From an uncultured Pseudomonadota bacterium (GTDB taxonomy: Bacteria > Pseudomonadota > Alphaproteobacteria > Rs-D84), in assembly GCA_902771695.1 (NCBI GenBank), contig CACXXP010000001.1, positions 45,862 to 109,861 of the forward strand: a stretch of 64,000 bases of DNA, read 5' to 3'. Numbering within the stretch: the first letter of the stretch is position 1; each line of letters opens with the position of its first letter. A program made the translations under genes and the position numbers. This document shows positions 1-64,000 of the stretch, in pieces. The notes beneath the pieces are model-generated. The model made no database searches. It saw only the letters and a program-made list of their open reading frames with translations, and was not told where the DNA came from.

Positions 1-2
1 GT

Positions 3-287
3 CCACTGGTAAACGGTTTAAAAAATTATGATGTAATACAACAAAAAATTGATCGTGCGATACAGAAAGCACAATCAGAAAGGCATGCCGCAGAACAGGC
101 GGAATTACAAAATGATGTCCCACAACAAAGTGTAAAAAAAGACCTGTTTTCTGGGTTTAATATGGGCGGTAATTCGCATGCATCGGCATCAGAGAAAAAA
201 CCGAAAAACATTGTGCAAGAACCGATTGAGGTAATGCAAAAAGAAGACAATGTTCACACAGATTCGCAGAAATCCAAAAACAAATGA
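3..287 (+). pseudogene. N-terminal part, running in from upstream of the window, of a Lys/Glu-rich repeat protein in frame 3. It appears to continue in frame 1 as ORF 250..879, so a frameshifted gene or two adjacent paralogous fragments.
   Basis: Frame 3 is open from the window start to the TGA at 285-287. The motif FSGFNMGGNSHASAS recurs as FAGFNMGESLRAMAS in the 250..879 product. An A-rich homopolymer tract lies at the frame junction. Confidence 0.35.
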
Positions 288-879
288 CGAAATCATAGAT
301 AGTTTGGCGGGTGTGTTAAAACATCACAACGATCGTGATCCGGATTCGTTCAGAAAGATGATGTTTGAGATAAGAGATTTGTCAGAAAAAGGTATGCTGC
401 CCGAAGATATGAAACAGGAATATCGTGCTATCTTTGAACGGGTCAAAGAAATTGGTCCAGAAGGGAGTCGTGACGGTGCAAATCGTTTAAACAAGACCAT
501 CCTTGGGCAAATAGATGATTTAGAAAAACAAGGTAAGAAAAAACAAGAGCCAGGTAAGCAAAAGACAGAAGACAAATTTGCTGGATTTAATATGGGGGAA
601 TCACTTCGTGCGATGGCGTCAGGAAACAAACAAACAAAGGCAGATGTTTCGCAACGGCCAGCAGATGAGTTAAAACGCGAAGATAACATGCAAGAAGAAA
701 AGAAAAATCAAACAAAAGAACAGGAAAGACAGAATGCGTTAACTAATTTTGCCAAAGGAAATCAAAAAGTGCAAAATATGGATAATGAACGCGAAGGTAA
801 GAAAAAAGAACTTAATCAGGCGGCATTGGCGGCATACAGACGGCGGGTGCTGGAAGGGCGCGGAACATCAAATGTTTAA
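250..879 (+). CDS. Low-complexity Lys/Glu/Gln-rich hypothetical protein, possibly the C-terminal part of a frameshifted gene.
   Basis: 209-aa ORF with a strongly charged repeat composition. It shares the FxGFNMG motif with the upstream frame-3 ORF. Confidence 0.4.
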   Translation: MFTQIRRNPKTNDEIIDSLAGVLKHHNDRDPDSFRKMMFEIRDLSEKGMLPEDMKQEYRAIFERVKEIGPEGSRDGANRLNKTILGQIDDLEKQGKKKQEPGKQKTEDKFAGFNMGESLRAMASGNKQTKADVSQRPADELKREDNMQEEKKNQTKEQERQNALTNFAKGNQKVQNMDNEREGKKKELNQAALAAYRRRVLEGRGTSNV

Positions 880-1510
880 TGCAGATTGGTTTTTTGGTTT
901 AGAAAAACAAATACGCGAAATGGGCGCCGACAGTGACGCCCAATCTTTTGATGAAATTCGTGATATGTTATCGCATCCGCGGCGGTTTTCGTCCGATGAA
1001 TTTGCTGAAATGTGCGCGTATGTAATTTTGGCCGGTGGTTTTTCCCAGAAAACAGCAAAACGTGTTCATAGAAATATTATGGATTATATTTATAAAAATG
1101 GTGCAGATTTTGATGCATTGTTCCAAATATTTCATAATAAAAACAAGATAAATGCAATTTGTAAAATATGGGAAAAACGGGACGCGTTATGCGATGGTTT
1201 TTACGTGTGTGATACAGATTCCAGGCGTTTAGAATATCTTGCAAAATTACCACATATCGGAAAAATTACGGCAAATCATTTGGCGCGGAATTTGGGGGTT
1301 GATGTTGTTAAATATGATGTTTGGATACGACGCTTGGGGGCGCTGTACGCCGGAATTGGCCGTATAGATGAACATGGTAATTTAACAGATGATGTTAAAC
1401 AGGCGTGTGATGATATGTTTGCACATCTGGTGCATGATACTGGTTTACCACGTGGATACATAGATGTTGTTTTATGGAAAGCATCGCAAATTGGTTTGAT
1501 AAAGTTATAG
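872..1510 (+). CDS. HhH-GPD superfamily DNA glycosylase-like protein (EndoIII/MagIII-like).
   Basis: The internal Met at MFNADWFF is the likely start; the 749 start would overlap the previous ORF. It has a helix-hairpin-helix signature (LAKLPHIGKITANHLARNLGVDV) followed by an Asp-containing segment (VKYDVWIRRLG) resembling the EndoIII LPGVGRKTA..D motif. Confidence 0.45.
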   Translation: MFNADWFFGLEKQIREMGADSDAQSFDEIRDMLSHPRRFSSDEFAEMCAYVILAGGFSQKTAKRVHRNIMDYIYKNGADFDALFQIFHNKNKINAICKIWEKRDALCDGFYVCDTDSRRLEYLAKLPHIGKITANHLARNLGVDVVKYDVWIRRLGALYAGIGRIDEHGNLTDDVKQACDDMFAHLVHDTGLPRGYIDVVLWKASQIGLIKL

Positions 1511-1519
1511 GAAATAAAA

Positions 1520-2185
1520 ATGGATGTAAAAATAGAAGAATCTTGGAAACGTGTGTTGGCGGATGAATTTAATAAAGATTATTTTATTAAATTGACTGAT
1601 TTTGTTCGGGCGGAATATTTAGCGGGTAAAAAAATTTACCCGGCGGCAAAAAATATATTTAATGCATTTAATCTGTGTCCGTTTGATTCTGTGCGGGTTG
1701 TGATTATTGGTCAAGATCCGTATCATGAACCGGGCCAGGCGCATGGTCTGTGTTTTTCTGTGCCGGATGGTATCACGCCACCGCCATCATTGGTAAATAT
1801 TTACAAAGAAATTCAAGATGATTTGGGACGACCAAGTGCAACAAATGGTGATTTAACATCTTGGGCAGAGCAGGGGGTATTGTTGCTAAATTCCACACTG
1901 ACGGTTATGGCGCATTTGGCGGCATCGCATGCGGGACGCGGTTGGGAACAATTTACTGATGCGGTGATTCGTGCGATTGCCACCCAGAAAAGCGGTGTTG
2001 TTTATATGCTTTGGGGTTCGTATGCGCAAAAGAAAGCTGAATTTGTTGATGCCGATAAAAACCTGGTGCTTAAAAGTGTGCATCCATCGCCATTGTCTGC
2101 ATACAGGGGATTCTTTGGGTGTAAACATTTTTCCAAGGCAAATGAATACCTGGTCGCGCATGGGTCGGAACCGATAAATTGGTAG
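1520..2185 (+). CDS. ung: Uracil-DNA glycosylase (family 1).
   Basis: 221 aa. Contains the GQDPYH(EPGQAHGLCFSV) water-activating loop and an HPSPLS C-terminal motif typical of Ung. Confidence 0.9.
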   Translation: MDVKIEESWKRVLADEFNKDYFIKLTDFVRAEYLAGKKIYPAAKNIFNAFNLCPFDSVRVVIIGQDPYHEPGQAHGLCFSVPDGITPPPSLVNIYKEIQDDLGRPSATNGDLTSWAEQGVLLLNSTLTVMAHLAASHAGRGWEQFTDAVIRAIATQKSGVVYMLWGSYAQKKAEFVDADKNLVLKSVHPSPLSAYRGFFGCKHFSKANEYLVAHGSEPINW

Positions 2186-2187
2186 GG

Positions 2188-2748
2188 TTAAAAATTATAT
2201 GTCATTCCCAATCCATAGAACGCATATGAATAATTTTCTGGTGCTGTGTTTGCATTGGAAAAATGCTGTATAAAGAATTCCAGACCCCATTTTTGATTTA
2301 TATGCCATCCGGCCGTCAATTTAAATTGGAACAGTAATTTTGCCCCTAAACGTTCGTTTTCTTGGGCTTGCAGGCCTACACCTGCGCCCCCAGTGAAATA
2401 TACTTTTCTATAACTTGCCAACAAAACATCACCAGACAACAATACCATTGGAATCGTATAGTCATGCCAATGCCAACCATACTTGTTTCCAAACCCCAGT
2501 GTTTGACCGATGTTTAACGATTGGCGTGCCGGCAACCCAAAGAAAGTTGTTGGTTGCGAATATTGCAGATGCAAAAAGTAGAACGGTACAATCTGGGTCG
2601 GTGGCGGAACAATAAAGCCACTGTTGACGCCTTGGCCCAGATTAAATGTAATCTGATTTTTATATGTACCAGTCAGGGCATGATATTTTGTATCAGCCAA
2701 TGTTGGTAATGAAACCGCGCATAGTAAAATAGCAATAATTTTCTTCAT
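2188..2748 (-). CDS. Small outer-membrane beta-barrel protein (OmpW/PagL-like).
   Basis: Signal peptide MKKIIAILLCAVSLPTLA, alternating amphipathic beta-strand pattern, and a C-terminal aromatic residue (…GMTYNF), which is a hallmark of OMPs. Confidence 0.55.
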   Translation of the reverse strand: MKKIIAILLCAVSLPTLADTKYHALTGTYKNQITFNLGQGVNSGFIVPPPTQIVPFYFLHLQYSQPTTFFGLPARQSLNIGQTLGFGNKYGWHWHDYTIPMVLLSGDVLLASYRKVYFTGGAGVGLQAQENERLGAKLLFQFKLTAGWHINQKWGLEFFIQHFSNANTAPENYSYAFYGLGMTYNF

Positions 2749-2840
2749 CAGGCATATATTATACATTATTTTCTGCGAATTTCCAAATATGATAAAAATA
2801 TATTAAAAATCATAGTATTTATATATTGTTATGGAAATCC

Positions 2841-2868
2841 TTGCATTTGGAAAAATGTTTGTTATAAT
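2841..2868 (+). promoter_or_regulatory. Sigma70-like promoter for the tRNA(CAU).
   Basis: TTGCAT (2841-2846), a 16-nt spacer, then TATAAT (2863-2868), about 20 nt upstream of the mature tRNA 5' end. Confidence 0.5.
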
Positions 2869-2887
2869 TATGCGGTCATTTTGATAT

Positions 2888-2962
2888 GGCGGCGTAGCTC
2901 AGTGGTAGAGCAGAGGAATCATAATCCTTTGGTCAGGGGTCCGAATCCCTTCGCCGCTACCA
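2888..2962 (+). tRNA. tRNA with anticodon CAU: elongator Met or lysidine-modified Ile2 (not an initiator).
   Basis: A cloverleaf can be drawn by hand: acceptor GGCGGCG/CGCCGCU (G1·U72), D arm GCUC-AGUGGUA-GAGC, anticodon arm GAGGA-AUCAUAA-UCCUU (U33, C34A35U36, A37), T arm AGGGG-UCCGAAU-CCCUU, and an encoded CCA. The anticodon stem lacks the three G-C pairs of initiator tRNA. The variable loop UGGUC resembles tRNA-Ile2. Confidence 0.85.
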
Positions 2963-3011
2963 AAAATTCAACCCCGATTTATTCGGGGTTTAATTTTTTG
3001 TATAGTCGCGA
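2944..3011 (+). repeat. Direct repeat copy 1 (68 bp): the last 19 nt of the tRNA(CAU), the terminator hairpin and 12 nt more.
   Basis: Identical to 3120..3187 by direct reading. Confidence 0.8.
2970..2999 (+). terminator. Rho-independent terminator downstream of the tRNA(CAU).
   Basis: Hairpin AACCCCGATTTATTCGGGGTT followed by a T-run. Confidence 0.6.
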
Positions 3012-3119
3012 GTGGATGAGGCCCCCAGGGGCCGACACGATAGTTGACGAGAACGAGAGAAACGAAGTTCGAGTCTTACGAGTGGAAAGGGTTCCCGTTG
3101 CAAAGCAATGGGAATGTGC

Positions 3120-3187
3120 AATCCCTTCGCCGCTACCAAAAATTCAACCCCGATTTATTCGGGGTTTAATTTTTTGTATAGTCGCGA
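3120..3187 (+). repeat. Direct repeat copy 2 (68 bp): a partial tRNA 3' end plus terminator, 176 bp downstream of copy 1.
   Basis: AATCCCTTCGCCGCTACCAAAAATTCAACCCCGATTTATTCGGGGTTTAATTTTTTGTATAGTCGCGA is present twice. The 108 bp between the copies (3012-3119) is unique, GC-richer and contains the hairpin GAGGCCCCCAGGGGCC. Confidence 0.8.
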
Positions 3188-3289
3188 AAGATGCGTACCC
3201 CCAGTTCAATACGATATAATTCTATATAACACTATATAGTGGTTTGCACTAATAAAATTTATTAGTATACTGGGCATAAATAAGAGAAT

Positions 3290-4162
3290 ATGGTTATGGC
3301 AACAGAACAAGAATATTTAGATATTATCAAAGAAACTTTTCCAGAATTAGATATTAAAGATTTTTCTGTTTTGGGTAAGGGTAATTTAGCCACAACTTGT
3401 TTAGTTAATAAAAACATTGTTTTCAAAATTACAGGTACAAGTGAAAAAGCCCTTAAAGATACAGAACACGAAATATATCTTTTGAAACTGATAAACCATA
3501 ATTTGTCATTTAATATCCCTAAAATTCTTTATGACGGAAAAATAAAAAATGGTGGTTGGGTGTTCGGTGAAAATTTGTTGCCAGGGATTACTTATTCCAA
3601 AGAATTACATAACAGTTTTGATAAAGATACCCAGATAGATATTTTACGACAAATTGGCAAAATTATGCACGAATTACATTCTGTCAAAGTCAATGATGAT
3701 AACAAATTGTTATTCGTGGGTGATTATAAACAGAATATTGCTATGTTTAACGAATACTTTTCTGACAAAGTTAAACAATGTTTCTGTCCATCGGATATTG
3801 AAAGAATAAATGCTGTTCGTGAAAGATATGAATATCTTTCCACACATTATCCTGTTGAATTGGTTTTGGTGCACGCTGATATGCATTTTGGTAATTTTAT
3901 GTTTGATACAGACCACAAAAAGATTACCGGTTTAATAGATTTTGGTGCAGCACATTTTTCAGAACCAGCACGAGATATGCATTATTACTATGGCGAAGAT
4001 ATAAAACATATTTTAGAAGGTTATGGCGAAACCCAAGATACTTATTTACCAGAACGTCAAAAATTTCATTCTGTCACGAATTTTCTGGAAAATATAGGCG
4101 GATATATACAAGAAAATCTATACCCAGATAAAGAAATACAAAAACTGTTGAGCTTTTTATAG
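3290..4162 (+). CDS. Aminoglycoside/choline-kinase-family phosphotransferase (APH-like protein-kinase fold).
   Basis: 290 aa. Brenner motif HADMHFGNFMF (HxDxxxxN), a DFG-equivalent IDFGAAHF, and an N-terminal Gly-rich/Lys segment (VLGKGNLATT…VFKI). The gene is AT-rich compared with its neighbours. Confidence 0.7.
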   Translation: MVMATEQEYLDIIKETFPELDIKDFSVLGKGNLATTCLVNKNIVFKITGTSEKALKDTEHEIYLLKLINHNLSFNIPKILYDGKIKNGGWVFGENLLPGITYSKELHNSFDKDTQIDILRQIGKIMHELHSVKVNDDNKLLFVGDYKQNIAMFNEYFSDKVKQCFCPSDIERINAVRERYEYLSTHYPVELVLVHADMHFGNFMFDTDHKKITGLIDFGAAHFSEPARDMHYYYGEDIKHILEGYGETQDTYLPERQKFHSVTNFLENIGGYIQENLYPDKEIQKLLSFL

Positions 4163-4189
4163 TATCTAATTAAATACGCTGATATTTCT

Positions 4190-5974
4190 TTATTCCTGTA
4201 AGAATCCGCCAGATTGCATTTTCCAAAGGTTTGCATAGTGGCCTTTCTTGCGCAGTAGTGATTGGTGCGTGCCGGATTCAATAACGTGCCCTTTGTCTAA
4301 TACAATGATTCTGTCCATGTTTCGCAATGTAGACAAGCGGTGAGCAATAGCAATGGTTGTATGCCCCTTGGCCAGTTTTTCAAAAGAATTCTGAATCGCG
4401 ACTTCGGTTTCGCTATCCAATGCAGAGGTTGCCTCGTCCAATATCAATAGTGGCGCATTTTTCAAAAATGCCCGTGCGATTGCCACGCGTTGTCGTTGCC
4501 CACCAGATAATTTTATACCGCGGTCGCCAACCATTGATTCGTATTTCTTTTCTGCGGCATTTATAAAATCGTCTGCGGCGGCTTTACGTGCAGCATTGTG
4601 GATTTCTGTATTTGTTGCATCAGGTTTGCCATATGCAATATTTTCACGCAACGTGCGGTTAAACATCGTTGGGTCTTGTGGAATAAAAGATATTGCGTTT
4701 CGTAAAGAATTTTGTGTGACATTTTTTATGTCTTGACCGTCTATCAGTATTTGGCCATGTGTCGGGTCATAAAAACGCATTAACAGATTTACCAATGTTG
4801 TTTTCCCAGCCCCAGATGTGCCAACCAACCCAACGCGTTCGCCAGCTTTGATGGTTAAATTCAAATCCCGCAGTACATATTTTCTTTTGTATTTAAAAGA
4901 TACGTTTTTGAATTCAATTTTCCCATGTGATAAAACCAATGGCTGTGCGTTCGGGGCATCCACGATGTCTATGGGTTGATTTAATTCTGAATATGAATGC
5001 AACGCAGATCCGATTGTATCAACCAATCTTGGAATTGTTCTGGCTATATATCCAATATTTCCTTGAACAATTTGATACACTGATAATGTGAAAACTATTT
5101 CACTGACCTTGATATTACCACGCATATAAAGCACAAGCATTAAAACCAGAACCGCGCCAAACAATATGTCCCACAAAAACATCGGGATAATCCACATAAT
5201 ACGTTGAAGAAATGATGACTTTATTTGGTCTTTTAGATTTTTTATACGCAATGGTTCAAGGTAATTATCTTCGTGTTTTGCGCCATTGAATAATTTAACA
5301 ATTGAAAATCCAGATATAGAATCAACAATGTGGCCTGATAAATGTGATGATGATTCAGATGCCGTTTGTGATGCCTTGGTGACCGGTTTCATCATTGCAA
5401 CAGAATAAACAATGCGGAATATAAAAGACCCCAGCAATACAAACGCAACATATTTATTTATGCTTAATACCAAACCCATATTTAATAATATTACGCCCAT
5501 TGTGGATATGATTGCCGTAAAGTCGAATACTGTTTCAAATCCACTTGTAATATAATTTATCTGGCTGTTTATTTTTCCAGGAATTCTGTTGTTATAAAAA
5601 GTGATTGATTGTGAATGAACATAGTTGGTTAATGTTTCACTGATATTCTTTTTGGCACGCGGTTTCCAATGTGCAGCCATTTGTTCATGAACTGTGTTCA
5701 TAAGGTCAAACACCAAAAACAGCGATATAATAATACCTATGGTTATTAAACCATGTTCAAAAAATCCGTCGCCCCCAATTCCGTTTTCAAATAATGCGAC
5801 AATTTTTTGTTGTGACATGGGCCACCATGTAGAATTTGCAATATCCCAAACAATAAACAAAAGTGCCCATGTAACAAGAAGCCAACGCATTGGTTTCGCG
5901 GCATATTTAAAATAAAATTTCCACAGCGATTTTGGCAATATTTCATTGCCAGTTGATGTTTTTTTGGCTTTCAT
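4190..5974 (-). CDS. ABC transporter, fused permease and ATPase (MsbA/lipid-exporter-like).
   Basis: 594 aa with six N-terminal TM helices. Walker A GTSGAGKTT, signature LSGGQRQRVAIARA, Walker B LLILDEATSALD. Confidence 0.85.
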   Translation of the reverse strand: MKAKKTSTGNEILPKSLWKFYFKYAAKPMRWLLVTWALLFIVWDIANSTWWPMSQQKIVALFENGIGGDGFFEHGLITIGIIISLFLVFDLMNTVHEQMAAHWKPRAKKNISETLTNYVHSQSITFYNNRIPGKINSQINYITSGFETVFDFTAIISTMGVILLNMGLVLSINKYVAFVLLGSFIFRIVYSVAMMKPVTKASQTASESSSHLSGHIVDSISGFSIVKLFNGAKHEDNYLEPLRIKNLKDQIKSSFLQRIMWIIPMFLWDILFGAVLVLMLVLYMRGNIKVSEIVFTLSVYQIVQGNIGYIARTIPRLVDTIGSALHSYSELNQPIDIVDAPNAQPLVLSHGKIEFKNVSFKYKRKYVLRDLNLTIKAGERVGLVGTSGAGKTTLVNLLMRFYDPTHGQILIDGQDIKNVTQNSLRNAISFIPQDPTMFNRTLRENIAYGKPDATNTEIHNAARKAAADDFINAAEKKYESMVGDRGIKLSGGQRQRVAIARAFLKNAPLLILDEATSALDSETEVAIQNSFEKLAKGHTTIAIAHRLSTLRNMDRIIVLDKGHVIESGTHQSLLRKKGHYANLWKMQSGGFLQE

Positions 5975-6042
5975 GATTTTTATTCCTGGATTATATCAAC
6001 CAGGAATTTTATCACATTTTTCCCGTATTTACAAATTTGTTA

Positions 6043-6585
6043 TCAATTGATTGTATTTACCCAGACCCTATGTTCGCCATGTCCATCAACAAAGCTGTCG
6101 GATATTTGTTCGCCACCGTACATTTTCATCAGACCCAATATTGCACGATATGATGCATTATTATTTACATCACATGTCATCAGTACACGTTTTAACCCCA
6201 ATTTTGCTGCCTGGGCCAAACAAAGTTTTATACCAATAAAGCCCGAATATTCACCCCGGTGTTTTGGTGCAATATTTGCGGCAATGTGCCCGCCCCATTG
6301 TTCCAATTTTGGGGTTAAACGGTGGCGTATACTGAAAGAACCAATAAATTCGTTGTCATCTAATAACCAATATCGGCTTTCTGGGACATATCCATCGGGC
6401 AGTTTTTCTTCATGTTCGTAATCGGCCAATTTTTGCAAATATTCGTCCGCTTTGTTATCTTGGATGGCCTGAATCAATGGATCTATGCCACCACGACCAA
6501 AGTGGTTATCATCGGATATATAATCATCCATGACCTGCACAAATGCCGGTAAATATTTTTTTGATGGTTTGACTAATCTTAACAT
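6043..6585 (-). CDS. GNAT-family N-acetyltransferase.
   Basis: 180 aa. The motif A-like segment GFIGIKLCLAQAAKLGLKRVLMTCDVNNNASYRAI fits the acetyl-CoA-binding core of GNATs. Confidence 0.55.
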   Translation of the reverse strand: MLRLVKPSKKYLPAFVQVMDDYISDDNHFGRGGIDPLIQAIQDNKADEYLQKLADYEHEEKLPDGYVPESRYWLLDDNEFIGSFSIRHRLTPKLEQWGGHIAANIAPKHRGEYSGFIGIKLCLAQAAKLGLKRVLMTCDVNNNASYRAILGLMKMYGGEQISDSFVDGHGEHRVWVNTIN

Positions 6586-6704
6586 TTTTATCTTTTTATT
6601 ACGTCAAGGATATTTTATCAGCAAATTAGATTTTTAGATAGAATTTTTTATTAAAATGTGCCGCCGTTTCATGTATTATATGTTTGGTAGAAAAGGGGGA
6701 AGTA

Positions 6705-7223
6705 ATGAAGGCATTGGTTGCATATTTTTCACATGTCGGGCAAAACTGGGTAGGTGGTGGTATTGTTAACCTGGTCAAAGGTAATACAGAAGTTGTTGCC
6801 GAATATATTCGTGATATCACAGGTGCGGATATGTTCAAGATAGAGTCCAAAAACGAATATCCAAGTAATTATGATGAATGTACCCATGTTGCCAAGGAAG
6901 AAAAAGCCAAAGATGTGCGACCAACGCTTAAAAAATTGCCGGCTGGTGATTTATCAGAATACGATGTTATTTTTGTGGGTGGACCGGTATGGTGGGGGAC
7001 ATATCCAATGGCGGTATTTACCTTTTTGGAACGTTATGATTTAGCTGGTAAAATAATTATGTCTTTTGTCACACACGAAGGTTCACATCTGGGGGAATGT
7101 GTGGACGATGTTAAAGAGTTGTTGAAAAATTCTGATGTAAAACCTGGATTGGCGTTATATGGATCAAATGTTGCCGATTCGCGCACCATGATTGAAAAAT
7201 GGATAAAAGATTGTCTGGGGTAA
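6705..7223 (+). CDS. Flavodoxin-like FMN-binding protein.
   Basis: Start taken at the Met preceded by the RBS AAAAGGGGGAAG. KALVAYFSHVGQNW…VIFVGGPVWWG is the typical flavodoxin-like-fold FMN-binding pattern. Confidence 0.6.
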   Translation: MKALVAYFSHVGQNWVGGGIVNLVKGNTEVVAEYIRDITGADMFKIESKNEYPSNYDECTHVAKEEKAKDVRPTLKKLPAGDLSEYDVIFVGGPVWWGTYPMAVFTFLERYDLAGKIIMSFVTHEGSHLGECVDDVKELLKNSDVKPGLALYGSNVADSRTMIEKWIKDCLG

Positions 7224-7903
7224 AAAATTATATCTTAAATCGTCTGTATGCGTTGCAAGATAATGCATACAAGGATTTTCAGTCGTCATTGTTGCCGACA
7301 ATCTGTGCAAAAAATATAATTGGTGTACGGACGCCAGAATTGCGCAGTTTGGCAAAAGAAGTTATACATGGCGGCATGATGGACGATTTTATTTTATCTG
7401 TGCCGCATAATTTTTTTGAAGAAAACCAATTGCATGCATTTATTATATCTGAAATTCGTGATTTTGATTCGGCGGTGCGTGCGATTGATAAATTCTTGCC
7501 ATATGTTGATAATTGGGCCACATGTGACCAGATGTCACCAAAAATTTTTGCCAAAAACACCGGAAAATTGTTACCGTATATCAAAAAATGGATTAAATCA
7601 AAACATGTCTATACGGTGCGTTTTGCGGTGTTGTGCCTGATGCGGTATTTCTTGGATGAATTGTTTGATACCAAATATGCAGATATGGTCGCATGTATTA
7701 AATCAGATGAATATTACATAAATATGATGCGTGCATGGTATTTTGCGACCGCCGCCGCGAAGCAATACAGTAATATTTTGCCGTATTTTCAGAATAATAG
7801 TATAGATTCATGGACGCATAATCGTGCAATTCAGAAATCAATAGAATCGTATCGCATTCCGCCAGAACACAAAGCAGAATTGAAAAAATATAAAATCAGT
7901 TGA
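7199..7903 (+). CDS. DNA alkylation repair protein (AlkD/AlkC-like HEAT-repeat family).
   Basis: 234 aa, all-helical. Family-typical N-terminus (…NRLYALQDNAYKDFQSSLLPTICAKNIIGVRTPELRSLAKE…), similar to PF08713 members. Confidence 0.6.
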   Translation: MDKRLSGVKNYILNRLYALQDNAYKDFQSSLLPTICAKNIIGVRTPELRSLAKEVIHGGMMDDFILSVPHNFFEENQLHAFIISEIRDFDSAVRAIDKFLPYVDNWATCDQMSPKIFAKNTGKLLPYIKKWIKSKHVYTVRFAVLCLMRYFLDELFDTKYADMVACIKSDEYYINMMRAWYFATAAAKQYSNILPYFQNNSIDSWTHNRAIQKSIESYRIPPEHKAELKKYKIS

Positions 7904-7928
7904 AAAAATAGGGCGGGGCGGTTTTTGC

Positions 7929-7956
7929 TTGATTTTTTTCCAGATGTCCGTATAAT
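7929..7956 (+). promoter_or_regulatory. Sigma70-like promoter for tRNA-Thr.
   Basis: TTGATT (7929-7934), a 16-nt spacer, then TATAAT (7951-7956), 22 nt upstream of the tRNA. Confidence 0.45.
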
Positions 7957-7977
7957 TTGCCCGTGATTTTACGAATT

Positions 7978-8051
7978 GCCCTAATAGTCTAGTGGTAAAA
8001 CACGTCCTTGGTAAGGACGAGTCGCAAGTCCGATTCTTGCTTAGGGCACCA
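7978..8051 (+). tRNA. tRNA-Thr (anticodon GGU).
   Basis: Acceptor GCCCUAA/UUAGGGC, D arm AGUC-UAGUGGUAA-AACA, anticodon arm CGUCC-UUGGUAA-GGACG (U33, G34G35U36), T arm GCAAG-UCCGAUU-CUUGC, and an encoded CCA. Confidence 0.8.
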
Positions 8052-8082
8052 TTGAAAACTTATCTGTTTTTAGGAAATAATC

Positions 8083-8628
8083 ATGATAAAAGTATACCCA
8101 TCTGAAGTAATCGGTAAAGATATCAAATTGGTTAAATTGGCGCCAACGATTGAAAATTTAAGGGTTGTTTTTGATATTATTGTTGCCAATCGTGAAGAAT
8201 TTAGACCATGGTTGGAATGGACTGATTCTGTGCAAAAACCAGAAGATGAGTTGCCTCTTTTAGAAGGGGATAAAGATTCTGCGGAATGGTTTATTAAATG
8301 GAATAATACTATTGTTGGCAGAATAGGGTTTGTTAAATTATCCGAAAAAAATAATTTAGGCGAAGTAGGTTATTACCTGGATAAAAATGCCGGTGGACGT
8401 GGTATAATGACAGCGGCATTTGAGTTGCTTGAAAAGAACGCATTTGAAAATTGGGGATTCAACAGAATCGAAGTAAAAATAGACCCTGATAATAAAAAAT
8501 CTTTGGGTGTGGTAAAGCGTCTGAATTATACCCAAGAGGGTGTTTTACGCCAAGATCATTTCATAAATGGTGTATACCGTGATACACTGTTGTTTTCCAA
8601 ATTGAAATCGGAATATAAATCAAAATAA
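8083..8628 (+). CDS. GNAT-family N-acetyltransferase (RimJ/RimL-like).
   Basis: 181 aa. Core GRIGFVKL…GEVGYYLDKNAGGRGIMTAAFELL…NRIEVKIDPDNKKSLGVVKRLNYTQEG. The C-terminal …FSKLKSEYK is shared with the GNAT at 61087..61653. Confidence 0.7.
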   Translation: MIKVYPSEVIGKDIKLVKLAPTIENLRVVFDIIVANREEFRPWLEWTDSVQKPEDELPLLEGDKDSAEWFIKWNNTIVGRIGFVKLSEKNNLGEVGYYLDKNAGGRGIMTAAFELLEKNAFENWGFNRIEVKIDPDNKKSLGVVKRLNYTQEGVLRQDHFINGVYRDTLLFSKLKSEYKSK

Positions 8629-8696
8629 TTTGGCCAAAACAAAAATAAGTTGAAATTCAAGATTTTAGGTTATAAGATTCTCCTATACAGTTTTTA

Positions 8697-8778
8697 GGCG
8701 GTTATGTTGATGTGACCAACAACCACGGATTACTGTTTAAAAACAAAAAAGTGATAAATTTCGGGTGGCACCGCGCAT
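8697..8778 (+). repeat. Approximately 80-bp repeat copy A, upstream of the small ORFan at 8878.
   Basis: GGCGGT(TATGT)TGATGTGACCAACAACCACGGA…AAAAACAAAAAAGTGATAAATT(T)CGGGTGGCACCGCGCAT is shared with 9303..9378. Confidence 0.8.
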
Positions 8779-8877
8779 TGCGCACGGTTAAAAAAATCAG
8801 TGTTGTGGCGTAGTGAGCGAAGCGAACGAAGACGCGTATGTAGATATGCAAATACAAAATCTGTTGTGAGTTCAAAG

Positions 8878-9243
8878 ATGTCTGATTATGATAAATATGT
8901 TCCACGTTTTGTTGGAAATGGGTTATTGAGATCCTTTGTACGAAAGGTTGTTTCAAGTGTTGTTGAAGGCCGAGATGCGTATATGCTGGATTTTACCGAT
9001 GAAAAAGGCGAAACACCGTTTGTTGGTCAAGGTATGGTTTTACCCAAGAGTTTGGGGTTTGTTCCAAAGGTCGGTATGAAGGCTATTTACGATAGGCCTG
9101 ACAATGTTGGAGCCGATGGAGAGGTTTCTTTTTATGATGACACTGGAAAACTTTTGTTTGATATAATGTGTATAGGTGGAGATTGGATTGTTACCAATAA
9201 GAATCCTGTTTTACTAGGAAAGATTAAAGAAAGAGCCATGTAA
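8878..9243 (+). CDS. Hypothetical protein (121 aa), ORFan.
   Basis: ORF beginning MSDYDKYVPRF. The longer 8800 start reads through the repeat and is unlikely. No recognisable motifs. Confidence 0.4.
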   Translation: MSDYDKYVPRFVGNGLLRSFVRKVVSSVVEGRDAYMLDFTDEKGETPFVGQGMVLPKSLGFVPKVGMKAIYDRPDNVGADGEVSFYDDTGKLLFDIMCIGGDWIVTNKNPVLLGKIKERAM

Positions 9244-9302
9244 TTTATAATTCTTGCAAACCGTAAAAATCATTTGTAGAATACACAGAAGTTTTGAATG
9301 TT

Positions 9303-9378
9303 GGCGGTGATGTGACCAACAACCACGGAGTCGGATTCAAAAACAAAAAAGTGATAAATTCGGGTGGCACCGCGCATA
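9303..9378 (+). repeat. Approximately 80-bp repeat copy B, 87 nt upstream of the aspS start.
   Basis: Direct-orientation copy of 8697..8778, about 90% identical. Confidence 0.8.
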
Positions 9379-9464
9379 GCCGTTTTATGCGCCCCGAACA
9401 GATGTTTAACCAATGGGTGCCAAAAAATCCTGTTTTTGTCGCCCGAACATAAAAGGGTATAGAT

Positions 9465-11234
9465 ATGTTATCACTGAAATCAAAGTATAGAACACATACA
9501 TGTGGGGAACTTTGTGCCAAAAATGTTGGCGAAACCGTTACATTGTCGGGCTGGGTTCATCGTAAACGTGACCACGGGTCATTGCTGTTTATTGACCTGC
9601 GTGATAATTACGGAATTACACAGATTGTTTTAGACGGTGGAAATGAAGATTTGGAACGTGTACGTCCAGAATCTGTATTACAGGTGACTGGTAAAGTTGT
9701 TGCACGTGACGCGTCGCAAATAAATGATAAAATTCCAACCGGTGAAATTGAAATAAGTGTGGAATCTTGGACTGTTTTAACATCGGCCGAAATTTTACCA
9801 TTCCAAGTATTTGGTGACGATGATACAAATGAAGAATTACGCTATAAATATCGTTTCTTGGATTTGCGTCGTGAAAAATTGCACCACAATATTTTGATGC
9901 GTAATAAAATGGTTAAATGGTTGCGCGATAAAATGTGGGATTTGGGTTTTTCAGAATTTCAAACGCCATTGCTGACCGCTGATTCACCCGAAGGTGCCCG
10001 TTGTTTTTTGGTGCCGTCACGTTTGAATCACGGTAAGTTTTATGCATTGCCCCAGGCACCACAAATGTTTAAGCAATTATTACAGGTATCTGGGTTTGAC
10101 CGCTATTTCCAAATTGCGCCATGTTTTCGCGATGAAGATTTGCGTTCAGACAGATTGTTGGAATTTTACCAATTAGACGTTGAAATGTCCTTTGTTGATT
10201 TACCAGAAATCCAAAAGGTTGGGGAAGTTGTTATACCAGAACTGATACGGACCTTTGCGCCGGATGCCAACGTATACCCTGAAATTCCACACATTTCATT
10301 TGATGACGCAATGTTGAAATATGGGTCGGATAAACCAGATTTGCGTAATCCGATTCTGATTTCAGATGTGACAGATATTTTCCGTGGGTCTGAATTTGGA
10401 ATATTTGCAAATGCAATTGAAAATGGCGCCGTTGTGCGTGCGATTCCGGCACCAAACAGTGCAGACAAACCGCGTTCTTGGTTTGATAAATTGACAGATT
10501 ATGCAACCAAAGAATTGGGACTTGGGGGATTGGCGTATATCGTGTTTGCCGATGAACCAAAGGGTCCAGTTGCCAAGAAATTAGATTCTGAACGTATTGC
10601 GAAATTGCATGAAATTGCCGGTGATAATTCATCACTGTTCTTTGTGTGTGATACGGTTGATATTGCATCCAAGGCCGCCGGAAAATTGCGTAATAGATTG
10701 GGTACGGATTTGGGATTGGTAAAACCGCGTGACTTTGCAATTTGTTGGGTTGATAATTTTCCATTCTTTGAACCAGACGAAGAACGTGGCGGGGCACCAG
10801 CGTTTACGCATAACCCGTTTTCGTATCCGCTTGCCACATTGGAAGAATTATCAACACGTGATCCGTTCACAATCAAGGCGGCACAGTTTGATATGGTTAT
10901 AAACGGTATTGAAATGTGCAGTGGTGGATTGCGTAATTATAACCCGGACGTTATGAAAAAGTGCTTTGATATTGCCGGTTATCCAATAGAGGCGGTTGAA
11001 AAGAACTTTTCGGCGCTGTACACCGCATTTAAATATGGTGCGCCACCACATGGTGGGTTCGGATTCGGTATTGACCGTTTGATTTCCGAAATATTGGGAA
11101 CAGGCGAAAGTTTGCGTGAAACGGTCGCATTTCCGGCAAACCAGCGTGGGCAAGATTTGCTGATGGGGTCGCCAAACGAAGTAACCGAACAGCAACTGCG
11201 CGATGTTCATATCCAGGTTCGTAAAAAGAACTAG
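9465..11234 (+). CDS. aspS: Aspartate--tRNA ligase.
   Basis: 589 aa. N-terminal OB anticodon-binding domain, class II motifs (FRDEDLRSDR…, GGLRNYNPDV, GAPPHGGFGFGIDRL). Confidence 0.93.
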   Translation: MLSLKSKYRTHTCGELCAKNVGETVTLSGWVHRKRDHGSLLFIDLRDNYGITQIVLDGGNEDLERVRPESVLQVTGKVVARDASQINDKIPTGEIEISVESWTVLTSAEILPFQVFGDDDTNEELRYKYRFLDLRREKLHHNILMRNKMVKWLRDKMWDLGFSEFQTPLLTADSPEGARCFLVPSRLNHGKFYALPQAPQMFKQLLQVSGFDRYFQIAPCFRDEDLRSDRLLEFYQLDVEMSFVDLPEIQKVGEVVIPELIRTFAPDANVYPEIPHISFDDAMLKYGSDKPDLRNPILISDVTDIFRGSEFGIFANAIENGAVVRAIPAPNSADKPRSWFDKLTDYATKELGLGGLAYIVFADEPKGPVAKKLDSERIAKLHEIAGDNSSLFFVCDTVDIASKAAGKLRNRLGTDLGLVKPRDFAICWVDNFPFFEPDEERGGAPAFTHNPFSYPLATLEELSTRDPFTIKAAQFDMVINGIEMCSGGLRNYNPDVMKKCFDIAGYPIEAVEKNFSALYTAFKYGAPPHGGFGFGIDRLISEILGTGESLRETVAFPANQRGQDLLMGSPNEVTEQQLRDVHIQVRKKN

Positions 11235-11263
11235 GGTTAATGAGCAGTGTAAGTGGTTAATGA

Positions 11264-11293
11264 CACCCACAGGTTTGTGGGTGTTTTTTTTCT
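11264..11293 (+). terminator. Rho-independent terminator after aspS.
   Basis: ACACCCACAGGTTTGTGGGTGT followed by T8. Confidence 0.7.
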
Positions 11294-11350
11294 TGACATT
11301 TTTATTTTTTGTGATAATTTTTGTCTAACCAAACATAAAAGAGGTTTATT

Positions 11351-12295
11351 ATGGATAACGCAAAAATTATGACTGATGCAGAAAAAACGCAACAAATGTG
11401 CGATTTTTCGAAGCGTCTTGCGGTACGAATGGGGGCTTTTGAAAAACAGAAACAAGAGTTAGCTGATGCGGAATCGCAACGAAAAAAAGCACAGGTTTTT
11501 CGTGATGATGTTATATCCAAAGTGGTGGTAACATCTGATTTGGGGTGGAAATTCGCAGAAAAATACTCTATGGATATCAATGGTAGTGTCGGTCAGTATA
11601 TTGAAAAATTAAACAATATTAAATATGCCAAAATGACATTACAGCAAAAACAAATGGTGCTGACCATTTTGTTTGCTGGGTTATTCTATGGCGCATACGA
11701 ATATTTTTCCGATATTAAAGACCAGGGTAAATTCAATGCAGAAGAAAATTCAGACATTGATGTGATTGGACAAGATGTAGAGTGGGTTAAACAACACATC
11801 GTGCCAGCGTTAGAATATTTGGATAAAGGAAATAATAGTATAAACCTTTATAGAGAATTTAATAGTAAACGTTCCGATATGTATCGTTTAAGTAGAAATG
11901 GTGCGGGCTTGCGATTAGGTGATTATGAAAGTTATTTATGGTACTTGGCTCGTGATACTGAACGCATGCTGGTTGGTGGAGATAACAGCCGAATTGTTGG
12001 AGCGTATTTTATTCGCGAATATCCAATAGATTATCCATATAGTGTGAATGATGTTAATCATTTTGTTTCAGCATTACGTGGATGTGGGGACCAGTACACC
12101 ATTGCGCCGGCGATAAATTTGTGGGCCGGTCGCTTTGAGGCCTCGTTGAATGGCAAAATCAATGCCGCAGAAGGTGAAATTGCCAAAATGCGTAGCAAAT
12201 TTACAACAAAAGAACAGGAAATTGCAGAGCTGTATGATTTGTTAGCACAAAATAGCGCGACGGTTCAACTGTTGGAAAAAGGCAAGAAAAAGTAA
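11351..12295 (+). CDS. Hypothetical protein with one TM helix and a coiled-coil N-terminus.
   Basis: 314 aa. TM segment MVLTILFAGLFYGAY. No catalytic motifs recognised. Confidence 0.45.
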   Translation: MDNAKIMTDAEKTQQMCDFSKRLAVRMGAFEKQKQELADAESQRKKAQVFRDDVISKVVVTSDLGWKFAEKYSMDINGSVGQYIEKLNNIKYAKMTLQQKQMVLTILFAGLFYGAYEYFSDIKDQGKFNAEENSDIDVIGQDVEWVKQHIVPALEYLDKGNNSINLYREFNSKRSDMYRLSRNGAGLRLGDYESYLWYLARDTERMLVGGDNSRIVGAYFIREYPIDYPYSVNDVNHFVSALRGCGDQYTIAPAINLWAGRFEASLNGKINAAEGEIAKMRSKFTTKEQEIAELYDLLAQNSATVQLLEKGKKK

Positions 12296-12307
12296 ATATT
12301 GTTTAAG

Positions 12308-12341
12308 TAAAAACACCCGCAGATTTGCGGGTGTTTTTTTA
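12308..12341. terminator. Bidirectional rho-independent terminator between convergent genes.
   Basis: A-run, ACACCCGCAGATTTGCGGGTGT, T-run. Confidence 0.65.
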
Positions 12342-14819
12342 TTAGAATTTATCGTGTGTTTTTATAAATTCACGCATAAACGCCGGGTCAAAACTTCGCA
12401 TTATTTCGGTTAACGAATATTTGCGTTGCCCATTTGGTGCGATGGTAACAGATGCCGTGACCGCATCTGGTGCGGTTGCACGCATCGCAATATTTAATTT
12501 TGCCGTCATTGCATTATCGGTAATATTTAATGCGCCGACAATGTCCGCGTGTCGCACAGAAATTGTTAACGGTTTTGTGGTTGCAAAGTTTCCTTGGGTA
12601 TATTTACCAATAACACGCATATTCTTTATTACCGTAGTTCCACTTTCCAATGCGGTAATCAGGTAATCTTCCACATTCAATCGTGTCAGGTCTTGGGCAT
12701 GTGAATAAAATCCATCCAAACCAATCCCATGTAAATATCCGCCATCAAATGTTAAATCCATATCGCCAACCATGTTGTACCAGATATCGTGCGCAATATG
12801 ACCAGATGTATGCAGTTGAATTTCTGCGGTAATAGATGTATCGGAAACATTTAATGGAAATGCCGATTCAAGCAATTTACCATTTATAACAAAACGGTTT
12901 AGTTGCAAGAAAATATCATATTCTGAACGTTCGCGTATAATTGTTGCCAATAAATTTCCACGTGAATTATCGGTAATAGAAAATGTCTGGGTCCCAGATT
13001 TTAATGCATACACGAAATTTTTATATGTATTTCCGTCATACACCAATGCGTCCGCAGTTATATATATATTGCGGTCAAAATCAAATGGAACCAAGATGGG
13101 TGAGTTTGCACGGAATGAAAGTTCTTCGTATCGGTCAAAGAAGTTTTGATTCAAGAAAGTATCCAATGTCAATATATCTGTGTGTAATGTTATCCCATTG
13201 GAATTTGATGTACCGGTAAAGACATGTCCACCAATTTTTATCGTTAAATCGGATACATCCCCATGGTCATTATATGTTCCAGATGCAACATAGGCAAAAT
13301 CGTTTATAGAACGTAAATCAAGTTTTGGAAACCATTTTTTTATACTGTCACCAGTCAAATAAAAGAAATTATCACGCAATGTCAAAGACCACGTTCCAGA
13401 ATTTGGGATAAACGACATAGTATCATTTGTCCATATAATATTACCTGGTTCGTTCATCATAAATTCAGGTAATAATTTTATGTGCGGATGCAACCAACGC
13501 AGATTTTTGCCGTATACATAATCATATTCTATTTTTGTATTGTCCCGATCAGATGTATATCGCCCACCCATATTTGCAAATCTGAATTTTACATTTATGG
13601 TTTTGCCTTTGAATCTGGATACGTATGCACCCAACTCTTCATATGTTATACTGTCGTTGGATGTAATGTTTGCAACCATTGATTTTGGGTCTGATTTTAT
13701 AACACCATAAATATTGCCATATCTGAAATCTTGACATTCCCATTTCGTTTGTGTTCCCGTAAACAAACATTGTATTGGAACACCATCAAAGTGTGTTTTT
13801 ACCATTACTTCGTGGATGCCTTTGTTGTCTATGGTGCCCCCAATAAATGTTTCGTCATCGGCAATAATTTTGTTTATCTGCATATATTGTTCTGTGTGCA
13901 CCGCGTCAATCTTTACATGGGAAAAATTACGTTTGTCAAATTTAAGATTTCCATGAAAGTCAATGTTTATACGGGCATTTGCAATGGTGTCATTGGGTTT
14001 TGTAATAAATGAAAAATCAAAGTCCGTATTATCAGATGTCAGGTTTATCGTTCGCCATCCATTTGGGTCCATTTCAACATTTCCATAAACATTGTTTGCC
14101 ACCATGTTGTAAAAGCGGAATCCGTATCCACCGTCCCACCAAAAATCTGTGGCAAGGTTAACACGACGTGTTAATTTTGGTTCAGAAAAATCAAACCAAG
14201 AATTTATTTTATCTGTGGATATTTCCAATGTCCCACTTGCCGCCCCAGATGGAAACAGTTCACCTTGGATATTTAAATCCAAATTCTTGTTTTTTATGGT
14301 AAATTCTTTTGCGTTAAATCTTATGTCGTATTTATGTTGCCCCGTACGCACAAGACCATTAAACGTTCCATTTTTGAACAGACCGTCAATAATGTAATAA
14401 TCTTTGTTCATAAATCGGATGACGGAATCATGAACAATCATGTCGTATTTAAGGTTCAATGTTTCCAGTGTAGTAAGGCTGATATCGGCACCAGTTGCGG
14501 TGATTTCACCACTAAGGTCCGTGTTAAACGGGTCAAACAATCCAGAAAATGGTATTTTTATGGCAAGTTTTTTTGTATGACCATGTTGGGTGTCAACCTC
14601 GTGTGCGACAATGGTTAGTCGTCCCAAAATACCAAATGTTATGTCGCCCTTGATGTCTGTGACCACACCTGTCTGGGCATAGATTGCGTCTTGCAACCGG
14701 TCACGCATTTTGTTCAGGTTTATAAATGCCGGTAATATCAACAGCCCGATGGCCATCAAAGCAATTAAAATAAGGATTATCCAAAATGTTCTACGCTTGT
14801 GGCGTGGTTTCATCGGCAT
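12342..14819 (-). CDS. AsmA-family outer-membrane-biogenesis protein.
   Basis: 825 aa with an N-terminal signal anchor (RRTFWIILILIALMAIGLLILPAF). Long, repetitive beta-rich periplasmic protein typical of the AsmA/TamB-like family. Confidence 0.55.
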   Translation of the reverse strand: MPMKPRHKRRTFWIILILIALMAIGLLILPAFINLNKMRDRLQDAIYAQTGVVTDIKGDITFGILGRLTIVAHEVDTQHGHTKKLAIKIPFSGLFDPFNTDLSGEITATGADISLTTLETLNLKYDMIVHDSVIRFMNKDYYIIDGLFKNGTFNGLVRTGQHKYDIRFNAKEFTIKNKNLDLNIQGELFPSGAASGTLEISTDKINSWFDFSEPKLTRRVNLATDFWWDGGYGFRFYNMVANNVYGNVEMDPNGWRTINLTSDNTDFDFSFITKPNDTIANARINIDFHGNLKFDKRNFSHVKIDAVHTEQYMQINKIIADDETFIGGTIDNKGIHEVMVKTHFDGVPIQCLFTGTQTKWECQDFRYGNIYGVIKSDPKSMVANITSNDSITYEELGAYVSRFKGKTINVKFRFANMGGRYTSDRDNTKIEYDYVYGKNLRWLHPHIKLLPEFMMNEPGNIIWTNDTMSFIPNSGTWSLTLRDNFFYLTGDSIKKWFPKLDLRSINDFAYVASGTYNDHGDVSDLTIKIGGHVFTGTSNSNGITLHTDILTLDTFLNQNFFDRYEELSFRANSPILVPFDFDRNIYITADALVYDGNTYKNFVYALKSGTQTFSITDNSRGNLLATIIRERSEYDIFLQLNRFVINGKLLESAFPLNVSDTSITAEIQLHTSGHIAHDIWYNMVGDMDLTFDGGYLHGIGLDGFYSHAQDLTRLNVEDYLITALESGTTVIKNMRVIGKYTQGNFATTKPLTISVRHADIVGALNITDNAMTAKLNIAMRATAPDAVTASVTIAPNGQRKYSLTEIMRSFDPAFMREFIKTHDKF

Positions 14820-14866
14820 TCTCTCGTCCCCTTGTTTTTTTATTATAATAGATTATACTTTCGGTT

Positions 14867-16855
14867 GTGAACAAAAAAATTTTTAATCTTGAAAGTGATT
14901 ATAAACCCATGGGGGACCAGCCGGGTGCGATTGCTGATTTGGTAAATGGAATAAACCAAGGGCGGCGTTCCCAGGTATTATTGGGGGTGACGGGGTCTGG
15001 GAAAACATTTACAATGGCAAATGTTATCGCAGAATTGGGGCGTCCGGCCTTGTTGATGGCACCAAACAAAATTTTGGCGGCCCAGTTATATACAGAAATG
15101 AAATCTTTTTTCCCGCATAATCATGTTGAATATTTTGTGTCGTATTATGATTATTATCAACCCGAAGCATATGTTCCCACAACCGATACATATATTGATA
15201 AAGATGCATCTATAAATGATCAATTGGATCGTATGCGGCACAGTGCAACGCGTGCAATGTTAGAAGAACGTGATGTTATTGTTGTTTCGTCTGTTTCATC
15301 TATTTATGGATTGGGAACCCCAGAACAGTATTCTGAAATGAAACTGGTTATTCGGGTTGGCGATATGATGGGGCGTGATGATGTCATGCGGGAATTGGTA
15401 AATATTCAATATCGGCGTAATGATGTTGCATTTGAGCGTGGATGTTTCCGTGTGCGTGGTGATACATTGGATATATTCCCGTCACACAGTCAGGATAGGG
15501 CATGGAAAATTTCTTTCTGGGGGGACGAGGTTGAAGAAATATGGGAATTTGATACATTGACGGGGGCGAAATTGTTCCAAATTGAACGTGCGGTCGTGTA
15601 TCCAAATACGCACTATGCGACACCGATGCCGTCCGTTGTCCAGGCAATAGGACAAATTCGCCGGGATTTGAATGAACGTTTACAATACTTTCATGAAAAC
15701 ATGAAATATATAGAAGAACAACGGTTGCGTGAACGTGTAAATCTGGATATAGAAATGATGGAATCAACCGGGACATGTCGTGGAATAGAAAACTATTCGC
15801 GTTATTTATCTGGACGCGCACCGGGACAACCACCACCGACGTTGTTTGAATATTTACCCAAAAATGCAATTTTATTCATAGATGAAAGTCATGTGACTGT
15901 TCCGCAGATAGCCGCGATGTCACGTGGCGACAGGGCACGTAAAGAAACATTGGCACAATACGGTTTTCGGTTGCCTTCATGTATAGATAACAGACCGTTA
16001 ACATTTGATGAATGGGATGCGATGCGTCCGCAAACAATATTTGTGTCGGCAACACCAGCGGAATGGGAAATGTCCCAATCCGGTGGTATTGTCGCAGAAC
16101 AGGTGATTCGTCCCACTGGGCTGTTAGACCCAGAATGTATTGTGAGACCAATTAAAAACCAGGTTGATGATTTATTAACCGAGGTTAAATCTATCCAGGG
16201 CAGGGTGCTGGTTACGACACTTACCAAAAAAATGGCGGAACAATTGACGGACTATTTTGTAGAAAATGGTGTTCGTGCACGATATCTGCACAGTGATATT
16301 GAAACATTGGAACGTATAGAATTGCTGCGTGATTTACGTATGGGAAAATTTGATGTATTGGTTGGAATAAATTTGTTGCGTGAAGGTCTGGATGTGCCTG
16401 AATGTGAATTGGTTGCAATTATGGATGCAGATAAAGAAGGTTTTTTGCGTTCAACACGGTCTTTAATTCAGACAATTGGGCGGGCGGCACGAAATGCGAA
16501 TGGACGTGTGATATTATACGCCGATGTTATGACAGATTCCATGAAGGCGGCATTGGATGAAACTGCGCGACGCCGTGAAAAACAAATGGCATACAATTTG
16601 GAACACGGTATAACACCAAAAACAGTGTCCAAAGCTGTTTTTGACGAAGTGGCCGATGTACAAGAAAAAACAGATAAAAAGCGCAAATTCTTGTACAGCA
16701 AAGACGCAGTTTGGGATGCCGAAACATTACGTAAAGAAATTAAAACGTTAACACAAAAGATGCGTAAATCGGCCGAAAACTTGGATTTTGAAACGGCGGC
16801 AGAATTGCGTGACACGATTCGTAAAATGGAAGACGATTTATTGTTATTGGAGTAA
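14867..16855 (+). CDS. uvrB: Excinuclease ABC subunit B.
   Basis: 662 aa. Walker [11 protein letters not shown], helicase motifs, and a C-terminal UVR domain (…[16 protein letters not shown]). Confidence 0.93.
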
Positions 16856-16858
16856 AAA

Positions 16859-17269
16859 ATGCAAACATTTATAACGAAAAATATTAACGAGACAAGAAAT
16901 TGGGCGGCGAAATTCGCAAAAACTTTGATTCAACCAACGACCGTTGCATTGCATGGCGATTTGGGTGTGGGTAAATCTGAAATTGCCCGAACAATAATTC
17001 AAACACTGTGTGGGGTGGATACCGTGGTCCCCAGTCCGACATTTACACTTGTTCAAACATATATTGCGGGAAAAATCAAGATTTCTCATTTTGATTTATA
17101 TCGGATTTCTGATGTCGCCGAATTGGTTGAAATCGGTCTTGGGTATGCGATACAGAATGATATAACTTTGATTGAATGGCCAGATATCGCGGCAGACATG
17201 TTGCCTAAAAATACGATTCACATTGATATCACAGAATTGGATGATGGACGCCAGATAGTAATTAGGTAA
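16859..17269 (+). CDS. tsaE: tRNA threonylcarbamoyladenosine biosynthesis ATPase TsaE.
   Basis: 136 aa. P-loop GDLGVGKS and the conserved SPTFTLV…HFDLYR motif. Confidence 0.8.
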   Translation: MQTFITKNINETRNWAAKFAKTLIQPTTVALHGDLGVGKSEIARTIIQTLCGVDTVVPSPTFTLVQTYIAGKIKISHFDLYRISDVAELVEIGLGYAIQNDITLIEWPDIAADMLPKNTIHIDITELDDGRQIVIR

Positions 17270-17270
17270 T

Positions 17271-19052
17271 TTATAATTTTTGTTTCTTTAATAATGCCTG
17301 GACCGCGAGTGGAAAATCAGGGGCATTTTTAAGATATGAACCACTGACCAATACATCTGCGCCCGCGTTCCAACAGAGTTTCGCGGTTTCATCATTTATT
17401 CCACCGTCAACAGATATTATAAATTTCAATCCATATTTTTTGCGTGCCGTCGCCAATACAGATATTTTTGAAATAATGTCAAAATCAAATTTTTGACCGG
17501 CTGCCCCAGGTTTTACCGCCATAACCATTACTTCATCAATATCTCGTAAAATTGTTTTAAGTAAAGATACCGGCGAATCCGGATTCAATGCGATACCAAC
17601 ACGGCGACCGGCGCGACGAACAATTTGGACGGCATTGCGTAATCCCGCTGTATTTGTAGACAGTATAATTGTATTCGCACCGGCGTCAATCGCACTGCGT
17701 GCCCATTCTGTTGGGGCCTCGGTCATTAAATGGACATGCAGGTGCCCATTCCATGATGCACGTATTTGGCGTAACTGTTCAATGCCCCCGGCAATTTTAT
17801 CAACATACAGACCATCCATTATGTCAACATGAATCGCGTTTATACCCGCCGATGCAAACATGCTGTATGTTTCGGGCGCGCGCATATCAAAGCATAACGT
17901 GCTTGGCATAATGGGGATAATTTTTTGTTTGGTCTTGCGATTTTTGCGGTGAAATATTTTACATATTTTATCGGCAAAACGTTGAAATTTTGCAAGACGT
18001 GCCAAGTATCTTTGACGGTGCGGTTCATTCGTTTTCCATATGTAATTGGATAACGCGCGCACCACAGTATCAGGGCCACCGACAGTTATTGGTATATCAA
18101 ATGTTTGTGATAACAAATCGACAATGCCGTCTATGTTTGCACCGCCACCGGTTAAAACAATTTGCGCAGGTGTATATTTTTCAAGATGTGGGGCAACATT
18201 GGTTTTTATTTGCTCTATCAAATTATTATAGAAAGGAATAACAATATCATTTACATCTGCACATGAAAATGCATACGCGCTGTCAGCAGGGCTGAACCGG
18301 GCCATGTCATTTGATTTCAGATTTGCAACATTGCGTTTTATTCTTTCGGCCTCGGTAAAAGAAATTGCTAAATTTGTTGATATTTCATTTGTTAAATCAT
18401 TCCCGCCAATGGCTGGTGCATCGTACCATACCAAGCCGCGTCGTGTCCATATTGATACCGTTGTGTTTTCGGCACCCAAATCCATAAACATGATTGGTTC
18501 TTGGGTTGATGTAAACGCCGCGTGTTCCAAGAAATGCGGTGCATAGAACCCAATTGGTTGAATATGTGCGTGGCGCAAAAGTTCCAATATTTTATTCATA
18601 TATTCATTATCAAAAAACAATGCAGAATACGCCGCAACCAATTGTCTGTCGGTGTGTCCAATTGGGGATAACATATTTCTTATTTTTGGTGTATCATACC
18701 GCAGTGGAATAATGTGCATAGGGTAAAAACCGTCGGGTACATCAATTTTTGTTATCTGCGATTTTATATCTGCCGCAGTTATTTTATGGTCGTTTGCCCA
18801 CACAGTGTTTTGTGGTGACATCTTAAAAAATGATGGACCAAAATTACCGGTAATATATGTCGTATCAAAATGCATACCAATTTGTTGTTCCAGTTCGTCT
18901 ATGACAGATTTTAATGCAAACACAGTATCAAAATCATCTACGGAATAATATTTACTGCTTTCTATGGTTGCATTACGTATACGGTGCGCAATACCGCGTA
19001 CACCGCATGTACCAATATCAAGACATAAAAAGGCCGAATCAATCATATTCAT
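17271..19052 (-). CDS. ftsA-rpe: Single ORF fusing an FtsA-like actin-fold cell-division protein (about residues 1-375) to ribulose-phosphate 3-epimerase (about residues 380-593).
   Basis: N-terminal part: LCLDIGTCGV, phosphate-2 FMDLGAENTTVSI, adenosine motif IVLTGGGANIDG, and a C-terminal amphipathic helix FQRFADKICKIFHRK. C-terminal part: the Rpe motifs HVDIMDG, HVHLM, KPGAAGQKF and VDGG. The gene lies directly downstream of ftsQ. Confidence 0.75.
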   Translation of the reverse strand: MNMIDSAFLCLDIGTCGVRGIAHRIRNATIESSKYYSVDDFDTVFALKSVIDELEQQIGMHFDTTYITGNFGPSFFKMSPQNTVWANDHKITAADIKSQITKIDVPDGFYPMHIIPLRYDTPKIRNMLSPIGHTDRQLVAAYSALFFDNEYMNKILELLRHAHIQPIGFYAPHFLEHAAFTSTQEPIMFMDLGAENTTVSIWTRRGLVWYDAPAIGGNDLTNEISTNLAISFTEAERIKRNVANLKSNDMARFSPADSAYAFSCADVNDIVIPFYNNLIEQIKTNVAPHLEKYTPAQIVLTGGGANIDGIVDLLSQTFDIPITVGGPDTVVRALSNYIWKTNEPHRQRYLARLAKFQRFADKICKIFHRKNRKTKQKIIPIMPSTLCFDMRAPETYSMFASAGINAIHVDIMDGLYVDKIAGGIEQLRQIRASWNGHLHVHLMTEAPTEWARSAIDAGANTIILSTNTAGLRNAVQIVRRAGRRVGIALNPDSPVSLLKTILRDIDEVMVMAVKPGAAGQKFDFDIISKISVLATARKKYGLKFIISVDGGINDETAKLCWNAGADVLVSGSYLKNAPDFPLAVQALLKKQKL

Positions 19053-19729
19053 TTTATCAAAATCCGTGCCGTATCCCGCATATCCAGCGTTTGTATGTTT
19101 TTATGTAGAATATTATGTTTATTATTTAACACAACCAATGATGCAATTGCAGATTCTGGGTCTTGTTCTGGCAACATCACGATAATCCCATCGTTTGTCA
19201 CCATGTTCCAGCGACGGTTGTCAACAAATTCCATATAATCCAAATCGCCAATAAGGTTTGTGGCTGATTTTGTTATACCCGAAATATCTTTTGGAACATC
19301 GCCACGAAATACGACCGTTCCCGGTGATTTTTCCGATGCCGGTTGTTTAACAATTGTTCCATCGGCGGACAGTGGATAATAAAAAGAACCATCTGTCCAT
19401 GCCGCAACCGCGCGATAAAGGTGTATTTTTATAGATAAGTTGCCGTTCGGTAATCTGCGTACAGCCGATTCACGCACACCCGGTGTGGTCAACAGGCGCG
19501 CATTTACCAATTCAAGATTTACTGAATGTGTGTTTGTGCCCGCCGAAACCCCAGTTGCCGTTGCAATCGCGGTTAAATCTTGGTGTGATGTGTCGGCCGA
19601 TATAGATATATTTTTGACCTTGGATATTGGACCGTATCCCATAAATGTCATGATTATTCTGGTTGCGAAATATATGGCAAGCAAAATTGCCGCAATAAAA
19701 TATAGCCAAAACCATATGTTACGTTTCAT
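19049..19729 (-). CDS. ftsQ: Cell division protein FtsQ (POTRA-domain).
   Basis: 226 aa. N-terminal TM (IWFWLYFIAAILLAIYFA) and POTRA-like beta-rich periplasmic domains. Overlaps the downstream ftsA-like gene by 4 nt. Confidence 0.7.
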   Translation of the reverse strand: MKRNIWFWLYFIAAILLAIYFATRIIMTFMGYGPISKVKNISISADTSHQDLTAIATATGVSAGTNTHSVNLELVNARLLTTPGVRESAVRRLPNGNLSIKIHLYRAVAAWTDGSFYYPLSADGTIVKQPASEKSPGTVVFRGDVPKDISGITKSATNLIGDLDYMEFVDNRRWNMVTNDGIIVMLPEQDPESAIASLVVLNNKHNILHKNIQTLDMRDTARILIK

Positions 19730-19782
19730 GTGGCTTATTATATCATACTTTTATCAGATATGAAAGTTTTTGGCGTGAATTT

Positions 19783-20172
19783 TTATATGGCACGTAACAA
19801 ATACCCACGTGCAAACATACATTTGCGATATGAACCAACGGATTTTGATGTCGTGTTACGTGGAACCGACAGTAACGCCCGTTGTCCAACATCCCGATAT
19901 TCGTTTGATTGAAATGTTACCCACAAACCATCCCAATCGGGCATACGGGTGCTTTGATTTGGGGACAGTAATTTCGCCAAACGTGAACGTGGCATATATG
20001 ACGGCTGGGTTATGCCAAGACATGCCTTGTGGTCACGAACAAATTGTTCGGTCGTCACAGATTCGTTTTCCCAATTCAGAATTGTGGCGTTATCTATACT
20101 GCCACCGTTTGGGGAAGAGCATGCACAAACCCCCAATATTCCGGCGAATAAAAATAATTTAAACATTCTCAT
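19783..20172 (-). CDS. Small lipoprotein, unknown function.
   Basis: Lipobox LGVCAC|S after a signal peptide. 129 aa. Confidence 0.45.
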   Translation of the reverse strand: MRMFKLFLFAGILGVCACSSPNGGSIDNATILNWENESVTTEQFVRDHKACLGITQPSYMPRSRLAKLLSPNQSTRMPDWDGLWVTFQSNEYRDVGQRALLSVPRNTTSKSVGSYRKCMFARGYLLRAI

Positions 20173-20246
20173 GGTTCATATTATAATTTAATTGCGTTTT
20201 GGTGGCAATAGTTTTTATAATGTATAAAAATATCGGGGGAAAAGAG

Positions 20247-20570
20247 ATGGCGTTAACAGTTGATAATTTTATTAAATTGGCAAATTTCTATAACCAGGTC
20301 GCCAAGGTGATGTCTGCAATATGTGTCAATAAAGGCGGAATCGCAATGGAAAATTATGTCGGGCGTTTTTTTGCGGCGGACGTGTTAGAATTTGTTGTAG
20401 AATATGGTGAACGTTTGCTAAAGTCAGAGAGTAAACCAGATGCCGAAGTTGAATCTGTGATTGAACGATTCCGTGCACAATTTGAACATGTGCGGGATTT
20501 AACGACACCTTCACAGAAACCAATATACGAAATGACATTGGAAGAATTTGAAAAAGTTATGAACATATAA
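20247..20570 (+). CDS. Hypothetical protein (107 aa from the RBS-supported Met).
   Basis: GGGGGAAAAGAG precedes the ATG at 20247. No motifs recognised. Confidence 0.4.
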   Translation: MALTVDNFIKLANFYNQVAKVMSAICVNKGGIAMENYVGRFFAADVLEFVVEYGERLLKSESKPDAEVESVIERFRAQFEHVRDLTTPSQKPIYEMTLEEFEKVMNI

Positions 20571-20583
20571 ACACATACCATGG

Positions 20584-21915
20584 GTGGTGCGAATGAAAAA
20601 AATATTAAATTTTATGTTGGTCGGATTCATGCTGGTTGGGTGTATGCAGGCCCCAAATGAAAACAATACGATTGAATACGACACGGTCCAAGTTTTTGAT
20701 AATTTGGTCATAGATGATAATTCTGTGCCAATTTTTCCAAAAAAGGCCGCGTTGACAACCGATACTGCACGCCGTTTTTCCGTTGAATTGCCCCGGCGTT
20801 GTACGGTTGATTGGGATAACCAATCGGTTGTGTCGGTCGTCCCCGAAGAAAAAATAGAAATGGTGCGTGTTGATCGGGGCGATGAATTGCCATCGGATTT
20901 GACGGTGTCTGATTATGATTTCAAGAAACAAGGCGTGTCATCTGCATTGAACAAATTGTTGGAAGGAACAGATATTGCCGTTGTTGAGCAAGAACAGGTA
21001 ATAGAAAAGGTTTCTGGATCAATTGCATCTGGGAATTTGTCTGATGCGGTTGATTTGATTACGCGTTTGGGACGTGTATATTATTCCTATAATGCGGCAC
21101 TGGGGGAAATTACATTGTTTAATCGTGCCAAATGGTTAATCAAGATGCCACACGATGATACGATTGTTATGGCATTGTTAGATGCAATGCATGGTGCAGA
21201 TGTGCGGAATCTGATTGTAGATTGGGCGGATAATACATTGATATTTGAAGGTAATTATCAAACAGAACGAGAGGTCACGCGTATAATCGCTGATATTTCG
21301 TCTAAAAAATATGTCATGGCGTGGGATATGGATGTTTATCGTGTTTATCCACGGACAGATAATCCAATTATTTGGATGAATTTATTGCCGGCGTTCGGTG
21401 AAAGAAATATCAAGATGTCAATTCCAGGGGTCGTTGGACGTACATTGGTGGTTGGACCAGAAATAAACACAAAAACATTACAGGAATTTCTGGCACAGCA
21501 GGCAAATGTCGTGTTGATATCCCAAGGGCACTTTGTTGTGCCAGATGGATGGCAATCGCGTTTTGATATTGGACAGTGCGGTAAAGAAGAACGTTTGGAA
21601 ACAGATTTGGTTATCGGTGCATCGGCAAAATATAGTGATTTTGGCGGACGTAAAAAGATAGATGCTAAAATTGTTTTGCGGACCAGTAATGGCGAACTTT
21701 CTTCGTTCACGATTCCGTCCAGTGTCGGTGATAATTACATTATAATTGGTATACCGACACATTCATTTGTAACAACCCCGGAAACGTTGATAAGTCCGTT
21801 TGCTGAATTGGTGATATTTATGTCGCCACGGATTGTTTCAATTGTTAATCCTGCGGATATACCTGATGATGCGCCATTGGTAGGAGATGCGTTGCGGAAT
21901 TATTTACGAAAATAA
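20584..21915 (+). CDS. Hypothetical lipoprotein (443 aa).
   Basis: Signal peptide with lipobox LVGC|MQ. Lies directly upstream of lolC/lolD on the same strand. Confidence 0.5.
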   Translation: MVRMKKILNFMLVGFMLVGCMQAPNENNTIEYDTVQVFDNLVIDDNSVPIFPKKAALTTDTARRFSVELPRRCTVDWDNQSVVSVVPEEKIEMVRVDRGDELPSDLTVSDYDFKKQGVSSALNKLLEGTDIAVVEQEQVIEKVSGSIASGNLSDAVDLITRLGRVYYSYNAALGEITLFNRAKWLIKMPHDDTIVMALLDAMHGADVRNLIVDWADNTLIFEGNYQTEREVTRIIADISSKKYVMAWDMDVYRVYPRTDNPIIWMNLLPAFGERNIKMSIPGVVGRTLVVGPEINTKTLQEFLAQQANVVLISQGHFVVPDGWQSRFDIGQCGKEERLETDLVIGASAKYSDFGGRKKIDAKIVLRTSNGELSSFTIPSSVGDNYIIIGIPTHSFVTTPETLISPFAELVIFMSPRIVSIVNPADIPDDAPLVGDALRNYLRK

Positions 21916-21929
21916 TTAAATAGAGTAAA

Positions 21930-23186
21930 ATGATGTTTACGAAACTTGAAAGAAAAATTGCATTCAGATATTTAGCGGCAAAAAGACGTGGTTTTGGATC
22001 GGTTGTGTCGTGGGTGTCGTTGATAGGTATAATGTTGGGCGTGGCGACACTGATTGTTGTTATGTCGGTAATGGGTGGTTTTCACGATACATTGCTGTCG
22101 CGTATTGTGGGTATGAATGGGCATGTGGTTGTTTATCACCAAGATGGCGCAATCGCAGATTATGAGTTCTTAATGGATCGTATGCGTGAAAGTAAAACCA
22201 TTACCCAGGCCGTGACATCTATTGTTCCTATTGCCGAAGGCCAGGTTATGGTAACCGCCGATGGAAAGAATTCTGGTGCGATGGTTCGTGGAATACGTAT
22301 GTCAGATTTAATCACTAAAACAACAAATGGAACGCGTGTATACGGCAAAAAACTTAAAGAAGTTCGTGATGGTGAATTGGTTGTTGGGGCGACATTGGCA
22401 CGAAAATTGAATGTCGGGCGTGGTGATAATATTTCTTTGGTTTCGGCAAATGGTGCCACCGTTACTGCGTTTGGTACTATGCCGCGTATAATGTCGTATC
22501 CTGTTGTATCATCGTTTTTTATGGGAATGTATGAATACGATTCGGGATATGTGTTTATGCCACTTTCAACCGCCCAGAAATACCTGAATCTGGGAAATGC
22601 AGTGACGCATATAGATTTGTTCTTAAAAGATGCAGAAAAAACAGATGCGGTTCGTGATACATTGATTTCTGTGTTACCAGATGGTTATGTTGTGCGTGAT
22701 TGGCGTGATTTGAATCGTGGTTTTGTTGGCGCATTACAGGTTGAATCAAACGTTATGTTTTTGATTTTGATGCTGATTGTTATTGTGGCGGCATTTAATA
22801 TTGTTTCGTCATTGGTTATGTTGGTCAAAGATAAATCGCGTGATATTGCGGTGTTGCGTACGTTTGGTGTTTCGCGTCGTTCAATGATGCGTATATTTAT
22901 GTTATCTGGAACCAGTATAGGTATAATTGGCGCAATATTTGGAACGGTATTAGGGGTTGTGGTTGCGGTTTACATTGAACCGATTCGCAAATTCTTTCAA
23001 TGGGCAACGGGACGCGATTTATTCCCGGCTGAATTGTATTATTTGTCAGAATTGCCGTCCAAGGTTGAACCATTGACCGTAATCGGTATTGCCATAATTG
23101 CAATTGCATTGGCGTTTTTGGCAACAATTTATCCCGCATGGAAGGCCGCAAACACAGATCCTGTTGAGGTGTTGCGAAATGAATAA
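21930..23186 (+). CDS. lolC: Lipoprotein-releasing system transmembrane protein (LolC/E family).
   Basis: 418 aa. Four TM helices plus a MacB-like periplasmic domain and the FtsX-like C-terminal permease signature. Followed by lolD. Confidence 0.85.
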   Translation: MMFTKLERKIAFRYLAAKRRGFGSVVSWVSLIGIMLGVATLIVVMSVMGGFHDTLLSRIVGMNGHVVVYHQDGAIADYEFLMDRMRESKTITQAVTSIVPIAEGQVMVTADGKNSGAMVRGIRMSDLITKTTNGTRVYGKKLKEVRDGELVVGATLARKLNVGRGDNISLVSANGATVTAFGTMPRIMSYPVVSSFFMGMYEYDSGYVFMPLSTAQKYLNLGNAVTHIDLFLKDAEKTDAVRDTLISVLPDGYVVRDWRDLNRGFVGALQVESNVMFLILMLIVIVAAFNIVSSLVMLVKDKSRDIAVLRTFGVSRRSMMRIFMLSGTSIGIIGAIFGTVLGVVVAVYIEPIRKFFQWATGRDLFPAELYYLSELPSKVEPLTVIGIAIIAIALAFLATIYPAWKAANTDPVEVLRNE

Positions 23187-23331
23187 AGACCTTGGACAAA
23201 CAAATAAAATCTTATGGAATCAAAGTGGGTTACGTTCTTGCACCAGAAACAGCAATGGGGATAATTTCTGCACTGGAAAAAAATAAACAATATGCTATGA
23301 TAACAGAGAAACAAACACAGGAAAGGAAGTA

Positions 23332-24042
23332 ATGGCATCTATATTAAATTCTTTATCACGGGCAAAGCAGGGCGAGGTCGTCCTGTCGGTGCGTGATATA
23401 AAAAAGACATTTATAGAAGGTGGACAACCATTACATATTCTGACCGGTGGCGGATTTGATTTGCACCGTGGTGAAATTATTGCATTGGTTGGTCCTTCGG
23501 GGGCTGGTAAGTCCACCTTGTTGCAATGTGTTGGATTGTTGGATAAACCATCGGGGGGCAGTGTTTTGGTCTGTGGCACGCCTGTGCACGCAATGAATGA
23601 TGAAATGCGGACGATGATTCGTCGGCGCAAAATGGGTTTTGTATATCAACGGCACAATTTATTGTCGGATTTTACGGCACTTGAAAATGTCATGTTGCCG
23701 ATGCTTGCGAATGGTGTCGCCGAAGATGTCGCGCATACGCGTGCAATGAAATTATTAAAGGCCGCAAATGTTGCGCATCGTGCATCGCATTTGCCGGGTC
23801 AAATGTCTGGCGGGGAACAGCAACGCACGGCGGTTGCGCGTGCGTTGGCAAATAATCCTGATATATTGTTGGCGGATGAACCCACGGGCAGTTTGGATCC
23901 AAATCATGCAATTTCGGTGTTTGAATTGCTGTTGGATTTGGTGCGTAAAAATAAAATGGCGATGTTGTTTGTGACGCATGATATGTCGTTGGCGAATCGG
24001 GCCGACCGGTGTATAACAATCAAAAATGGCGTTGTAAAATAA
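23332..24042 (+). CDS. lolD: Lipoprotein-releasing system ATP-binding protein.
   Basis: Walker A GPSGAGKST, signature MSGGEQQRTAVARAL, Walker B ILLADEPTGSLD. Confidence 0.88.
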   Translation: MASILNSLSRAKQGEVVLSVRDIKKTFIEGGQPLHILTGGGFDLHRGEIIALVGPSGAGKSTLLQCVGLLDKPSGGSVLVCGTPVHAMNDEMRTMIRRRKMGFVYQRHNLLSDFTALENVMLPMLANGVAEDVAHTRAMKLLKAANVAHRASHLPGQMSGGEQQRTAVARALANNPDILLADEPTGSLDPNHAISVFELLLDLVRKNKMAMLFVTHDMSLANRADRCITIKNGVVK

Positions 24043-24060
24043 TTAAAACGGAGGGAATAA

Positions 24061-24816
24061 ATGAAAACAAATGTAAAAAGTTCATCTGGACAAAGTTGTT
24101 ATATTTGTTCACGTAAACAAAAAATATTTGCGTGGATTGCGTTGATTGGAATATTCTTGTGCGGAATGATGACAGGGGTCAGTTTGTGGGGATATAAACA
24201 TGCGCATACGGCGGATTCCGGTGTATACAACGTAAAAATGTTGCCGTGTGAAATGCGTGAGAAGGCATTGTTAGCGAATTTGTCGCAAGATATTGACGAT
24301 ACGTGGCCAGATGCGGCAAATTTTCATAAACGAAATGCAGATATTTATGATAACCTTGTGCGTGCGGGGTGTGATGAAAATAAAGAAAAATATAAAGAAT
24401 TAAGAGATGCGGAATTTAGTGTTTATGATGTTTTGCGTCACAATGGTGAATATTTGCGTGCTGTGCAGGGACAGCCGTGCCAAGTGATTGAATCAACTTT
24501 GCTGGGGTACATTAATGATTGTCCCGAATCGAACTGTCATTTGCATAATGCCGAAATTTATTCAAAGTTGGTTGAAGATGGATGTCCGGAAAATCAACAA
24601 AAATATGCCAAAAAGGCGTTGGATGAGTTGCAAATTGCCGAAGGTGTTCGTGTTGAAGAAAATGATGTTAATAAAAATGAAATGCGGTCTACGGTGAACA
24701 CTTATAAAAAATTGCAAATGCAGAACGAGGCGAAAAAGTATATCAAGAAAGTTGAAAAGTTGGTTGACCCGGGTGTTGATTTTATTATGGAATTGCAACG
24801 GGTTATTGAAGAATAA
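24061..24816 (+). CDS. Membrane-anchored hypothetical protein with internal Cys-containing repeats.
   Basis: TM helix (IFAWIALIGIFLCGMMTGVSLW). Repeats NADIYDNLVRAGCDENKEKYKEL, NAEIYSKLVEDGCPENQQKYAKKAL and NDCPESNC. Confidence 0.5.
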   Translation: MKTNVKSSSGQSCYICSRKQKIFAWIALIGIFLCGMMTGVSLWGYKHAHTADSGVYNVKMLPCEMREKALLANLSQDIDDTWPDAANFHKRNADIYDNLVRAGCDENKEKYKELRDAEFSVYDVLRHNGEYLRAVQGQPCQVIESTLLGYINDCPESNCHLHNAEIYSKLVEDGCPENQQKYAKKALDELQIAEGVRVEENDVNKNEMRSTVNTYKKLQMQNEAKKYIKKVEKLVDPGVDFIMELQRVIEE

Positions 24817-24832
24817 TACCAAGGGGAAAAAA

Positions 24833-25531
24833 ATGAATATAAAAATCTTAGGCCTTTTGGGAATATTATCAGTGGCAACGGTATCGTATGTTTCTTTTGC
24901 AGATGATACCGAGGTATTGGTTGATGATGAAGAATTTGAAGAAGCCGAAGAAGAATTAGAAGCCGGAGAAGAATTAGAAAATGAAGAAGAGGTAGAAGTA
25001 GAGGAGGTTGAGGTTGTAACCGAAACACGTACTGTTGCATCGCGTTTATCATGCGATGATGTTAAACAACGTGTTGCAGAATTGCGTGAAGATGTAAAAT
25101 CTCATCCGGAATTAAAGACCGAATTGGAAACAATGTTGGCGCGTCAACGTACACAATGTGCGCCCCGTGCGAATCGTCGGCCGGTACATAATTATGAAAA
25201 TGTAAATCCGGTTATGGTTATTGATGCGGTGCCTGTAGAAGAAGTTGTCGCAGAAGAGGTTACAGAAAAGGTTGAAACAAAACCAGCGGAACCTGTCAAG
25301 ACCCCAGAGGAAATTGCGGCCGAAGAGGCGGCAAAGAAGGCCGAACAAGAACGCATCATTGCGGAAAATCTGGCAAATGGATTATGTGGTGATGGCACAA
25401 AACCGAATCGTTACGGTTGTTGTGAAGGTGAAAAGTTCAAGGAAACGTCGCATCTGCAATTTGCTTGTTGCCCAAAAGAGGGTGATGGTGAATGTCATGA
25501 ACCGATAAAGAAGAAAACAAAGGAGAAGTAA
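24833..25531 (+). CDS. Secreted acidic protein with a Glu-rich repeat region and a C-terminal 6-Cys motif.
   Basis: RBS AAGGGGA precedes MNIKILGLLGILSVATVSYVSFA (signal peptide). EEFEEAEEELEAGEELENEEEVEVEEVEVV. C-terminal CGDGTKPNRYGCCEGEKFKETSHLQFACCPKEGDGEC. Confidence 0.55.
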   Translation: MNIKILGLLGILSVATVSYVSFADDTEVLVDDEEFEEAEEELEAGEELENEEEVEVEEVEVVTETRTVASRLSCDDVKQRVAELREDVKSHPELKTELETMLARQRTQCAPRANRRPVHNYENVNPVMVIDAVPVEEVVAEEVTEKVETKPAEPVKTPEEIAAEEAAKKAEQERIIAENLANGLCGDGTKPNRYGCCEGEKFKETSHLQFACCPKEGDGECHEPIKKKTKEK

Positions 25532-25533
25532 AA

Positions 25534-25746
25534 ATGTCAAAAATAGCAACTTTATCAAAATGGATGGTATTTTTTGGATTTGGATGCATCGTATTGATGT
25601 CTTTGGGTCTGTGGATATTGCCAATGTGGTTCAGATTGAACATCGTTGGGCAATTGAATCTTGATGCCGGCATATTAATGATGGTGTTATTTGCTTATGT
25701 TCTGACGTTGGGTATGTTCTTTTGGTTAAAGTCAGAAAAGAAATAA
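25534..25746 (+). CDS. Small two-TM membrane protein (70 aa).
   Basis: Two hydrophobic helices. Sits tightly between neighbouring genes: 2 nt after the previous stop and 1 nt before the next start. Confidence 0.4.
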   Translation: MSKIATLSKWMVFFGFGCIVLMSLGLWILPMWFRLNIVGQLNLDAGILMMVLFAYVLTLGMFFWLKSEKK

Positions 25747-25747
25747 T

Positions 25748-26212
25748 ATGTCCAAAGAGATAAAATTCTGTAAACCGGTTGGGAAATATTATTTTTTAAG
25801 CCCATTGTCAGAATTTCCAATAAAGATGTCTGTTGATGGGGTGGAATATGTTTTCCCAACCGTTGAACATTATTACCAAGCAATGAAATTTTACGCCACT
25901 GATTCGCGTTTTGCGGTTATTTTGGCGTTGAAAAATCCTGATGATGCGCGGTTGTTAACCAAAACACCTGAATACAAGGTAAACCGCCGTATTGGGTTTG
26001 ATGATATGAAATTTTCAATTATGGAAAACGCATTACGTGCAAAGTTTGCTCAGAATACAGATGCGGCCGATTTATTGTTATCAACAGGCGATGCAATATT
26101 ATCAAAATCGTGTGATGTTTGTTATCGTTGCGGTTTTGGGCGCGGCGGAAATAACCGTATGGGGCGAATGCTGATGCAAATTCGTGATGAGCTAAAGGCA
26201 AGTAAAAACTAA
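25748..26212 (+). CDS. NADAR (YbiA-like, DUF1768) N-glycosidase-family protein.
   Basis: 154 aa. Family-typical motifs FxxPLSEFP…VEHYYQAMKF…LLSTGDAIL…NRMGRMLMQIRDEL. Confidence 0.7.
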   Translation: MSKEIKFCKPVGKYYFLSPLSEFPIKMSVDGVEYVFPTVEHYYQAMKFYATDSRFAVILALKNPDDARLLTKTPEYKVNRRIGFDDMKFSIMENALRAKFAQNTDAADLLLSTGDAILSKSCDVCYRCGFGRGGNNRMGRMLMQIRDELKASKN

Positions 26213-26811
26213 TCTTGTTGTTCCGGCTTTTTATATTCGCATGCCAATTTTGAATACAACAAGTGATCCATGTATGTACCATCAGGCATACGATTTGCTT
26301 GGCGGTCTGTGCCATCAAGATGATACCCACTGGATTCAATAGATTTTATTGATTCTTGATTCCCGGCCATTGTTTGACGACATACACGATTAACTTGTAA
26401 TCTGTTAAATGCTAAATCTTCTAATTTATTGTGAACTTCGCGGTTAAATCCATGCCCCCATGCAGATTTTATAAACCATACACTTGCACACTGTAATGTT
26501 TTAGATTCTGGCCAGTAATGCACACGCATGTATCCGATAAAATTGTTGTCATGGAAAATATAATATACACATCCGTTTTTGTATTCTGAATCAAGTTTCA
26601 TACGTTCCTGAGTTTCTTCAAGAGATTGTGGCAAGTGTGACTTGCGTGATACCGAAAACCACATGTATTTAAAATCTTCTGGGTTTTCGTTTTTCAGAAC
26701 ATTCCATACAATTTGTGCATTTTCGGCATTTGGTTCCAACATGCGCAATTCCAATCGTTCGGTTTGTAGGTTCCGTCTAAACAATTCCAAGAATTTTTCC
26801 ATGAACGTCAT
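26209..26811 (-). CDS. GNAT-family N-acetyltransferase (RimL-like).
   Basis: 200 aa. IGYMRVHYW…CASVWFIKSAWGHGFNREVHNKLEDLAFNRLQVNRV… is the GNAT core. Convergent with the NADAR gene, with a 4-nt overlap. Confidence 0.65.
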   Translation of the reverse strand: MTFMEKFLELFRRNLQTERLELRMLEPNAENAQIVWNVLKNENPEDFKYMWFSVSRKSHLPQSLEETQERMKLDSEYKNGCVYYIFHDNNFIGYMRVHYWPESKTLQCASVWFIKSAWGHGFNREVHNKLEDLAFNRLQVNRVCRQTMAGNQESIKSIESSGYHLDGTDRQANRMPDGTYMDHLLYSKLACEYKKPEQQD

Positions 26812-26938
26812 ATTTATCCTTTTGTACCAGTTTTCTATTTATACATGGGAAAATGTATCAAAAAAAACCGAGAATTCAACAAAATTTTATTGACAATAAT
26901 ATGTTTTTGTATTATATTTTTTTGCAAAATAAGGAATT

Positions 26939-28207
26939 TTGATTATGCATAGTAAATTTATTGAATATTTAATGTTCTTGCGGGACAAGCTGCGTTCCAT
27001 GGATTCTGTGCACGCCAACAGGTTGCGAAATCGGGTTGATAGCATGGTGGTTCAGCTTGATAAGCATATACAAGATGTTAAATCATTGATGGCCAAATAT
27101 GGTATATCTGATTTACCAAATAATTATGACGAGTGTGAAAAATTCCTTGAAAAATATCCTGATTTACATCAAGAACATAACAAGATGTCAAAGTTGGCGG
27201 CGATTGTATCCCGTTTAATGATAAATAATCCATGGCTGTGGGAACCGGGCCGGGATGTTGGATTGTATTACGATACAACCGCATTAAAATATCGTATGAT
27301 GAAAATAGTTGATGGCGAGACGGATTATATGGCCGGTTTGCACAAACAATTAGAGGATTTAGACAACAAAATTGCTGCGACCAAGGTCCCAAATCAAGAT
27401 TTGGAAAATGAAAAAAATTATCTGGTTGAATTACTGGTGGATGAAATTGAAACTATCGGTGACAGGTTAAATACAGAATGGTGGAATGCGATTCCGCGTA
27501 TAATCAAAGAAAAATGCCACAAAAATATGGATGATTTAATGGTAGAATTGTTGGCATCAGATGATAATATTGCACGTTATATCAAGAATTATAAATCTTT
27601 AAATAGTATTTTTGTATCACCATTAGTATTAAAAATGATAGAAACCAGGATAAATGATAAAATTTCCAACATTGCCCCACCGGTTAATTTTGTTTTTATG
27701 TTTTCCCAACAAGATGGATTTGCTGGGGGAATTGATGTGGAAACTGGTGACATATGCTTTAATTTACAGTATATGGGAAAAAACGTAAATGGTTTTGTTG
27801 ATACATTGAAACACGAAGTATTTGGGCATCATTTAGACGAGCATTGTCCAAATTTTGGTTTGCGTGGCCAAGAAATGATAGATTTTGTTGATGGTTCTTT
27901 CCATGCGGTTAATGGCAAGATAGTCAGCCATACATTGAACAGCGAAGAATATATTATCGCAATTTCACCATTATTGAAACAGAGTTATTTCGTACCAGAT
28001 ATCACAAAAGGTGCAATAAAAAAATTACATGATGCAGGTTGGCGTTTCATGCAAGTAGAATATCTGGATTGTGATTCGGTTTATAATTATAAAAACATGA
28101 TGCATGAAAAAAATGCATGGTTAATTGGAAAAACAAAAAACGTTGTGAGAAAAATTGAAAAATATCGCCGATGCCATGGTTTGCCATATATAGAAAAGAT
28201 GCATTAA
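26939..28207 (+). CDS. Hypothetical protein with an HExxH zinc-metallopeptidase-like motif.
   Basis: 422 aa. LKHEVFGHHLDEH is HExxH plus a downstream His. No signal peptide. Confidence 0.45.
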   Translation: MIMHSKFIEYLMFLRDKLRSMDSVHANRLRNRVDSMVVQLDKHIQDVKSLMAKYGISDLPNNYDECEKFLEKYPDLHQEHNKMSKLAAIVSRLMINNPWLWEPGRDVGLYYDTTALKYRMMKIVDGETDYMAGLHKQLEDLDNKIAATKVPNQDLENEKNYLVELLVDEIETIGDRLNTEWWNAIPRIIKEKCHKNMDDLMVELLASDDNIARYIKNYKSLNSIFVSPLVLKMIETRINDKISNIAPPVNFVFMFSQQDGFAGGIDVETGDICFNLQYMGKNVNGFVDTLKHEVFGHHLDEHCPNFGLRGQEMIDFVDGSFHAVNGKIVSHTLNSEEYIIAISPLLKQSYFVPDITKGAIKKLHDAGWRFMQVEYLDCDSVYNYKNMMHEKNAWLIGKTKNVVRKIEKYRRCHGLPYIEKMH

Positions 28208-28278
28208 GGTTTTATTGTCGGTGTATTTATTGAAAGTATTGAATACTAATTTTATGCTATTTATGATATAATATACTG

Positions 28279-28854
28279 ATGCATGTAAATAACAATTTTT
28301 TTAATGATCTTTTTTCTAATGATTTTAATTCTGAATACGACCATTCTTGCCGTATAGAAGATTTTAATGGCCGAAAAAGTTTTCACATTGATTGCAGTGG
28401 TTTTATGTATTGGTGCCTGGCACAAATGGGGTATCGGCGGGCATTGGTTGAATTACGTGCGTTTCTAAAAGAAAATGATTTTATTAAAATAAACCGGTTT
28501 TTTTGTAAAGATTTCGCATTTATATACGAACATGCCGACAGATTCAGATACTGGCGCTTTTTGAATACACCAACACAAGATTCCGTGTTGGTGGTTATGT
28601 ATCCTGATGGCCAAGGCCATTGTATGTGGATAGATAACATTATAAATTCTGATGAAACCGAATGGTTAATGCGTGTCATAGATTCTACGCGTTTCCCCCA
28701 TAAACACGACAGTCGTATTGATGTCACCGGTATTGGTATTGGCGATATAAAGATTATTCGTTTGAATAATGGTTGGATATATGATTCTGGCAATCCATTA
28801 TTACCGCCACGTGCGGCAAAATTGTATTTCGTTTCACCGGTTAAGCAGGTTTAA
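28279..28854 (+). CDS. Papain-fold Cys peptidase/amidase-like protein (NlpC/P60-like catalytic Cys motif).
   Basis: 191 aa. FHIDCSGFMYWCL resembles the NlpC/P60 xDCSGxV Cys motif, and a downstream His sits in GQGHCMWID. Confidence 0.4.
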   Translation: MHVNNNFFNDLFSNDFNSEYDHSCRIEDFNGRKSFHIDCSGFMYWCLAQMGYRRALVELRAFLKENDFIKINRFFCKDFAFIYEHADRFRYWRFLNTPTQDSVLVVMYPDGQGHCMWIDNIINSDETEWLMRVIDSTRFPHKHDSRIDVTGIGIGDIKIIRLNNGWIYDSGNPLLPPRAAKLYFVSPVKQV

Positions 28855-28931
28855 TTTATTTGATTTTTGCAAAATTTTTGGTACCTTTGGCACAGATGGG
28901 GGGGGATGAGAGGATTATACAGAGCAGGGGT

Positions 28932-30011
28932 ATGCGTAATATGCCAGATGAACCATCATTAGCAGAAATTATCGTAGATAAAACCGGTATTGAACCAGAT
29001 CAGTATTTAAAGGGTTGTCAAGATCGGCTAAAAGAAGACGCAGATTTATCACAGGTCATTTTGAATAATACAAACCTGCGTTCTGTGGATTTAATGCAAT
29101 ATTTTCCGGTTGATCCGCATTATAATAAACTATTGGTAAATGATTTGAAACTGAGAAATTCGCGTTTTCTGAATCAGTTTGGAAATATTTATACTATGCC
29201 AAAAATACCACAGGCACGTATGGCAGATGGTGACGACGATATACATTCTGATCCAAAATTGGTCCGAATATGTGATGAATTTCTATATTTTATGTTTGGT
29301 GGGGTTTCTTTTACCTGCACCCATGATTATTGGTGGGGCCCAGACCCAAAAAGTAATGCGCATGCCAAAGATATGTTTGAAATTCAATATGGAATAAAAT
29401 TAAGTGATGTGTATATATCGTTGGAAGAATTGGCCAGTACCGCATGCATGAATTCTATTTTCACAGAAATAGATGATTTTTTTGTGACCGGTAATTACGA
29501 TAATACTGTATTAACAATTTGGGATAATGATTTACCATATGGGGCCCAGGGTTCATGCGAAAAACATGCATGTAATTTCAGACCTGTGTTTTGTGTGGAC
29601 CAAGGGGTTCCGGTTAAGTATATTAAAACAGTTAACGATGATGGTATGTTCACACGGGAATACGTGGCGGAACAACGACACAAATATGCCCAACAACGCA
29701 CACAAACATTGAAAAAGTTGGGCGAATTTTATCGGTGTAATAACCCCAACGATTATGCCGTGACCGGTTATCCAACCGATATAGATTTTATTGTAAAAAC
29801 CGGTCTGTGTGAATTTACTTTTCTGTGTTATGACCGTTCATCGCAACGGGGTGATTTTCTGATTACACGCGTTCGTTACAAAACAGATGGAACAGACCAA
29901 AAATATACAATTAACAAGTGCGATTTTAGGAATCTGCCAAGAAAGATAGATGATATCCACCGCGCCCGCGCATTACATTTTAACAAAATGTATGGTCCAA
30001 AAGGTAGATAA
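28932..30011 (+). CDS. Hypothetical protein (ORFan).
   Basis: Long ORF 28860..30011. Start assigned at MRNMPDEP. Its 3' terminal 24 nt are duplicated at 30907..30930. Confidence 0.4.
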   Translation: MRNMPDEPSLAEIIVDKTGIEPDQYLKGCQDRLKEDADLSQVILNNTNLRSVDLMQYFPVDPHYNKLLVNDLKLRNSRFLNQFGNIYTMPKIPQARMADGDDDIHSDPKLVRICDEFLYFMFGGVSFTCTHDYWWGPDPKSNAHAKDMFEIQYGIKLSDVYISLEELASTACMNSIFTEIDDFFVTGNYDNTVLTIWDNDLPYGAQGSCEKHACNFRPVFCVDQGVPVKYIKTVNDDGMFTREYVAEQRHKYAQQRTQTLKKLGEFYRCNNPNDYAVTGYPTDIDFIVKTGLCEFTFLCYDRSSQRGDFLITRVRYKTDGTDQKYTINKCDFRNLPRKIDDIHRARALHFNKMYGPKGR

Positions 30012-30014
30012 TAT

Positions 30015-30731
30015 TTATTTAGATTTTTGTTTTTCACATAAATCCAGATATTCGCGCAATATGGCGGTCATCACCGAACGATAGTCCTTTTCATATGTAA
30101 ATAATTTGCAAAAATCGTTAAATCCCGCTTCTTCCCAATCTATGATGGCAACGACGTCAAATGTTTTTGGGTCCATTATAAAATTATATTTTACATCATT
30201 TTGGCACCATCCGTGCAAGATGGATGATTTTTCAGTCGCCGTGGTTTTTAAATCGCGAATTTCTTTTGGGTCGCTGGTACCGATGATGTATAAAAACTTT
30301 GCCAATTGTTTTGCAATTTTGGATTCTATTTCTTGTGGGACTTTTTTCGGTGGAAACTGTTCAAGATTTATTCCGGCAATATATGGATATTTGCGAACCG
30401 CAATACCATCAAAGTCCAATATTTCCATATCTGGAATTGCAATAGGGGAAATTTGGCGGAATGCATCGGTAATTCGTTTTTCACGCATGGCCTTGTCATA
30501 TCCATTGCCATGGCCTGGGAATTTGAATATATATTTATTATCTGCATTTATAACCAAATTACGGGAACCATGACCGACAATCTTTTTAATATTCTTGAAT
30601 TTTCCCAATGAATTAACAAATTTAATGCATTTATTAACATAGGTGCGATTGTCCAATAAAAAGCGAACCCGATTGCGTGTGGTGCGGTTTGGAATAAACC
30701 GACAAAATAATTTGATAAAAAATTTTCCCAT
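30015..30731 (-). CDS. APH/ChoK-like kinase-fold protein.
   Basis: Gly-rich loop and Lys (GHGSRNLVINADNKYIFKFP), catalytic ILHGWCQNDVKYNFIMD (HxxxxND), and IDWEEAGFND (DFG-equivalent). Convergent with the previous gene. Confidence 0.55.
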   Translation of the reverse strand: MGKFFIKLFCRFIPNRTTRNRVRFLLDNRTYVNKCIKFVNSLGKFKNIKKIVGHGSRNLVINADNKYIFKFPGHGNGYDKAMREKRITDAFRQISPIAIPDMEILDFDGIAVRKYPYIAGINLEQFPPKKVPQEIESKIAKQLAKFLYIIGTSDPKEIRDLKTTATEKSSILHGWCQNDVKYNFIMDPKTFDVVAIIDWEEAGFNDFCKLFTYEKDYRSVMTAILREYLDLCEKQKSK

Positions 30732-30906
30732 ATTTAATCCTTTTTGGAACATGGTCGGTACAAGACAACTGTCCTAGGGCTATGGTCATAATAAATTATT
30801 TATTGTTTAGAATCAAGTAGGGGAATTCAGGTTTACCGCCAGTTATGTATTTCTTGGCTGTAATATAATACCTGTTTTTGTTGCTGTTGCGCATATTCTA
30901 TTCAAT

Positions 30907-30932
30907 AAAATGTATGGTCCAAAGGGGCGTTA
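30907..30932 (+). repeat. Duplicated 3' end, encoding …FNKMYGPKGR-stop, of the gene ending at 30011. A direct repeat of about 24 bp.
   Basis: AATAAAATGTATGGTCCAAAGGGGCG compared with AACAAAATGTATGGTCCAAAAGGTAG at 29985-30010. Confidence 0.6.
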
Positions 30933-31272
30933 GTTCTGGTCATTAAAAACCAATTTTTTGTGTTTTATAACGATAGTATATTTTTTCCTATGATGAAAGT
31001 TTTTATGAAAAATAAATATTGAAAAAATATTGGAAAACCAATATGTACAGGCCTTTTTTAATCGTATGGTACGAAATTACGTGTTTATAACACAATATTC
31101 CTAATGTGGTGGGGTTATCTTGTTGTTTATATAATGTTTTTTCTATGCCAATTGGTATGATTTATGGTTTCCTTATACCTTTTTTTAGATATCTGATACA
31201 TAAAAACAGGATAAAACAAATTTCCTGGGAATGAATATAATGTGAATAGTGTTACAACCAAAGGAGTAAAAA

Positions 31273-31500
31273 ATGACGCATCAAGATATATGGCAAGCAA
31301 TAGATAAATTCGCGTTTCAGCACAACATGTCTTGTTCCGGGTTGGCAAGATTTTCTGGTTTGGATGCGACAACATTTAACAAGAGTAAACGTTGGTCAAA
31401 GTATGGTCAACCAAGATGGCCTTCGACAAACAGTATCGCAAAAATATTAAATTCTACGGGGAAAAAGTTGGAAGATTTTGTAAAATGTATCTGCGACTAA
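31273..31500 (+). CDS. XRE-family (Cro/CI-type) helix-turn-helix transcriptional regulator.
   Basis: 75 aa. HTH segment NMSCSGLARFSGLDATTFNK. Confidence 0.6.
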   Translation: MTHQDIWQAIDKFAFQHNMSCSGLARFSGLDATTFNKSKRWSKYGQPRWPSTNSIAKILNSTGKKLEDFVKCICD

Positions 31501-31543
31501 ATATTTTTGTTTACAAAAAGGTTTGGCTGTATAATATAGAAAT

Positions 31544-32446
31544 ATGTCAACACTGAAGTCAAAGATAATTTTATTAAAAGAATTGCTGGCGTTAAAGGAG
31601 GTTGTTGATAAGGGTAGTATTCAAGTCGCCGCCGGTGAAAACGGCATCAAGAATTCTAATTTGTCCCAATTGGTCAAAAATTTAGAAGACAGATTTAATA
31701 CTAAACTTATCAACCGCGGTTTTGATGGCAGCCAACCAACAAATTCTGCCCAGCTTATATACAATGATATCTGTGCCATAGAAGAATTGCTTAACAAGAT
31801 TTCAGAAAATTTTGTAGATATGGATTCTTTATCTGGTTCTATGTCTGTGTGGACCGAAGAAGGTTTATTTGGCAGTTTCATATTGAAAGATTTGTCAGAA
31901 TTCTATGCTAAATATCCTAAAATTCGTTTGGAATTATTTATGAGAAAAGAACCAGATATCAACACGATGGATATCTTGATTATTAAACCAAAATTACATC
32001 CAAATATTCATGGTACAGTATTGTTCAAATTTAAAACTCATTTAAAGTTTTATACCAGCAAAAAATATCTGGCAGAACATGGTGTACCACAAAATATAAA
32101 TGATTTATTGGAAAATCATAATTTATGCATGGTTTATCGGTATATGAATCTGCCGGAATGTCAAAGTATTATAAAGCGTGCAAAACATTTAAACACTACA
32201 TCTGATTCATTGGCATTGATATATCGTTTGGTTAATGATGGTGATGGTATCACGGTATTTCCATCATGGTTTGAAGAAAGCAGTAAAAATCTTGTTTGTA
32301 TCAAGGACTTTGATTTTGAATATGAAATGGAAACACAATGCATGTGCAGAACAGAGATTGCAGAATCACCAAAAGTTCGTGCATTTGTTAATTTCTTTAT
32401 AGATTTCTGTACTGGTCACAATGTCCCTATTGACATATATTACTAA
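31544..32446 (+). CDS. LysR-family transcriptional regulator.
   Basis: 300 aa. N-terminal wHTH (LLALKEVVDKGSIQVAAGENGIKNSNLSQLVKNLEDRFNTKLINR) plus a substrate-binding-like C-terminal region. Confidence 0.65.
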   Translation: MSTLKSKIILLKELLALKEVVDKGSIQVAAGENGIKNSNLSQLVKNLEDRFNTKLINRGFDGSQPTNSAQLIYNDICAIEELLNKISENFVDMDSLSGSMSVWTEEGLFGSFILKDLSEFYAKYPKIRLELFMRKEPDINTMDILIIKPKLHPNIHGTVLFKFKTHLKFYTSKKYLAEHGVPQNINDLLENHNLCMVYRYMNLPECQSIIKRAKHLNTTSDSLALIYRLVNDGDGITVFPSWFEESSKNLVCIKDFDFEYEMETQCMCRTEIAESPKVRAFVNFFIDFCTGHNVPIDIYY

Positions 32447-32543
32447 TTATTTCAGTTTTTTTGTTTCATTGTGTTAAAAATGCCCCAGTGGGCGATTTGT
32501 TAACAGTGGTTGTGGGGTGCTTGCAAAATGCGGATTGAAATCG

Positions 32544-33089
32544 TTATTCAAATTGGTCTAGTTCTTTAATAAAAACATCACAATTTATAAACCAAGCATA
32601 ATGTTCAGAAAAGTTATCAAATGTTATAACATCAATATCTTTGTGGTATTTCTTTATCCATTTATATACGGTTTTAAAATCAATATATAAAAAAGTTGTT
32701 GATATATCATGTGTTTCACGAATAGACGAAAAGATGCTAAAAAATCTAGTTTTATTACCGATTTTAATTTGTGGCACAATATTCACATTTTCTAGATTTA
32801 GATAATTATTATTGCGACAATGCAACAATTTCATAATACTTTTATCTTTTGTGTCAGAAATATCAATAGGTATAAGTATTTTTGATTGTGACAATATAGT
32901 AAAAAAACGCGATAAAGTTTCATTATTTTTTAATGTTATGACCTCAGCCAATGCACTGGTTAAAGTTCCGCTAAAATAATCAGTATCGTTTTCTTGGTGA
33001 ATAATGCTGTAATCAAAATTATACTCAAAATCTTCAAAATAGTTTTCGTCCAGTACATATTCTGACAAAGATGTTTTCATGTTTGACAT
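32544..33089 (-). CDS. Hypothetical acidic protein (181 aa), downstream gene of the inverted-repeat-bounded pair.
   Basis: No motifs recognised. Very AT-rich codon usage. Its start codon lies 1 nt after the upstream gene's stop. Confidence 0.45.
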   Translation of the reverse strand: MSNMKTSLSEYVLDENYFEDFEYNFDYSIIHQENDTDYFSGTLTSALAEVITLKNNETLSRFFTILSQSKILIPIDISDTKDKSIMKLLHCRNNNYLNLENVNIVPQIKIGNKTRFFSIFSSIRETHDISTTFLYIDFKTVYKWIKKYHKDIDVITFDNFSEHYAWFINCDVFIKELDQFE

Positions 33090-33090
33090 A

Positions 33091-33633
33091 TTATTTTCTT
33101 GTTTTATGCAACCAATCGTCTAAATCTTTTAATTTCAATGATTGCCCCAAACCGTTTCTGCTTTTACAAAATTGCACCGGTTTTAACATGGCCAACTGTT
33201 TATTGGTATCTTTATCATTTAACCAAAAACCATAATAATATCCAAATACAGGAACACCGTTTTTTATGTATTTTAATAATAATTCCTTGTTTCTTGATAA
33301 AGATTTTTGTGCAAAAGTATCCCACTTCCAATGTTTACTATCGTTTGAACGCTTGGTATGATATGGATAATATTCCAACGCAAGTATATCTTTGTCTTTT
33401 ATCCCGTATTTATCAGTTTTATTTAAAACTTTATCCCACCATTCACAATATTCACGATATATATGCAAATCCATGCCAGACGATTTGTAAAAACCATCTT
33501 TATCCATAGGATATTCGGCTAACCTTTTGTAATATTTTGGGTCGCCACCAGGATTACATAACAAAATAATCAGTTTTGGTGATTTTTCATTGCCAATTCG
33601 AGATACAGGAAAAATTTTTTCTGTTTCTATCAT
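33091..33633 (-). CDS. Hypothetical protein (180 aa), upstream gene of the inverted-repeat-bounded pair.
   Basis: Rich in Tyr/Trp/Lys. No known catalytic motif recognised. Confidence 0.45.
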   Translation of the reverse strand: MIETEKIFPVSRIGNEKSPKLIILLCNPGGDPKYYKRLAEYPMDKDGFYKSSGMDLHIYREYCEWWDKVLNKTDKYGIKDKDILALEYYPYHTKRSNDSKHWKWDTFAQKSLSRNKELLLKYIKNGVPVFGYYYGFWLNDKDTNKQLAMLKPVQFCKSRNGLGQSLKLKDLDDWLHKTRK

Positions 33634-34004
33634 AATTTCTCCCTTAACAACTATATATTAATCATATTTTATAATTTATTCAACGCTATTTTGCCAGCAC
33701 CCCACAACCACTTTGAACAGATATGCTGGTTAGAGCGATTTTATGTTGGTTTTGTAATATTATGTTTTGTTCGAGTGTTATAAGCGGTTCGAAAGTGTGG
33801 ATAACGACATAATTTTTCTAAAAATTACTTTCGAACTTGGCGGAAATTTATTTTTTCACTCTCTGGAATGCGCACGAGACCTTGATAAACAATAACCAAC
33901 CGCAGGGCAAAAACTCTATTAAAAATATCCGTTTTTGTGCGGCCGCGTTTGTTCATCTGCGTATTCGCCATGCGCTTCGCTCTGGCGGATCCGTGCGCCC
34001 AGGA

Positions 34005-34038
34005 ATAAATAAAAACACCCAAAGGGGTGTTTTTGTTT
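34005..34038 (-). terminator. Rho-independent terminator downstream of tRNA-Gln. It is also usable from the + strand.
   Basis: ACACCCAAAGGGGTGT hairpin flanked by A-run and T-run. Confidence 0.6.
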
Positions 34039-34043
34039 ATTCT

Positions 34044-34116
34044 GGTTGGGGCGCACGGATTCGAACCATGATAAAGAGAACCAAAATCTCTTGTCCTACC
34101 ATTAGACGACACCCCA
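34044..34116 (-). tRNA. tRNA-Gln (anticodon UUG).
   Basis: Reverse complement folds as: acceptor UGGGGUG/CGCCCCA (U1-A72, as in E. coli tRNA-Gln), U8, D arm GUCU-AAUGGUA-GGAC, anticodon arm AGAGA-UUUUGGU-UCUCU (U33, U34U35G36), T arm CAUGG-UUCGAAU-CCGUG, discriminator A, and an encoded CCA. Confidence 0.8.
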
Positions 34117-34257
34117 AAAAGTAGTTTGATTATAGTCAGTTTTAGCTTTTTTGCAATAATAAAATAAAAAAAAGTGAATTTTGGGCTTGAAATCATAATT
34201 ATTAAAAATTATAATGATTTTTGGTTTTAATAAAAGCAAGCAGAATAGGGGGCAAAC

Positions 34258-34707
34258 ATGGTTCGTAAAGAATTGATTAGTTTGTTAGAAAAAAATATTA
34301 TTTTGTTTTCTAAATTGTCTGAACGTATAAACCGGGCCCAGATAGATTTTAGGCCGTATTCACGGACCCAGGTGCAATTGCTGATGCGGTTGTATATCAG
34401 TGGTCGGACACGTCTGAAAGACTTGGCGGCACGAGAATTTGTGCCGGCACCAAATCTGTGTGCCGCGTTTCGTAAAATGGAAAGTGATGGGATTGTTTCG
34501 CGGACCGTTGATGAAAACGATCGCCGCAACACATGGTATTCGGTGACGGAACAGGGGGCCAAGGTTGCAACAAAATTTATAAATATGTTTCACCAAGTAA
34601 TGGCGACAATGTTCAAAGATATTGAAAAGGCGGATGAAGAAAAACTGATAGAATCTTTCAAAACAATGAATTGTATTTTGGAAAAGATGGGGGATAAAAA
34701 TGCGTAA
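34258..34707 (+). CDS. MarR-family transcriptional regulator.
   Basis: 149 aa wHTH (…RTQVQLLMRLYISGRTRLKDLAAREFVPAPNLCAAFRKMESDGIVSRTVDENDRRN…), first gene of the efflux operon. Confidence 0.75.
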   Translation: MVRKELISLLEKNIILFSKLSERINRAQIDFRPYSRTQVQLLMRLYISGRTRLKDLAAREFVPAPNLCAAFRKMESDGIVSRTVDENDRRNTWYSVTEQGAKVATKFINMFHQVMATMFKDIEKADEEKLIESFKTMNCILEKMGDKNA

Positions 34708-36019
34708 GGTTTTTGGTGCTATTATTGCTCTATACGGTGGTTGCTGCGGTATACATGCATATGCGATGGATTTATCTTTGAATGATGCGGTGCAAAAAAT
34801 AGTTGCAGAATCGCATGATCTGAAAAAAGCCGATGCCAATGTAAAAAAGGCCCAGGCATCATTAGATGTCGCAAATTCAAGTCGCTGGTTCAATATAGAA
34901 GGAACGGCAACATATATGAATTTGATAAATGTTGAAAAACCGCTGGATTCGTACAATGTGAAATTACCGCCTGAAATCGGTGGTCTGATTCCGCAAATGG
35001 CGGGGATTACCGATATAGATATCCCAGATAATATCTTTATGGCCGGCGTAAAAATCACACAACCTATTTATACATTTGGTAAAATTGGTAATGCGGTGGA
35101 CAGTGTTCGCAGTGCAATAAAGATGAGTGAATACAGCAAAGAAATGGTAACGCGAGAGGTTAAATATGCCGCCGCTGATATGTATTGGACGGCAAAAATG
35201 ACCGATGAAATTGTTAAAATCGCCCAGAAAGATTTGGATAACGCCATGTCGGCCCGTAAAAAATTGTCGGGGGCGGGGCGTGCAAACCGCAGTAATTTGG
35301 TTAAAATTGAATCTGATATTGCAACAAAGAAAATTAACCTGTCGGATGCAGAATTTAATCGCGACACTTCACATCGTATGTTAAAGATATTGGCGGGTAT
35401 AGATGTGGACGAACCATTAAATCTGACCGATGAATTTCCAAAAGATTTTCCAGAAATGGAAAACAAAAAATTGACCAATACGCCGGAATGGCAGGTATTA
35501 GACCAACAGGTTAAAATGTACGAAGCCAAGGCGTCTTCACAACGTGCCGGGGGGTATCCAACATTGGCCGCGGTCGGTGCGTATGATTTTGTGACAATGG
35601 ATAAGGATTTAAAAAATATGTTTAATGGTCATGCAGACCAAGCGGCATATTGGGGATTGGCGTTAAAGGTTCCGATTTTCAGTGGTGGGGTAAATCGTGC
35701 AAATGCCACGGTTGATGCCATGAATGCCGAAGCCGCACACCAGGATTTAGATAAATCCAAAAAGATTACATCAGAAAAATATTCCAATGCAATAAAGCAA
35801 TATAATCATTTGCGTGAAAACTTAAAAGGTTTGGAAAACGCACGTGATTTGGCCGCCAAAGCATACGGTTTTTCGCGTGATCGTTTTGCGGCCGGTCAGA
35901 CATCTGCGGTTGAATTGGCGGATGTTTCATCGGGACTGTATCAATTGGATATGGCGTTGCTTAATGCAAAATATAAAATATTGATGTCGGCGGAATCTGT
36001 TAAAAAATTGGGTGAATAA
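34700..36019 (+). CDS. TolC-like outer-membrane efflux channel protein.
   Basis: 439 aa. Signal peptide and the two-repeat alpha/beta organisation of OEP family proteins. Overlaps marR by 8 nt. Confidence 0.7.
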   Translation: MRKVFGAIIALYGGCCGIHAYAMDLSLNDAVQKIVAESHDLKKADANVKKAQASLDVANSSRWFNIEGTATYMNLINVEKPLDSYNVKLPPEIGGLIPQMAGITDIDIPDNIFMAGVKITQPIYTFGKIGNAVDSVRSAIKMSEYSKEMVTREVKYAAADMYWTAKMTDEIVKIAQKDLDNAMSARKKLSGAGRANRSNLVKIESDIATKKINLSDAEFNRDTSHRMLKILAGIDVDEPLNLTDEFPKDFPEMENKKLTNTPEWQVLDQQVKMYEAKASSQRAGGYPTLAAVGAYDFVTMDKDLKNMFNGHADQAAYWGLALKVPIFSGGVNRANATVDAMNAEAAHQDLDKSKKITSEKYSNAIKQYNHLRENLKGLENARDLAAKAYGFSRDRFAAGQTSAVELADVSSGLYQLDMALLNAKYKILMSAESVKKLGE

Positions 36020-36021
36020 CA

Positions 36022-36618
36022 ATGAAAATATTTGGAAAAAATTATGATGATGAAAAGGTAAAAAAAATCTCCTATAGGGCGACTTTTGTGCTTGTCATAC
36101 TGTGGTTTGTATATCGTTTTGTTATGGTTGCAATTGAATCACAAATGACAGTGTTTAATCCAATTCGTATTTCTCAATCCAATGGCACGATTGTTGAAAC
36201 AATGGTTGCATCCAAGAAAAACGATTTTATTAAAATACCAATTGATATAAAAAATAATCGTGCGTATGTATCTGGTGAGTACCGCAATAAATTACGCAGT
36301 GGGCAAAAAATTGGTGATGGCGAAATTGTTTCTGTATCGGGTGGTTTAGATTTGGATACAGGAATGTATGTTGTGCGGACACGTGGGGTGACGGATGGGG
36401 TTGCGTTTGTGTCTGTTCCTGCAAATGGATATTTTATTCCGGCCTATGCGGTGCGTGATGGTACCGTTATGATAATGGAATCGGGAACGGCGGTGGCGCA
36501 TCGTGTGGATGTTGTTGCCCAAGATACAGAATATGCGTGTGTGACAGGTGATATCAAAGATAGTGATGTAATCGTATTGTCCAAGGTTGCCACAGGCCAG
36601 AAAATAAAAGTTAAATAA
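36022..36618 (+). CDS. Truncated membrane-fusion (periplasmic adaptor) protein-like component.
   Basis: 198 aa. N-terminal TM anchor followed by beta-rich segments resembling MFP beta-barrel/membrane-proximal domains. No coiled-coil hairpin is apparent. Confidence 0.45.
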   Translation: MKIFGKNYDDEKVKKISYRATFVLVILWFVYRFVMVAIESQMTVFNPIRISQSNGTIVETMVASKKNDFIKIPIDIKNNRAYVSGEYRNKLRSGQKIGDGEIVSVSGGLDLDTGMYVVRTRGVTDGVAFVSVPANGYFIPAYAVRDGTVMIMESGTAVAHRVDVVAQDTEYACVTGDIKDSDVIVLSKVATGQKIKVK

Positions 36619-36634
36619 AGCGGGGGAAATCAAA

Positions 36635-39600
36635 ATGTTAAAGTTTTTTGTTAAACGTCCAGTTACAACAATTATGTTTGTTTTATTGTTTGTTGTATTG
36701 GGTTTTGTTTCGTATCCAAAAATGAACGTAGAACGGACGCCCGCACTTGATTTCCCAATGGTGACGGCGACATTTATTTACCCCGGGGCCGCACCCGCAG
36801 AAATAGAATCCCAGGTTATTAAAAAGGCCGAAGACGCCATGTCCCAGGTTCCAGAGTTGAAAAAACTGACGTCCCAGGCGTTCGAAAACGGCGGATACGT
36901 TATGGCGGAATTTAATTTGGGGGTAAACGTTAATGACAAGGCCAGTGAAGTTAAATCAAAAATAGACGCATTGGCATCTGAATTTCCAACGGATTTGAAA
37001 CAACCTGTTATTGAAAAATTAAATCCGTTGCAAACATCTGTGGTTGATATTGCATTAAGTGGACCGTCTTTGCGTGATTTGCAGGAATACGCCGATAATG
37101 TATTTTCCAATAAACTTACATCTATAAATGGTGTGGCCAGTGTGACCGTGTTCGGTGGTGAAAAACGTGCGATTCGTGTTGCATTGAATCCACAAACGAT
37201 GGCGGCACATGGTGTGACGATGATGGATGTTATATCGGCAATGGGGGCGAATAATCTGAATGTGCCGGGTGGAAAAATAGAGGTTGGTGCCGATTCGTCA
37301 AATGTACGTTTCATTGGTGAATTTGCATCGGTTGACGCAATTAAAAATTTGCATATAACCACGGCCGAAGGTCAACGTTTCATATTGTCTGATATCGCAA
37401 CCGTGACAGATGCGGCACGTGATTTAGATACTGGGGCACGTTTCAATGGCAACCCAGTTGTTATCGCGTCTATTATCAAGGCGTCTGATGGTAATGCGGT
37501 TAAGATATCGCGTGATTTGAAAAAGCAATTACCAGAATTCCAGGCAAATTTAGAATCACACGTGCCGGGGGCAAAAATGGAAATAATTTCTGATTCGTCC
37601 ATTGTTGTTTCCAATGAAACATCCAGTACGATAAATGGAATTATCCTTGGGGTTATATTTACTATTTTGGTTTTGTTGGCGTTTACAAAAAATTGGCGTT
37701 CAACCGTTATTGCGGGCGTTGTGATTCCGGCATCATTGATTGCGGGTTTATTCTTTGTTAATGCAAATGGGTTCACGATAAATGCGATGACCTTGTTGGC
37801 GTATTCATCGGCATTGGGAACGTTGGTGTCAAACGCAATTATTCTTATAGAGGCCGCATTACAAGAAATGCGTAATGGAAAAAATGCAGAAGATGCCGCG
37901 GTTGATGGAACAAAACGTGTTGCGGTATCTGTGTTGGCTGGGGTTGGAACAAATGTCGTGGTGTTTTTACCGTTGGCGTTTATGGGTGGTATCGTTGGAA
38001 AGTTCATGATGCAATTTGGTATGACGGTTGTTTATTTAACCTTATTGTCATTGGTGTTTTCGTTCACTTTGACGCCAATGATGATTGCCAAGATTTTGCG
38101 TATTGTGAAGGTAAAGCAACCGGTAAAAGTTGAAAAGAAACAAAAAGAAGAAAAACATAATTGGCTAACAAGGTGGTTTGCATATCAGTACAAACATTCT
38201 GGTCGTGTTATATTGTTGGCGTTTTTGGTGTTGATTGCTTCGGTTGTCTTAACACGATTCACGGGAAATGAATTCAGTCCATCAACCGATGCGAACGAAA
38301 TAAATATTACTGCCCGTGCGCCAATGGGGGCGACATATGAAAAATCTCAATCTATTGCGATGCAAATAGAAAAAGTGCTGCATGATGTGCACGAGGTTAA
38401 ATCAACATCTGTTAAAATCGGGGATCGTGGTTTGCAAAATATTGCCGTTAAAATCAAATTGGTTGATAGAGATTCCAGAAGAAAAAGTGACAAGAAGATT
38501 GCGCGCGAATTATTACCTGCATTGTCAGAAATTCCTGATGCAGAAATTCAGATTCGTGCAGGCGAGGGCGTTTCTTCGGTAATTGCTGCGGATATTGTTC
38601 TGAATATTTATGGTGACGATGACGCATTGCGCAGTCAATATGCAACAATGGCATTAGACACAATTAACAATATCCCCGAAGTTCAAACGGCGGTCTTTGC
38701 GCAGCAAATACCTGGTGAAGAAATTAGATTTGTTCCAGACCCGGATCAAATGGATTTTTGGGGTGTAAAAAATTCTTATGCGGGGTCTGTACTGCGGTCT
38801 GCGCTGTATGGAAACGATACATATAAATATAAAGAGCATGGTGAAGAATACCCGATTGTCTTGGAATTTGCCAAGGCATTCAAGGGACGTGCAATGTTTG
38901 ACGATGTATTGTTGAATTCACAAAAGGGGATGGTCGCATTGTCGCAATTAGGAAAAATTGAAACGACAACAGCAACGCCGGATATTCGCCGTTTGGATAA
39001 AAGTCGTGTGACCGAAATAGATATAAATTTAGGAAAATCAACCAGTGGTCCCGTCCAGGCGAAAATAGTCAAGGCATTGAACAAAATGGATTGGAAACCT
39101 GGGTATGGATATGAGTTTGGTGGTATGGCGGAAATTCAATCTGAAACCACAGGTGAAATTGGCAGTGCATTTTTATTGGCAACAGTATTAACATTTATGT
39201 TGTTGGCGGCGATATTAAATTCTTGGATTCATCCGCTGACGATTGCGACGTCTATTATAACCAGTTTCGCCGGCGTATTTACATTACTGTTTTTATCGGG
39301 TGCATCTATGAATGTTGGTGCGATGCTTGCTTTTGTTATGTTGGTCGGTTTGGTGGTTAACAATAATATTTTGGTGTTGGAACCGACAATACGACGTATA
39401 CAAAATGGCGAAAATATAAAAGTCGCATTATGGAGTGAACTTTCTGATAAAAAGAATATGGTGTTGATGACATCTATCGCAATTATGGCAGGAATGTTAC
39501 CACAATTATGGAGTGCCGATGGTATGAAATCGGCCATGGCGGCTGTTATGATTGGGGGTATGGGGGCCAGTTTGGTTTGGACGTTCACATTAACCCCCGC

Positions 39601-39649
39601 GTTATTCTTTGCAATGGAAAGATTACGTCAAAAATTAAAACGTAAATAA
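36635..39649 (+). CDS. RND-family efflux permease (AcrB/HAE1-like).
   Basis: 1004 aa. Twelve TM helices with two large periplasmic loops; canonical N-terminus MLKFFVKRPVTTIMFVLLFVVLG. Confidence 0.9.
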   Translation: MLKFFVKRPVTTIMFVLLFVVLGFVSYPKMNVERTPALDFPMVTATFIYPGAAPAEIESQVIKKAEDAMSQVPELKKLTSQAFENGGYVMAEFNLGVNVNDKASEVKSKIDALASEFPTDLKQPVIEKLNPLQTSVVDIALSGPSLRDLQEYADNVFSNKLTSINGVASVTVFGGEKRAIRVALNPQTMAAHGVTMMDVISAMGANNLNVPGGKIEVGADSSNVRFIGEFASVDAIKNLHITTAEGQRFILSDIATVTDAARDLDTGARFNGNPVVIASIIKASDGNAVKISRDLKKQLPEFQANLESHVPGAKMEIISDSSIVVSNETSSTINGIILGVIFTILVLLAFTKNWRSTVIAGVVIPASLIAGLFFVNANGFTINAMTLLAYSSALGTLVSNAIILIEAALQEMRNGKNAEDAAVDGTKRVAVSVLAGVGTNVVVFLPLAFMGGIVGKFMMQFGMTVVYLTLLSLVFSFTLTPMMIAKILRIVKVKQPVKVEKKQKEEKHNWLTRWFAYQYKHSGRVILLAFLVLIASVVLTRFTGNEFSPSTDANEINITARAPMGATYEKSQSIAMQIEKVLHDVHEVKSTSVKIGDRGLQNIAVKIKLVDRDSRRKSDKKIARELLPALSEIPDAEIQIRAGEGVSSVIAADIVLNIYGDDDALRSQYATMALDTINNIPEVQTAVFAQQIPGEEIRFVPDPDQMDFWGVKNSYAGSVLRSALYGNDTYKYKEHGEEYPIVLEFAKAFKGRAMFDDVLLNSQKGMVALSQLGKIETTTATPDIRRLDKSRVTEIDINLGKSTSGPVQAKIVKALNKMDWKPGYGYEFGGMAEIQSETTGEIGSAFLLATVLTFMLLAAILNSWIHPLTIATSIITSFAGVFTLLFLSGASMNVGAMLAFVMLVGLVVNNNILVLEPTIRRIQNGENIKVALWSELSDKKNMVLMTSIAIMAGMLPQLWSADGMKSAMAAVMIGGMGASLVWTFTLTPALFFAMERLRQKLKRK

Positions 39650-39653
39650 TAAA

Positions 39654-39682
39654 GACGGGGGTATATGCCCCGTTTTTATTTG
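39654..39682 (+). terminator. Rho-independent terminator after the RND operon.
   Basis: GACGGGGGTATATGCCCCGTT followed by TTTTATTT. Confidence 0.65.
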
Positions 39683-39734
39683 CGATATTGTTTTGATACG
39701 TTATAATGGTATTGATATATCCAAAGGAATTAGA

Positions 39735-40331
39735 ATGCAGAAAACCGTTGATGTGGTTTTGTTTGATTTTGATGGTACATTATCGTGGCCAGATTCTAAT
39801 TTGGCATTTGCACGCTACTGTTTTCGGCACAGTTTGCGTCCGTGGTTATTTTTGCCGATTATTGGGGTGGCTATGATATGGCGGTGGTTCAGGCCGGGTG
39901 GGGTAAATTGGCGTGAATACAGTCGGCGATTTTTGACTGCGGATATGGTTCATCGGTTTGTTCCGGAATTCATCAAAATACACAAGCGTAATCGATTCGG
40001 GTGGGCCGCCGAACGTGTCGCGGCGGAACGTGCGGACGGGAATATTGTTATGCTGGTTTCTACATCACCGGATTATTTAATACCGAAATTGGTTGCTGAT
40101 ATGAAATTTGATGTGGTTATTTGTTCCAAAGTGTCTGCCAAGAAACCATGGAAATATCGTTTTTTATGCTATGGAAAGAATAAAGTATATGCGATGGATG
40201 AATGGGCCCGAGAAAACAAATTTATACCACATGTGGTGCGTGCATATTCAGACAGTAAATCTGATTTGCCAATGATGGAAATCGCAGATACGCAAATATG
40301 GATAAATCCAAAAACAGGCATGCCAAAATAG
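39735..40331 (+). CDS. HAD-superfamily hydrolase.
   Basis: Motif I, DFDGTL, appears directly after the chosen Met. Motif IV-like Asp near the C-terminus. Confidence 0.55.
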   Translation: MQKTVDVVLFDFDGTLSWPDSNLAFARYCFRHSLRPWLFLPIIGVAMIWRWFRPGGVNWREYSRRFLTADMVHRFVPEFIKIHKRNRFGWAAERVAAERADGNIVMLVSTSPDYLIPKLVADMKFDVVICSKVSAKKPWKYRFLCYGKNKVYAMDEWARENKFIPHVVRAYSDSKSDLPMMEIADTQIWINPKTGMPK

Positions 40332-40336
40332 AAGTA

Positions 40337-41554
40337 TTACTTTTGATATAAAAATTTGGATACTTTTTTTAATGACCATACCAGCGGTATCAGCATAATA
40401 AAGGTAAAGCCCAATGTGGTTAATATTCCACATTCATCCAACAAGAACTTTGCCACAATTAAAAACACTGCCCCAACAACGGTTGTTACCATGGCCTTGG
40501 TGGATAATACAGTGCCACGTTCTGTGGAACGAATACTATGATGAATAAGTGAATTATATTGCAATTTGTTCATACTGTGGATTGCCGGTGTAATCGCCAT
40601 TATTGTGCATAATATATACACAAGAGTCATATTTGTTGTATGCATTATTAATATTCCAACAACGATACCAATTGCAACATCCAATATGGTGATTATTGAT
40701 GTATTCATATCACCATATTTATCGCAAATCTTGTATGCATATTTGGAAAATATTATGCGCGAAAATTGGTTGAGTCCTATATAAAAACCGAACAGTTCAA
40801 CTGGGACATGTGTGGTTTCCATAATTGGTTGCAAAATCCAAAGCATTATAACGGTAAAGGCCCCAAGTAATGCCGGAAAGAAAATCAGATTTCGCAGTTT
40901 TGGATTTTTTATTGTGTTGTATGTTATACTGAGCGCGTCTTTGATTGCTGTTGTATGTTTGACTTTACGTTTGATTTCGGTCAGTTGTGGCAAGAATATA
41001 AATGTGGCCATTCCAATCGCGACAAATGATGCTTCTAGCCATAGAATATTATCGCCACCAATATGAACAAATAATATTCCACCAAATATGGATGCGATAA
41101 AGCTTGCCGTGATGCCAAAGGTCATTATGCTGCCAAATTCTTTTATAAATTGTTTTTGGCTTTTGTTTCTTTTCATTAAATCGTATGTGTATGCTTCTAA
41201 AGTTCCGGAATTCAATGCACTGGCGATACCAAGTAACGCCTCACCAAGCATAATTGAAAAAAATCCATTCGCCAAGGCAAGTGCAGAAAAGCCAAGAAAT
41301 GAAAATATTGTTCCGGTTATAAGGACGTTTTTACGGCTAAAGCAATCGGACATGTACCCAGATGGTATCTCAAACAAAAATGCTGCCAACCTGAAAATCC
41401 CCTGAATCAAAAAGAAGTCACCAACTGTGATACCCTTTTGGGTGTATACTAAGACTATAACTGGGATAACAAACATCAGATTGTTACAAAAATAACCGAA
41501 CCTTAAAATGTTAAGGCCACGTGATACAGATTTATTTATTTCTTTTTTTGCCAT
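40337..41554 (-). CDS. MFS transporter.
   Basis: 405 aa. Twelve predicted TM helices and an MFS-type loop motif between TM2 and TM3. Confidence 0.7.
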   Translation of the reverse strand: MAKKEINKSVSRGLNILRFGYFCNNLMFVIPVIVLVYTQKGITVGDFFLIQGIFRLAAFLFEIPSGYMSDCFSRKNVLITGTIFSFLGFSALALANGFFSIMLGEALLGIASALNSGTLEAYTYDLMKRNKSQKQFIKEFGSIMTFGITASFIASIFGGILFVHIGGDNILWLEASFVAIGMATFIFLPQLTEIKRKVKHTTAIKDALSITYNTIKNPKLRNLIFFPALLGAFTVIMLWILQPIMETTHVPVELFGFYIGLNQFSRIIFSKYAYKICDKYGDMNTSIITILDVAIGIVVGILIMHTTNMTLVYILCTIMAITPAIHSMNKLQYNSLIHHSIRSTERGTVLSTKAMVTTVVGAVFLIVAKFLLDECGILTTLGFTFIMLIPLVWSLKKVSKFLYQK

Positions 41555-41626
41555 AGGAATATAATACCATTTTACAGTTAGATTATCAAGGATGTGGGCA
41601 TGTCAAAATAATCTAATTATTTATGG

Positions 41627-42526
41627 CTATTTATCAAAATCTAATTCTTTTATTTTCTCGGCACGTGGGGCAATTTTATTTATAGATGTTTGCAATTGTT
41701 CTATGTCTGATTGCGCCATATTGAAATGTTGTGATACTTTGCCGGCCCGTTCTGCCAAACGCCCCAGGTCTGTTATCAACATATCTAATTCACGCTTTAT
41801 TTGACCTGCAACGCGTTTTATTTTTATGTCGGAAAGCACCGCACGAATAGTGTTCAATGTTGCCCATAATGTTGATGGTGAAACGATGAATACTTTTTTG
41901 CGTGCGGCATATTCTACCGCACCGGGAAATTCACGATGTAATGTTTCAAATATAGATTCCGATGCGATGAACATCATTGCACTTTCGGCTGTTTTGCCGG
42001 GGATAATATATTTTTCTGCGATGGCATCTATGTGTTTACGAACATCTAATTCAAATTGTTTTCGGTATAGTTCTGGATTATCCGCCTTGGTCATACGCGA
42101 AAAAGATTCCAATGGAAATTTACTGTCTATAATCATATCGCCAGGCGGATATGGCAAACGGATTACACAATCGGGTCGTACACCTGTTTCCATAACGTAT
42201 TGAAATGCGTATGTTTCCGGCGGCATAATATCCGCCACCAAATCTTCCAATTGACGTTCGCCGAATGTCCCGCGTGCCTGTTTGTTTCCCATAAGGATAT
42301 CTTTGAAATTTGCAATATCGGCACTTATATTTTTCAATTCTGTTGCGTTTTGTGCCAAAACCCCTAATCGTTCAGCAAGTCGTTCACGCAGGCGGCTGTT
42401 ATCTTCGCGCAGGGCCGACATATCAACCCCAGTTGGGCGCATCAATAACGCCCCCAACATTATGATTATAACCGCACACATCACAATTAAAATATAAGTT
42501 GTCATTTGGATTTCCTTTGCTATCAT
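41627..42526 (-). CDS. rmuC: DNA recombination protein RmuC.
   Basis: N-terminal TM then coiled coil. GTFGERQLE…PDCVIRLP…MMFIASESIF…VFIVSPSTLWATLNTI parallels the E. coli RmuC segments GNWGEVVL…PDVIVRLP…VLMFIPVEPAF…IMLVSPTTLLVALRTI. Confidence 0.75.
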   Translation of the reverse strand: MIAKEIQMTTYILIVMCAVIIIMLGALLMRPTGVDMSALREDNSRLRERLAERLGVLAQNATELKNISADIANFKDILMGNKQARGTFGERQLEDLVADIMPPETYAFQYVMETGVRPDCVIRLPYPPGDMIIDSKFPLESFSRMTKADNPELYRKQFELDVRKHIDAIAEKYIIPGKTAESAMMFIASESIFETLHREFPGAVEYAARKKVFIVSPSTLWATLNTIRAVLSDIKIKRVAGQIKRELDMLITDLGRLAERAGKVSQHFNMAQSDIEQLQTSINKIAPRAEKIKELDFDK

Positions 42527-42548
42527 TTTATTATAAAAGGATTTTTAG

Positions 42549-43049
42549 ATGTTGCAAATGAAACTTTGTGGTGATTTGGTGTTGCGTGAACATTGTTCAC
42601 CCATAGATGCCATTACATCCGATATTTTGGGTGCAATGGATGAAATGGTCAAGATGATGCGTGAACAAAATGGCGTTGGGCTTGCGGCGCCCCAGGTCGG
42701 AATCACAAAACGTTTCTTGGTTATGATGAATCCGGATTCAGGGGAGGTTTTCAAGATGATAAACCCCACCATAACGTCACGCAGTGAAGAAGTGGCGGTA
42801 ATAGAAGAGGGGTGTTTATCTGTATTGGGGCCTGATAATTTACCGGTATATGCGAATGTGGCGCGGCCTGCAAATGTTACAATTGAATGGACGGGTATAG
42901 ACGGTAAACGCTATGCGGCGGAAATGGGCGGAATAATGGCGCGCATTGCGCAACATGAAACGGATCATTTGGATGGTATATTGTTTATTGACTATCTGCC
43001 CCCGGCAAAGCGCGAAATGGTTATGCGAAAAGTAAGGCGGCACAAATGA
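42549..43049 (+). CDS. def: Peptide deformylase.
   Basis: Motifs GVGLAAPQVG, EGCLS and QHETDHLDG. Confidence 0.92.
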   Translation: MLQMKLCGDLVLREHCSPIDAITSDILGAMDEMVKMMREQNGVGLAAPQVGITKRFLVMMNPDSGEVFKMINPTITSRSEEVAVIEEGCLSVLGPDNLPVYANVARPANVTIEWTGIDGKRYAAEMGGIMARIAQHETDHLDGILFIDYLPPAKREMVMRKVRRHK

Positions 43050-43852
43050 ATGTAGTTTTAATGGGAACCCCAGATTTTGTTGTGCCTGTGTTTGATGCCG
43101 TGGCATCGCGGCATAATGTTATTGCGGTGTTTACGCGTGGACCAAAACCGGTTGGGCGTAAGCATGTAATTACAAAATCCCCTGTACATATTTGGGCAGA
43201 ATCTCGAAATATTCCTGTGTATCATAAACCCAGTGAATATAATTTTAATCCGGATATGGTGTTTGTGGCGGCATATGGTGCAATATTGCGTGATAATATA
43301 TTGAATTCCGCACCGTGTATAAATCTGCACCCAAGTTTGTTGCCATGTTATCGTGGGCCATCGCCAATCAGAACTGCAATTATGAACGGTGATACGGAAA
43401 GCGGTGTGTGTTTAATAAAAATGACAGATGAATTGGATGCGGGTGATATTTTAATGTGTCAAAAATTTGATATATCAATTGATGACACAAACGAAACAGT
43501 GGAAGCAAAGGTTTCACAAATCGGTGCAAAAATGATTTTGGCATATATGGAAAATCCAGACAAATATGCACCCGTAAAACAAAGTGGAAAAATCGTCTAT
43601 ACGGCGAAAATAGACGCATACACCGAAATCATAGATTGGAACAAACCCGCAATAGAAATTCATAATCTGGTGCGTGCATTGGGGGCCGGTCGCACAAAAA
43701 TAAATGGTATAGATGTCAAAATATTAAAGACGAAAATGAACGGTGACCAACTAGAAATTGTAACCGTTCAGCCCGCAGGTAAAAAATCAATGGATTGGAA
43801 AAGTTTTGTAAATGGTTTGCATGGCGATGAAATCAAGTTTGGCGAAAAATGA
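43046..43852 (+). CDS. fmt: Methionyl-tRNA formyltransferase.
   Basis: 268 aa. SLLP..RG.SP formyltransferase motif (INLHPSLLPCYRGPSPI). Follows def with a 4-nt overlap. Confidence 0.88.
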   Translation: MNVVLMGTPDFVVPVFDAVASRHNVIAVFTRGPKPVGRKHVITKSPVHIWAESRNIPVYHKPSEYNFNPDMVFVAAYGAILRDNILNSAPCINLHPSLLPCYRGPSPIRTAIMNGDTESGVCLIKMTDELDAGDILMCQKFDISIDDTNETVEAKVSQIGAKMILAYMENPDKYAPVKQSGKIVYTAKIDAYTEIIDWNKPAIEIHNLVRALGAGRTKINGIDVKILKTKMNGDQLEIVTVQPAGKKSMDWKSFVNGLHGDEIKFGEK

Positions 43853-44607
43853 CACGATATAAAGTGATTTTGGAATATGATGGTACGAACCTTATTGGGT
43901 GGCAAGAAAATGCCCAGGGGCCGTCTGTACAATCTTTGTTGAAAGACGCCATTGAAAAATTTTGTGGTGCGCGACCTGATATTGTAGGGGCAGGGCGGAC
44001 AGACGCCGGTGTGCATGCAATCGCAATGTGCGCGCATTTTGATTTGGATATGAACCATGATGCAAATACGGTGATGCGTGCGGTAAATTTTTATCTTAAT
44101 AATGCACCGGTGGCCATATTGGATTGCGAAATTGTGCCTGATGAATTTAATGCGCGATTTTCGTGTGTGGCACGTCATTATAAATATATTGTTTTGAATC
44201 GTTCGGCGCCGCCAGTATTAAATAAAAATCGTGTATGGTGGGTGCCAAGGAAATTAGATATAGAAAAAATGCGCAGTGCCGCCGCAAAATTGATTGGTAA
44301 ACATGATTTTACATCTTTTCGTGCAAGTCAATGTCAGGCAAAAAGCCCAATAAAAACCTTGGATTCGTGCTGTATAGAACTATGTGGCGATAATGTTATA
44401 TTTGAATTTTCGGCTCGTTCTTTTCTGCATCACCAGGTTCGTAATATGGTTGGAACATTGGTTGAGATTGGATTGGGAACAGAATATGATATTGATTCCG
44501 TTTTTGCCGCGTGTAATCGTTCTGCCGCGGGTGCAACTGCACCGGCATCGGGACTCTATTTTATTCGTGCCGATTATGCCACAGACGATGTGATGAAATC
44601 GGAATAA
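43849..44607 (+). CDS. truA: tRNA pseudouridine(38-40) synthase.
   Basis: 252 aa. Catalytic-Asp motif GAGRTDAGVHA. Overlaps fmt by 4 nt. Confidence 0.9.
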   Translation: MTRYKVILEYDGTNLIGWQENAQGPSVQSLLKDAIEKFCGARPDIVGAGRTDAGVHAIAMCAHFDLDMNHDANTVMRAVNFYLNNAPVAILDCEIVPDEFNARFSCVARHYKYIVLNRSAPPVLNKNRVWWVPRKLDIEKMRSAAAKLIGKHDFTSFRASQCQAKSPIKTLDSCCIELCGDNVIFEFSARSFLHHQVRNMVGTLVEIGLGTEYDIDSVFAACNRSAAGATAPASGLYFIRADYATDDVMKSE

Positions 44608-46495
44608 ATCGTCCAGAATTATAAATAACACCGCCACCATAAATTATTTTATGTGCACAATCTGAATTAGATTTAATATCAAAATATGAGATTATATATT
44701 TAATATTTGTATCTTTACATAGTGCCGATATATTATTTGCCAACGGAACAAAATTTTGAATATATGCAACAGAAAATTTGGGTAAAGAAATTCTGTATAC
44801 ACCGGATTCTTTGGCAAGGCGCGTGTTTTTTGTGTTTGCATTTTCGCCATTGGATTTCTTCCACGTATCAAATGCAAAATAATTACTGCTGTCGTGTGAT
44901 TTGTTAAATTGTAATTTACCGTTTATGACCGCCGCAACTAATTTATGATTATTACTGATATAAAATACCGGCCGTGGTGTAAACATAACCATAATTGTGC
45001 CGATTAGTATAAATGTGCCACCAAATACCAAGTTAATGTGTCGGGAAATAACATATCTGAATTTATCGTTGTTTACAATCAATATAATTGCCCCCAGCCC
45101 CAGTATCATGAATATAACAGCCGTGTTGGAAATAGATCCCACATTTATTTCTGACATTGGTATATTTGCGATATTTATCGCGATTTTTAACAAGTAATCA
45201 TAAATCGTGTGTGCAAAGTGCAATGGGCCAAAGAAACCGATTGTTGCTAGTATTGTTCCAACTATTACAATTGGCATCAGTATAAATGAAAATACCGGTA
45301 AAAATACCAAATTTCCCAATATTCCATAAATCTGGATTGTTCCGAAATGCGCCATGATAAAAGGTAATGTGAATATACTTGCAACTAGGGCGGTTAAAAC
45401 AGCGGCCCAGATATACTTTAATACTTTGTTGGTCGGTAATTTGGGGTTTAATGTTTGCCACAGCCATAATATACCGAATATGGCGGCAAACGATAACTGA
45501 AATCCGGCATGCATAACAAAGTGCGGATTTATTGTAAATAATACCAGAAATGCGATAGTGGCCATGCGTAATGATATTACATTTCTGCCAAAAACAAATG
45601 CCAGCATAACCAGTGTCGCCATTAAAAATGCACGCAATGTTGCAACGCCACCACCAGATATAAATACATATCCAATTAGGCCAAGCCATGCGCATATTAT
45701 TGCGGGTATGCGGGCCGGAATCCGTCGTACCAGTTTCGGACACAGGCGAAATATAAAATAGAATACGACAAATAACCACCCCATAATCAGTGTTGTGTGA
45801 TAACCACTGATTGACCACAAATGTGCCACGCCATTGGTTGCCCATATTTTACGTTGTTCAATTGGCATCGTATTTTTGTATCCCAATATCAATGAATCTG
45901 TCAGAAAAGATTTTGTCGTGTTTCTTATGCGATTGCGCATGTTGTATACGCCAGAATCTGCCGTATACAGTGTTTTTATGTCTCTGATATAACCGGTTGC
46001 AGAAATGCCGTCAAAATATAACCAGCGTGCAAAGTCAAATCCGTCAGGAATATCGGATGGTTTGGGTTGAAATAGACCGCCAGTACCGGATATGATATCG
46101 CCGATATTATAAGTGGTGTCTGTATCTGTTGATATGCGAATCAAACCGTAATTTTCTGTATCCAAATATATGCGTAATTTTTCATCTGTATAATCCAGGT
46201 TATATATTTTCCCAGTTATTTCAATTCCGTGTGAATCATGTTCCAGAAACGGAACGTTTTTACTATGTGCGTAAATTCCCGCGTACCCGAACCCCAGCGT
46301 AAAGAACGACAACAGGCATAGCACAGGGTATTTCTTGATTCCAACCAGAGATATAACCCCAAAGATGAAAGACAATATGATAGTCCAAATATTTGGTTCA
46401 TTGTTTAATGAAAAATAAAGTCCAGCCCCAAAAGATACCAGGATAGGACACCAAAGAAACAAATTTTTATACTGGTTACGCAAAAACTCTTTCAT
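44561..46495 (-). CDS. comEC: ComEC/Rec2-family DNA internalisation channel protein.
   Basis: 644 aa, polytopic membrane protein with the competence domain. Its 3' end overlaps truA convergently by 47 nt. Confidence 0.7.
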   Translation of the reverse strand: MKEFLRNQYKNLFLWCPILVSFGAGLYFSLNNEPNIWTIILSFIFGVISLVGIKKYPVLCLLSFFTLGFGYAGIYAHSKNVPFLEHDSHGIEITGKIYNLDYTDEKLRIYLDTENYGLIRISTDTDTTYNIGDIISGTGGLFQPKPSDIPDGFDFARWLYFDGISATGYIRDIKTLYTADSGVYNMRNRIRNTTKSFLTDSLILGYKNTMPIEQRKIWATNGVAHLWSISGYHTTLIMGWLFVVFYFIFRLCPKLVRRIPARIPAIICAWLGLIGYVFISGGGVATLRAFLMATLVMLAFVFGRNVISLRMATIAFLVLFTINPHFVMHAGFQLSFAAIFGILWLWQTLNPKLPTNKVLKYIWAAVLTALVASIFTLPFIMAHFGTIQIYGILGNLVFLPVFSFILMPIVIVGTILATIGFFGPLHFAHTIYDYLLKIAINIANIPMSEINVGSISNTAVIFMILGLGAIILIVNNDKFRYVISRHINLVFGGTFILIGTIMVMFTPRPVFYISNNHKLVAAVINGKLQFNKSHDSSNYFAFDTWKKSNGENANTKNTRLAKESGVYRISLPKFSVAYIQNFVPLANNISALCKDTNIKYIISYFDIKSNSDCAHKIIYGGGVIYNSGRFIPISSHRLWHNRHE

Positions 46496-46576
46496 GCGTT
46501 TGATTATAGTATTTTATTTTGTTGATTCGCAACCAAGAATTTTTGTATCATATCAATACATAAGGAGAAAAAACTT

Positions 46577-48145
46577 ATGTCAAAATATATTTTTGTTACA
46601 GGTGGGGTTGTTTCAAGTTTAGGCAAGGGCGTTTCGGCGGCATCGTTGGGCGCCCTTCTTCAATCCCGGGGTTATACAGTTCATGTCCGCAAATTTGATC
46701 CATATTTGAATGTTGATCCAGGAACAATGTCGCCGTTGCAACATGGCGAAGTTTATGTCACCAATGATGGTTTTGAAACGGATCTTGATTTGGGATATTA
46801 CGAGAGGTTTTTGGGAATAAAACTGACTAAGCACGATTCGGTGTCTGGGGGACGCATCTATTGGGATGTGTTGAATGCGGAACGCAGAGGCGACTATCTG
46901 GGGGCAACCGTACAAATGATTCCTCATGTGACCAATAAAATAAAAGAATACATTGCCGAACCAACAAATACAGATTTTGTTATTTGTGAGATAGGCGGTA
47001 CAGTTGGTGACATAGAAGGTAAAGTGTTTTTGGAATCTGTTAGACAATTTGCCAATGAAATTGGACGCCGGAATGTTATGTTCGCACATTTAACCTTGGC
47101 ACCGTATTTGGAACAAAGTGGCGAATTAAAGACCAAGCCAACACAAATGTCTGTTCGGCGGTTACTTGAAAATGGTATCCAGGCCGATGTTTTATTTGTG
47201 CGTTCTCCGCGGATGTTGACATCAGATGAAAAAGCAAAGATAGGTATGTTCTGCAATTTGCCGGCAAAAAATGTTATTACCAGTTTGGATGTTGATAATA
47301 TATACAAAGTACCATTGGTATATGATTCTCAAGATGTGTTCAGTATAATGGCCACACATTTTGGCTTGCCCGATGCCGCCGGTGATATGTCCAAGATTAA
47401 AAAGATAGAACAATATCTGAATGCAGATTTACCTGTTTGCACAATTGGGGTTGTTGGTAAATATTTTGATGTCGGTGATGCATATAAGTCTTTGAACGAA
47501 GCGTTATTTCACGCCAGTATCCAGAACAATGTGCGTCTGAAAATAAAAAAGATAGATGCAGAGAAATTTACCCCAAATGATTGTGATGATGTTGACGGTA
47601 TTTTGGTGCCGGGTGGTTTTGGTTCGCGTGGCGTTGAGGGAAAAATAGCGGCGGTCACATATGCGCGTGAACATAATGTTCCGTTTATGGGAATCTGTCT
47701 GGGAATGCAGGTATCCGTTATAGAATTTATGCGTAATGTTGTTGGGGTAGAGGACGCGAATTCTACGGAATTTTCCAAAAATTGTACTCCTGTCATAGAT
47801 ATCATGCAAGATTGTGACCAAGAAAATATGGGCGGAACATTAAGATTAGGTGCGTATCCATGTGTCATAAAATCGGGAACATTGGCCGAAAAAATATATG
47901 GTTCAGATAATATTTCTGAACGTCATCGCCACCGGTATGAATTGAACATAAAATATAAAGATGTGTTGGAAAAGCATGGAATGATAATATCTGGAATGTC
48001 ACCTGATGGGAAATTGCCGGAAATGATTGAAATACCAAATCATCCTTTCTTTATTGCGGGTCAATTCCATCCAGAATTCCAAAGCAGTCCGTTTACCGGA
48101 CATCCAATGTTTAATGCATTTATCGCAGCGGCAAAAAAGAAATAG
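46577..48145 (+). CDS. pyrG: CTP synthase.
   Basis: N-terminal MSKYIFVTGGVVSSLGKG. C-terminal glutamine amidotransferase domain (GICLGMQ). Confidence 0.93.
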   Translation: MSKYIFVTGGVVSSLGKGVSAASLGALLQSRGYTVHVRKFDPYLNVDPGTMSPLQHGEVYVTNDGFETDLDLGYYERFLGIKLTKHDSVSGGRIYWDVLNAERRGDYLGATVQMIPHVTNKIKEYIAEPTNTDFVICEIGGTVGDIEGKVFLESVRQFANEIGRRNVMFAHLTLAPYLEQSGELKTKPTQMSVRRLLENGIQADVLFVRSPRMLTSDEKAKIGMFCNLPAKNVITSLDVDNIYKVPLVYDSQDVFSIMATHFGLPDAAGDMSKIKKIEQYLNADLPVCTIGVVGKYFDVGDAYKSLNEALFHASIQNNVRLKIKKIDAEKFTPNDCDDVDGILVPGGFGSRGVEGKIAAVTYAREHNVPFMGICLGMQVSVIEFMRNVVGVEDANSTEFSKNCTPVIDIMQDCDQENMGGTLRLGAYPCVIKSGTLAEKIYGSDNISERHRHRYELNIKYKDVLEKHGMIISGMSPDGKLPEMIEIPNHPFFIAGQFHPEFQSSPFTGHPMFNAFIAAAKKK

Positions 48146-48460
48146 TTATTTACCAAAGATAAAATCTGGATTTGATGATATTGCGATAATTGTATCAACA
48201 TCATCATTTTCAGATGCGCGTTGGCGAATCGTTTTTCCACATTTTTCACATACGTGTGTGATAACATATCCATCATGCGATGGCGTGACAGATACAGGTT
48301 TCATCATTCCACCGCACGTTGACCTGCGATCGCCAGGATTTTCATCCACGTGTCGTGACCATAAACATTTCGGACAATGGTTTGTATAGCCATTACCAAA
48401 AACCTGTGAACCACAATGTGCACAGGTAAAATCTTCAACGGTTTTGGTAAATTTTTTCAT
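48146..48460 (-). CDS. RNHCP-domain zinc-ribbon protein.
   Basis: 104 aa with CAHCGS…NHCPKC…CEKCGK motifs. Confidence 0.55.
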   Translation of the reverse strand: MKKFTKTVEDFTCAHCGSQVFGNGYTNHCPKCLWSRHVDENPGDRRSTCGGMMKPVSVTPSHDGYVITHVCEKCGKTIRQRASENDDVDTIIAISSNPDFIFGK

Positions 48461-48463
48461 ATA

Positions 48464-48712
48464 TCAAAGGCCAAGTGCCGTACGGTACATTTGGGTCAAT
48501 TCGTCGGTTTCGTCTAATTCATCTGGATCCATTTTGCGCAGACGTATCATTTGGCGGATATATTTCGGATCATATCCGGCCGATTTTGCCTCGCTGTAAA
48601 TTTCTTTGATATCAGCGGCAATTGCAGCGGTATCTTCATTTAATTTTTCAATACGTTCAATTATGCTAAGTAATTGTTGATTATCAAAACTGCCATGGTT
48701 TGCGTTTTTCAT
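48464..48712 (-). CDS. gapR: GapR-like nucleoid-associated protein (DUF2312/UPF0335).
   Basis: 82 aa. …IERIEKLNEDTAAIAADIKEIYSEAKSAGYDPKYIRQMIRLRKMDPDE… matches the DUF2312 consensus. This family is characteristic of Alphaproteobacteria. Confidence 0.75.
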   Translation of the reverse strand: MKNANHGSFDNQQLLSIIERIEKLNEDTAAIAADIKEIYSEAKSAGYDPKYIRQMIRLRKMDPDELDETDELTQMYRTALGL

Positions 48713-48796
48713 AGATGTTTTCCCCTTGCTTATGTTCCGCCTTTTATGATATACAATAAATTGTAAAAATCAACAAAAACACGAGAGATTGTAACA

Positions 48797-50167
48797 ATGC
48801 CAAGATTTACCAAAATTACGTCTTCTATTGGGCCAAGTTGCGAAACAGAACGGGTATTAAAACAGATGATTTTGGCCGGTGTTAATGTGTGCCGATTGAA
48901 TTTTAGTCACGATACGGGCGAAACCCAGGGGCATAAAATAGATTTGATTCGTAAAATATCCGATGCGTTGAATATGCCGGTTGGAATAATGATTGATTTG
49001 CAGGGGCCTAAGCATCGCATTGGCAATTTTGCAACCGAAGAAAAGTATCAAATAAAACCTGGACAAATATTTACATTTGATTCTAATGACACGCCTGGGG
49101 ATGCCACCCGCGTTTATTTGCCAGATGCCGATGTAATGCAATCTTTACAAATTGGGGACAGAATATTACTGAATGACGGCAAGATTGAAATGCAGGTCCA
49201 AGATGTTTCGCCAAACGCGATTCGTACCAAGGTAATTCGCGGAACAGAAATTTGGTCTCGTCGTGGGTTTAATTTGCCAGATACAGATGTAAAAACATCT
49301 GTGTTGACTGATAAAGACAGGGCGGATTTAGAGTATGCAATAACAAAAAATCCTGATTGGGTGGCTGTTTCTTTTGTACAACGCAGTGAAGATATTGCCG
49401 AAGTTCGTGACTTTATAACAGAACGAACATCACATCCAATTAAAATTATGGCCAAAATAGAACGCAGAATGGCTGTTGAAAAAATCACGGATATTGCGTC
49501 AATTGCTGATGGTATTATGATTGCACGTGGTGATTTGGCGGTTGAATTGCCGTATGAACAGGTTCCGGCAATTTCGCGCCATATTATTCGTGAATGTCGG
49601 CGTTTAAATCGGCCGGTTGTTATGGCAACACAAATGTTAGGTTCAATGGTTGAAAATGAATTCCCAACACGTGCCGAAATCAGCGATGTCGCGAATGCAG
49701 CATATTTGCGGGTTGATTCAACAATGACATCCGAAGAAACAACAATCGGTTCTAATCCGGTCAATGTTGTTGAAACGATGAATAAAATTTTATCGTATTC
49801 TGATGATGATGCGATGGCAAATCCGGCCGATTGGGTAAGAACAGAAAATGCACCAGAAAATGATTGGTCGAGGTCTGTATCTTCTATGGCGTTTCTGAAT
49901 CATGCGGGTGCAATATTGGTCTTTGCACGTGATACAGTTGGGGTGACAGAAATTGCATGTCGTCGTCCCGATGTCCCGATTGTTGCCGTATGCGATGACA
50001 AACTGATAGCAAATCAGTTATGCATCGTACGTGGTGTCAATTCGGTCTATATGCCTGATTTGTTCGCTCAGCGTGATGCGTCTGCTGTTGCACACATAAT
50101 CGGAATAAAATCAAACAAGATAGTTATCGTTGATGGTGATAAAGTCAGTTTGTGCGATTTAGATTAG
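48797..50167 (+). CDS. pyk: Pyruvate kinase.
   Basis: 456 aa. TKITSSIGPS…AGVNVCRLNFSH…MIARGDLAVE motifs. Confidence 0.9.
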   Translation: MPRFTKITSSIGPSCETERVLKQMILAGVNVCRLNFSHDTGETQGHKIDLIRKISDALNMPVGIMIDLQGPKHRIGNFATEEKYQIKPGQIFTFDSNDTPGDATRVYLPDADVMQSLQIGDRILLNDGKIEMQVQDVSPNAIRTKVIRGTEIWSRRGFNLPDTDVKTSVLTDKDRADLEYAITKNPDWVAVSFVQRSEDIAEVRDFITERTSHPIKIMAKIERRMAVEKITDIASIADGIMIARGDLAVELPYEQVPAISRHIIRECRRLNRPVVMATQMLGSMVENEFPTRAEISDVANAAYLRVDSTMTSEETTIGSNPVNVVETMNKILSYSDDDAMANPADWVRTENAPENDWSRSVSSMAFLNHAGAILVFARDTVGVTEIACRRPDVPIVAVCDDKLIANQLCIVRGVNSVYMPDLFAQRDASAVAHIIGIKSNKIVIVDGDKVSLCDLD

Positions 50168-50170
50168 CAA

Positions 50171-50416
50171 TTATTTCATAATTGGTGGAAAACAATCGCC
50201 ACCATCCAATGGACAACAATTGAATCCTAAATCGCCCATATCTTTTAATTCTTCACCTGGGCAACATCCATTTATATCGGGGCTGGCATTATCTTTACAT
50301 GTGAATTCTGCATCTGGGATGTTCAGGTAATATTCACTGGTAATATATGCGGTGACAAAACCTGTTATAATGGCTGTGATGATACATGCGATTATTATTT
50401 TATAGACAGTTTTCAT
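50171..50416 (-). CDS. Small membrane-anchored Cys-rich protein (81 aa).
   Basis: N-terminal TM helix. C-terminal CKDNASPDINGCCPGEELKDMGDLGFNCCPLDGGDC shares the motif C…GCCxGE…CCPxxGxxxC with the 24833..25531 protein. Confidence 0.5.
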   Translation of the reverse strand: MKTVYKIIIACIITAIITGFVTAYITSEYYLNIPDAEFTCKDNASPDINGCCPGEELKDMGDLGFNCCPLDGGDCFPPIMK

Positions 50417-50435
50417 TTTTTATCCCCCATAATTT

Positions 50436-52025
50436 TTATTCTGATATTTCCACAGAATCTATGTATGTGCGATTAACCGTTTCCAATGGTACCGGTTTAT
50501 AGTTTTCCGCCTTTATAGAAAAATCATCATTGGTTGGTGTAATAGTGACCGATTCAAATGTCGTACTGGAATTGGTCGTTTTTGTAACACCATAGGTTTT
50601 TGCACGGTATTTGCCACGGAAACGTTCTGGAATATTTATGTAATCCATTGGGTTCACACCACGTGCAACCAAAGCTTTATCATTTGCGGGCGATATATAA
50701 ACTTCGTTTGTTTTATAGATTGGAATTGTAAATGCCGCCGCCGGTGTACGTGCAACAGTTGTTGTGCCATCACCATTTAATCTAACAATCTGTAAGGCAC
50801 GTTCATTTAGTCCGTTTGGACGCAATCTGAATAGTCCATTTGCCCCAACATAACCGCCCGCATTCATAAGGTACGGTGCCACACCATTTTGGGAATAAAC
50901 CGCACCAATCGCAAGTATTGTCGCATCGTAACCGATTGCCGCCATACGTGATGCCGGGTTGTTTGTTGCAGATTGGTACAGTGCAGAAAAGTTAGAAGGT
51001 ATTTCTGGTAATGTTGCGAATACAGATCCAGTCATTGTTAAATCAGATGCGATATCGCCTTCTTCCCACATTGGTGTTCCATAGAATTGTGCGTCACGAA
51101 CACCCAATCCATAATACCGCAGAAACGATGCCAATGATTTTGTATCATCTGTGCTGCCCAAGAACAATACCGAATCGTATGGTAATGTACCAAGAGTATC
51201 GGTTCGTCCAATACGTTCAAGTTGACGTGACAATGATGATTTTTCTGTTGGTGATAAATTTTCATGATTCAGTATCGCAGATAATATTTCTTTGGCACGG
51301 GTATTGGCGGCATTTCTTGCCGTATACATCGCAGCGTCCATGGATGCATTTTTTATAGATTCTGTATCATGTTCATTATAAAAGAATACACCAACATTAT
51401 CTATATTATACACATTGCTTATACGTTCTGCGGCCCCCGCCATTAAATGCCCCGAAGAACTATTAGGGGCCATGATTATGAAACTTTTTGCACCCCGGGC
51501 ATTCATTTCTTGTAATGTGGTCTCTATGGTGTTGGCCGGTATAACCGCCATACTGAATACCCCATCACCAACCGCGGATGTGTCAGATGTAAATGACAGC
51601 GCCGGGATACTGGACGGTTTTATATCACGCAATATTTTTGCGTTTTCCGCAAAGACCGGTCCAATTATGATTTCTGGGTTTGATGCAACCGCATTTTCAA
51701 TTACACGATGGACATCGTCCGCGCCGGTATCATAAAAACTCATTTGCAATTCAGATGGTGCAAATTGCATATATGCGGCCTCGATTGCTGGTAATATTGT
51801 TTTGCCGATTGCGGCCTTGGGACCACTGGTTGGTAAAAGTACGGCAATCGTATGCGTTTCTGATGTGCCATACAGACCGGCACTGAAACTGCCATACTGC
51901 AATTCAGCCGGCATACCTGTTGTGGTCTTGTCGTATTCAGAATACCAGTGACTGTTACCACCACCGCATCCCACCAATAACGGCAGTAATACAATAAAAT
52001 AAAGAAATCTAGTTATAATATGCAT
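50436..52025 (-). CDS. LppC/LpoA-family penicillin-binding-protein-activator-like lipoprotein (periplasmic-binding-protein fold).
   Basis: Lipobox LLVGC|GGG. Large type-I periplasmic-binding-fold-like domain. Start placed at MHIITRF. Confidence 0.5.
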   Translation of the reverse strand: MHIITRFLYFIVLLPLLVGCGGGNSHWYSEYDKTTTGMPAELQYGSFSAGLYGTSETHTIAVLLPTSGPKAAIGKTILPAIEAAYMQFAPSELQMSFYDTGADDVHRVIENAVASNPEIIIGPVFAENAKILRDIKPSSIPALSFTSDTSAVGDGVFSMAVIPANTIETTLQEMNARGAKSFIIMAPNSSSGHLMAGAAERISNVYNIDNVGVFFYNEHDTESIKNASMDAAMYTARNAANTRAKEILSAILNHENLSPTEKSSLSRQLERIGRTDTLGTLPYDSVLFLGSTDDTKSLASFLRYYGLGVRDAQFYGTPMWEEGDIASDLTMTGSVFATLPEIPSNFSALYQSATNNPASRMAAIGYDATILAIGAVYSQNGVAPYLMNAGGYVGANGLFRLRPNGLNERALQIVRLNGDGTTTVARTPAAAFTIPIYKTNEVYISPANDKALVARGVNPMDYINIPERFRGKYRAKTYGVTKTTNSSTTFESVTITPTNDDFSIKAENYKPVPLETVNRTYIDSVEISE

Positions 52026-52073
52026 TGAAAAATCCATTTTATCCTGTATTATTCTACTGTAAAGGATTAACAA

Positions 52074-52868
52074 ATGCAAACAGGTTTTTACATTATTGGT
52101 ACACCAATTGGTAATTTATCGGATATGTCGCCACGCGCCATAGAGGTTTTAAAGGGTGTTGACCTGGTTGCTGCCGAAGATACACGGGTGTTTGGTAAAA
52201 TTGCATCACATTTTGATATAAAGACACCGCGGACATCGTGTCATGAACATAATGAACGGGAAGTAATAGATGGTTTGATTGAACGTGTGCGTATGGGGGC
52301 GGCGGTCGCGGTTGTTTCTGATGCCGGAATGCCGGGAATCAGCGATCCTGGTTTCCGCTTGGTGCGCGCGGCACGTAATGCCGGGGTACCGGTGTTTGTT
52401 GTCCCAGGACCAACGGCGGTTATATCCGCATTGGTGTTAAGTGGTTTCCCAACAGATAGATTTACTTTCTGTGGGTTCTTTGATGAAAAGAAATTGCGTG
52501 ATGACAATAAAATACGTCATACAATTGTTTATTATGAAAGTCCGAATCGCGTAAAAAATACCATTGCCGCAATTGCGCGTGTTATGCCGGAACGACAAAT
52601 CGCCATAGTTCGTGAAATTACAAAAATACATGAACAAACGATAATTGGTTATCCGGCTGATTTGGTAAATATAGAAGATTTGCGTGGTGAAATTGTAATT
52701 GTTGTTGCACCCGCCCCAGAACATAAAATGTCAGATGATGAAATTACGGAAATTGTTAATGATGTTGCCGCAAATTCTACCAAGGGTGCCGCGGCAGATT
52801 TGGCGATGCGGGCCGGAATATCAAAAAAAGAGGCGTATAATAGATTATTAAAACGGGACAAAAAATAA
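52074..52868 (+). CDS. rsmI: 16S rRNA (cytidine1402-2'-O)-methyltransferase.
   Basis: N-terminus GFYIIGTPIGNLSDMSPRAIEVLKGVDLVAAEDTR of the tetrapyrrole-methylase-fold RsmI family. Confidence 0.85.
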   Translation: MQTGFYIIGTPIGNLSDMSPRAIEVLKGVDLVAAEDTRVFGKIASHFDIKTPRTSCHEHNEREVIDGLIERVRMGAAVAVVSDAGMPGISDPGFRLVRAARNAGVPVFVVPGPTAVISALVLSGFPTDRFTFCGFFDEKKLRDDNKIRHTIVYYESPNRVKNTIAAIARVMPERQIAIVREITKIHEQTIIGYPADLVNIEDLRGEIVIVVAPAPEHKMSDDEITEIVNDVAANSTKGAAADLAMRAGISKKEAYNRLLKRDKK

Positions 52869-53422
52869 TGATAAAATTTGTTGGTGGATTTGACAGGGTA
52901 TGCGATTTGCCGGAAACTCAATTTCCGGAATATGCTTTTGCGGGTCGCAGTAATGTTGGTAAATCATCGCTGATAAATGCGATTGTTGGTATGCCGGTGG
53001 CGCGTACATCAAATACGCCGGGGCGAACCCAGACATTGAATATGTTTAATATAGATGACAGAATTTCTATACTAGATTTGCCGGGTTATGGTTATGCACG
53101 TGTGTCCAAGGTTGATGCGGAAAAATGGATGATACGATTCCAAGAATATATATGTTCGCGGCGACAATTAAAAAGATTATTTATTTTAATAGATTCACGA
53201 ATTGGACCAAAAAATTCTGATTTGGATTTGATGGAATATTGTGATGCAAATGGTATTTCTTACCAAATCGTGTACACGAAAAAGGACAAGCGTGTTCGTG
53301 AACAAGAACAGGTAAAAATTGATTGCGACAATCATCCGGCAATGGTCGCAGATATTTTAGAAACATCGGCCGAAAAGAAACGTGGGATTGATACAATAAG
53401 GGCGATAATTGGTATCAAATAA
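52868..53422 (+). CDS. engB: Ribosome biogenesis GTPase EngB/YihA.
   Basis: G1 GRSNVGKSSLIN, G3 DLPGYG, G4 TKKD. Confidence 0.85.
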   Translation: MIKFVGGFDRVCDLPETQFPEYAFAGRSNVGKSSLINAIVGMPVARTSNTPGRTQTLNMFNIDDRISILDLPGYGYARVSKVDAEKWMIRFQEYICSRRQLKRLFILIDSRIGPKNSDLDLMEYCDANGISYQIVYTKKDKRVREQEQVKIDCDNHPAMVADILETSAEKKRGIDTIRAIIGIK

Positions 53423-55928
53423 CAATATTTTTTGTGTTTCTAATCCAACGAAAATGTTGGACGGTCTTTGGCGCATTATTCATGAATCACAAATAGATTT
53501 ACAAAATATTCTTATTTTTGTCCCAAGTCGGCGCGCCGCACGCAGTATAGAAAAAATGATAGTTGATAAAATCGGTCATGCGGTAATTTTGCCACAGATT
53601 GTTCCGCTTGGGGTTGGAATGGACGGCGAAGATTTAGAAGATACAGATGGTCAATCAACTGTATCGGCATTGGAACGTGTCGTTGCAATGTCTTATATAC
53701 TGTCAAATCTGCCGACAGTGCGAAATATATCGGCGGCGATACCTGTGGCGCGCACATTAATAACGATGCAGGATTATCTTGAAAACAGCGGTAAAGATAT
53801 ATCCGACATAGATTGGAATTCGTTGATAGATAATCGCTATGCGGCGCATTTTCGCGATAAATCGCAGATTCTGGATATACTTTCGCACGTTAATCAAGAA
53901 ATATTCAATGGTCGTGAAACAGAAACCAAGTTCAGAAATTCCGCCGTATACGCTTGGTGTGATTATGTAAAAAAATTACCAATAAATGATACTTTGGTTA
54001 TTGTATGTGGTTCAACCGCCAGTGTTCCCGTCACACGTAAACTGATGACGGTTATTGCGGGGTTACCAAATGGGCGAATTATTTTATCAGGCAAGATTTC
54101 CGGTCGTATTGAAGATTTAGAATTGGATACAAATCCATATAATTCTGAATATAAATTTTTATGTGATATCGGATTACGTCCGAATGATGTTTGTGAACTA
54201 GATTTTGGAAAATCACACATAGATTTTATGAATGTTGCGTTTGGAAATGAATTTTTGGGTGATACAAATTATGATTTAACAAATTGCCATTTAATAGAAA
54301 CGAATCGTGAATCCGAAGAAGCCGCCGCCGCCGCAGAAATTGCTGAACGCAGCATTGCAAACAACAAAAGTGTTTTGATTATAACGCCTGATGCGGCGGG
54401 GAATCAACGTTTAATGACCGAATTTAATCGTCGTGGAATTGTCGCGGATTTTTCAGGTGGCATATCTGGAACACAAATACCGGCGGGCAGGGCGATACTT
54501 AATCTGTTTGATGATTGGATAGAATCTGGCGTAATGTTTTTTGATGATGTTTATTCGGCGGCTGATTTTAATTTGTTTGATGCGGTCGCGGAAATTGTTG
54601 AACGTTTTTATCCACAAATGTCGCCGCAGTTTATAATAGACGATGCGGCGGCAATGCAGGTATGGAACGAAATAAAAAAATTATCTGATTGTTTATCTGC
54701 GCAACAGATACGAATTTGTTTGACTGATGCACGGGCATTTATTGCAGATGCATTATCTGGGGTGCGTGTGCGTTCACAAATGAATGATATGGCGCCTGTG
54801 GTTGTGTTGGGAACCATTGAATCACGTATGCAAACCGCAGATGTCGTTATATTGACTGGATTGAACGAAGGAATGTTCCCCGCATTGGGATACGAAAACC
54901 CATGGTTGCCACGCAGAATTTCTGTGGCGATTGGAATGCCGTCACCAAATCACAAAGTGTCTTTGATGGCGCTTGATTTTATGACGTTGTCATGTGGTGC
55001 GGATGTTTATTGGTTGCGCAGCAAGGTATCAGGTGGCGTGCAAACCCAAGAATCACGATTTATATCACGTGTGATTGCTGCACGTGGTTTGTTTGATAAA
55101 GATATAGCGAATGAAATATTGAATTCGGTGCGTTCACGTGACATCGTCCCAGATAAACTATTGCGATATGATGACCCGACACCACCGGCGGATTGGAGTG
55201 ACGTATATGTGACAGAATTGGAAACATTGATACATAATCCATATGCATTTTATGTCGGACATATTTTGCGTCTGCACCCAGAACGAGATTATTGGGATGG
55301 TACCGATGCCCGTGATTTTGGTAATCTGGTACATGATGTGTTGGAACATGCACCGGCAAACGCAACTGGCGAATATCTGGTCAGTGAAATGGATAGGTTA
55401 GCACGTGAAAAATTAGGAAAAAATAACTTGATATTTGCTATATGGCACCGGCGTTTTATGGAAATTGCACCATTGGCGGTTGAAATGTTACGCACTACGC
55501 CGAATGCAGTGGTTGAAATCGGTGGTGTGATAAATATTGCAGGACGCAATGTTCGTGCCCGTGCCGACAGAATATGGCCAGGTGGTGTTTTGGATATTAA
55601 AACGGGTGCGGCGCCTTCTCGTCCTCAGGTTATGAACGGTAATATGCCACAATTACCATTAGAGGCGTTAATGCTAAAAAATGGCGGATTCGCAATGTAT
55701 AGAGCCAGTGACCCCATAATGCGTTTTTTGCAATTACAGGCGCATCATACGCAAATAATAGAATATTCCGTGGATGATACAATTACCGCCATGCAGGCGG
55801 CATATGATAAAACCACAGAACTGTTTAATATGTATTCGGCTGGGGCGGCTGCATATAAATATATGCGAACCAGTGATCCAAAATATAAAGCTGTGGATGA
55901 TTTTGCGCGTGCAGATGAACGCGATTAG
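53409..55928 (+). CDS. addB: Double-strand-break repair protein AddB-like (PD-(D/E)XK nuclease, alphaproteobacterial type).
   Basis: 839 aa. Degenerate P-loop region and a C-terminal RecB-like nuclease motif (…GGVLDIKTG…). No addA is adjacent within the window. Confidence 0.6.
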   Translation: MVSNNNIFCVSNPTKMLDGLWRIIHESQIDLQNILIFVPSRRAARSIEKMIVDKIGHAVILPQIVPLGVGMDGEDLEDTDGQSTVSALERVVAMSYILSNLPTVRNISAAIPVARTLITMQDYLENSGKDISDIDWNSLIDNRYAAHFRDKSQILDILSHVNQEIFNGRETETKFRNSAVYAWCDYVKKLPINDTLVIVCGSTASVPVTRKLMTVIAGLPNGRIILSGKISGRIEDLELDTNPYNSEYKFLCDIGLRPNDVCELDFGKSHIDFMNVAFGNEFLGDTNYDLTNCHLIETNRESEEAAAAAEIAERSIANNKSVLIITPDAAGNQRLMTEFNRRGIVADFSGGISGTQIPAGRAILNLFDDWIESGVMFFDDVYSAADFNLFDAVAEIVERFYPQMSPQFIIDDAAAMQVWNEIKKLSDCLSAQQIRICLTDARAFIADALSGVRVRSQMNDMAPVVVLGTIESRMQTADVVILTGLNEGMFPALGYENPWLPRRISVAIGMPSPNHKVSLMALDFMTLSCGADVYWLRSKVSGGVQTQESRFISRVIAARGLFDKDIANEILNSVRSRDIVPDKLLRYDDPTPPADWSDVYVTELETLIHNPYAFYVGHILRLHPERDYWDGTDARDFGNLVHDVLEHAPANATGEYLVSEMDRLAREKLGKNNLIFAIWHRRFMEIAPLAVEMLRTTPNAVVEIGGVINIAGRNVRARADRIWPGGVLDIKTGAAPSRPQVMNGNMPQLPLEALMLKNGGFAMYRASDPIMRFLQLQAHHTQIIEYSVDDTITAMQAAYDKTTELFNMYSAGAAAYKYMRTSDPKYKAVDDFARADERD

Positions 55929-56692
55929 TCAATTTTCAACATTAACCCGCAATGGTCAGTTGATTTTGTTGCCGTCCGTGGACAGCGGTCAATTTCGCAT
56001 GCGGATATTATTTTTTGTGCAGTTTTGTTCGCCAAAAAATAATCTAAACGTAATCCGTTATTATGTTCTAAACTGTTTTGGCGATAACTGAACCAGGTAT
56101 ATCCAATTTCTTCGGGGTGGATATGGCGCCATGCATCCATCCATCCAGCGTCCAGCCATTTTTGCATGATTTCACGTGCCGCCGGCGCAGAAATACTGGA
56201 TCCAATATAATTTTTGGGATTCCATATATCACAATCCGCAATGGCAACATTAAAGTCACCGCCAATTATAACCGCTTCTTCGGAATCCAAATATTGTGCG
56301 ATATAATCTGTAAACGCCTGCATCCATTCAATTTTATATTGGAATTTTGGCGATTCTTGGGATTCACCGTTTGGCATATACACATTTATTATGCGAACGC
56401 GCCCCCCAATAACAGTTTCCAAAAAACGCGCATTTGGGTCTGGATAGTTCGGCATGCCACGAACGGTGTCTTCAATGGATAACTTAGAGAAAGTCGCGAC
56501 CCCGTTCCAGCTTTTTTGACCAAAAATCTTGATATTATACCCATATTCATCAAATAAATTATGCGGAAATGCGCTTGTTTCAACCTTTAACTCTTGGACC
56601 AGTATGGTGTCATATTCGCCTGATTTTAGAATATCCAAGAAAGATTCAGCGTGGGCGCGGATTGAATTGATATTTATCGTAAGAATTTTCAT
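55925..56692 (-). CDS. xth: Exodeoxyribonuclease III (AP endonuclease).
   Basis: N-terminus MKILTININS(I)RAH, and the C-terminal SDHCGLM catalytic motif of the EEP fold. Confidence 0.88.
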   Translation of the reverse strand: MKILTININSIRAHAESFLDILKSGEYDTILVQELKVETSAFPHNLFDEYGYNIKIFGQKSWNGVATFSKLSIEDTVRGMPNYPDPNARFLETVIGGRVRIINVYMPNGESQESPKFQYKIEWMQAFTDYIAQYLDSEEAVIIGGDFNVAIADCDIWNPKNYIGSSISAPAAREIMQKWLDAGWMDAWRHIHPEEIGYTWFSYRQNSLEHNNGLRLDYFLANKTAQKIISACEIDRCPRTATKSTDHCGLMLKID

Positions 56693-56760
56693 GTTTGCAA
56701 TATTTCCTTTTATATATATAATAGTCATAAGATTAAGTAAAAACAACAAGGATTTTTATT

Positions 56761-58341
56761 ATGAATATGTTTCAGTTTCTGGAAAACACAGTAAAAAAGT
56801 GGCCAGATGTATTGTATCTTGTTCGTGAAGAAGTCACATACAGTGCTTTTCTTGAATTGGTAAAACGTCGTGCGGCGACACTGCATGATGCGGGTGTTAA
56901 ATCGGGTGATGTTGTTGGAATTTTGTCGCATAACATCCCATCATTTCCAATTACTTTGTTTGCAATATGGTATTTGGGTGGGCGTGTATTGCTGTTGGAT
57001 ACGAATTTGACACCATTTGAATATGATAATATGGCCCAAATAACTAAATGCAGTTTTGTTTGTGCAGAAAAGTCGTTCTTTTATAAAACAGATAAATTCA
57101 CATTTATTGATATTACAACCGCAGACGGCGATGTGAATCCGAAATTGAAACCTGCTAAATTAGATGACAAAGATATCGCAACATTATCATTTACATCTGG
57201 GTCAACGGGAACACCAAAGGTTGTGCCACTGACGCATTATAATTTGGTTGAATGTGCAAATTCTTTGTTGGATATGCATGAATATATTACCGCAGGCGAT
57301 ATTATGTATGGTTTCTTGCCAATGTATCATGTGTTTGGATTTGCAGTTGAAATACTTGCAACGTTGCAATATGGGGCGGGCGTTTTATTGCAACCGACCG
57401 TTAATCCAAAAGAAATTATGGCGGATCTTAAGAAATATCGTCCGCATGTCATACCGGCGGTCCCACGTTTGTTTGAGGTTTTTCGTAACAAAATCATTGA
57501 TGGTATTAAATCTAAACACAAATGGTGGTTGTTTTCGTTCGTTATGAAAAACGCCGGATGGTTGCGTAAAATTGGTTTGGGGCGCGTCATAGATGCCATT
57601 TATAAACCTGTCTTGGATGTATTCGGTGGTCGTGCAAAATTGTTGGTTGCGGGTGGTGCGGCAACAAAGCCGGAAATTGAAAATTTCTTTGTTGCACTTG
57701 GGCTTGGGTTTATCCAAGGGTATGGAATGACCGAAACTGTTGGCCCAATCTGTATATCTAAACCGTGCAAGGGGCGTGTGCCGTTTGCGTTTGGGGGCCC
57801 AACAACAAATAATATTGTTGAAATTCGTGATAAAAATGCCGATGGCGTTGGAATATTGTGGTTAAAGGGTAATCAAGTATTTGGTGGATACCTGAATAAT
57901 GAAGAGGCCAACAAAGGTGTCTTTGATGAACGTGGGTTCTTTAACACGGGTGATATGGTGTCCATGGATAAAAACGGCGAATTGCATTTTGCTGGGCGTA
58001 AAAAACAGGTTATTGTTTTGGACAGTGGTAAAAATGTTTATCCTGATGAATTAGAGGGATTGTTTATAACAATTCCTGGGGTCAAAAATGTGGCGGTATT
58101 TGAACATAAAATCAAAGATAAAACCGTTGCATATGGTGTGTTTAGTGTTGACGCCGGTATGACAATTGAAAAATTGGGGGCGGCAATTGCCGCGGCAAAC
58201 AAGAAAGTTGCATCGTATAAATGGGTGACTCATTTTGCAATGACAACGGATGATTTGCCAATGACCAGTACACAAAAAGTTAAACATCATATGGTTCGCC
58301 AGAATCTTATTGATGGTAAATATCCGATTTGTAAAGAATAG
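56761..58341 (+). CDS. Long-chain-fatty-acid--CoA ligase-like AMP-binding enzyme.
   Basis: AMP-binding motif TSGSTGTPKVV, GYGMTE, and the adenylation-domain organisation. Confidence 0.75.
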   Translation: MNMFQFLENTVKKWPDVLYLVREEVTYSAFLELVKRRAATLHDAGVKSGDVVGILSHNIPSFPITLFAIWYLGGRVLLLDTNLTPFEYDNMAQITKCSFVCAEKSFFYKTDKFTFIDITTADGDVNPKLKPAKLDDKDIATLSFTSGSTGTPKVVPLTHYNLVECANSLLDMHEYITAGDIMYGFLPMYHVFGFAVEILATLQYGAGVLLQPTVNPKEIMADLKKYRPHVIPAVPRLFEVFRNKIIDGIKSKHKWWLFSFVMKNAGWLRKIGLGRVIDAIYKPVLDVFGGRAKLLVAGGAATKPEIENFFVALGLGFIQGYGMTETVGPICISKPCKGRVPFAFGGPTTNNIVEIRDKNADGVGILWLKGNQVFGGYLNNEEANKGVFDERGFFNTGDMVSMDKNGELHFAGRKKQVIVLDSGKNVYPDELEGLFITIPGVKNVAVFEHKIKDKTVAYGVFSVDAGMTIEKLGAAIAAANKKVASYKWVTHFAMTTDDLPMTSTQKVKHHMVRQNLIDGKYPICKE

Positions 58342-58368
58342 GTGATAATTGGTATTTAGTATTTAATA

Positions 58369-58400
58369 CAGGTGCGTTCATCGCACCTGGTTTTTATTTT
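58369..58400. terminator. Bidirectional rho-independent terminator between convergent genes.
   Basis: CAGGTGCGTTCATCGCACCTGG followed by T-run. Confidence 0.65.
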
Positions 58401-59695
58401 CCCAAACATAATTGTGAAAATGTCATGTCTAATACTTCATTTGCACCGATTACCCCAAGTATTTTACCAATCGCATCGGCGGCATAACGAACATGTTCAG
58501 ACAATATATCGTAATCGCCATTTGATTTTTCAATTGCGTTTTTCAATTCATCGGCGGCCGTTTGTACCAAATCATATGTGCGTGCATTTATCATCAAAAC
58601 CGATTCGCCGTTCCCAGTAATTTTATTTATTTTGTCTGTTATTGCAGACATAAGTTCCGCAATACCGTCCCCATTTTCTGCCGATGTATATATTGCACCT
58701 GGAACATCGCGTTTGGTCGTAGTGTCTGATTTATTTACAACCAATATTTCTCCGGGTTTTATTGCGGTGTGTTCGTCATTTGGATTTATAATATGCAACA
58801 CAATATCAGCGTTTTTTATTTCATCGTTTGTACGTTCTATACCGATTCGTTCAATTGTATCGGTGGTTTCACGTATACCCGCCGTATCAGATATATTTAC
58901 CATATATCCAGCAATATCCATTGTGGCCGATACAACATCACGTGTTGTGCCGGGGACATCGGAAACGATGGCGCGGGCACTGCCGATTATCTGATTAAAT
59001 ATTGATGATTTACCGACATTTGTTTCGCCAACAATCGCGATATTCACACCACATGTTATTGCACGTGATGCATTATATTTCTTCAATGCGTCGGAAATAG
59101 CCGTATAGAGAGTTTTTATGTTATTATAAATTGTTTCGTCTATGTTGGCCGGTAAATCATCAGAATTGTAATCTGTCATTGCGGCGGCGTACGCAGATAT
59201 CTTTAACATTTGTAATCGCCATTCTGTGTAAATATCACTGTCGCCACCCATCATAGATTTTAATGCCGCAATGCGTTGTTTATCAGTTTGTGCATTCAGT
59301 AATGCCACCAGACCGTCTACATCAGATAAATCCATTTTGTCGTTATAAAATGCGCGACGCGAAAATTCACCAGGGGTCGCAATGCGCATCCCACATTCAC
59401 GCAAAAATTTGAATATCTTTAATATAACCGCCGGTGCACCATGTGAATGAATTTCAATTATGTCTGTGCCGGTAAAACTGAAAGGCCCTTTGAAATAAAT
59501 AATGATGCATTGGTCAATTATTTCGCCGGCTTTATCGTTCAAGTTTGTAAAATATGCATGCCGCGGAATTATGGTCGTTCGTCCGGTAATTTTCTTTGCA
59601 AATGTCCCGAGTTTATCCCCAGATATGCGGATTACCGCAACGCCAGATTTACCTGGCCCAGATGAAAGTGCAAAGATTGTATCGTTTTTATTCAT
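58394..59695 (-). CDS. mnmE: tRNA modification GTPase MnmE.
   Basis: 433 aa. N-terminal TIFALSSGPGKSGVAVIRISG, G-domain GETNVGKSS, and a C-terminal CxGK motif (CLGK). Confidence 0.9.
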   Translation of the reverse strand: MNKNDTIFALSSGPGKSGVAVIRISGDKLGTFAKKITGRTTIIPRHAYFTNLNDKAGEIIDQCIIIYFKGPFSFTGTDIIEIHSHGAPAVILKIFKFLRECGMRIATPGEFSRRAFYNDKMDLSDVDGLVALLNAQTDKQRIAALKSMMGGDSDIYTEWRLQMLKISAYAAAMTDYNSDDLPANIDETIYNNIKTLYTAISDALKKYNASRAITCGVNIAIVGETNVGKSSIFNQIIGSARAIVSDVPGTTRDVVSATMDIAGYMVNISDTAGIRETTDTIERIGIERTNDEIKNADIVLHIINPNDEHTAIKPGEILVVNKSDTTTKRDVPGAIYTSAENGDGIAELMSAITDKINKITGNGESVLMINARTYDLVQTAADELKNAIEKSNGDYDILSEHVRYAADAIGKILGVIGANEVLDMTFSQLCLGK

Positions 59696-60270
59696 TATTT
59701 ATTTCCACTTATTTCTTTTAATGCCATCGGCACCAGTTTTGATATATCGGCGTCTGGATTATTTGCAACCAATTTTTGTGCCATGTCAATAATATCCATA
59801 CGGCGATATCCTAATGATTCTAGTGCCGACAATAAATCTGGCAATACTGTGCCTGAATCAGATACACCAAAATCAAATGAAGCGCCACCAACACGGGATT
59901 TTAACTCTACAATAATTTTTTCGGCCATTTTTTTGCCAACGCCCGGTGCGGTTGCAATTGTTTTGGCGTCACCTGTTGCAATTGCCGTCATTAAAGTATC
60001 TGTTTTTATCGTTCCCATGATGGCCAGTGCAACCTTTGGTCCAACCCCCGATACACCAATTAACATGTTGAACAGATTTTGCGATGATTGGGTTAAAAAA
60101 CCAAATAAACGAATCGAATCTTCACGGACAATGGTTTCAATCCATAATGTGACAGTGGTCTTTTGTGGCAACATTTCCGGGGTATACACACGATATCCGA
60201 CAGGGCCCGCCATCAAAATAATAAACCCGTCACCGATATAATCAACAATACCTTGCAATTTTCCAATCAT
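59695..60270 (-). CDS. ruvA: Holliday junction DNA helicase RuvA.
   Basis: 191 aa. MIGKLQGIV…, two HhH motifs (…GVGPKVALAIM…, …APGVGKKMAEKI…). Confidence 0.88.
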   Translation of the reverse strand: MIGKLQGIVDYIGDGFIILMAGPVGYRVYTPEMLPQKTTVTLWIETIVREDSIRLFGFLTQSSQNLFNMLIGVSGVGPKVALAIMGTIKTDTLMTAIATGDAKTIATAPGVGKKMAEKIIVELKSRVGGASFDFGVSDSGTVLPDLLSALESLGYRRMDIIDMAQKLVANNPDADISKLVPMALKEISGNK

Positions 60271-60323
60271 TTGCTATCCTTTATGCCGATAATTTTAATC
60301 TAATTAAATCAAAAGGTCAAATT

Positions 60324-61040
60324 ATGAGTGGACACAGCAAATGGCATAACATTCAGCACAAGAAAGGGCTGGCCGATGCGGCACGCAGTGGTTTGTTTAC
60401 AAAATTGGCACGTGAAATTACTATGGCGGCCAAGTTGGGCGATAAAAACCCAGATAATAATCCACGTTTGCGTCTGGCCATATTACAGGCACGTAAAAAT
60501 TCTATGCCGAATGATAATATTAAGCGCGCAATTGAAAAGGCGTCTGGATCAAACACCGAAAGTTATGTTGCGGTTCGTTACGAAGGATATGGTCCGGGTG
60601 CGGTGCCAATTATTGTAGAAGCATTAACCGATAATCCACGTCGTACGGTACCCGAAGTTCGCAATATATTTTCTAAACATGGTGGTAATATGGGCGAAGA
60701 GGGCAGTGTGGCGTTTATGTTCACGCGTGCCGGTCAGATTTTGTATCCATCGTCCATCGGTAAAACAGAAGATGAAATGATGGAAATCATTATGGATGCG
60801 GATGCAGACAATTTGGAAACAACCGAAGAAGGTTTCATAATTACAACCAAGCCAGATGATTTCATAAACATCCAAAAGAAAATCGCTGACGTTTTGGGCG
60901 AACCGGAAAGTGCGGAATTAACATGGATTCCAAATATGCCGATGGATGTAGACGAAGAAACATGGGAAAAGGTTGAACGCCTGGTTGATGCATTGGATGC
61001 AAATGATGACGTCCAAAAAGTATTTACTGCTGCGGCATAA
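60324..61040 (+). CDS. yebC: YebC/PmpR-family transcriptional regulator.
   Basis: MSGHSKWHNIQHKKG N-terminus, diagnostic for the family. Confidence 0.9.
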   Translation: MSGHSKWHNIQHKKGLADAARSGLFTKLAREITMAAKLGDKNPDNNPRLRLAILQARKNSMPNDNIKRAIEKASGSNTESYVAVRYEGYGPGAVPIIVEALTDNPRRTVPEVRNIFSKHGGNMGEEGSVAFMFTRAGQILYPSSIGKTEDEMMEIIMDADADNLETTEEGFIITTKPDDFINIQKKIADVLGEPESAELTWIPNMPMDVDEETWEKVERLVDALDANDDVQKVFTAAA

Positions 61041-61064
61041 AGTGTTAGCGGTTAGTATTAGTAC

Positions 61065-61097
61065 AACCGCCCGATTGGGCGGTTTTCTATTTTTTAT
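61065..61097. terminator. Bidirectional rho-independent terminator.
   Basis: AACCGCCCGATTGGGCGGTT followed by TTCTATTTTTT. Confidence 0.6.
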
Positions 61098-61653
61098 ATT
61101 CCGATTTTAATTTTCCAAACATGGCGGTACTGTGTACTGAACCATCTGGCCATAATTTTCGTTCGCGTTGAATTCCTTCTAGGATATAGCCATTTTTTTC
61201 GGCGTGGCGACGCGATGCAATGTTGTCATTATCGCACCATATATTTATTTTGCGCAGGTTGAAAGTTTCAAAAGCCAGTTGTTCTATTACAGGAATTAAT
61301 CTATCTATTATGCCTTTGCCACGTGCAGACTTTTTTAACCAATAGCCGATTTCGGCGGTTTGATTAGTTGTGTCTATGCCAGATAAACCAATTTCCCCCA
61401 GTAATTCATCGTTTTTGAAAATACCGTACATCGCAAATTGCCAACGTGTATCGTTAGGTTGTGATTTGTTTTGGTAATATTTAAGCACATCTTCGACAGA
61501 TTTCCACATGCCACCATTAAACCAGTGTTTGAAAGTGTCGGCATCTTCTATAAAAATATCATAGATTTCTTCGGCGAAATCCTTGGTTGCAGGTATCTGA
61601 CGTAATACGAAATCCTCTACTATGATTTTTTCTGGTTTGATAAAATCGGACAT
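61087..61653 (-). CDS. GNAT-family N-acetyltransferase (RimJ/RimL-like).
   Basis: 188 aa. GNAT core (…IGLSGIDTTNQTAEIGYWLKKSARGKGIIDRLIPVIEQLAFETFNLRKINIWCDNDNIASRRHAEKNGY…). C-terminal …FGKLKSEYKK is paralogous to the GNAT at 8083. Confidence 0.7.
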   Translation of the reverse strand: MSDFIKPEKIIVEDFVLRQIPATKDFAEEIYDIFIEDADTFKHWFNGGMWKSVEDVLKYYQNKSQPNDTRWQFAMYGIFKNDELLGEIGLSGIDTTNQTAEIGYWLKKSARGKGIIDRLIPVIEQLAFETFNLRKINIWCDNDNIASRRHAEKNGYILEGIQRERKLWPDGSVHSTAMFGKLKSEYKK

Positions 61654-61663
61654 TTGAGAACCT

Positions 61664-62155
61664 TTATTTTATAAATTTTGCAAAATTAGTTGTGTTTGCA
61701 TGGGCCAGGGCTATTGCGATGGCATCACTTTCGTCCGGCGTTTTTGGGGCGGCCGCCGGCAATAGTATGCGGACCATTTTATCAACCGCTGTTTTATCGG
61801 CATGACCGCCGCCCGTTAAAATCTTTTTTATCCGATTCGGTTCGTATTCAAATATTGGTATGTTTTTAACCGCAATTGCAACCATTGCCGCCGCGCGTGC
61901 ATGCCCCAATATCAGTGTCGTTGTTGGATTTTTATTTACGAACGTTATTTCCATGCTGCATTCATTCGGTTCAAATGTTTCACAAAGTTTTGTTACTTCA
62001 TTAAATATAATTGCCAAACGTTCAGGCAATGCCCCGGTCTTTTTTGGCAAAATAACACCGCTGGCCACATAGTGACGGGATGTACCTGCGGTATCAATAA
62101 CCGCCCAACCTGTATGTAAAAGCCCGGGATCAATCCCCAAAATACGTGTTGCCAT
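61664..62155 (-). CDS. ruvC: Crossover junction endodeoxyribonuclease RuvC.
   Basis: ILGIDPGL…, catalytic acidic residues, 163 aa. Confidence 0.88.
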   Translation of the reverse strand: MATRILGIDPGLLHTGWAVIDTAGTSRHYVASGVILPKKTGALPERLAIIFNEVTKLCETFEPNECSMEITFVNKNPTTTLILGHARAAAMVAIAVKNIPIFEYEPNRIKKILTGGGHADKTAVDKMVRILLPAAAPKTPDESDAIAIALAHANTTNFAKFIK

Positions 62156-62157
62156 TG

Positions 62158-62487
62158 TTATTTCCTGAAACTAATTTTACCGACACAATCAGAACCAAAA
62201 TATTTGTTTATCTTTTTCTTAATTTCTTCGGTCATATAGGACAATTTTAATGTATACGCCGGATTTTTAGGGCGTAAAACAATGTTGTATTCGCCGGTTT
62301 TTAATTTTTTTACTGCGCAAATATCTGCCAAGTTTGATATTTCTGTGCCGATTATTTTTGACCAATTTGCGACCAAATCCGAATCGGATGCGCGTACCCC
62401 GAAAAGCTTGAACAAACCGCCCAATGCCCCAGCAATAGTTTGTGGGCGTTTTGCACGTGCGGAAAATTTATCATCTTGGTTTGACAT
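62158..62487 (-). CDS. DUF721-domain protein (DciA-like).
   Basis: 109 aa. The DUF721 fold region (…LVANWSKIIGTEISNLADICAVKKLKTGEYNIVLRPKNPAYTLKLSYMTEEIKKKINKYFG…). Confidence 0.5.
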   Translation of the reverse strand: MSNQDDKFSARAKRPQTIAGALGGLFKLFGVRASDSDLVANWSKIIGTEISNLADICAVKKLKTGEYNIVLRPKNPAYTLKLSYMTEEIKKKINKYFGSDCVGKISFRK

Positions 62488-63574
62488 AGCGATATTCTTT
62501 CGGCATCAGGATATACATTTCGCCTTGGGCATGTTGACCGTGGGCATAATTATATGCCTCGTCACCTTTGCCAAAGAATATGTCGGCACGAATCCAACCA
62601 CGAATCGCACTGCCGGTATCTTGGGCAATCATCAGGCGTCTAAACTTTTGTCCATTTGACAGGTTGGTATCTATGTATACGGGCAAACCCAATGTATACA
62701 GCGAATCATCCATTGCAACACTGCGGATTTTAGAAAGTGGTGTCCCCAGTTTACCAATTACATCTGGGGGTACTGATTCATAGAAATATACATACCGTGG
62801 ATTGTTATAAATTACTTCTTTGGCAAGTTTCGGATTCTTTTTCAGATGTTTCCATACGGCATCTGCGGAATATCCGCCATCTGGACGGATACCGCGGTTG
62901 CGCAACTGTTCACCAATAGATTTAAATGGCATATCGTTCACGGCGGCAAAGTTTAACTTTACCAATGTTCCGTCTTGCAATTTCAACATGCCACTGCCCT
63001 GGATTTGTATATTTTGGACATCAACAATGTTTGCCCAATACAGGACGCGACCAATTTTGTTTTCAACAATTTTCTTTTTTGATACGCCCTTGAAATTTTG
63101 GCCATTTGTCGGAATACCCATCAATGGTTCATTGCATTCTGCGGTTTTTGTTCGGCATGCCGGAATTACCGGTGAATAATACCCGGTGTATGTGCCCTTG
63201 GTCCCGCCGTTATCGTTATAGATTTTATATGGTTGGAAATGTGATTCAAACCATGCCCGAATTGTAGAATTGTCGGCACTGGCACTGGGTAACATGTTGC
63301 ACTTTTCTTCAAATAATGCACGATCTGGGATGACACGGCCCGTATATTGTATTTTGGCCTTGCAGGAATTACGGAATGCCTGGAGTGCGTATCGCACATC
63401 GTCTTTGTTCCAATCTGGTAATTCTGAATAAGATACCGCCTTTAGATTTCTTGACGGAAACACCGAATCGTCACCGGTATGGGTTGGGGTTGAAACATCA
63501 CACGAAGTCAGCACCAGACAACAAAACGCCGTGGCGATTCCGCGCAAAATCCGCCTTGGAAAACTGTATATCAT
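62471..63574 (-). CDS. mltA: Membrane-bound lytic murein transglycosylase A-like lipoprotein.
   Basis: Lipobox LVLTSC. MltA-domain and 3D-domain motifs (…GSGMLKLQDGTLVKLNFAAVNDMPFKSIG…, …AQDTGSAIRG…). Confidence 0.75.
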   Translation of the reverse strand: MIYSFPRRILRGIATAFCCLVLTSCDVSTPTHTGDDSVFPSRNLKAVSYSELPDWNKDDVRYALQAFRNSCKAKIQYTGRVIPDRALFEEKCNMLPSASADNSTIRAWFESHFQPYKIYNDNGGTKGTYTGYYSPVIPACRTKTAECNEPLMGIPTNGQNFKGVSKKKIVENKIGRVLYWANIVDVQNIQIQGSGMLKLQDGTLVKLNFAAVNDMPFKSIGEQLRNRGIRPDGGYSADAVWKHLKKNPKLAKEVIYNNPRYVYFYESVPPDVIGKLGTPLSKIRSVAMDDSLYTLGLPVYIDTNLSNGQKFRRLMIAQDTGSAIRGWIRADIFFGKGDEAYNYAHGQHAQGEMYILMPKEYRYVKPR

Positions 63575-63656
63575 TTTATTTATGCCCCCCACTTGTAAAA
63601 TCATTCTTTAATGCTATATTATCATAAAACGAGTCATAAAAAAAGGAGCAATCGTA

Positions 63657-64000
63657 ATGGCAAAGTTTAATATCATATCTCAATTCTTGAAAGACATCTC
63701 TTTTGAAAGCCCAAATGTCCCGGATTTATTCTTTAAACAAGATAATGGCCAGGCAGAATTGGAAATAAACATAGATATGCAGGTCAAAGGTTCAGAAAAG
63801 AATCTGTTTATGGTTGATTTGATTACAAAAATTCATTCTAAATTAAAGGCCGATGGCAAATCTATCTTTTTGATTGAAGCTACATATTCTGGTTTGGTTC
63901 AAATGGAAGAAGAAAAAGATGAAGATGCGAAAAAGCGTACTTTGTTGATTGATGTTCCGACATTGTTGTTCCCATCCGTTCGCGCATTGGTAACACGTTT
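63657..64000 (+). CDS. secB: Protein-export chaperone SecB (runs out of the window at its 3' end).
   Basis: RBS AAAAAAGGAG. MAKFNIISQFLKDISFESPNVP…LIEATYSGLV… matches SecB. No stop before the window end. Confidence 0.8.
   Translation, partial: MAKFNIISQFLKDISFESPNVPDLFFKQDNGQAELEINIDMQVKGSEKNLFMVDLITKIHSKLKADGKSIFLIEATYSGLVQMEEEKDEDAKKRTLLIDVPTLLFPSVRALVTR

Follow-up and report, generated by a model that had tools for sequence, protein, structure and literature searches.

Of the described systems, those closest to the locus analysed here are Acinetobacter dif modules, integron cassettes, tRNA-anchored islands, and insertion sequences or MITEs. In the Acinetobacter dif modules (pdif), which reside on Rep_3 plasmids, genes lie between short sites in inverse orientation, and the general dif consensus is a 28-mer composed of a XerC arm, a 6-bp spacer and a XerD arm. 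A lone dif module cannot excise, while an adjacent pair between direct sites can (PMC13141974). Integron cassettes are anchored at attI. UDG-like proteins encoded on such cassettes can be antiphage glycosylases (bioRxiv 10.1101/2025.10.29.685425; Brig1, PMC11078745). Finally, tRNA-anchored islands, i.e. tycheposons and cis-mobilisable elements, are hypervariable islands beside tRNA genes in streamlined genomes.

Here, we report on a compact unit in a 64-kb stretch of DNA (the window, by which we mean the whole stretch) from the Candidatus Enterousia / Rs-D84 Alphaproteobacteria, a group whose genomes are reduced to <1 Mb. Genomes of this size are usually held to be poor at gene exchange; in this lineage, we find a tRNA-anchored slot with rotating, apparently promoter-equipped accessory genes. 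With a probability of roughly 0.6, we suggest that the unit is a gene cassette in a lineage-specific array that is anchored at tRNA-Gln and probably serviced by an enzyme encoded elsewhere. We found no prior description of such an array in the literature.

Results

A coupled gene pair lies between two inverted arms

The unit is bounded by a 35-nt inverted repeat. Its arms (left, ORF2-distal arm, 32495-32529, plus strand; right, tRNA-proximal arm, 33688-33722, minus strand) are complementary at 31 of 35 positions (89%) with 1158 nt between them. The 28-nt arm occurs twice in the whole 64-kb window, both times at a unit end, and 0 of 100 dinucleotide-preserving shuffles contained any arm match. 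Within the arms, the 22-nt core is TGGTTGTGGGGTGCTTGCAAAA on the left (32507-32528) and TGGTTGTGGGGTGCTGGCAAAA on the minus strand on the right (33689-33710). The right arm has the identical sequence in loci L003, L012, L014, L029 and further loci. Read on the gene strand, the left arm is a pseudo tRNA-Gln 3' end (...CACCCCACAACCA) that is directed away from the cargo.

Between the arms, both on the minus strand, lie ORF1 (33091-33633; 180 aa) and ORF2 (32544-33089; 181 aa). The stop codon of ORF1 and the start codon of ORF2 are separated by 1 nt, and ORF2 stops 14 nt from the left arm. In the leader (33634-33687, minus strand), we read an AAGGGAG ribosome-binding site and a weak sigma-70-like promoter, in which TTGAAT (33683-33678) and TAATAT (33660-33655) are 17 nt apart; it scores 8/12 and was unlisted by the promoter scan. 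The leader also retains a remnant, TAGCG-TTGAAT, of the motif CGCGAG-TTGnnn that follows the promoter-proximal arms in other cassettes.

The original prediction had described terminal inverted repeats around two coupled minus-strand ORFs of 180 and 181 aa with no transposase motif and with a tRNA-Gln neighbour, and all of these elements are confirmed. By contrast, the promoter had been placed inside the right repeat, and the promoter-like region lies between the right arm and ORF1 (33683-33655). The target-site duplication that was to be looked for at the unit ends is absent, as no direct repeat of 2-10 bp was found with any of three definitions of these ends. The unit had also been described as much more AT-rich than its surroundings. 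This holds relative to the DNA beyond 34.2 kb (26-30% versus 40-43% GC), but the entire 26-34 kb stretch is AT-rich and the unit does not stand alone in it.

ORF1 has a UDG-superfamily fold and ORF2 resembles SseB_N

Searches of Pfam, NCBIfam, PHROGs and PADLOC found no transposase or recombinase domain (DDE, HUH, serine or tyrosine) in ORF1 or ORF2 and returned no confident family for either protein; the pair also had no match to a PADLOC or known TA family. The structural comparison that had been proposed for uncovering a cryptic transposase or nuclease in the two proteins pointed, for ORF1, instead to the uracil-DNA-glycosylase (UDG) superfamily, by two methods and as a distant match (TM about 0.45). 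Invariant motifs in the ORF1 family are LLxNPG, which follows strand 1 (strand 21-25), and LEYYPYH. We take the LLxNPG loop to resemble the NPG loop of the MUG/SMUG1 type. At the level of sequence, ORF1 has no match to Pfam PF03167 or to any NCBIfam model at threshold and scores 17 bits against the Brig1 model (cut-off 230 bits), and a sequence search of the PDB with the ORF1 family profile gave no match, PDB profile searches yielding nothing useful. A canonical UDG is encoded elsewhere in the window, and ORF1 is an additional UDG-like protein.

ORF2 is a divergent SseB_N/Tic22-like alpha/beta protein that is translationally coupled to ORF1. Its predicted fold matches TTHA0547 and Tic22, its score against Pfam PF07179 (SseB_N) is 19.5 bits (cut-off 21), and it has neither a catalytic nor a known inhibitory signature. 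For the analogous partner in L056, the PF07179 score is 28.4 bits, and the pairing of a UDG-like with an SseB-like protein is kept in diverged relatives as well as in L056. A 228-aa upstream partner of a P0003-type ORF1 homologue was considered as an ORF2 counterpart and is unrelated to ORF2. Viral contigs contained one partial relative of ORF1 and none of ORF2.

The arms recur around unrelated genes beside tRNA-Gln

We found the 22-nt arm core, TGGTTGTGGKGTGYKGGCRAAA, at about 45 loci, which come from MAGs of Candidatus Enterousia / Rs-D84 and from rumen and gut metagenomes. It is carried by 6 species-level MAGs and by about 33 metagenome contigs. Wherever a contig extends to tRNA-Gln, the first arm is 0.2-0.6 kb from this gene. 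Among the MAGs and contigs, arms form one stretch per MAG, beside tRNA-Gln, with none elsewhere in the 64-kb window, and viral contigs had neither an arm nor a matching tRNA-Gln 3' end. The search for dispersed copies that had been advised led back to one locus per genome.

Arm orientation alternates along the arrays, with 25 ARM>..ARM< pairs, 13 ARM<..ARM> spacers and 4 exceptions. The paired arms, 0.17-2 kb apart, enclose at least 12 unrelated cargos, including SAM methyltransferases, an SDR, kinase-like proteins, a symporter and an LRR protein, and 1-3 cassettes stand in series beside tRNA-Gln (L012, L016, L017, L018, L032 and L041). Because cassettes with the same arms carry methyltransferases, the SDR, the symporter and other genes, the arms do not depend on ORF1 and ORF2. 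Arms lie 0-26 nt from stop codons and at a fixed distance from promoter-like motifs. Moreover, the 22-mer is identical or has 1-2 changes across genomes in which MarR is about 45% identical, while the adjacent flank varies.

Outward from the tRNA, the repeat unit consists of a tRNA-type 3' end, a hairpin and optional spacer modules; TTCGAAC boxes, a conserved flank of ~70 nt and the inverted 22-nt arm; and the cargo gene(s), apparently with their own promoter, followed by the direct 22-nt arm. In the window, tRNA-Gln (UUG) is at 34043-34116 on the minus strand (ARAGORN; Rfam tRNA 57.7 bits). Directly 3' of it, the terminator scan identified a palindromic hairpin (I4; 34003-34042) as a bidirectional terminator. 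The next element is a spacer module of ~150 nt (33846-34000, plus strand, convergent with tRNA-Gln) that ends in an inverted partial tRNA-Gln 3' end, CGGATCCGTGCGCCC (33986-34000; inverted repeat I7). This module, which has no Rfam match, recurs at the same position relative to the tRNA-type end in L016, L037, L041, L022, L030, L027, L017 and L055; an Rfam scan of the window region and eight loci returned tRNAs alone. The 3' end of tRNA-Met, also in the window, is repeated directly (19/20) 176 bp downstream of this gene.

The outer flank of the tRNA-proximal arm (33711-33845, minus strand) is kept in 24-31 loci. It comprises ...CTGTTCAAAG next to the arm, then the conserved segment of ~70 nt and three TTCGA-type boxes (at about 33769-33778, 33786-33799 and 33827-33840), which we presume to be accessory sites for protein binding. 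TTCGAA is enriched 13-fold outside, next to arms, and the flank together with the arm has no consensus RNA structure and no covariation. These two findings support that the arms are sites at the level of DNA rather than RNA. On the opposite side, a G+C hairpin, TGCCCCAGTGGGCG (32481-32494; terminator scan), lies just outside the left arm. It is terminator-like, shared by the cassette and the convergent LysR gene, and forms with the next bases a flank type (CTGTTAACAAATCGCCC..GGGGCA) that is found directly 3' of the real tRNA-Gln in L018, L029 and L019. The neighbouring module (31273-32446, plus strand), convergent with the cassette, consists of a 75-aa ORF and a LysR-type regulator (Pfam HTH_1/LysR_substrate in L001).

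The arms delimit the exchanged segments

The same slot holds three cargos, namely ORF1 and ORF2 in the window, a 582-aa LRR protein in L013 and a 206-aa methyltransferase in L046. All three have tRNA-Gln on one side and the LysR and 75-aa genes, as the far flank of the slot, on the opposite side. These two genes are 88-93% identical in amino acid sequence between loci in which MarR is about 45% identical, and the module is itself horizontally shared. The bicistron of the window is 98% identical in L002 and L003, where its neighbours are different, and the F18 cargo is 97% identical between L034 and L035, in which the flanks are merely 45-48% identical. Identity continues from the cargo for 12-20 nt into the inner arm and is lost in the outer arm or at its outer edge. 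For instance, the breakpoint with L002 is the exact outer edge of the left arm, and that with L003 lies within the left arm, after TTTTGCA. On the tRNA side, the homology to L003 continues for 76 bp beyond the right arm, through the flank to 33798; the other arm is absent in L003. These comparisons show that the arms are the boundaries of cargo exchange between genomes.

The arm sequences indicate that arms also travel with their cargo. Mean arm differences are 1.44 within a cassette, 2.54 across a spacer (p=0.028) and 2.71 between loci (p=0.0007), statistics that include non-independent loci. Private variants are common to both arms of a cassette in L012 and L015, and mixed arm pairs with 3-6 differences are found in L013, L016 and L035. 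The mosaic structure of spacer segments extends to other short conserved motifs. In all loci, each cargo family has a single orientation relative to the flank-bearing arm, with the promoter of ORF1-ORF2 and the 3' ends of F6, F18 and F38 beside this arm. The assemblies, in which minority isoforms are invisible, contained no excised circles, empty sites or inversion isoforms.

The tRNA-Gln 3' end is the source of the arms

Compared with the complement of the tRNA-Gln 3' end, the arms have a mean identity of 11/17 (null mean 3.8; P about 5e-4), and the outer flank of every arm matches sequence 3' of the real tRNA-Gln in some locus. The ARM-> copies are direct relative to the tRNA, match ~11/17 tRNA positions and are followed by sequence of the tRNA-downstream type; an inverted copy is likewise present in each unit. 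The differences from the tRNA are fixed and shared, giving two conserved arm types. In the commonest type, T or G takes the place of every C/A across positions 1-17 of the tRNA complement, and G.U pairing with the tRNA-Gln 3' end is possible at a mean of 15.3/17 positions. As judged from sequence, the arms are diverged, conserved copies of the tRNA-Gln 3' end, with tRNA-Gln as their source.

By eye, we also considered the arm as a sigma-54 promoter or a dif/Xer site, for which spacing and half-sites do not fit, and the TGG-initiated arm as a retroelement primer-binding site, for which there is no reverse transcriptase. The spacers were likewise considered as MITEs between genes; the terminal arm on the LysR side is partnerless, and one slot holds different cargos.

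Candidate enzymes

No recombinase, integrase or transposase was found among the 40 window ORFs (0 of 40) or in the recurrent array-adjacent families, and no recombinase was linked to any examined array. Of two candidates, F7 (about 185 aa, beside arrays) is a PNP_UDP_1 phosphorylase and not a small serine recombinase, and F17 (576 aa) is PcfJ-like and likewise no recombinase. About 6/45 loci, the window not among them, contain a stand-alone GIY-YIG gene (81 aa; Pfam 60 bits) that is always ~110-130 nt 3' of a tRNA-type end. At this place, L012 has the real tRNA-Gln, L017 and L024 have an arm, L055 has a hybrid end and L025 has a different tRNA. The GIY-YIG protein is 96% identical across diverged backbones, and no DNA-binding domain was found in its 81 aa. 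RuvA, RuvC and RmuC are encoded in the window.

Discussion

Based on the data reported here, we favor a model in which the unit is one cassette of a tRNA-Gln-anchored array. An enzyme encoded elsewhere would recognise the arms; the likeliest candidate is a site-specific recombinase of the tyrosine type, by analogy with XerCD acting on Acinetobacter dif modules and IntI acting on integron cassettes. Such an enzyme could excise and insert adjacent spacer-plus-cargo pairs that lie between direct arms, and two crossovers could exchange a single cargo. The option of a cassette moved in trans, one of three raised in the original prediction, gains support from a bicistron that is 98% identical in differing contexts and from arms that surround unrelated genes. 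No recombinase family is known to use the conserved arm site. Against this model, no recombinase was found or linked to any array, and the arm has neither dyad symmetry nor a dif-like architecture. Because identical inverted sites should give both orientations, the constant orientation of the cargos counts against free exchange. Moreover, spacers are mosaic at other motifs, and so homologous or break-induced recombination fits these data as well as site-specific recombination does.

In a break-induced scheme, which on balance we consider unlikely, a nuclease would cut the arms and the neighbouring motifs, or these would simply provide short stretches of homology, and repair with incoming DNA would swap cassettes, similar to intron-less homing and the minimal mobile elements of Neisseria. 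The candidate driver is the 81-aa GIY-YIG nuclease, whose module is always 3' of tRNA-type ends and 96% identical over diverged backbones. Flank breakpoints at several short conserved motifs and not at arms alone, the constant cargo orientation, the presence of RuvA, RuvC and RmuC in the window and the lack of a site-specific recombinase among the window ORFs and array-adjacent families also agree with this scheme. However, the gene is missing from the window and found in about 6 of about 45 loci, and its product has no DNA-binding domain and no known cleavage specificity. Repair tracts should vary in length, whereas in all informative pairs the loss of identity falls within the arm or at its edge; an arm of 22 nt is at the lower limit for RecA-dependent exchange, and inverted arm pairs tight against ORF ends are left unexplained. 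Alternatively, the unit could be a non-autonomous, IS-like or MITE-like transposon moved by a transposase elsewhere, or ORF1/ORF2 could be a new transposase. A compact bicistron between 35-nt terminal inverted repeats, its presence in more than one context and the mutual likeness of the arms of one cassette prompted or would fit this reading, and an IS architecture with a possible new transposase family was part of the original prediction. It is largely refuted and has, in our estimate, a very small chance of being correct, given that there is no target-site duplication, that there are no dispersed copies, arms never being found off the tRNA-Gln locus (one stretch per genome, none in viral contigs), and that homology to L003 extends 76 bp past the tRNA-side arm with the other arm missing in L003. 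In addition, the arms are derived from tRNA 3' ends and their outer flanks are tRNA-downstream sequence, identical arms surround unrelated genes, ORF1 has a UDG fold, and the window encodes no transposase.

The derivation of the arms from partial tRNA-Gln 3' ends, with direct copies in series with the tRNA and tRNA-downstream sequences as flanks, would also be expected if they were inert scars, i.e. decaying attL/attR remnants of integrative elements that target tRNA-Gln, such as tycheposon islands or cis-mobilisable elements. There is precedent in the partial tRNAs across tRNA-anchored islands of streamlined genomes (bioRxiv 10.1101/2020.12.28.424599), and tRNA-Met in the window has its own direct 3'-end copy. 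We regard functionless scars as improbable. The arms are not decaying, since the 22-mer stays within 0-2 changes despite a MarR identity of about 45% and a variable flank; they share fixed differences from the tRNA in two conserved types; and half of them are inverted, while integration does not yield inverted copies. They also lie 0-26 nt from stop codons and at a constant distance from promoter-like motifs, and no integrase remnants were seen. Lastly, the arms could act in RNA or regulation, pairing in read-through transcripts as a 22-bp processing stem (RNase III stalks) or serving as operators for looping or silencing, with cassette turnover being incidental. The perfect complementarity that arms of a cassette keep, private variants included, is in line with such a role, as are the potential G.U pairing of the commonest arm type with the tRNA-Gln 3' end (15.3/17) and the position of the promoter-proximal arm, which ends 6-8 nt 5' of a -35-like TTG. 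By contrast, flank and arm lack a consensus structure and covariation, the mixed arm pairs in L013, L016 and L035 have 3-6 differences, and unrelated genes between identical arms in one slot are left unexplained. Moreover, the promoter-like motifs are located between the two arms, so that a transcript started there would contain just one of them. We consider an RNA or regulatory role very improbable.

Returning to the tRNA-Gln-anchored cassette array, the cargo of the window may belong to a phage-defence or toxin-immunity type of module, the latter being among the options of the original prediction. From its predicted fold, ORF1 would be a divergent enzyme of the UDG type that probably acts as a DNA glycosylase on a non-canonical base, and ORF2 an SseB_N-like partner that could bind, control or neutralise it. 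Similarly to the UDG-superfamily defence glycosylases (Brig1, Brig2 and integron-borne proteins), ORF1 is predicted to have the UDG alpha/beta fold and has very low identity to known UDGs; the mobile cassette that carries it is part of an AT-rich accessory region, and the window encodes a canonical UDG besides. This likeness is one of predicted fold, as ORF1 is below the thresholds for Brig1 (17 versus 230 bits) and for Pfam UDG. Also, the described defence glycosylases act alone, while ORF1 always has a coupled SseB_N-like partner. The cargo is a candidate two-gene member of the growing class of defence DNA glycosylases.

More broadly, and tentatively, since we place the odds somewhat against this wider proposal as a whole, Rs-D84 / Enterousia may have an undescribed cassette platform that functionally resembles an integron or a dif-module array. 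In this proposal, 22-nt arms derived from tRNA-Gln and TTCGAAC boxes would be acted upon by an enzyme encoded elsewhere, either a dedicated recombinase or the GIY-YIG protein, and genomes of <1 Mb would swap promoter-equipped genes, among them a new two-component UDG-fold/SseB-like module with modified (phage) DNA as its target. Should the arms prove to be genuine recombination sites, they would represent a third natural logic of cassette exchange beside integrons and dif modules, and a short defined site that could be exploited for engineering.

The design of the array has parallels in each of the known systems. With insertion sequences and MITEs, the unit shares compactness and terminal inverted repeats of 22-35 nt; unlike in these elements, there is no transposase, no target-site duplication and a single locus, and the arms are common to units of unrelated content. 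Unlike in invertons and shufflons, the cargo between inverted arms has one orientation per family in all assembled loci. As in integrons, a single chromosomal platform holds compact, mostly single-gene cassettes of diverse functions, a conserved element, here a putative recombination site, begins within a few nt of the stop codon, and divergent UDG-like proteins are among the cargo (bioRxiv 10.1101/2025.10.29.685425). However, no intI is found beside the platform, in the window or in any examined locus, and there is no folded attC-type site of 60-140 nt with R/L boxes; the arm is TGGTTGTGGKGTGYKGGCRAAA, and the adjacent motifs GTTCAATG and GTTAAC do not fit the GTTRRRY core. Furthermore, Rs-D84 cassettes appear to carry their own promoter, and their anchor is a tRNA 3' end instead of attI.

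The parallels with Acinetobacter dif modules include gene modules, in that case with toxin-antitoxin and resistance genes, between inversely oriented short sites, the alternation of site orientation along the array (here, 25 arm pairs), the presence of one module in varied contexts and the lack of a recombinase in the module. The sites themselves differ, in that the dif module site has a XerC arm, a 6-bp spacer and a XerD arm (28 bp), while the window arm derives from a tRNA 3' end and has no dyad symmetry or dif-like half-sites relative to the general dif consensus, which may not be that of this lineage. In addition, dif modules reside on Rep_3 plasmids and their inversion is documented, while the Rs-D84 arrays lie on the chromosome with a single tRNA gene as their anchor, have spacer modules that are mostly non-coding and of fixed polarity, and show no inversion in the assemblies. 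As in tycheposons and cis-mobilisable elements, the streamlined genome has a hypervariable island next to a tRNA gene, partial 3' ends of this tRNA stand in series with it, and new units apparently join at the tRNA-type end, displacing older ones outward. Unlike these islands, Rs-D84 units are single genes of 0.4-2 kb without integrase, replication or packaging genes, and their tRNA copies are a conserved, diverged 22-mer with an inverted copy in every unit. These observations bear on how tRNA 3' ends seed genomic islands, with end copies here having been fixed in diverged form and reused in both orientations.

Architecture of the unit

In agreement with the original prediction, inverted arms flank the unit and tRNA-Gln (34043-34116) lies nearby. 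Each arm (32495-32529 and 33688-33722) spans 35 nt, with 89% complementarity between the two, and a 28-nt arm occurs only twice in the 64-kb window, both times as the ends of the unit, with a match in 0/100 shuffles. ORF1 (33633..33091, minus strand, 180 aa) and ORF2 (33089..32544, minus strand, 181 aa) are located between the arms, with the predicted 1 nt from the ORF1 stop to the ORF2 start and 14 nt from the ORF2 stop to the left arm. The unit is indeed AT-rich (26-30% GC), but this is not special to it because the entire 26-34 kb stretch is likewise AT-rich. The promoter region had been placed inside the right repeat; instead, the gap from the right arm to ORF1 holds promoter-like hexamers (TTGAAT-17-TAATAT), which are weak and absent from the promoter-scan list.

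Arms form arrays downstream of tRNA-Gln

The exact bicistron is present on three metagenome contigs, i.e. L001, which represents the window locus itself, L002, in which the distal arm is kept with unrelated genes beyond it, and L003, in which the bicistron also adjoins tRNA-Gln and homology extends 76 bp past the tRNA-side arm, while the second arm is absent and an autotransporter gene comes next. When one genome per species was scanned for the arm, six loci emerged, all in gut or rumen Alphaproteobacteria MAGs, one of which is named Candidatus Enterousia. Members of Candidatus Enterousia (order Rs-D84) live in the gut of farm animals and have genomes <1 Mb (PMC12306168). A degenerate-arm scan of metagenomes added 36 loci, three of them resembling chance matches, and there were 0 matches in the viral contigs scanned.

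The arms follow the consensus TGGTTGTGGKGTGYKGGCRAAA (mismatches allowed) and form arrays of alternating orientation that start 0.2-0.6 kb past tRNA-Gln in every contig reaching this gene. The ARM>..ARM< pairs (n=25) enclose 0.4-1.9 kb each, and their cargos are mutually unrelated: SAM methyltransferases, a short-chain dehydrogenase, APH/choline-kinase-like proteins, a sodium:solute symporter, a BspA-type LRR protein and several proteins without an assigned function. Between the cargo stop codon and the distal arm there are 0-26 nt, and CGCGAG and a -35-like TTG come after the promoter-proximal arm. At four sites (L041 6002-6867, L015 1006-2479, L021 1039-1553 and L045 276-1352), neighboring arms are direct rather than alternating, and in L041/L043 the outer flanks of such arms are identical (CATTTTGTTAACTT); these sites could be products of arm-arm recombination, or they could lack a degenerate arm.

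Cargo exchange at the arms

In the window, L013 and L046, the same slot has tRNA-Gln on one side and genes for LysR and a 75-aa protein (88-93% aa identity) on the other, and its contents are ORF1 and ORF2 in the window, a 582-aa LRR protein in L013 and a 206-aa methyltransferase in L046. L002 and L003 carry the window bicistron at 98% identity in differing contexts, and the cargo of family F18 is 97% identical between L034 and L035, while the flanks beyond the arms are only 45-48% identical. At the breakpoints, identity extends from the cargo across the inner 12-20 nt of the arm before it breaks down, either in the outer part of the arm or at its outer edge. The mean number of arm differences is 1.44 within a cassette, 2.54 across a spacer and 2.71 between loci, with p-values (0.028 and 0.0007) that are only indicative because some loci are not independent; where private arm variants occur, the two arms of a given cassette share them. 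The arms travel with their cargo, and as conserved boundaries they delimit cargo that varies from genome to genome or is common to several of them. The suggestion of a cassette moved in trans is upheld by the one cargo in different contexts and by the unrelated genes that like arms enclose elsewhere.

The LysR/75-aa gene pair (window 31273-32446; L013 2579-3779; L046 3686-4861; L030 504-1678; L052 972-2202) lacks an arm on its far side. Because its products are 88-93% identical between loci in which the MarR backbone protein is only ~45% identical, this two-gene module is also horizontally shared.

Origin of the arms from tRNA-Gln

The arm is similar to the tRNA-Gln 3' end in reverse complement (TGGTTGGGGCGCACGG...), with a mean of 11 of the first 17 positions identical to the tRNA-Gln complement (null mean 3.8, P about 5e-4). 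Position is more telling than this likeness: whichever way an arm points, its outer flank always has a homolog directly after the genuine tRNA-Gln in one locus or another. Beyond the left arm in the window, for instance, lies CTGTTAACAAATCGCCC..GGGGCA, a sequence that also comes after tRNA-Gln itself in L018, L029 and L019, and beyond other arms lie AAAATTCAACCGGC.. or ATATTCAAACGCCCC.. hairpins, both of which are also present after the tRNA elsewhere. Because the outer flanks are tRNA-downstream sequence, each cassette can be written as <-pseudo-3'-end / cargo / pseudo-3'-end->. Each unit consists of a tRNA-type end and hairpin, an optional GC-rich module, TTCGAAC boxes with a ~70-nt conserved flank, an inverted arm, cargo and promoter, and a direct arm. 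This polarity is constant in all tRNA-visible loci and, therefore, the direct arms are in series with the tRNA. Flank plus arm gave no consensus RNA structure, and the first 150 nt outside the arms are 13-fold enriched in TTCGAA boxes; together, these observations fit putative protein-bound DNA sites.

Among the arms of all loci (e.g. 32507-32528 and 33689-33710 in the window), the commonest type has T or G in place of every C and A of the first 17 positions of the tRNA-Gln complement, with 0 transitions at G or T positions. Thus, one arm strand is nearly all G/T and could pair with the tRNA-Gln 3' end via G.U; directional mutation or selection could underlie this pattern. From the conserved ATTCGAAC box to the arm-adjacent GTTCAATG there are ~50 nt, for which a few discrete, unrelated sequence types exist; these are swapped independently of cargo and of outer sequence (L016 1054-1131 vs L032 1000-1077; L034 vs L035).

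Cargo proteins

The ORF2 family comprises 14 clusters; ORF2 matches SseB_N below threshold, and its predicted model (pLDDT 73) resembles TTHA0547 and Tic22. The pairing of ORF1-like and ORF2-like proteins is retained in diverged relatives and, in L057, such a pair likewise lies between arms adjoining tRNA-Gln. Because divergent UDG-like proteins of integron cassettes include antiphage Brig2 (bioRxiv 10.1101/2025.10.29.685425; for Brig1, PMC11078745), we infer that ORF1 may be a glycosylase that acts on a non-canonical base, with ORF2 as its binding or control partner.

Outside the Rs-D84 lineage (L004-L011, e.g. L004 5325-6540; L056 8001-8961), ORF1 homologs are 57-71% identical, lack arms and are partnered with other small proteins, one being a family-less 228-aa protein encoded upstream and overlapping. 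In L004, the upstream partner is unrelated to ORF2, and in L056 a distant homolog is followed by a 149-aa protein passing Pfam SseB_N that adjoins Tlde1-domain and phage-lysozyme genes.

Other tRNA-linked elements

GC-rich spacer modules (L014 4932-5083; L016 1717-1868; L025 875-1026; L035 1029-1180; L046 about 2740-2870; L050 1268-1419) are 110-190 nt long, lie downstream of tRNA-type ends and occur in several sequence types. Their shared core is GGTTCGA..AAGTAGATT..CGTTACGG..CCGCAG..GAGGGAATCCGTGCGC, and the tRNA-Gln T-stem/acceptor strand is copied at their end. Their internal stems differ in sequence with pairing kept (compensatory changes in 6/13 predicted pairs over four types), and they have no match in Rfam; possibly, they are an unknown tRNA-like RNA or an att-arm element. 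The same design is found at tRNA-Met (2888-2962; arrangement 2888-3180), where a hairpin and a GC-rich stretch of ~115 nt, at whose end the 3' end of tRNA-Met is repeated directly with 19/20 matches (3119-3138), precede a repeated hairpin and an APH-like gene (3290-4162).

A ~150-nt element (33846-34000, plus strand), also without an Rfam match, is convergent with tRNA-Gln, shares a bidirectional hairpin with it and has ends that could pair (GCGCACG...CGTGCGC). It is kept in L016, L037, L041, L022, L017, L055, L030 and L027, always adjoining a tRNA-type end.

At dispersed positions (1520-2185, 6043-6585, 8083-8628, 26209-26811, 61087-61653, 3290-4162 and 30015-30752), the window also contains one canonical UDG gene, four GNAT acetyltransferase paralogs and two APH-like kinase genes. 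Because several directly adjoin tRNA-Met and tRNA-Thr, small accessory islets may likewise be seeded by other tRNA genes; a search for arm-like copies at the tRNA-Thr end found none.

Mechanism and relation to known systems

The IS architecture originally envisaged was rejected: no target-site duplication is present under any definition of the unit ends, the unit lacks a mobility enzyme, and its arms are locus-specific and tRNA-derived. The absence of a transposase extends beyond the unit, with no integrase, transposase or invertase domain among the 40 window ORFs or the families recurring beside arrays. Instead, an enzyme acting in trans would recognize the arms. The lack of a known recombinase weighs against simple exchange between identical inverted sites, as do the single orientation of every cargo family in all loci and the mosaicism of flank segments at further short motifs.

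Alternatively, a stand-alone 81-aa GIY-YIG nuclease could break tRNA-type ends, with repair then driving cassette exchange. Its gene (L017 4323-4565; L012 7387-7629; L055 6196-6438; L024 916-1158; L025 5497-5709) is 96% identical across diverged backbones and always lies about 110-130 nt past a tRNA-type 3' end, be it the real tRNA-Gln, an arm, a hybrid end or, in L025, a different tRNA. Against this, only about six loci carry the gene, the window does not, and the protein has no DNA-binding domain. The gene, joined to these ends via the flank CACTTCGCGTCTGCGACGCTTCGTGTGGCAGGCC, looks like a mobile nuclease module associated with tRNA ends.

RmuC has been implicated in restraining inversions at inverted repeats of short length. 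An RmuC-family gene (41627-42526, minus strand, 191.7 bits) with conserved synteny, also in L029 and L054, lies ~7.5 kb from the cassette locus; this proximity is probably coincidental.

The literature covered, which is incomplete, on the lineage and on tRNA-linked inverted-repeat cassettes does not describe this locus, which we place with the recombination-site-bounded gene cassettes. The closest working analogy for the arm arrays is the dif modules of Acinetobacter, in which inversely oriented sites alternate, adjacent pairs but not single modules can excise, and the recombinase is chromosomal (PMC13141974). The arrays are also reminiscent of integron cassettes and of tRNA-anchored islands that grow by one integration after another (bioRxiv 10.1101/2020.12.28.424599). 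In such islands, the att copies are in series with the tRNA, as are the direct arms here, whereas the inverted arm of each unit is an extra feature.
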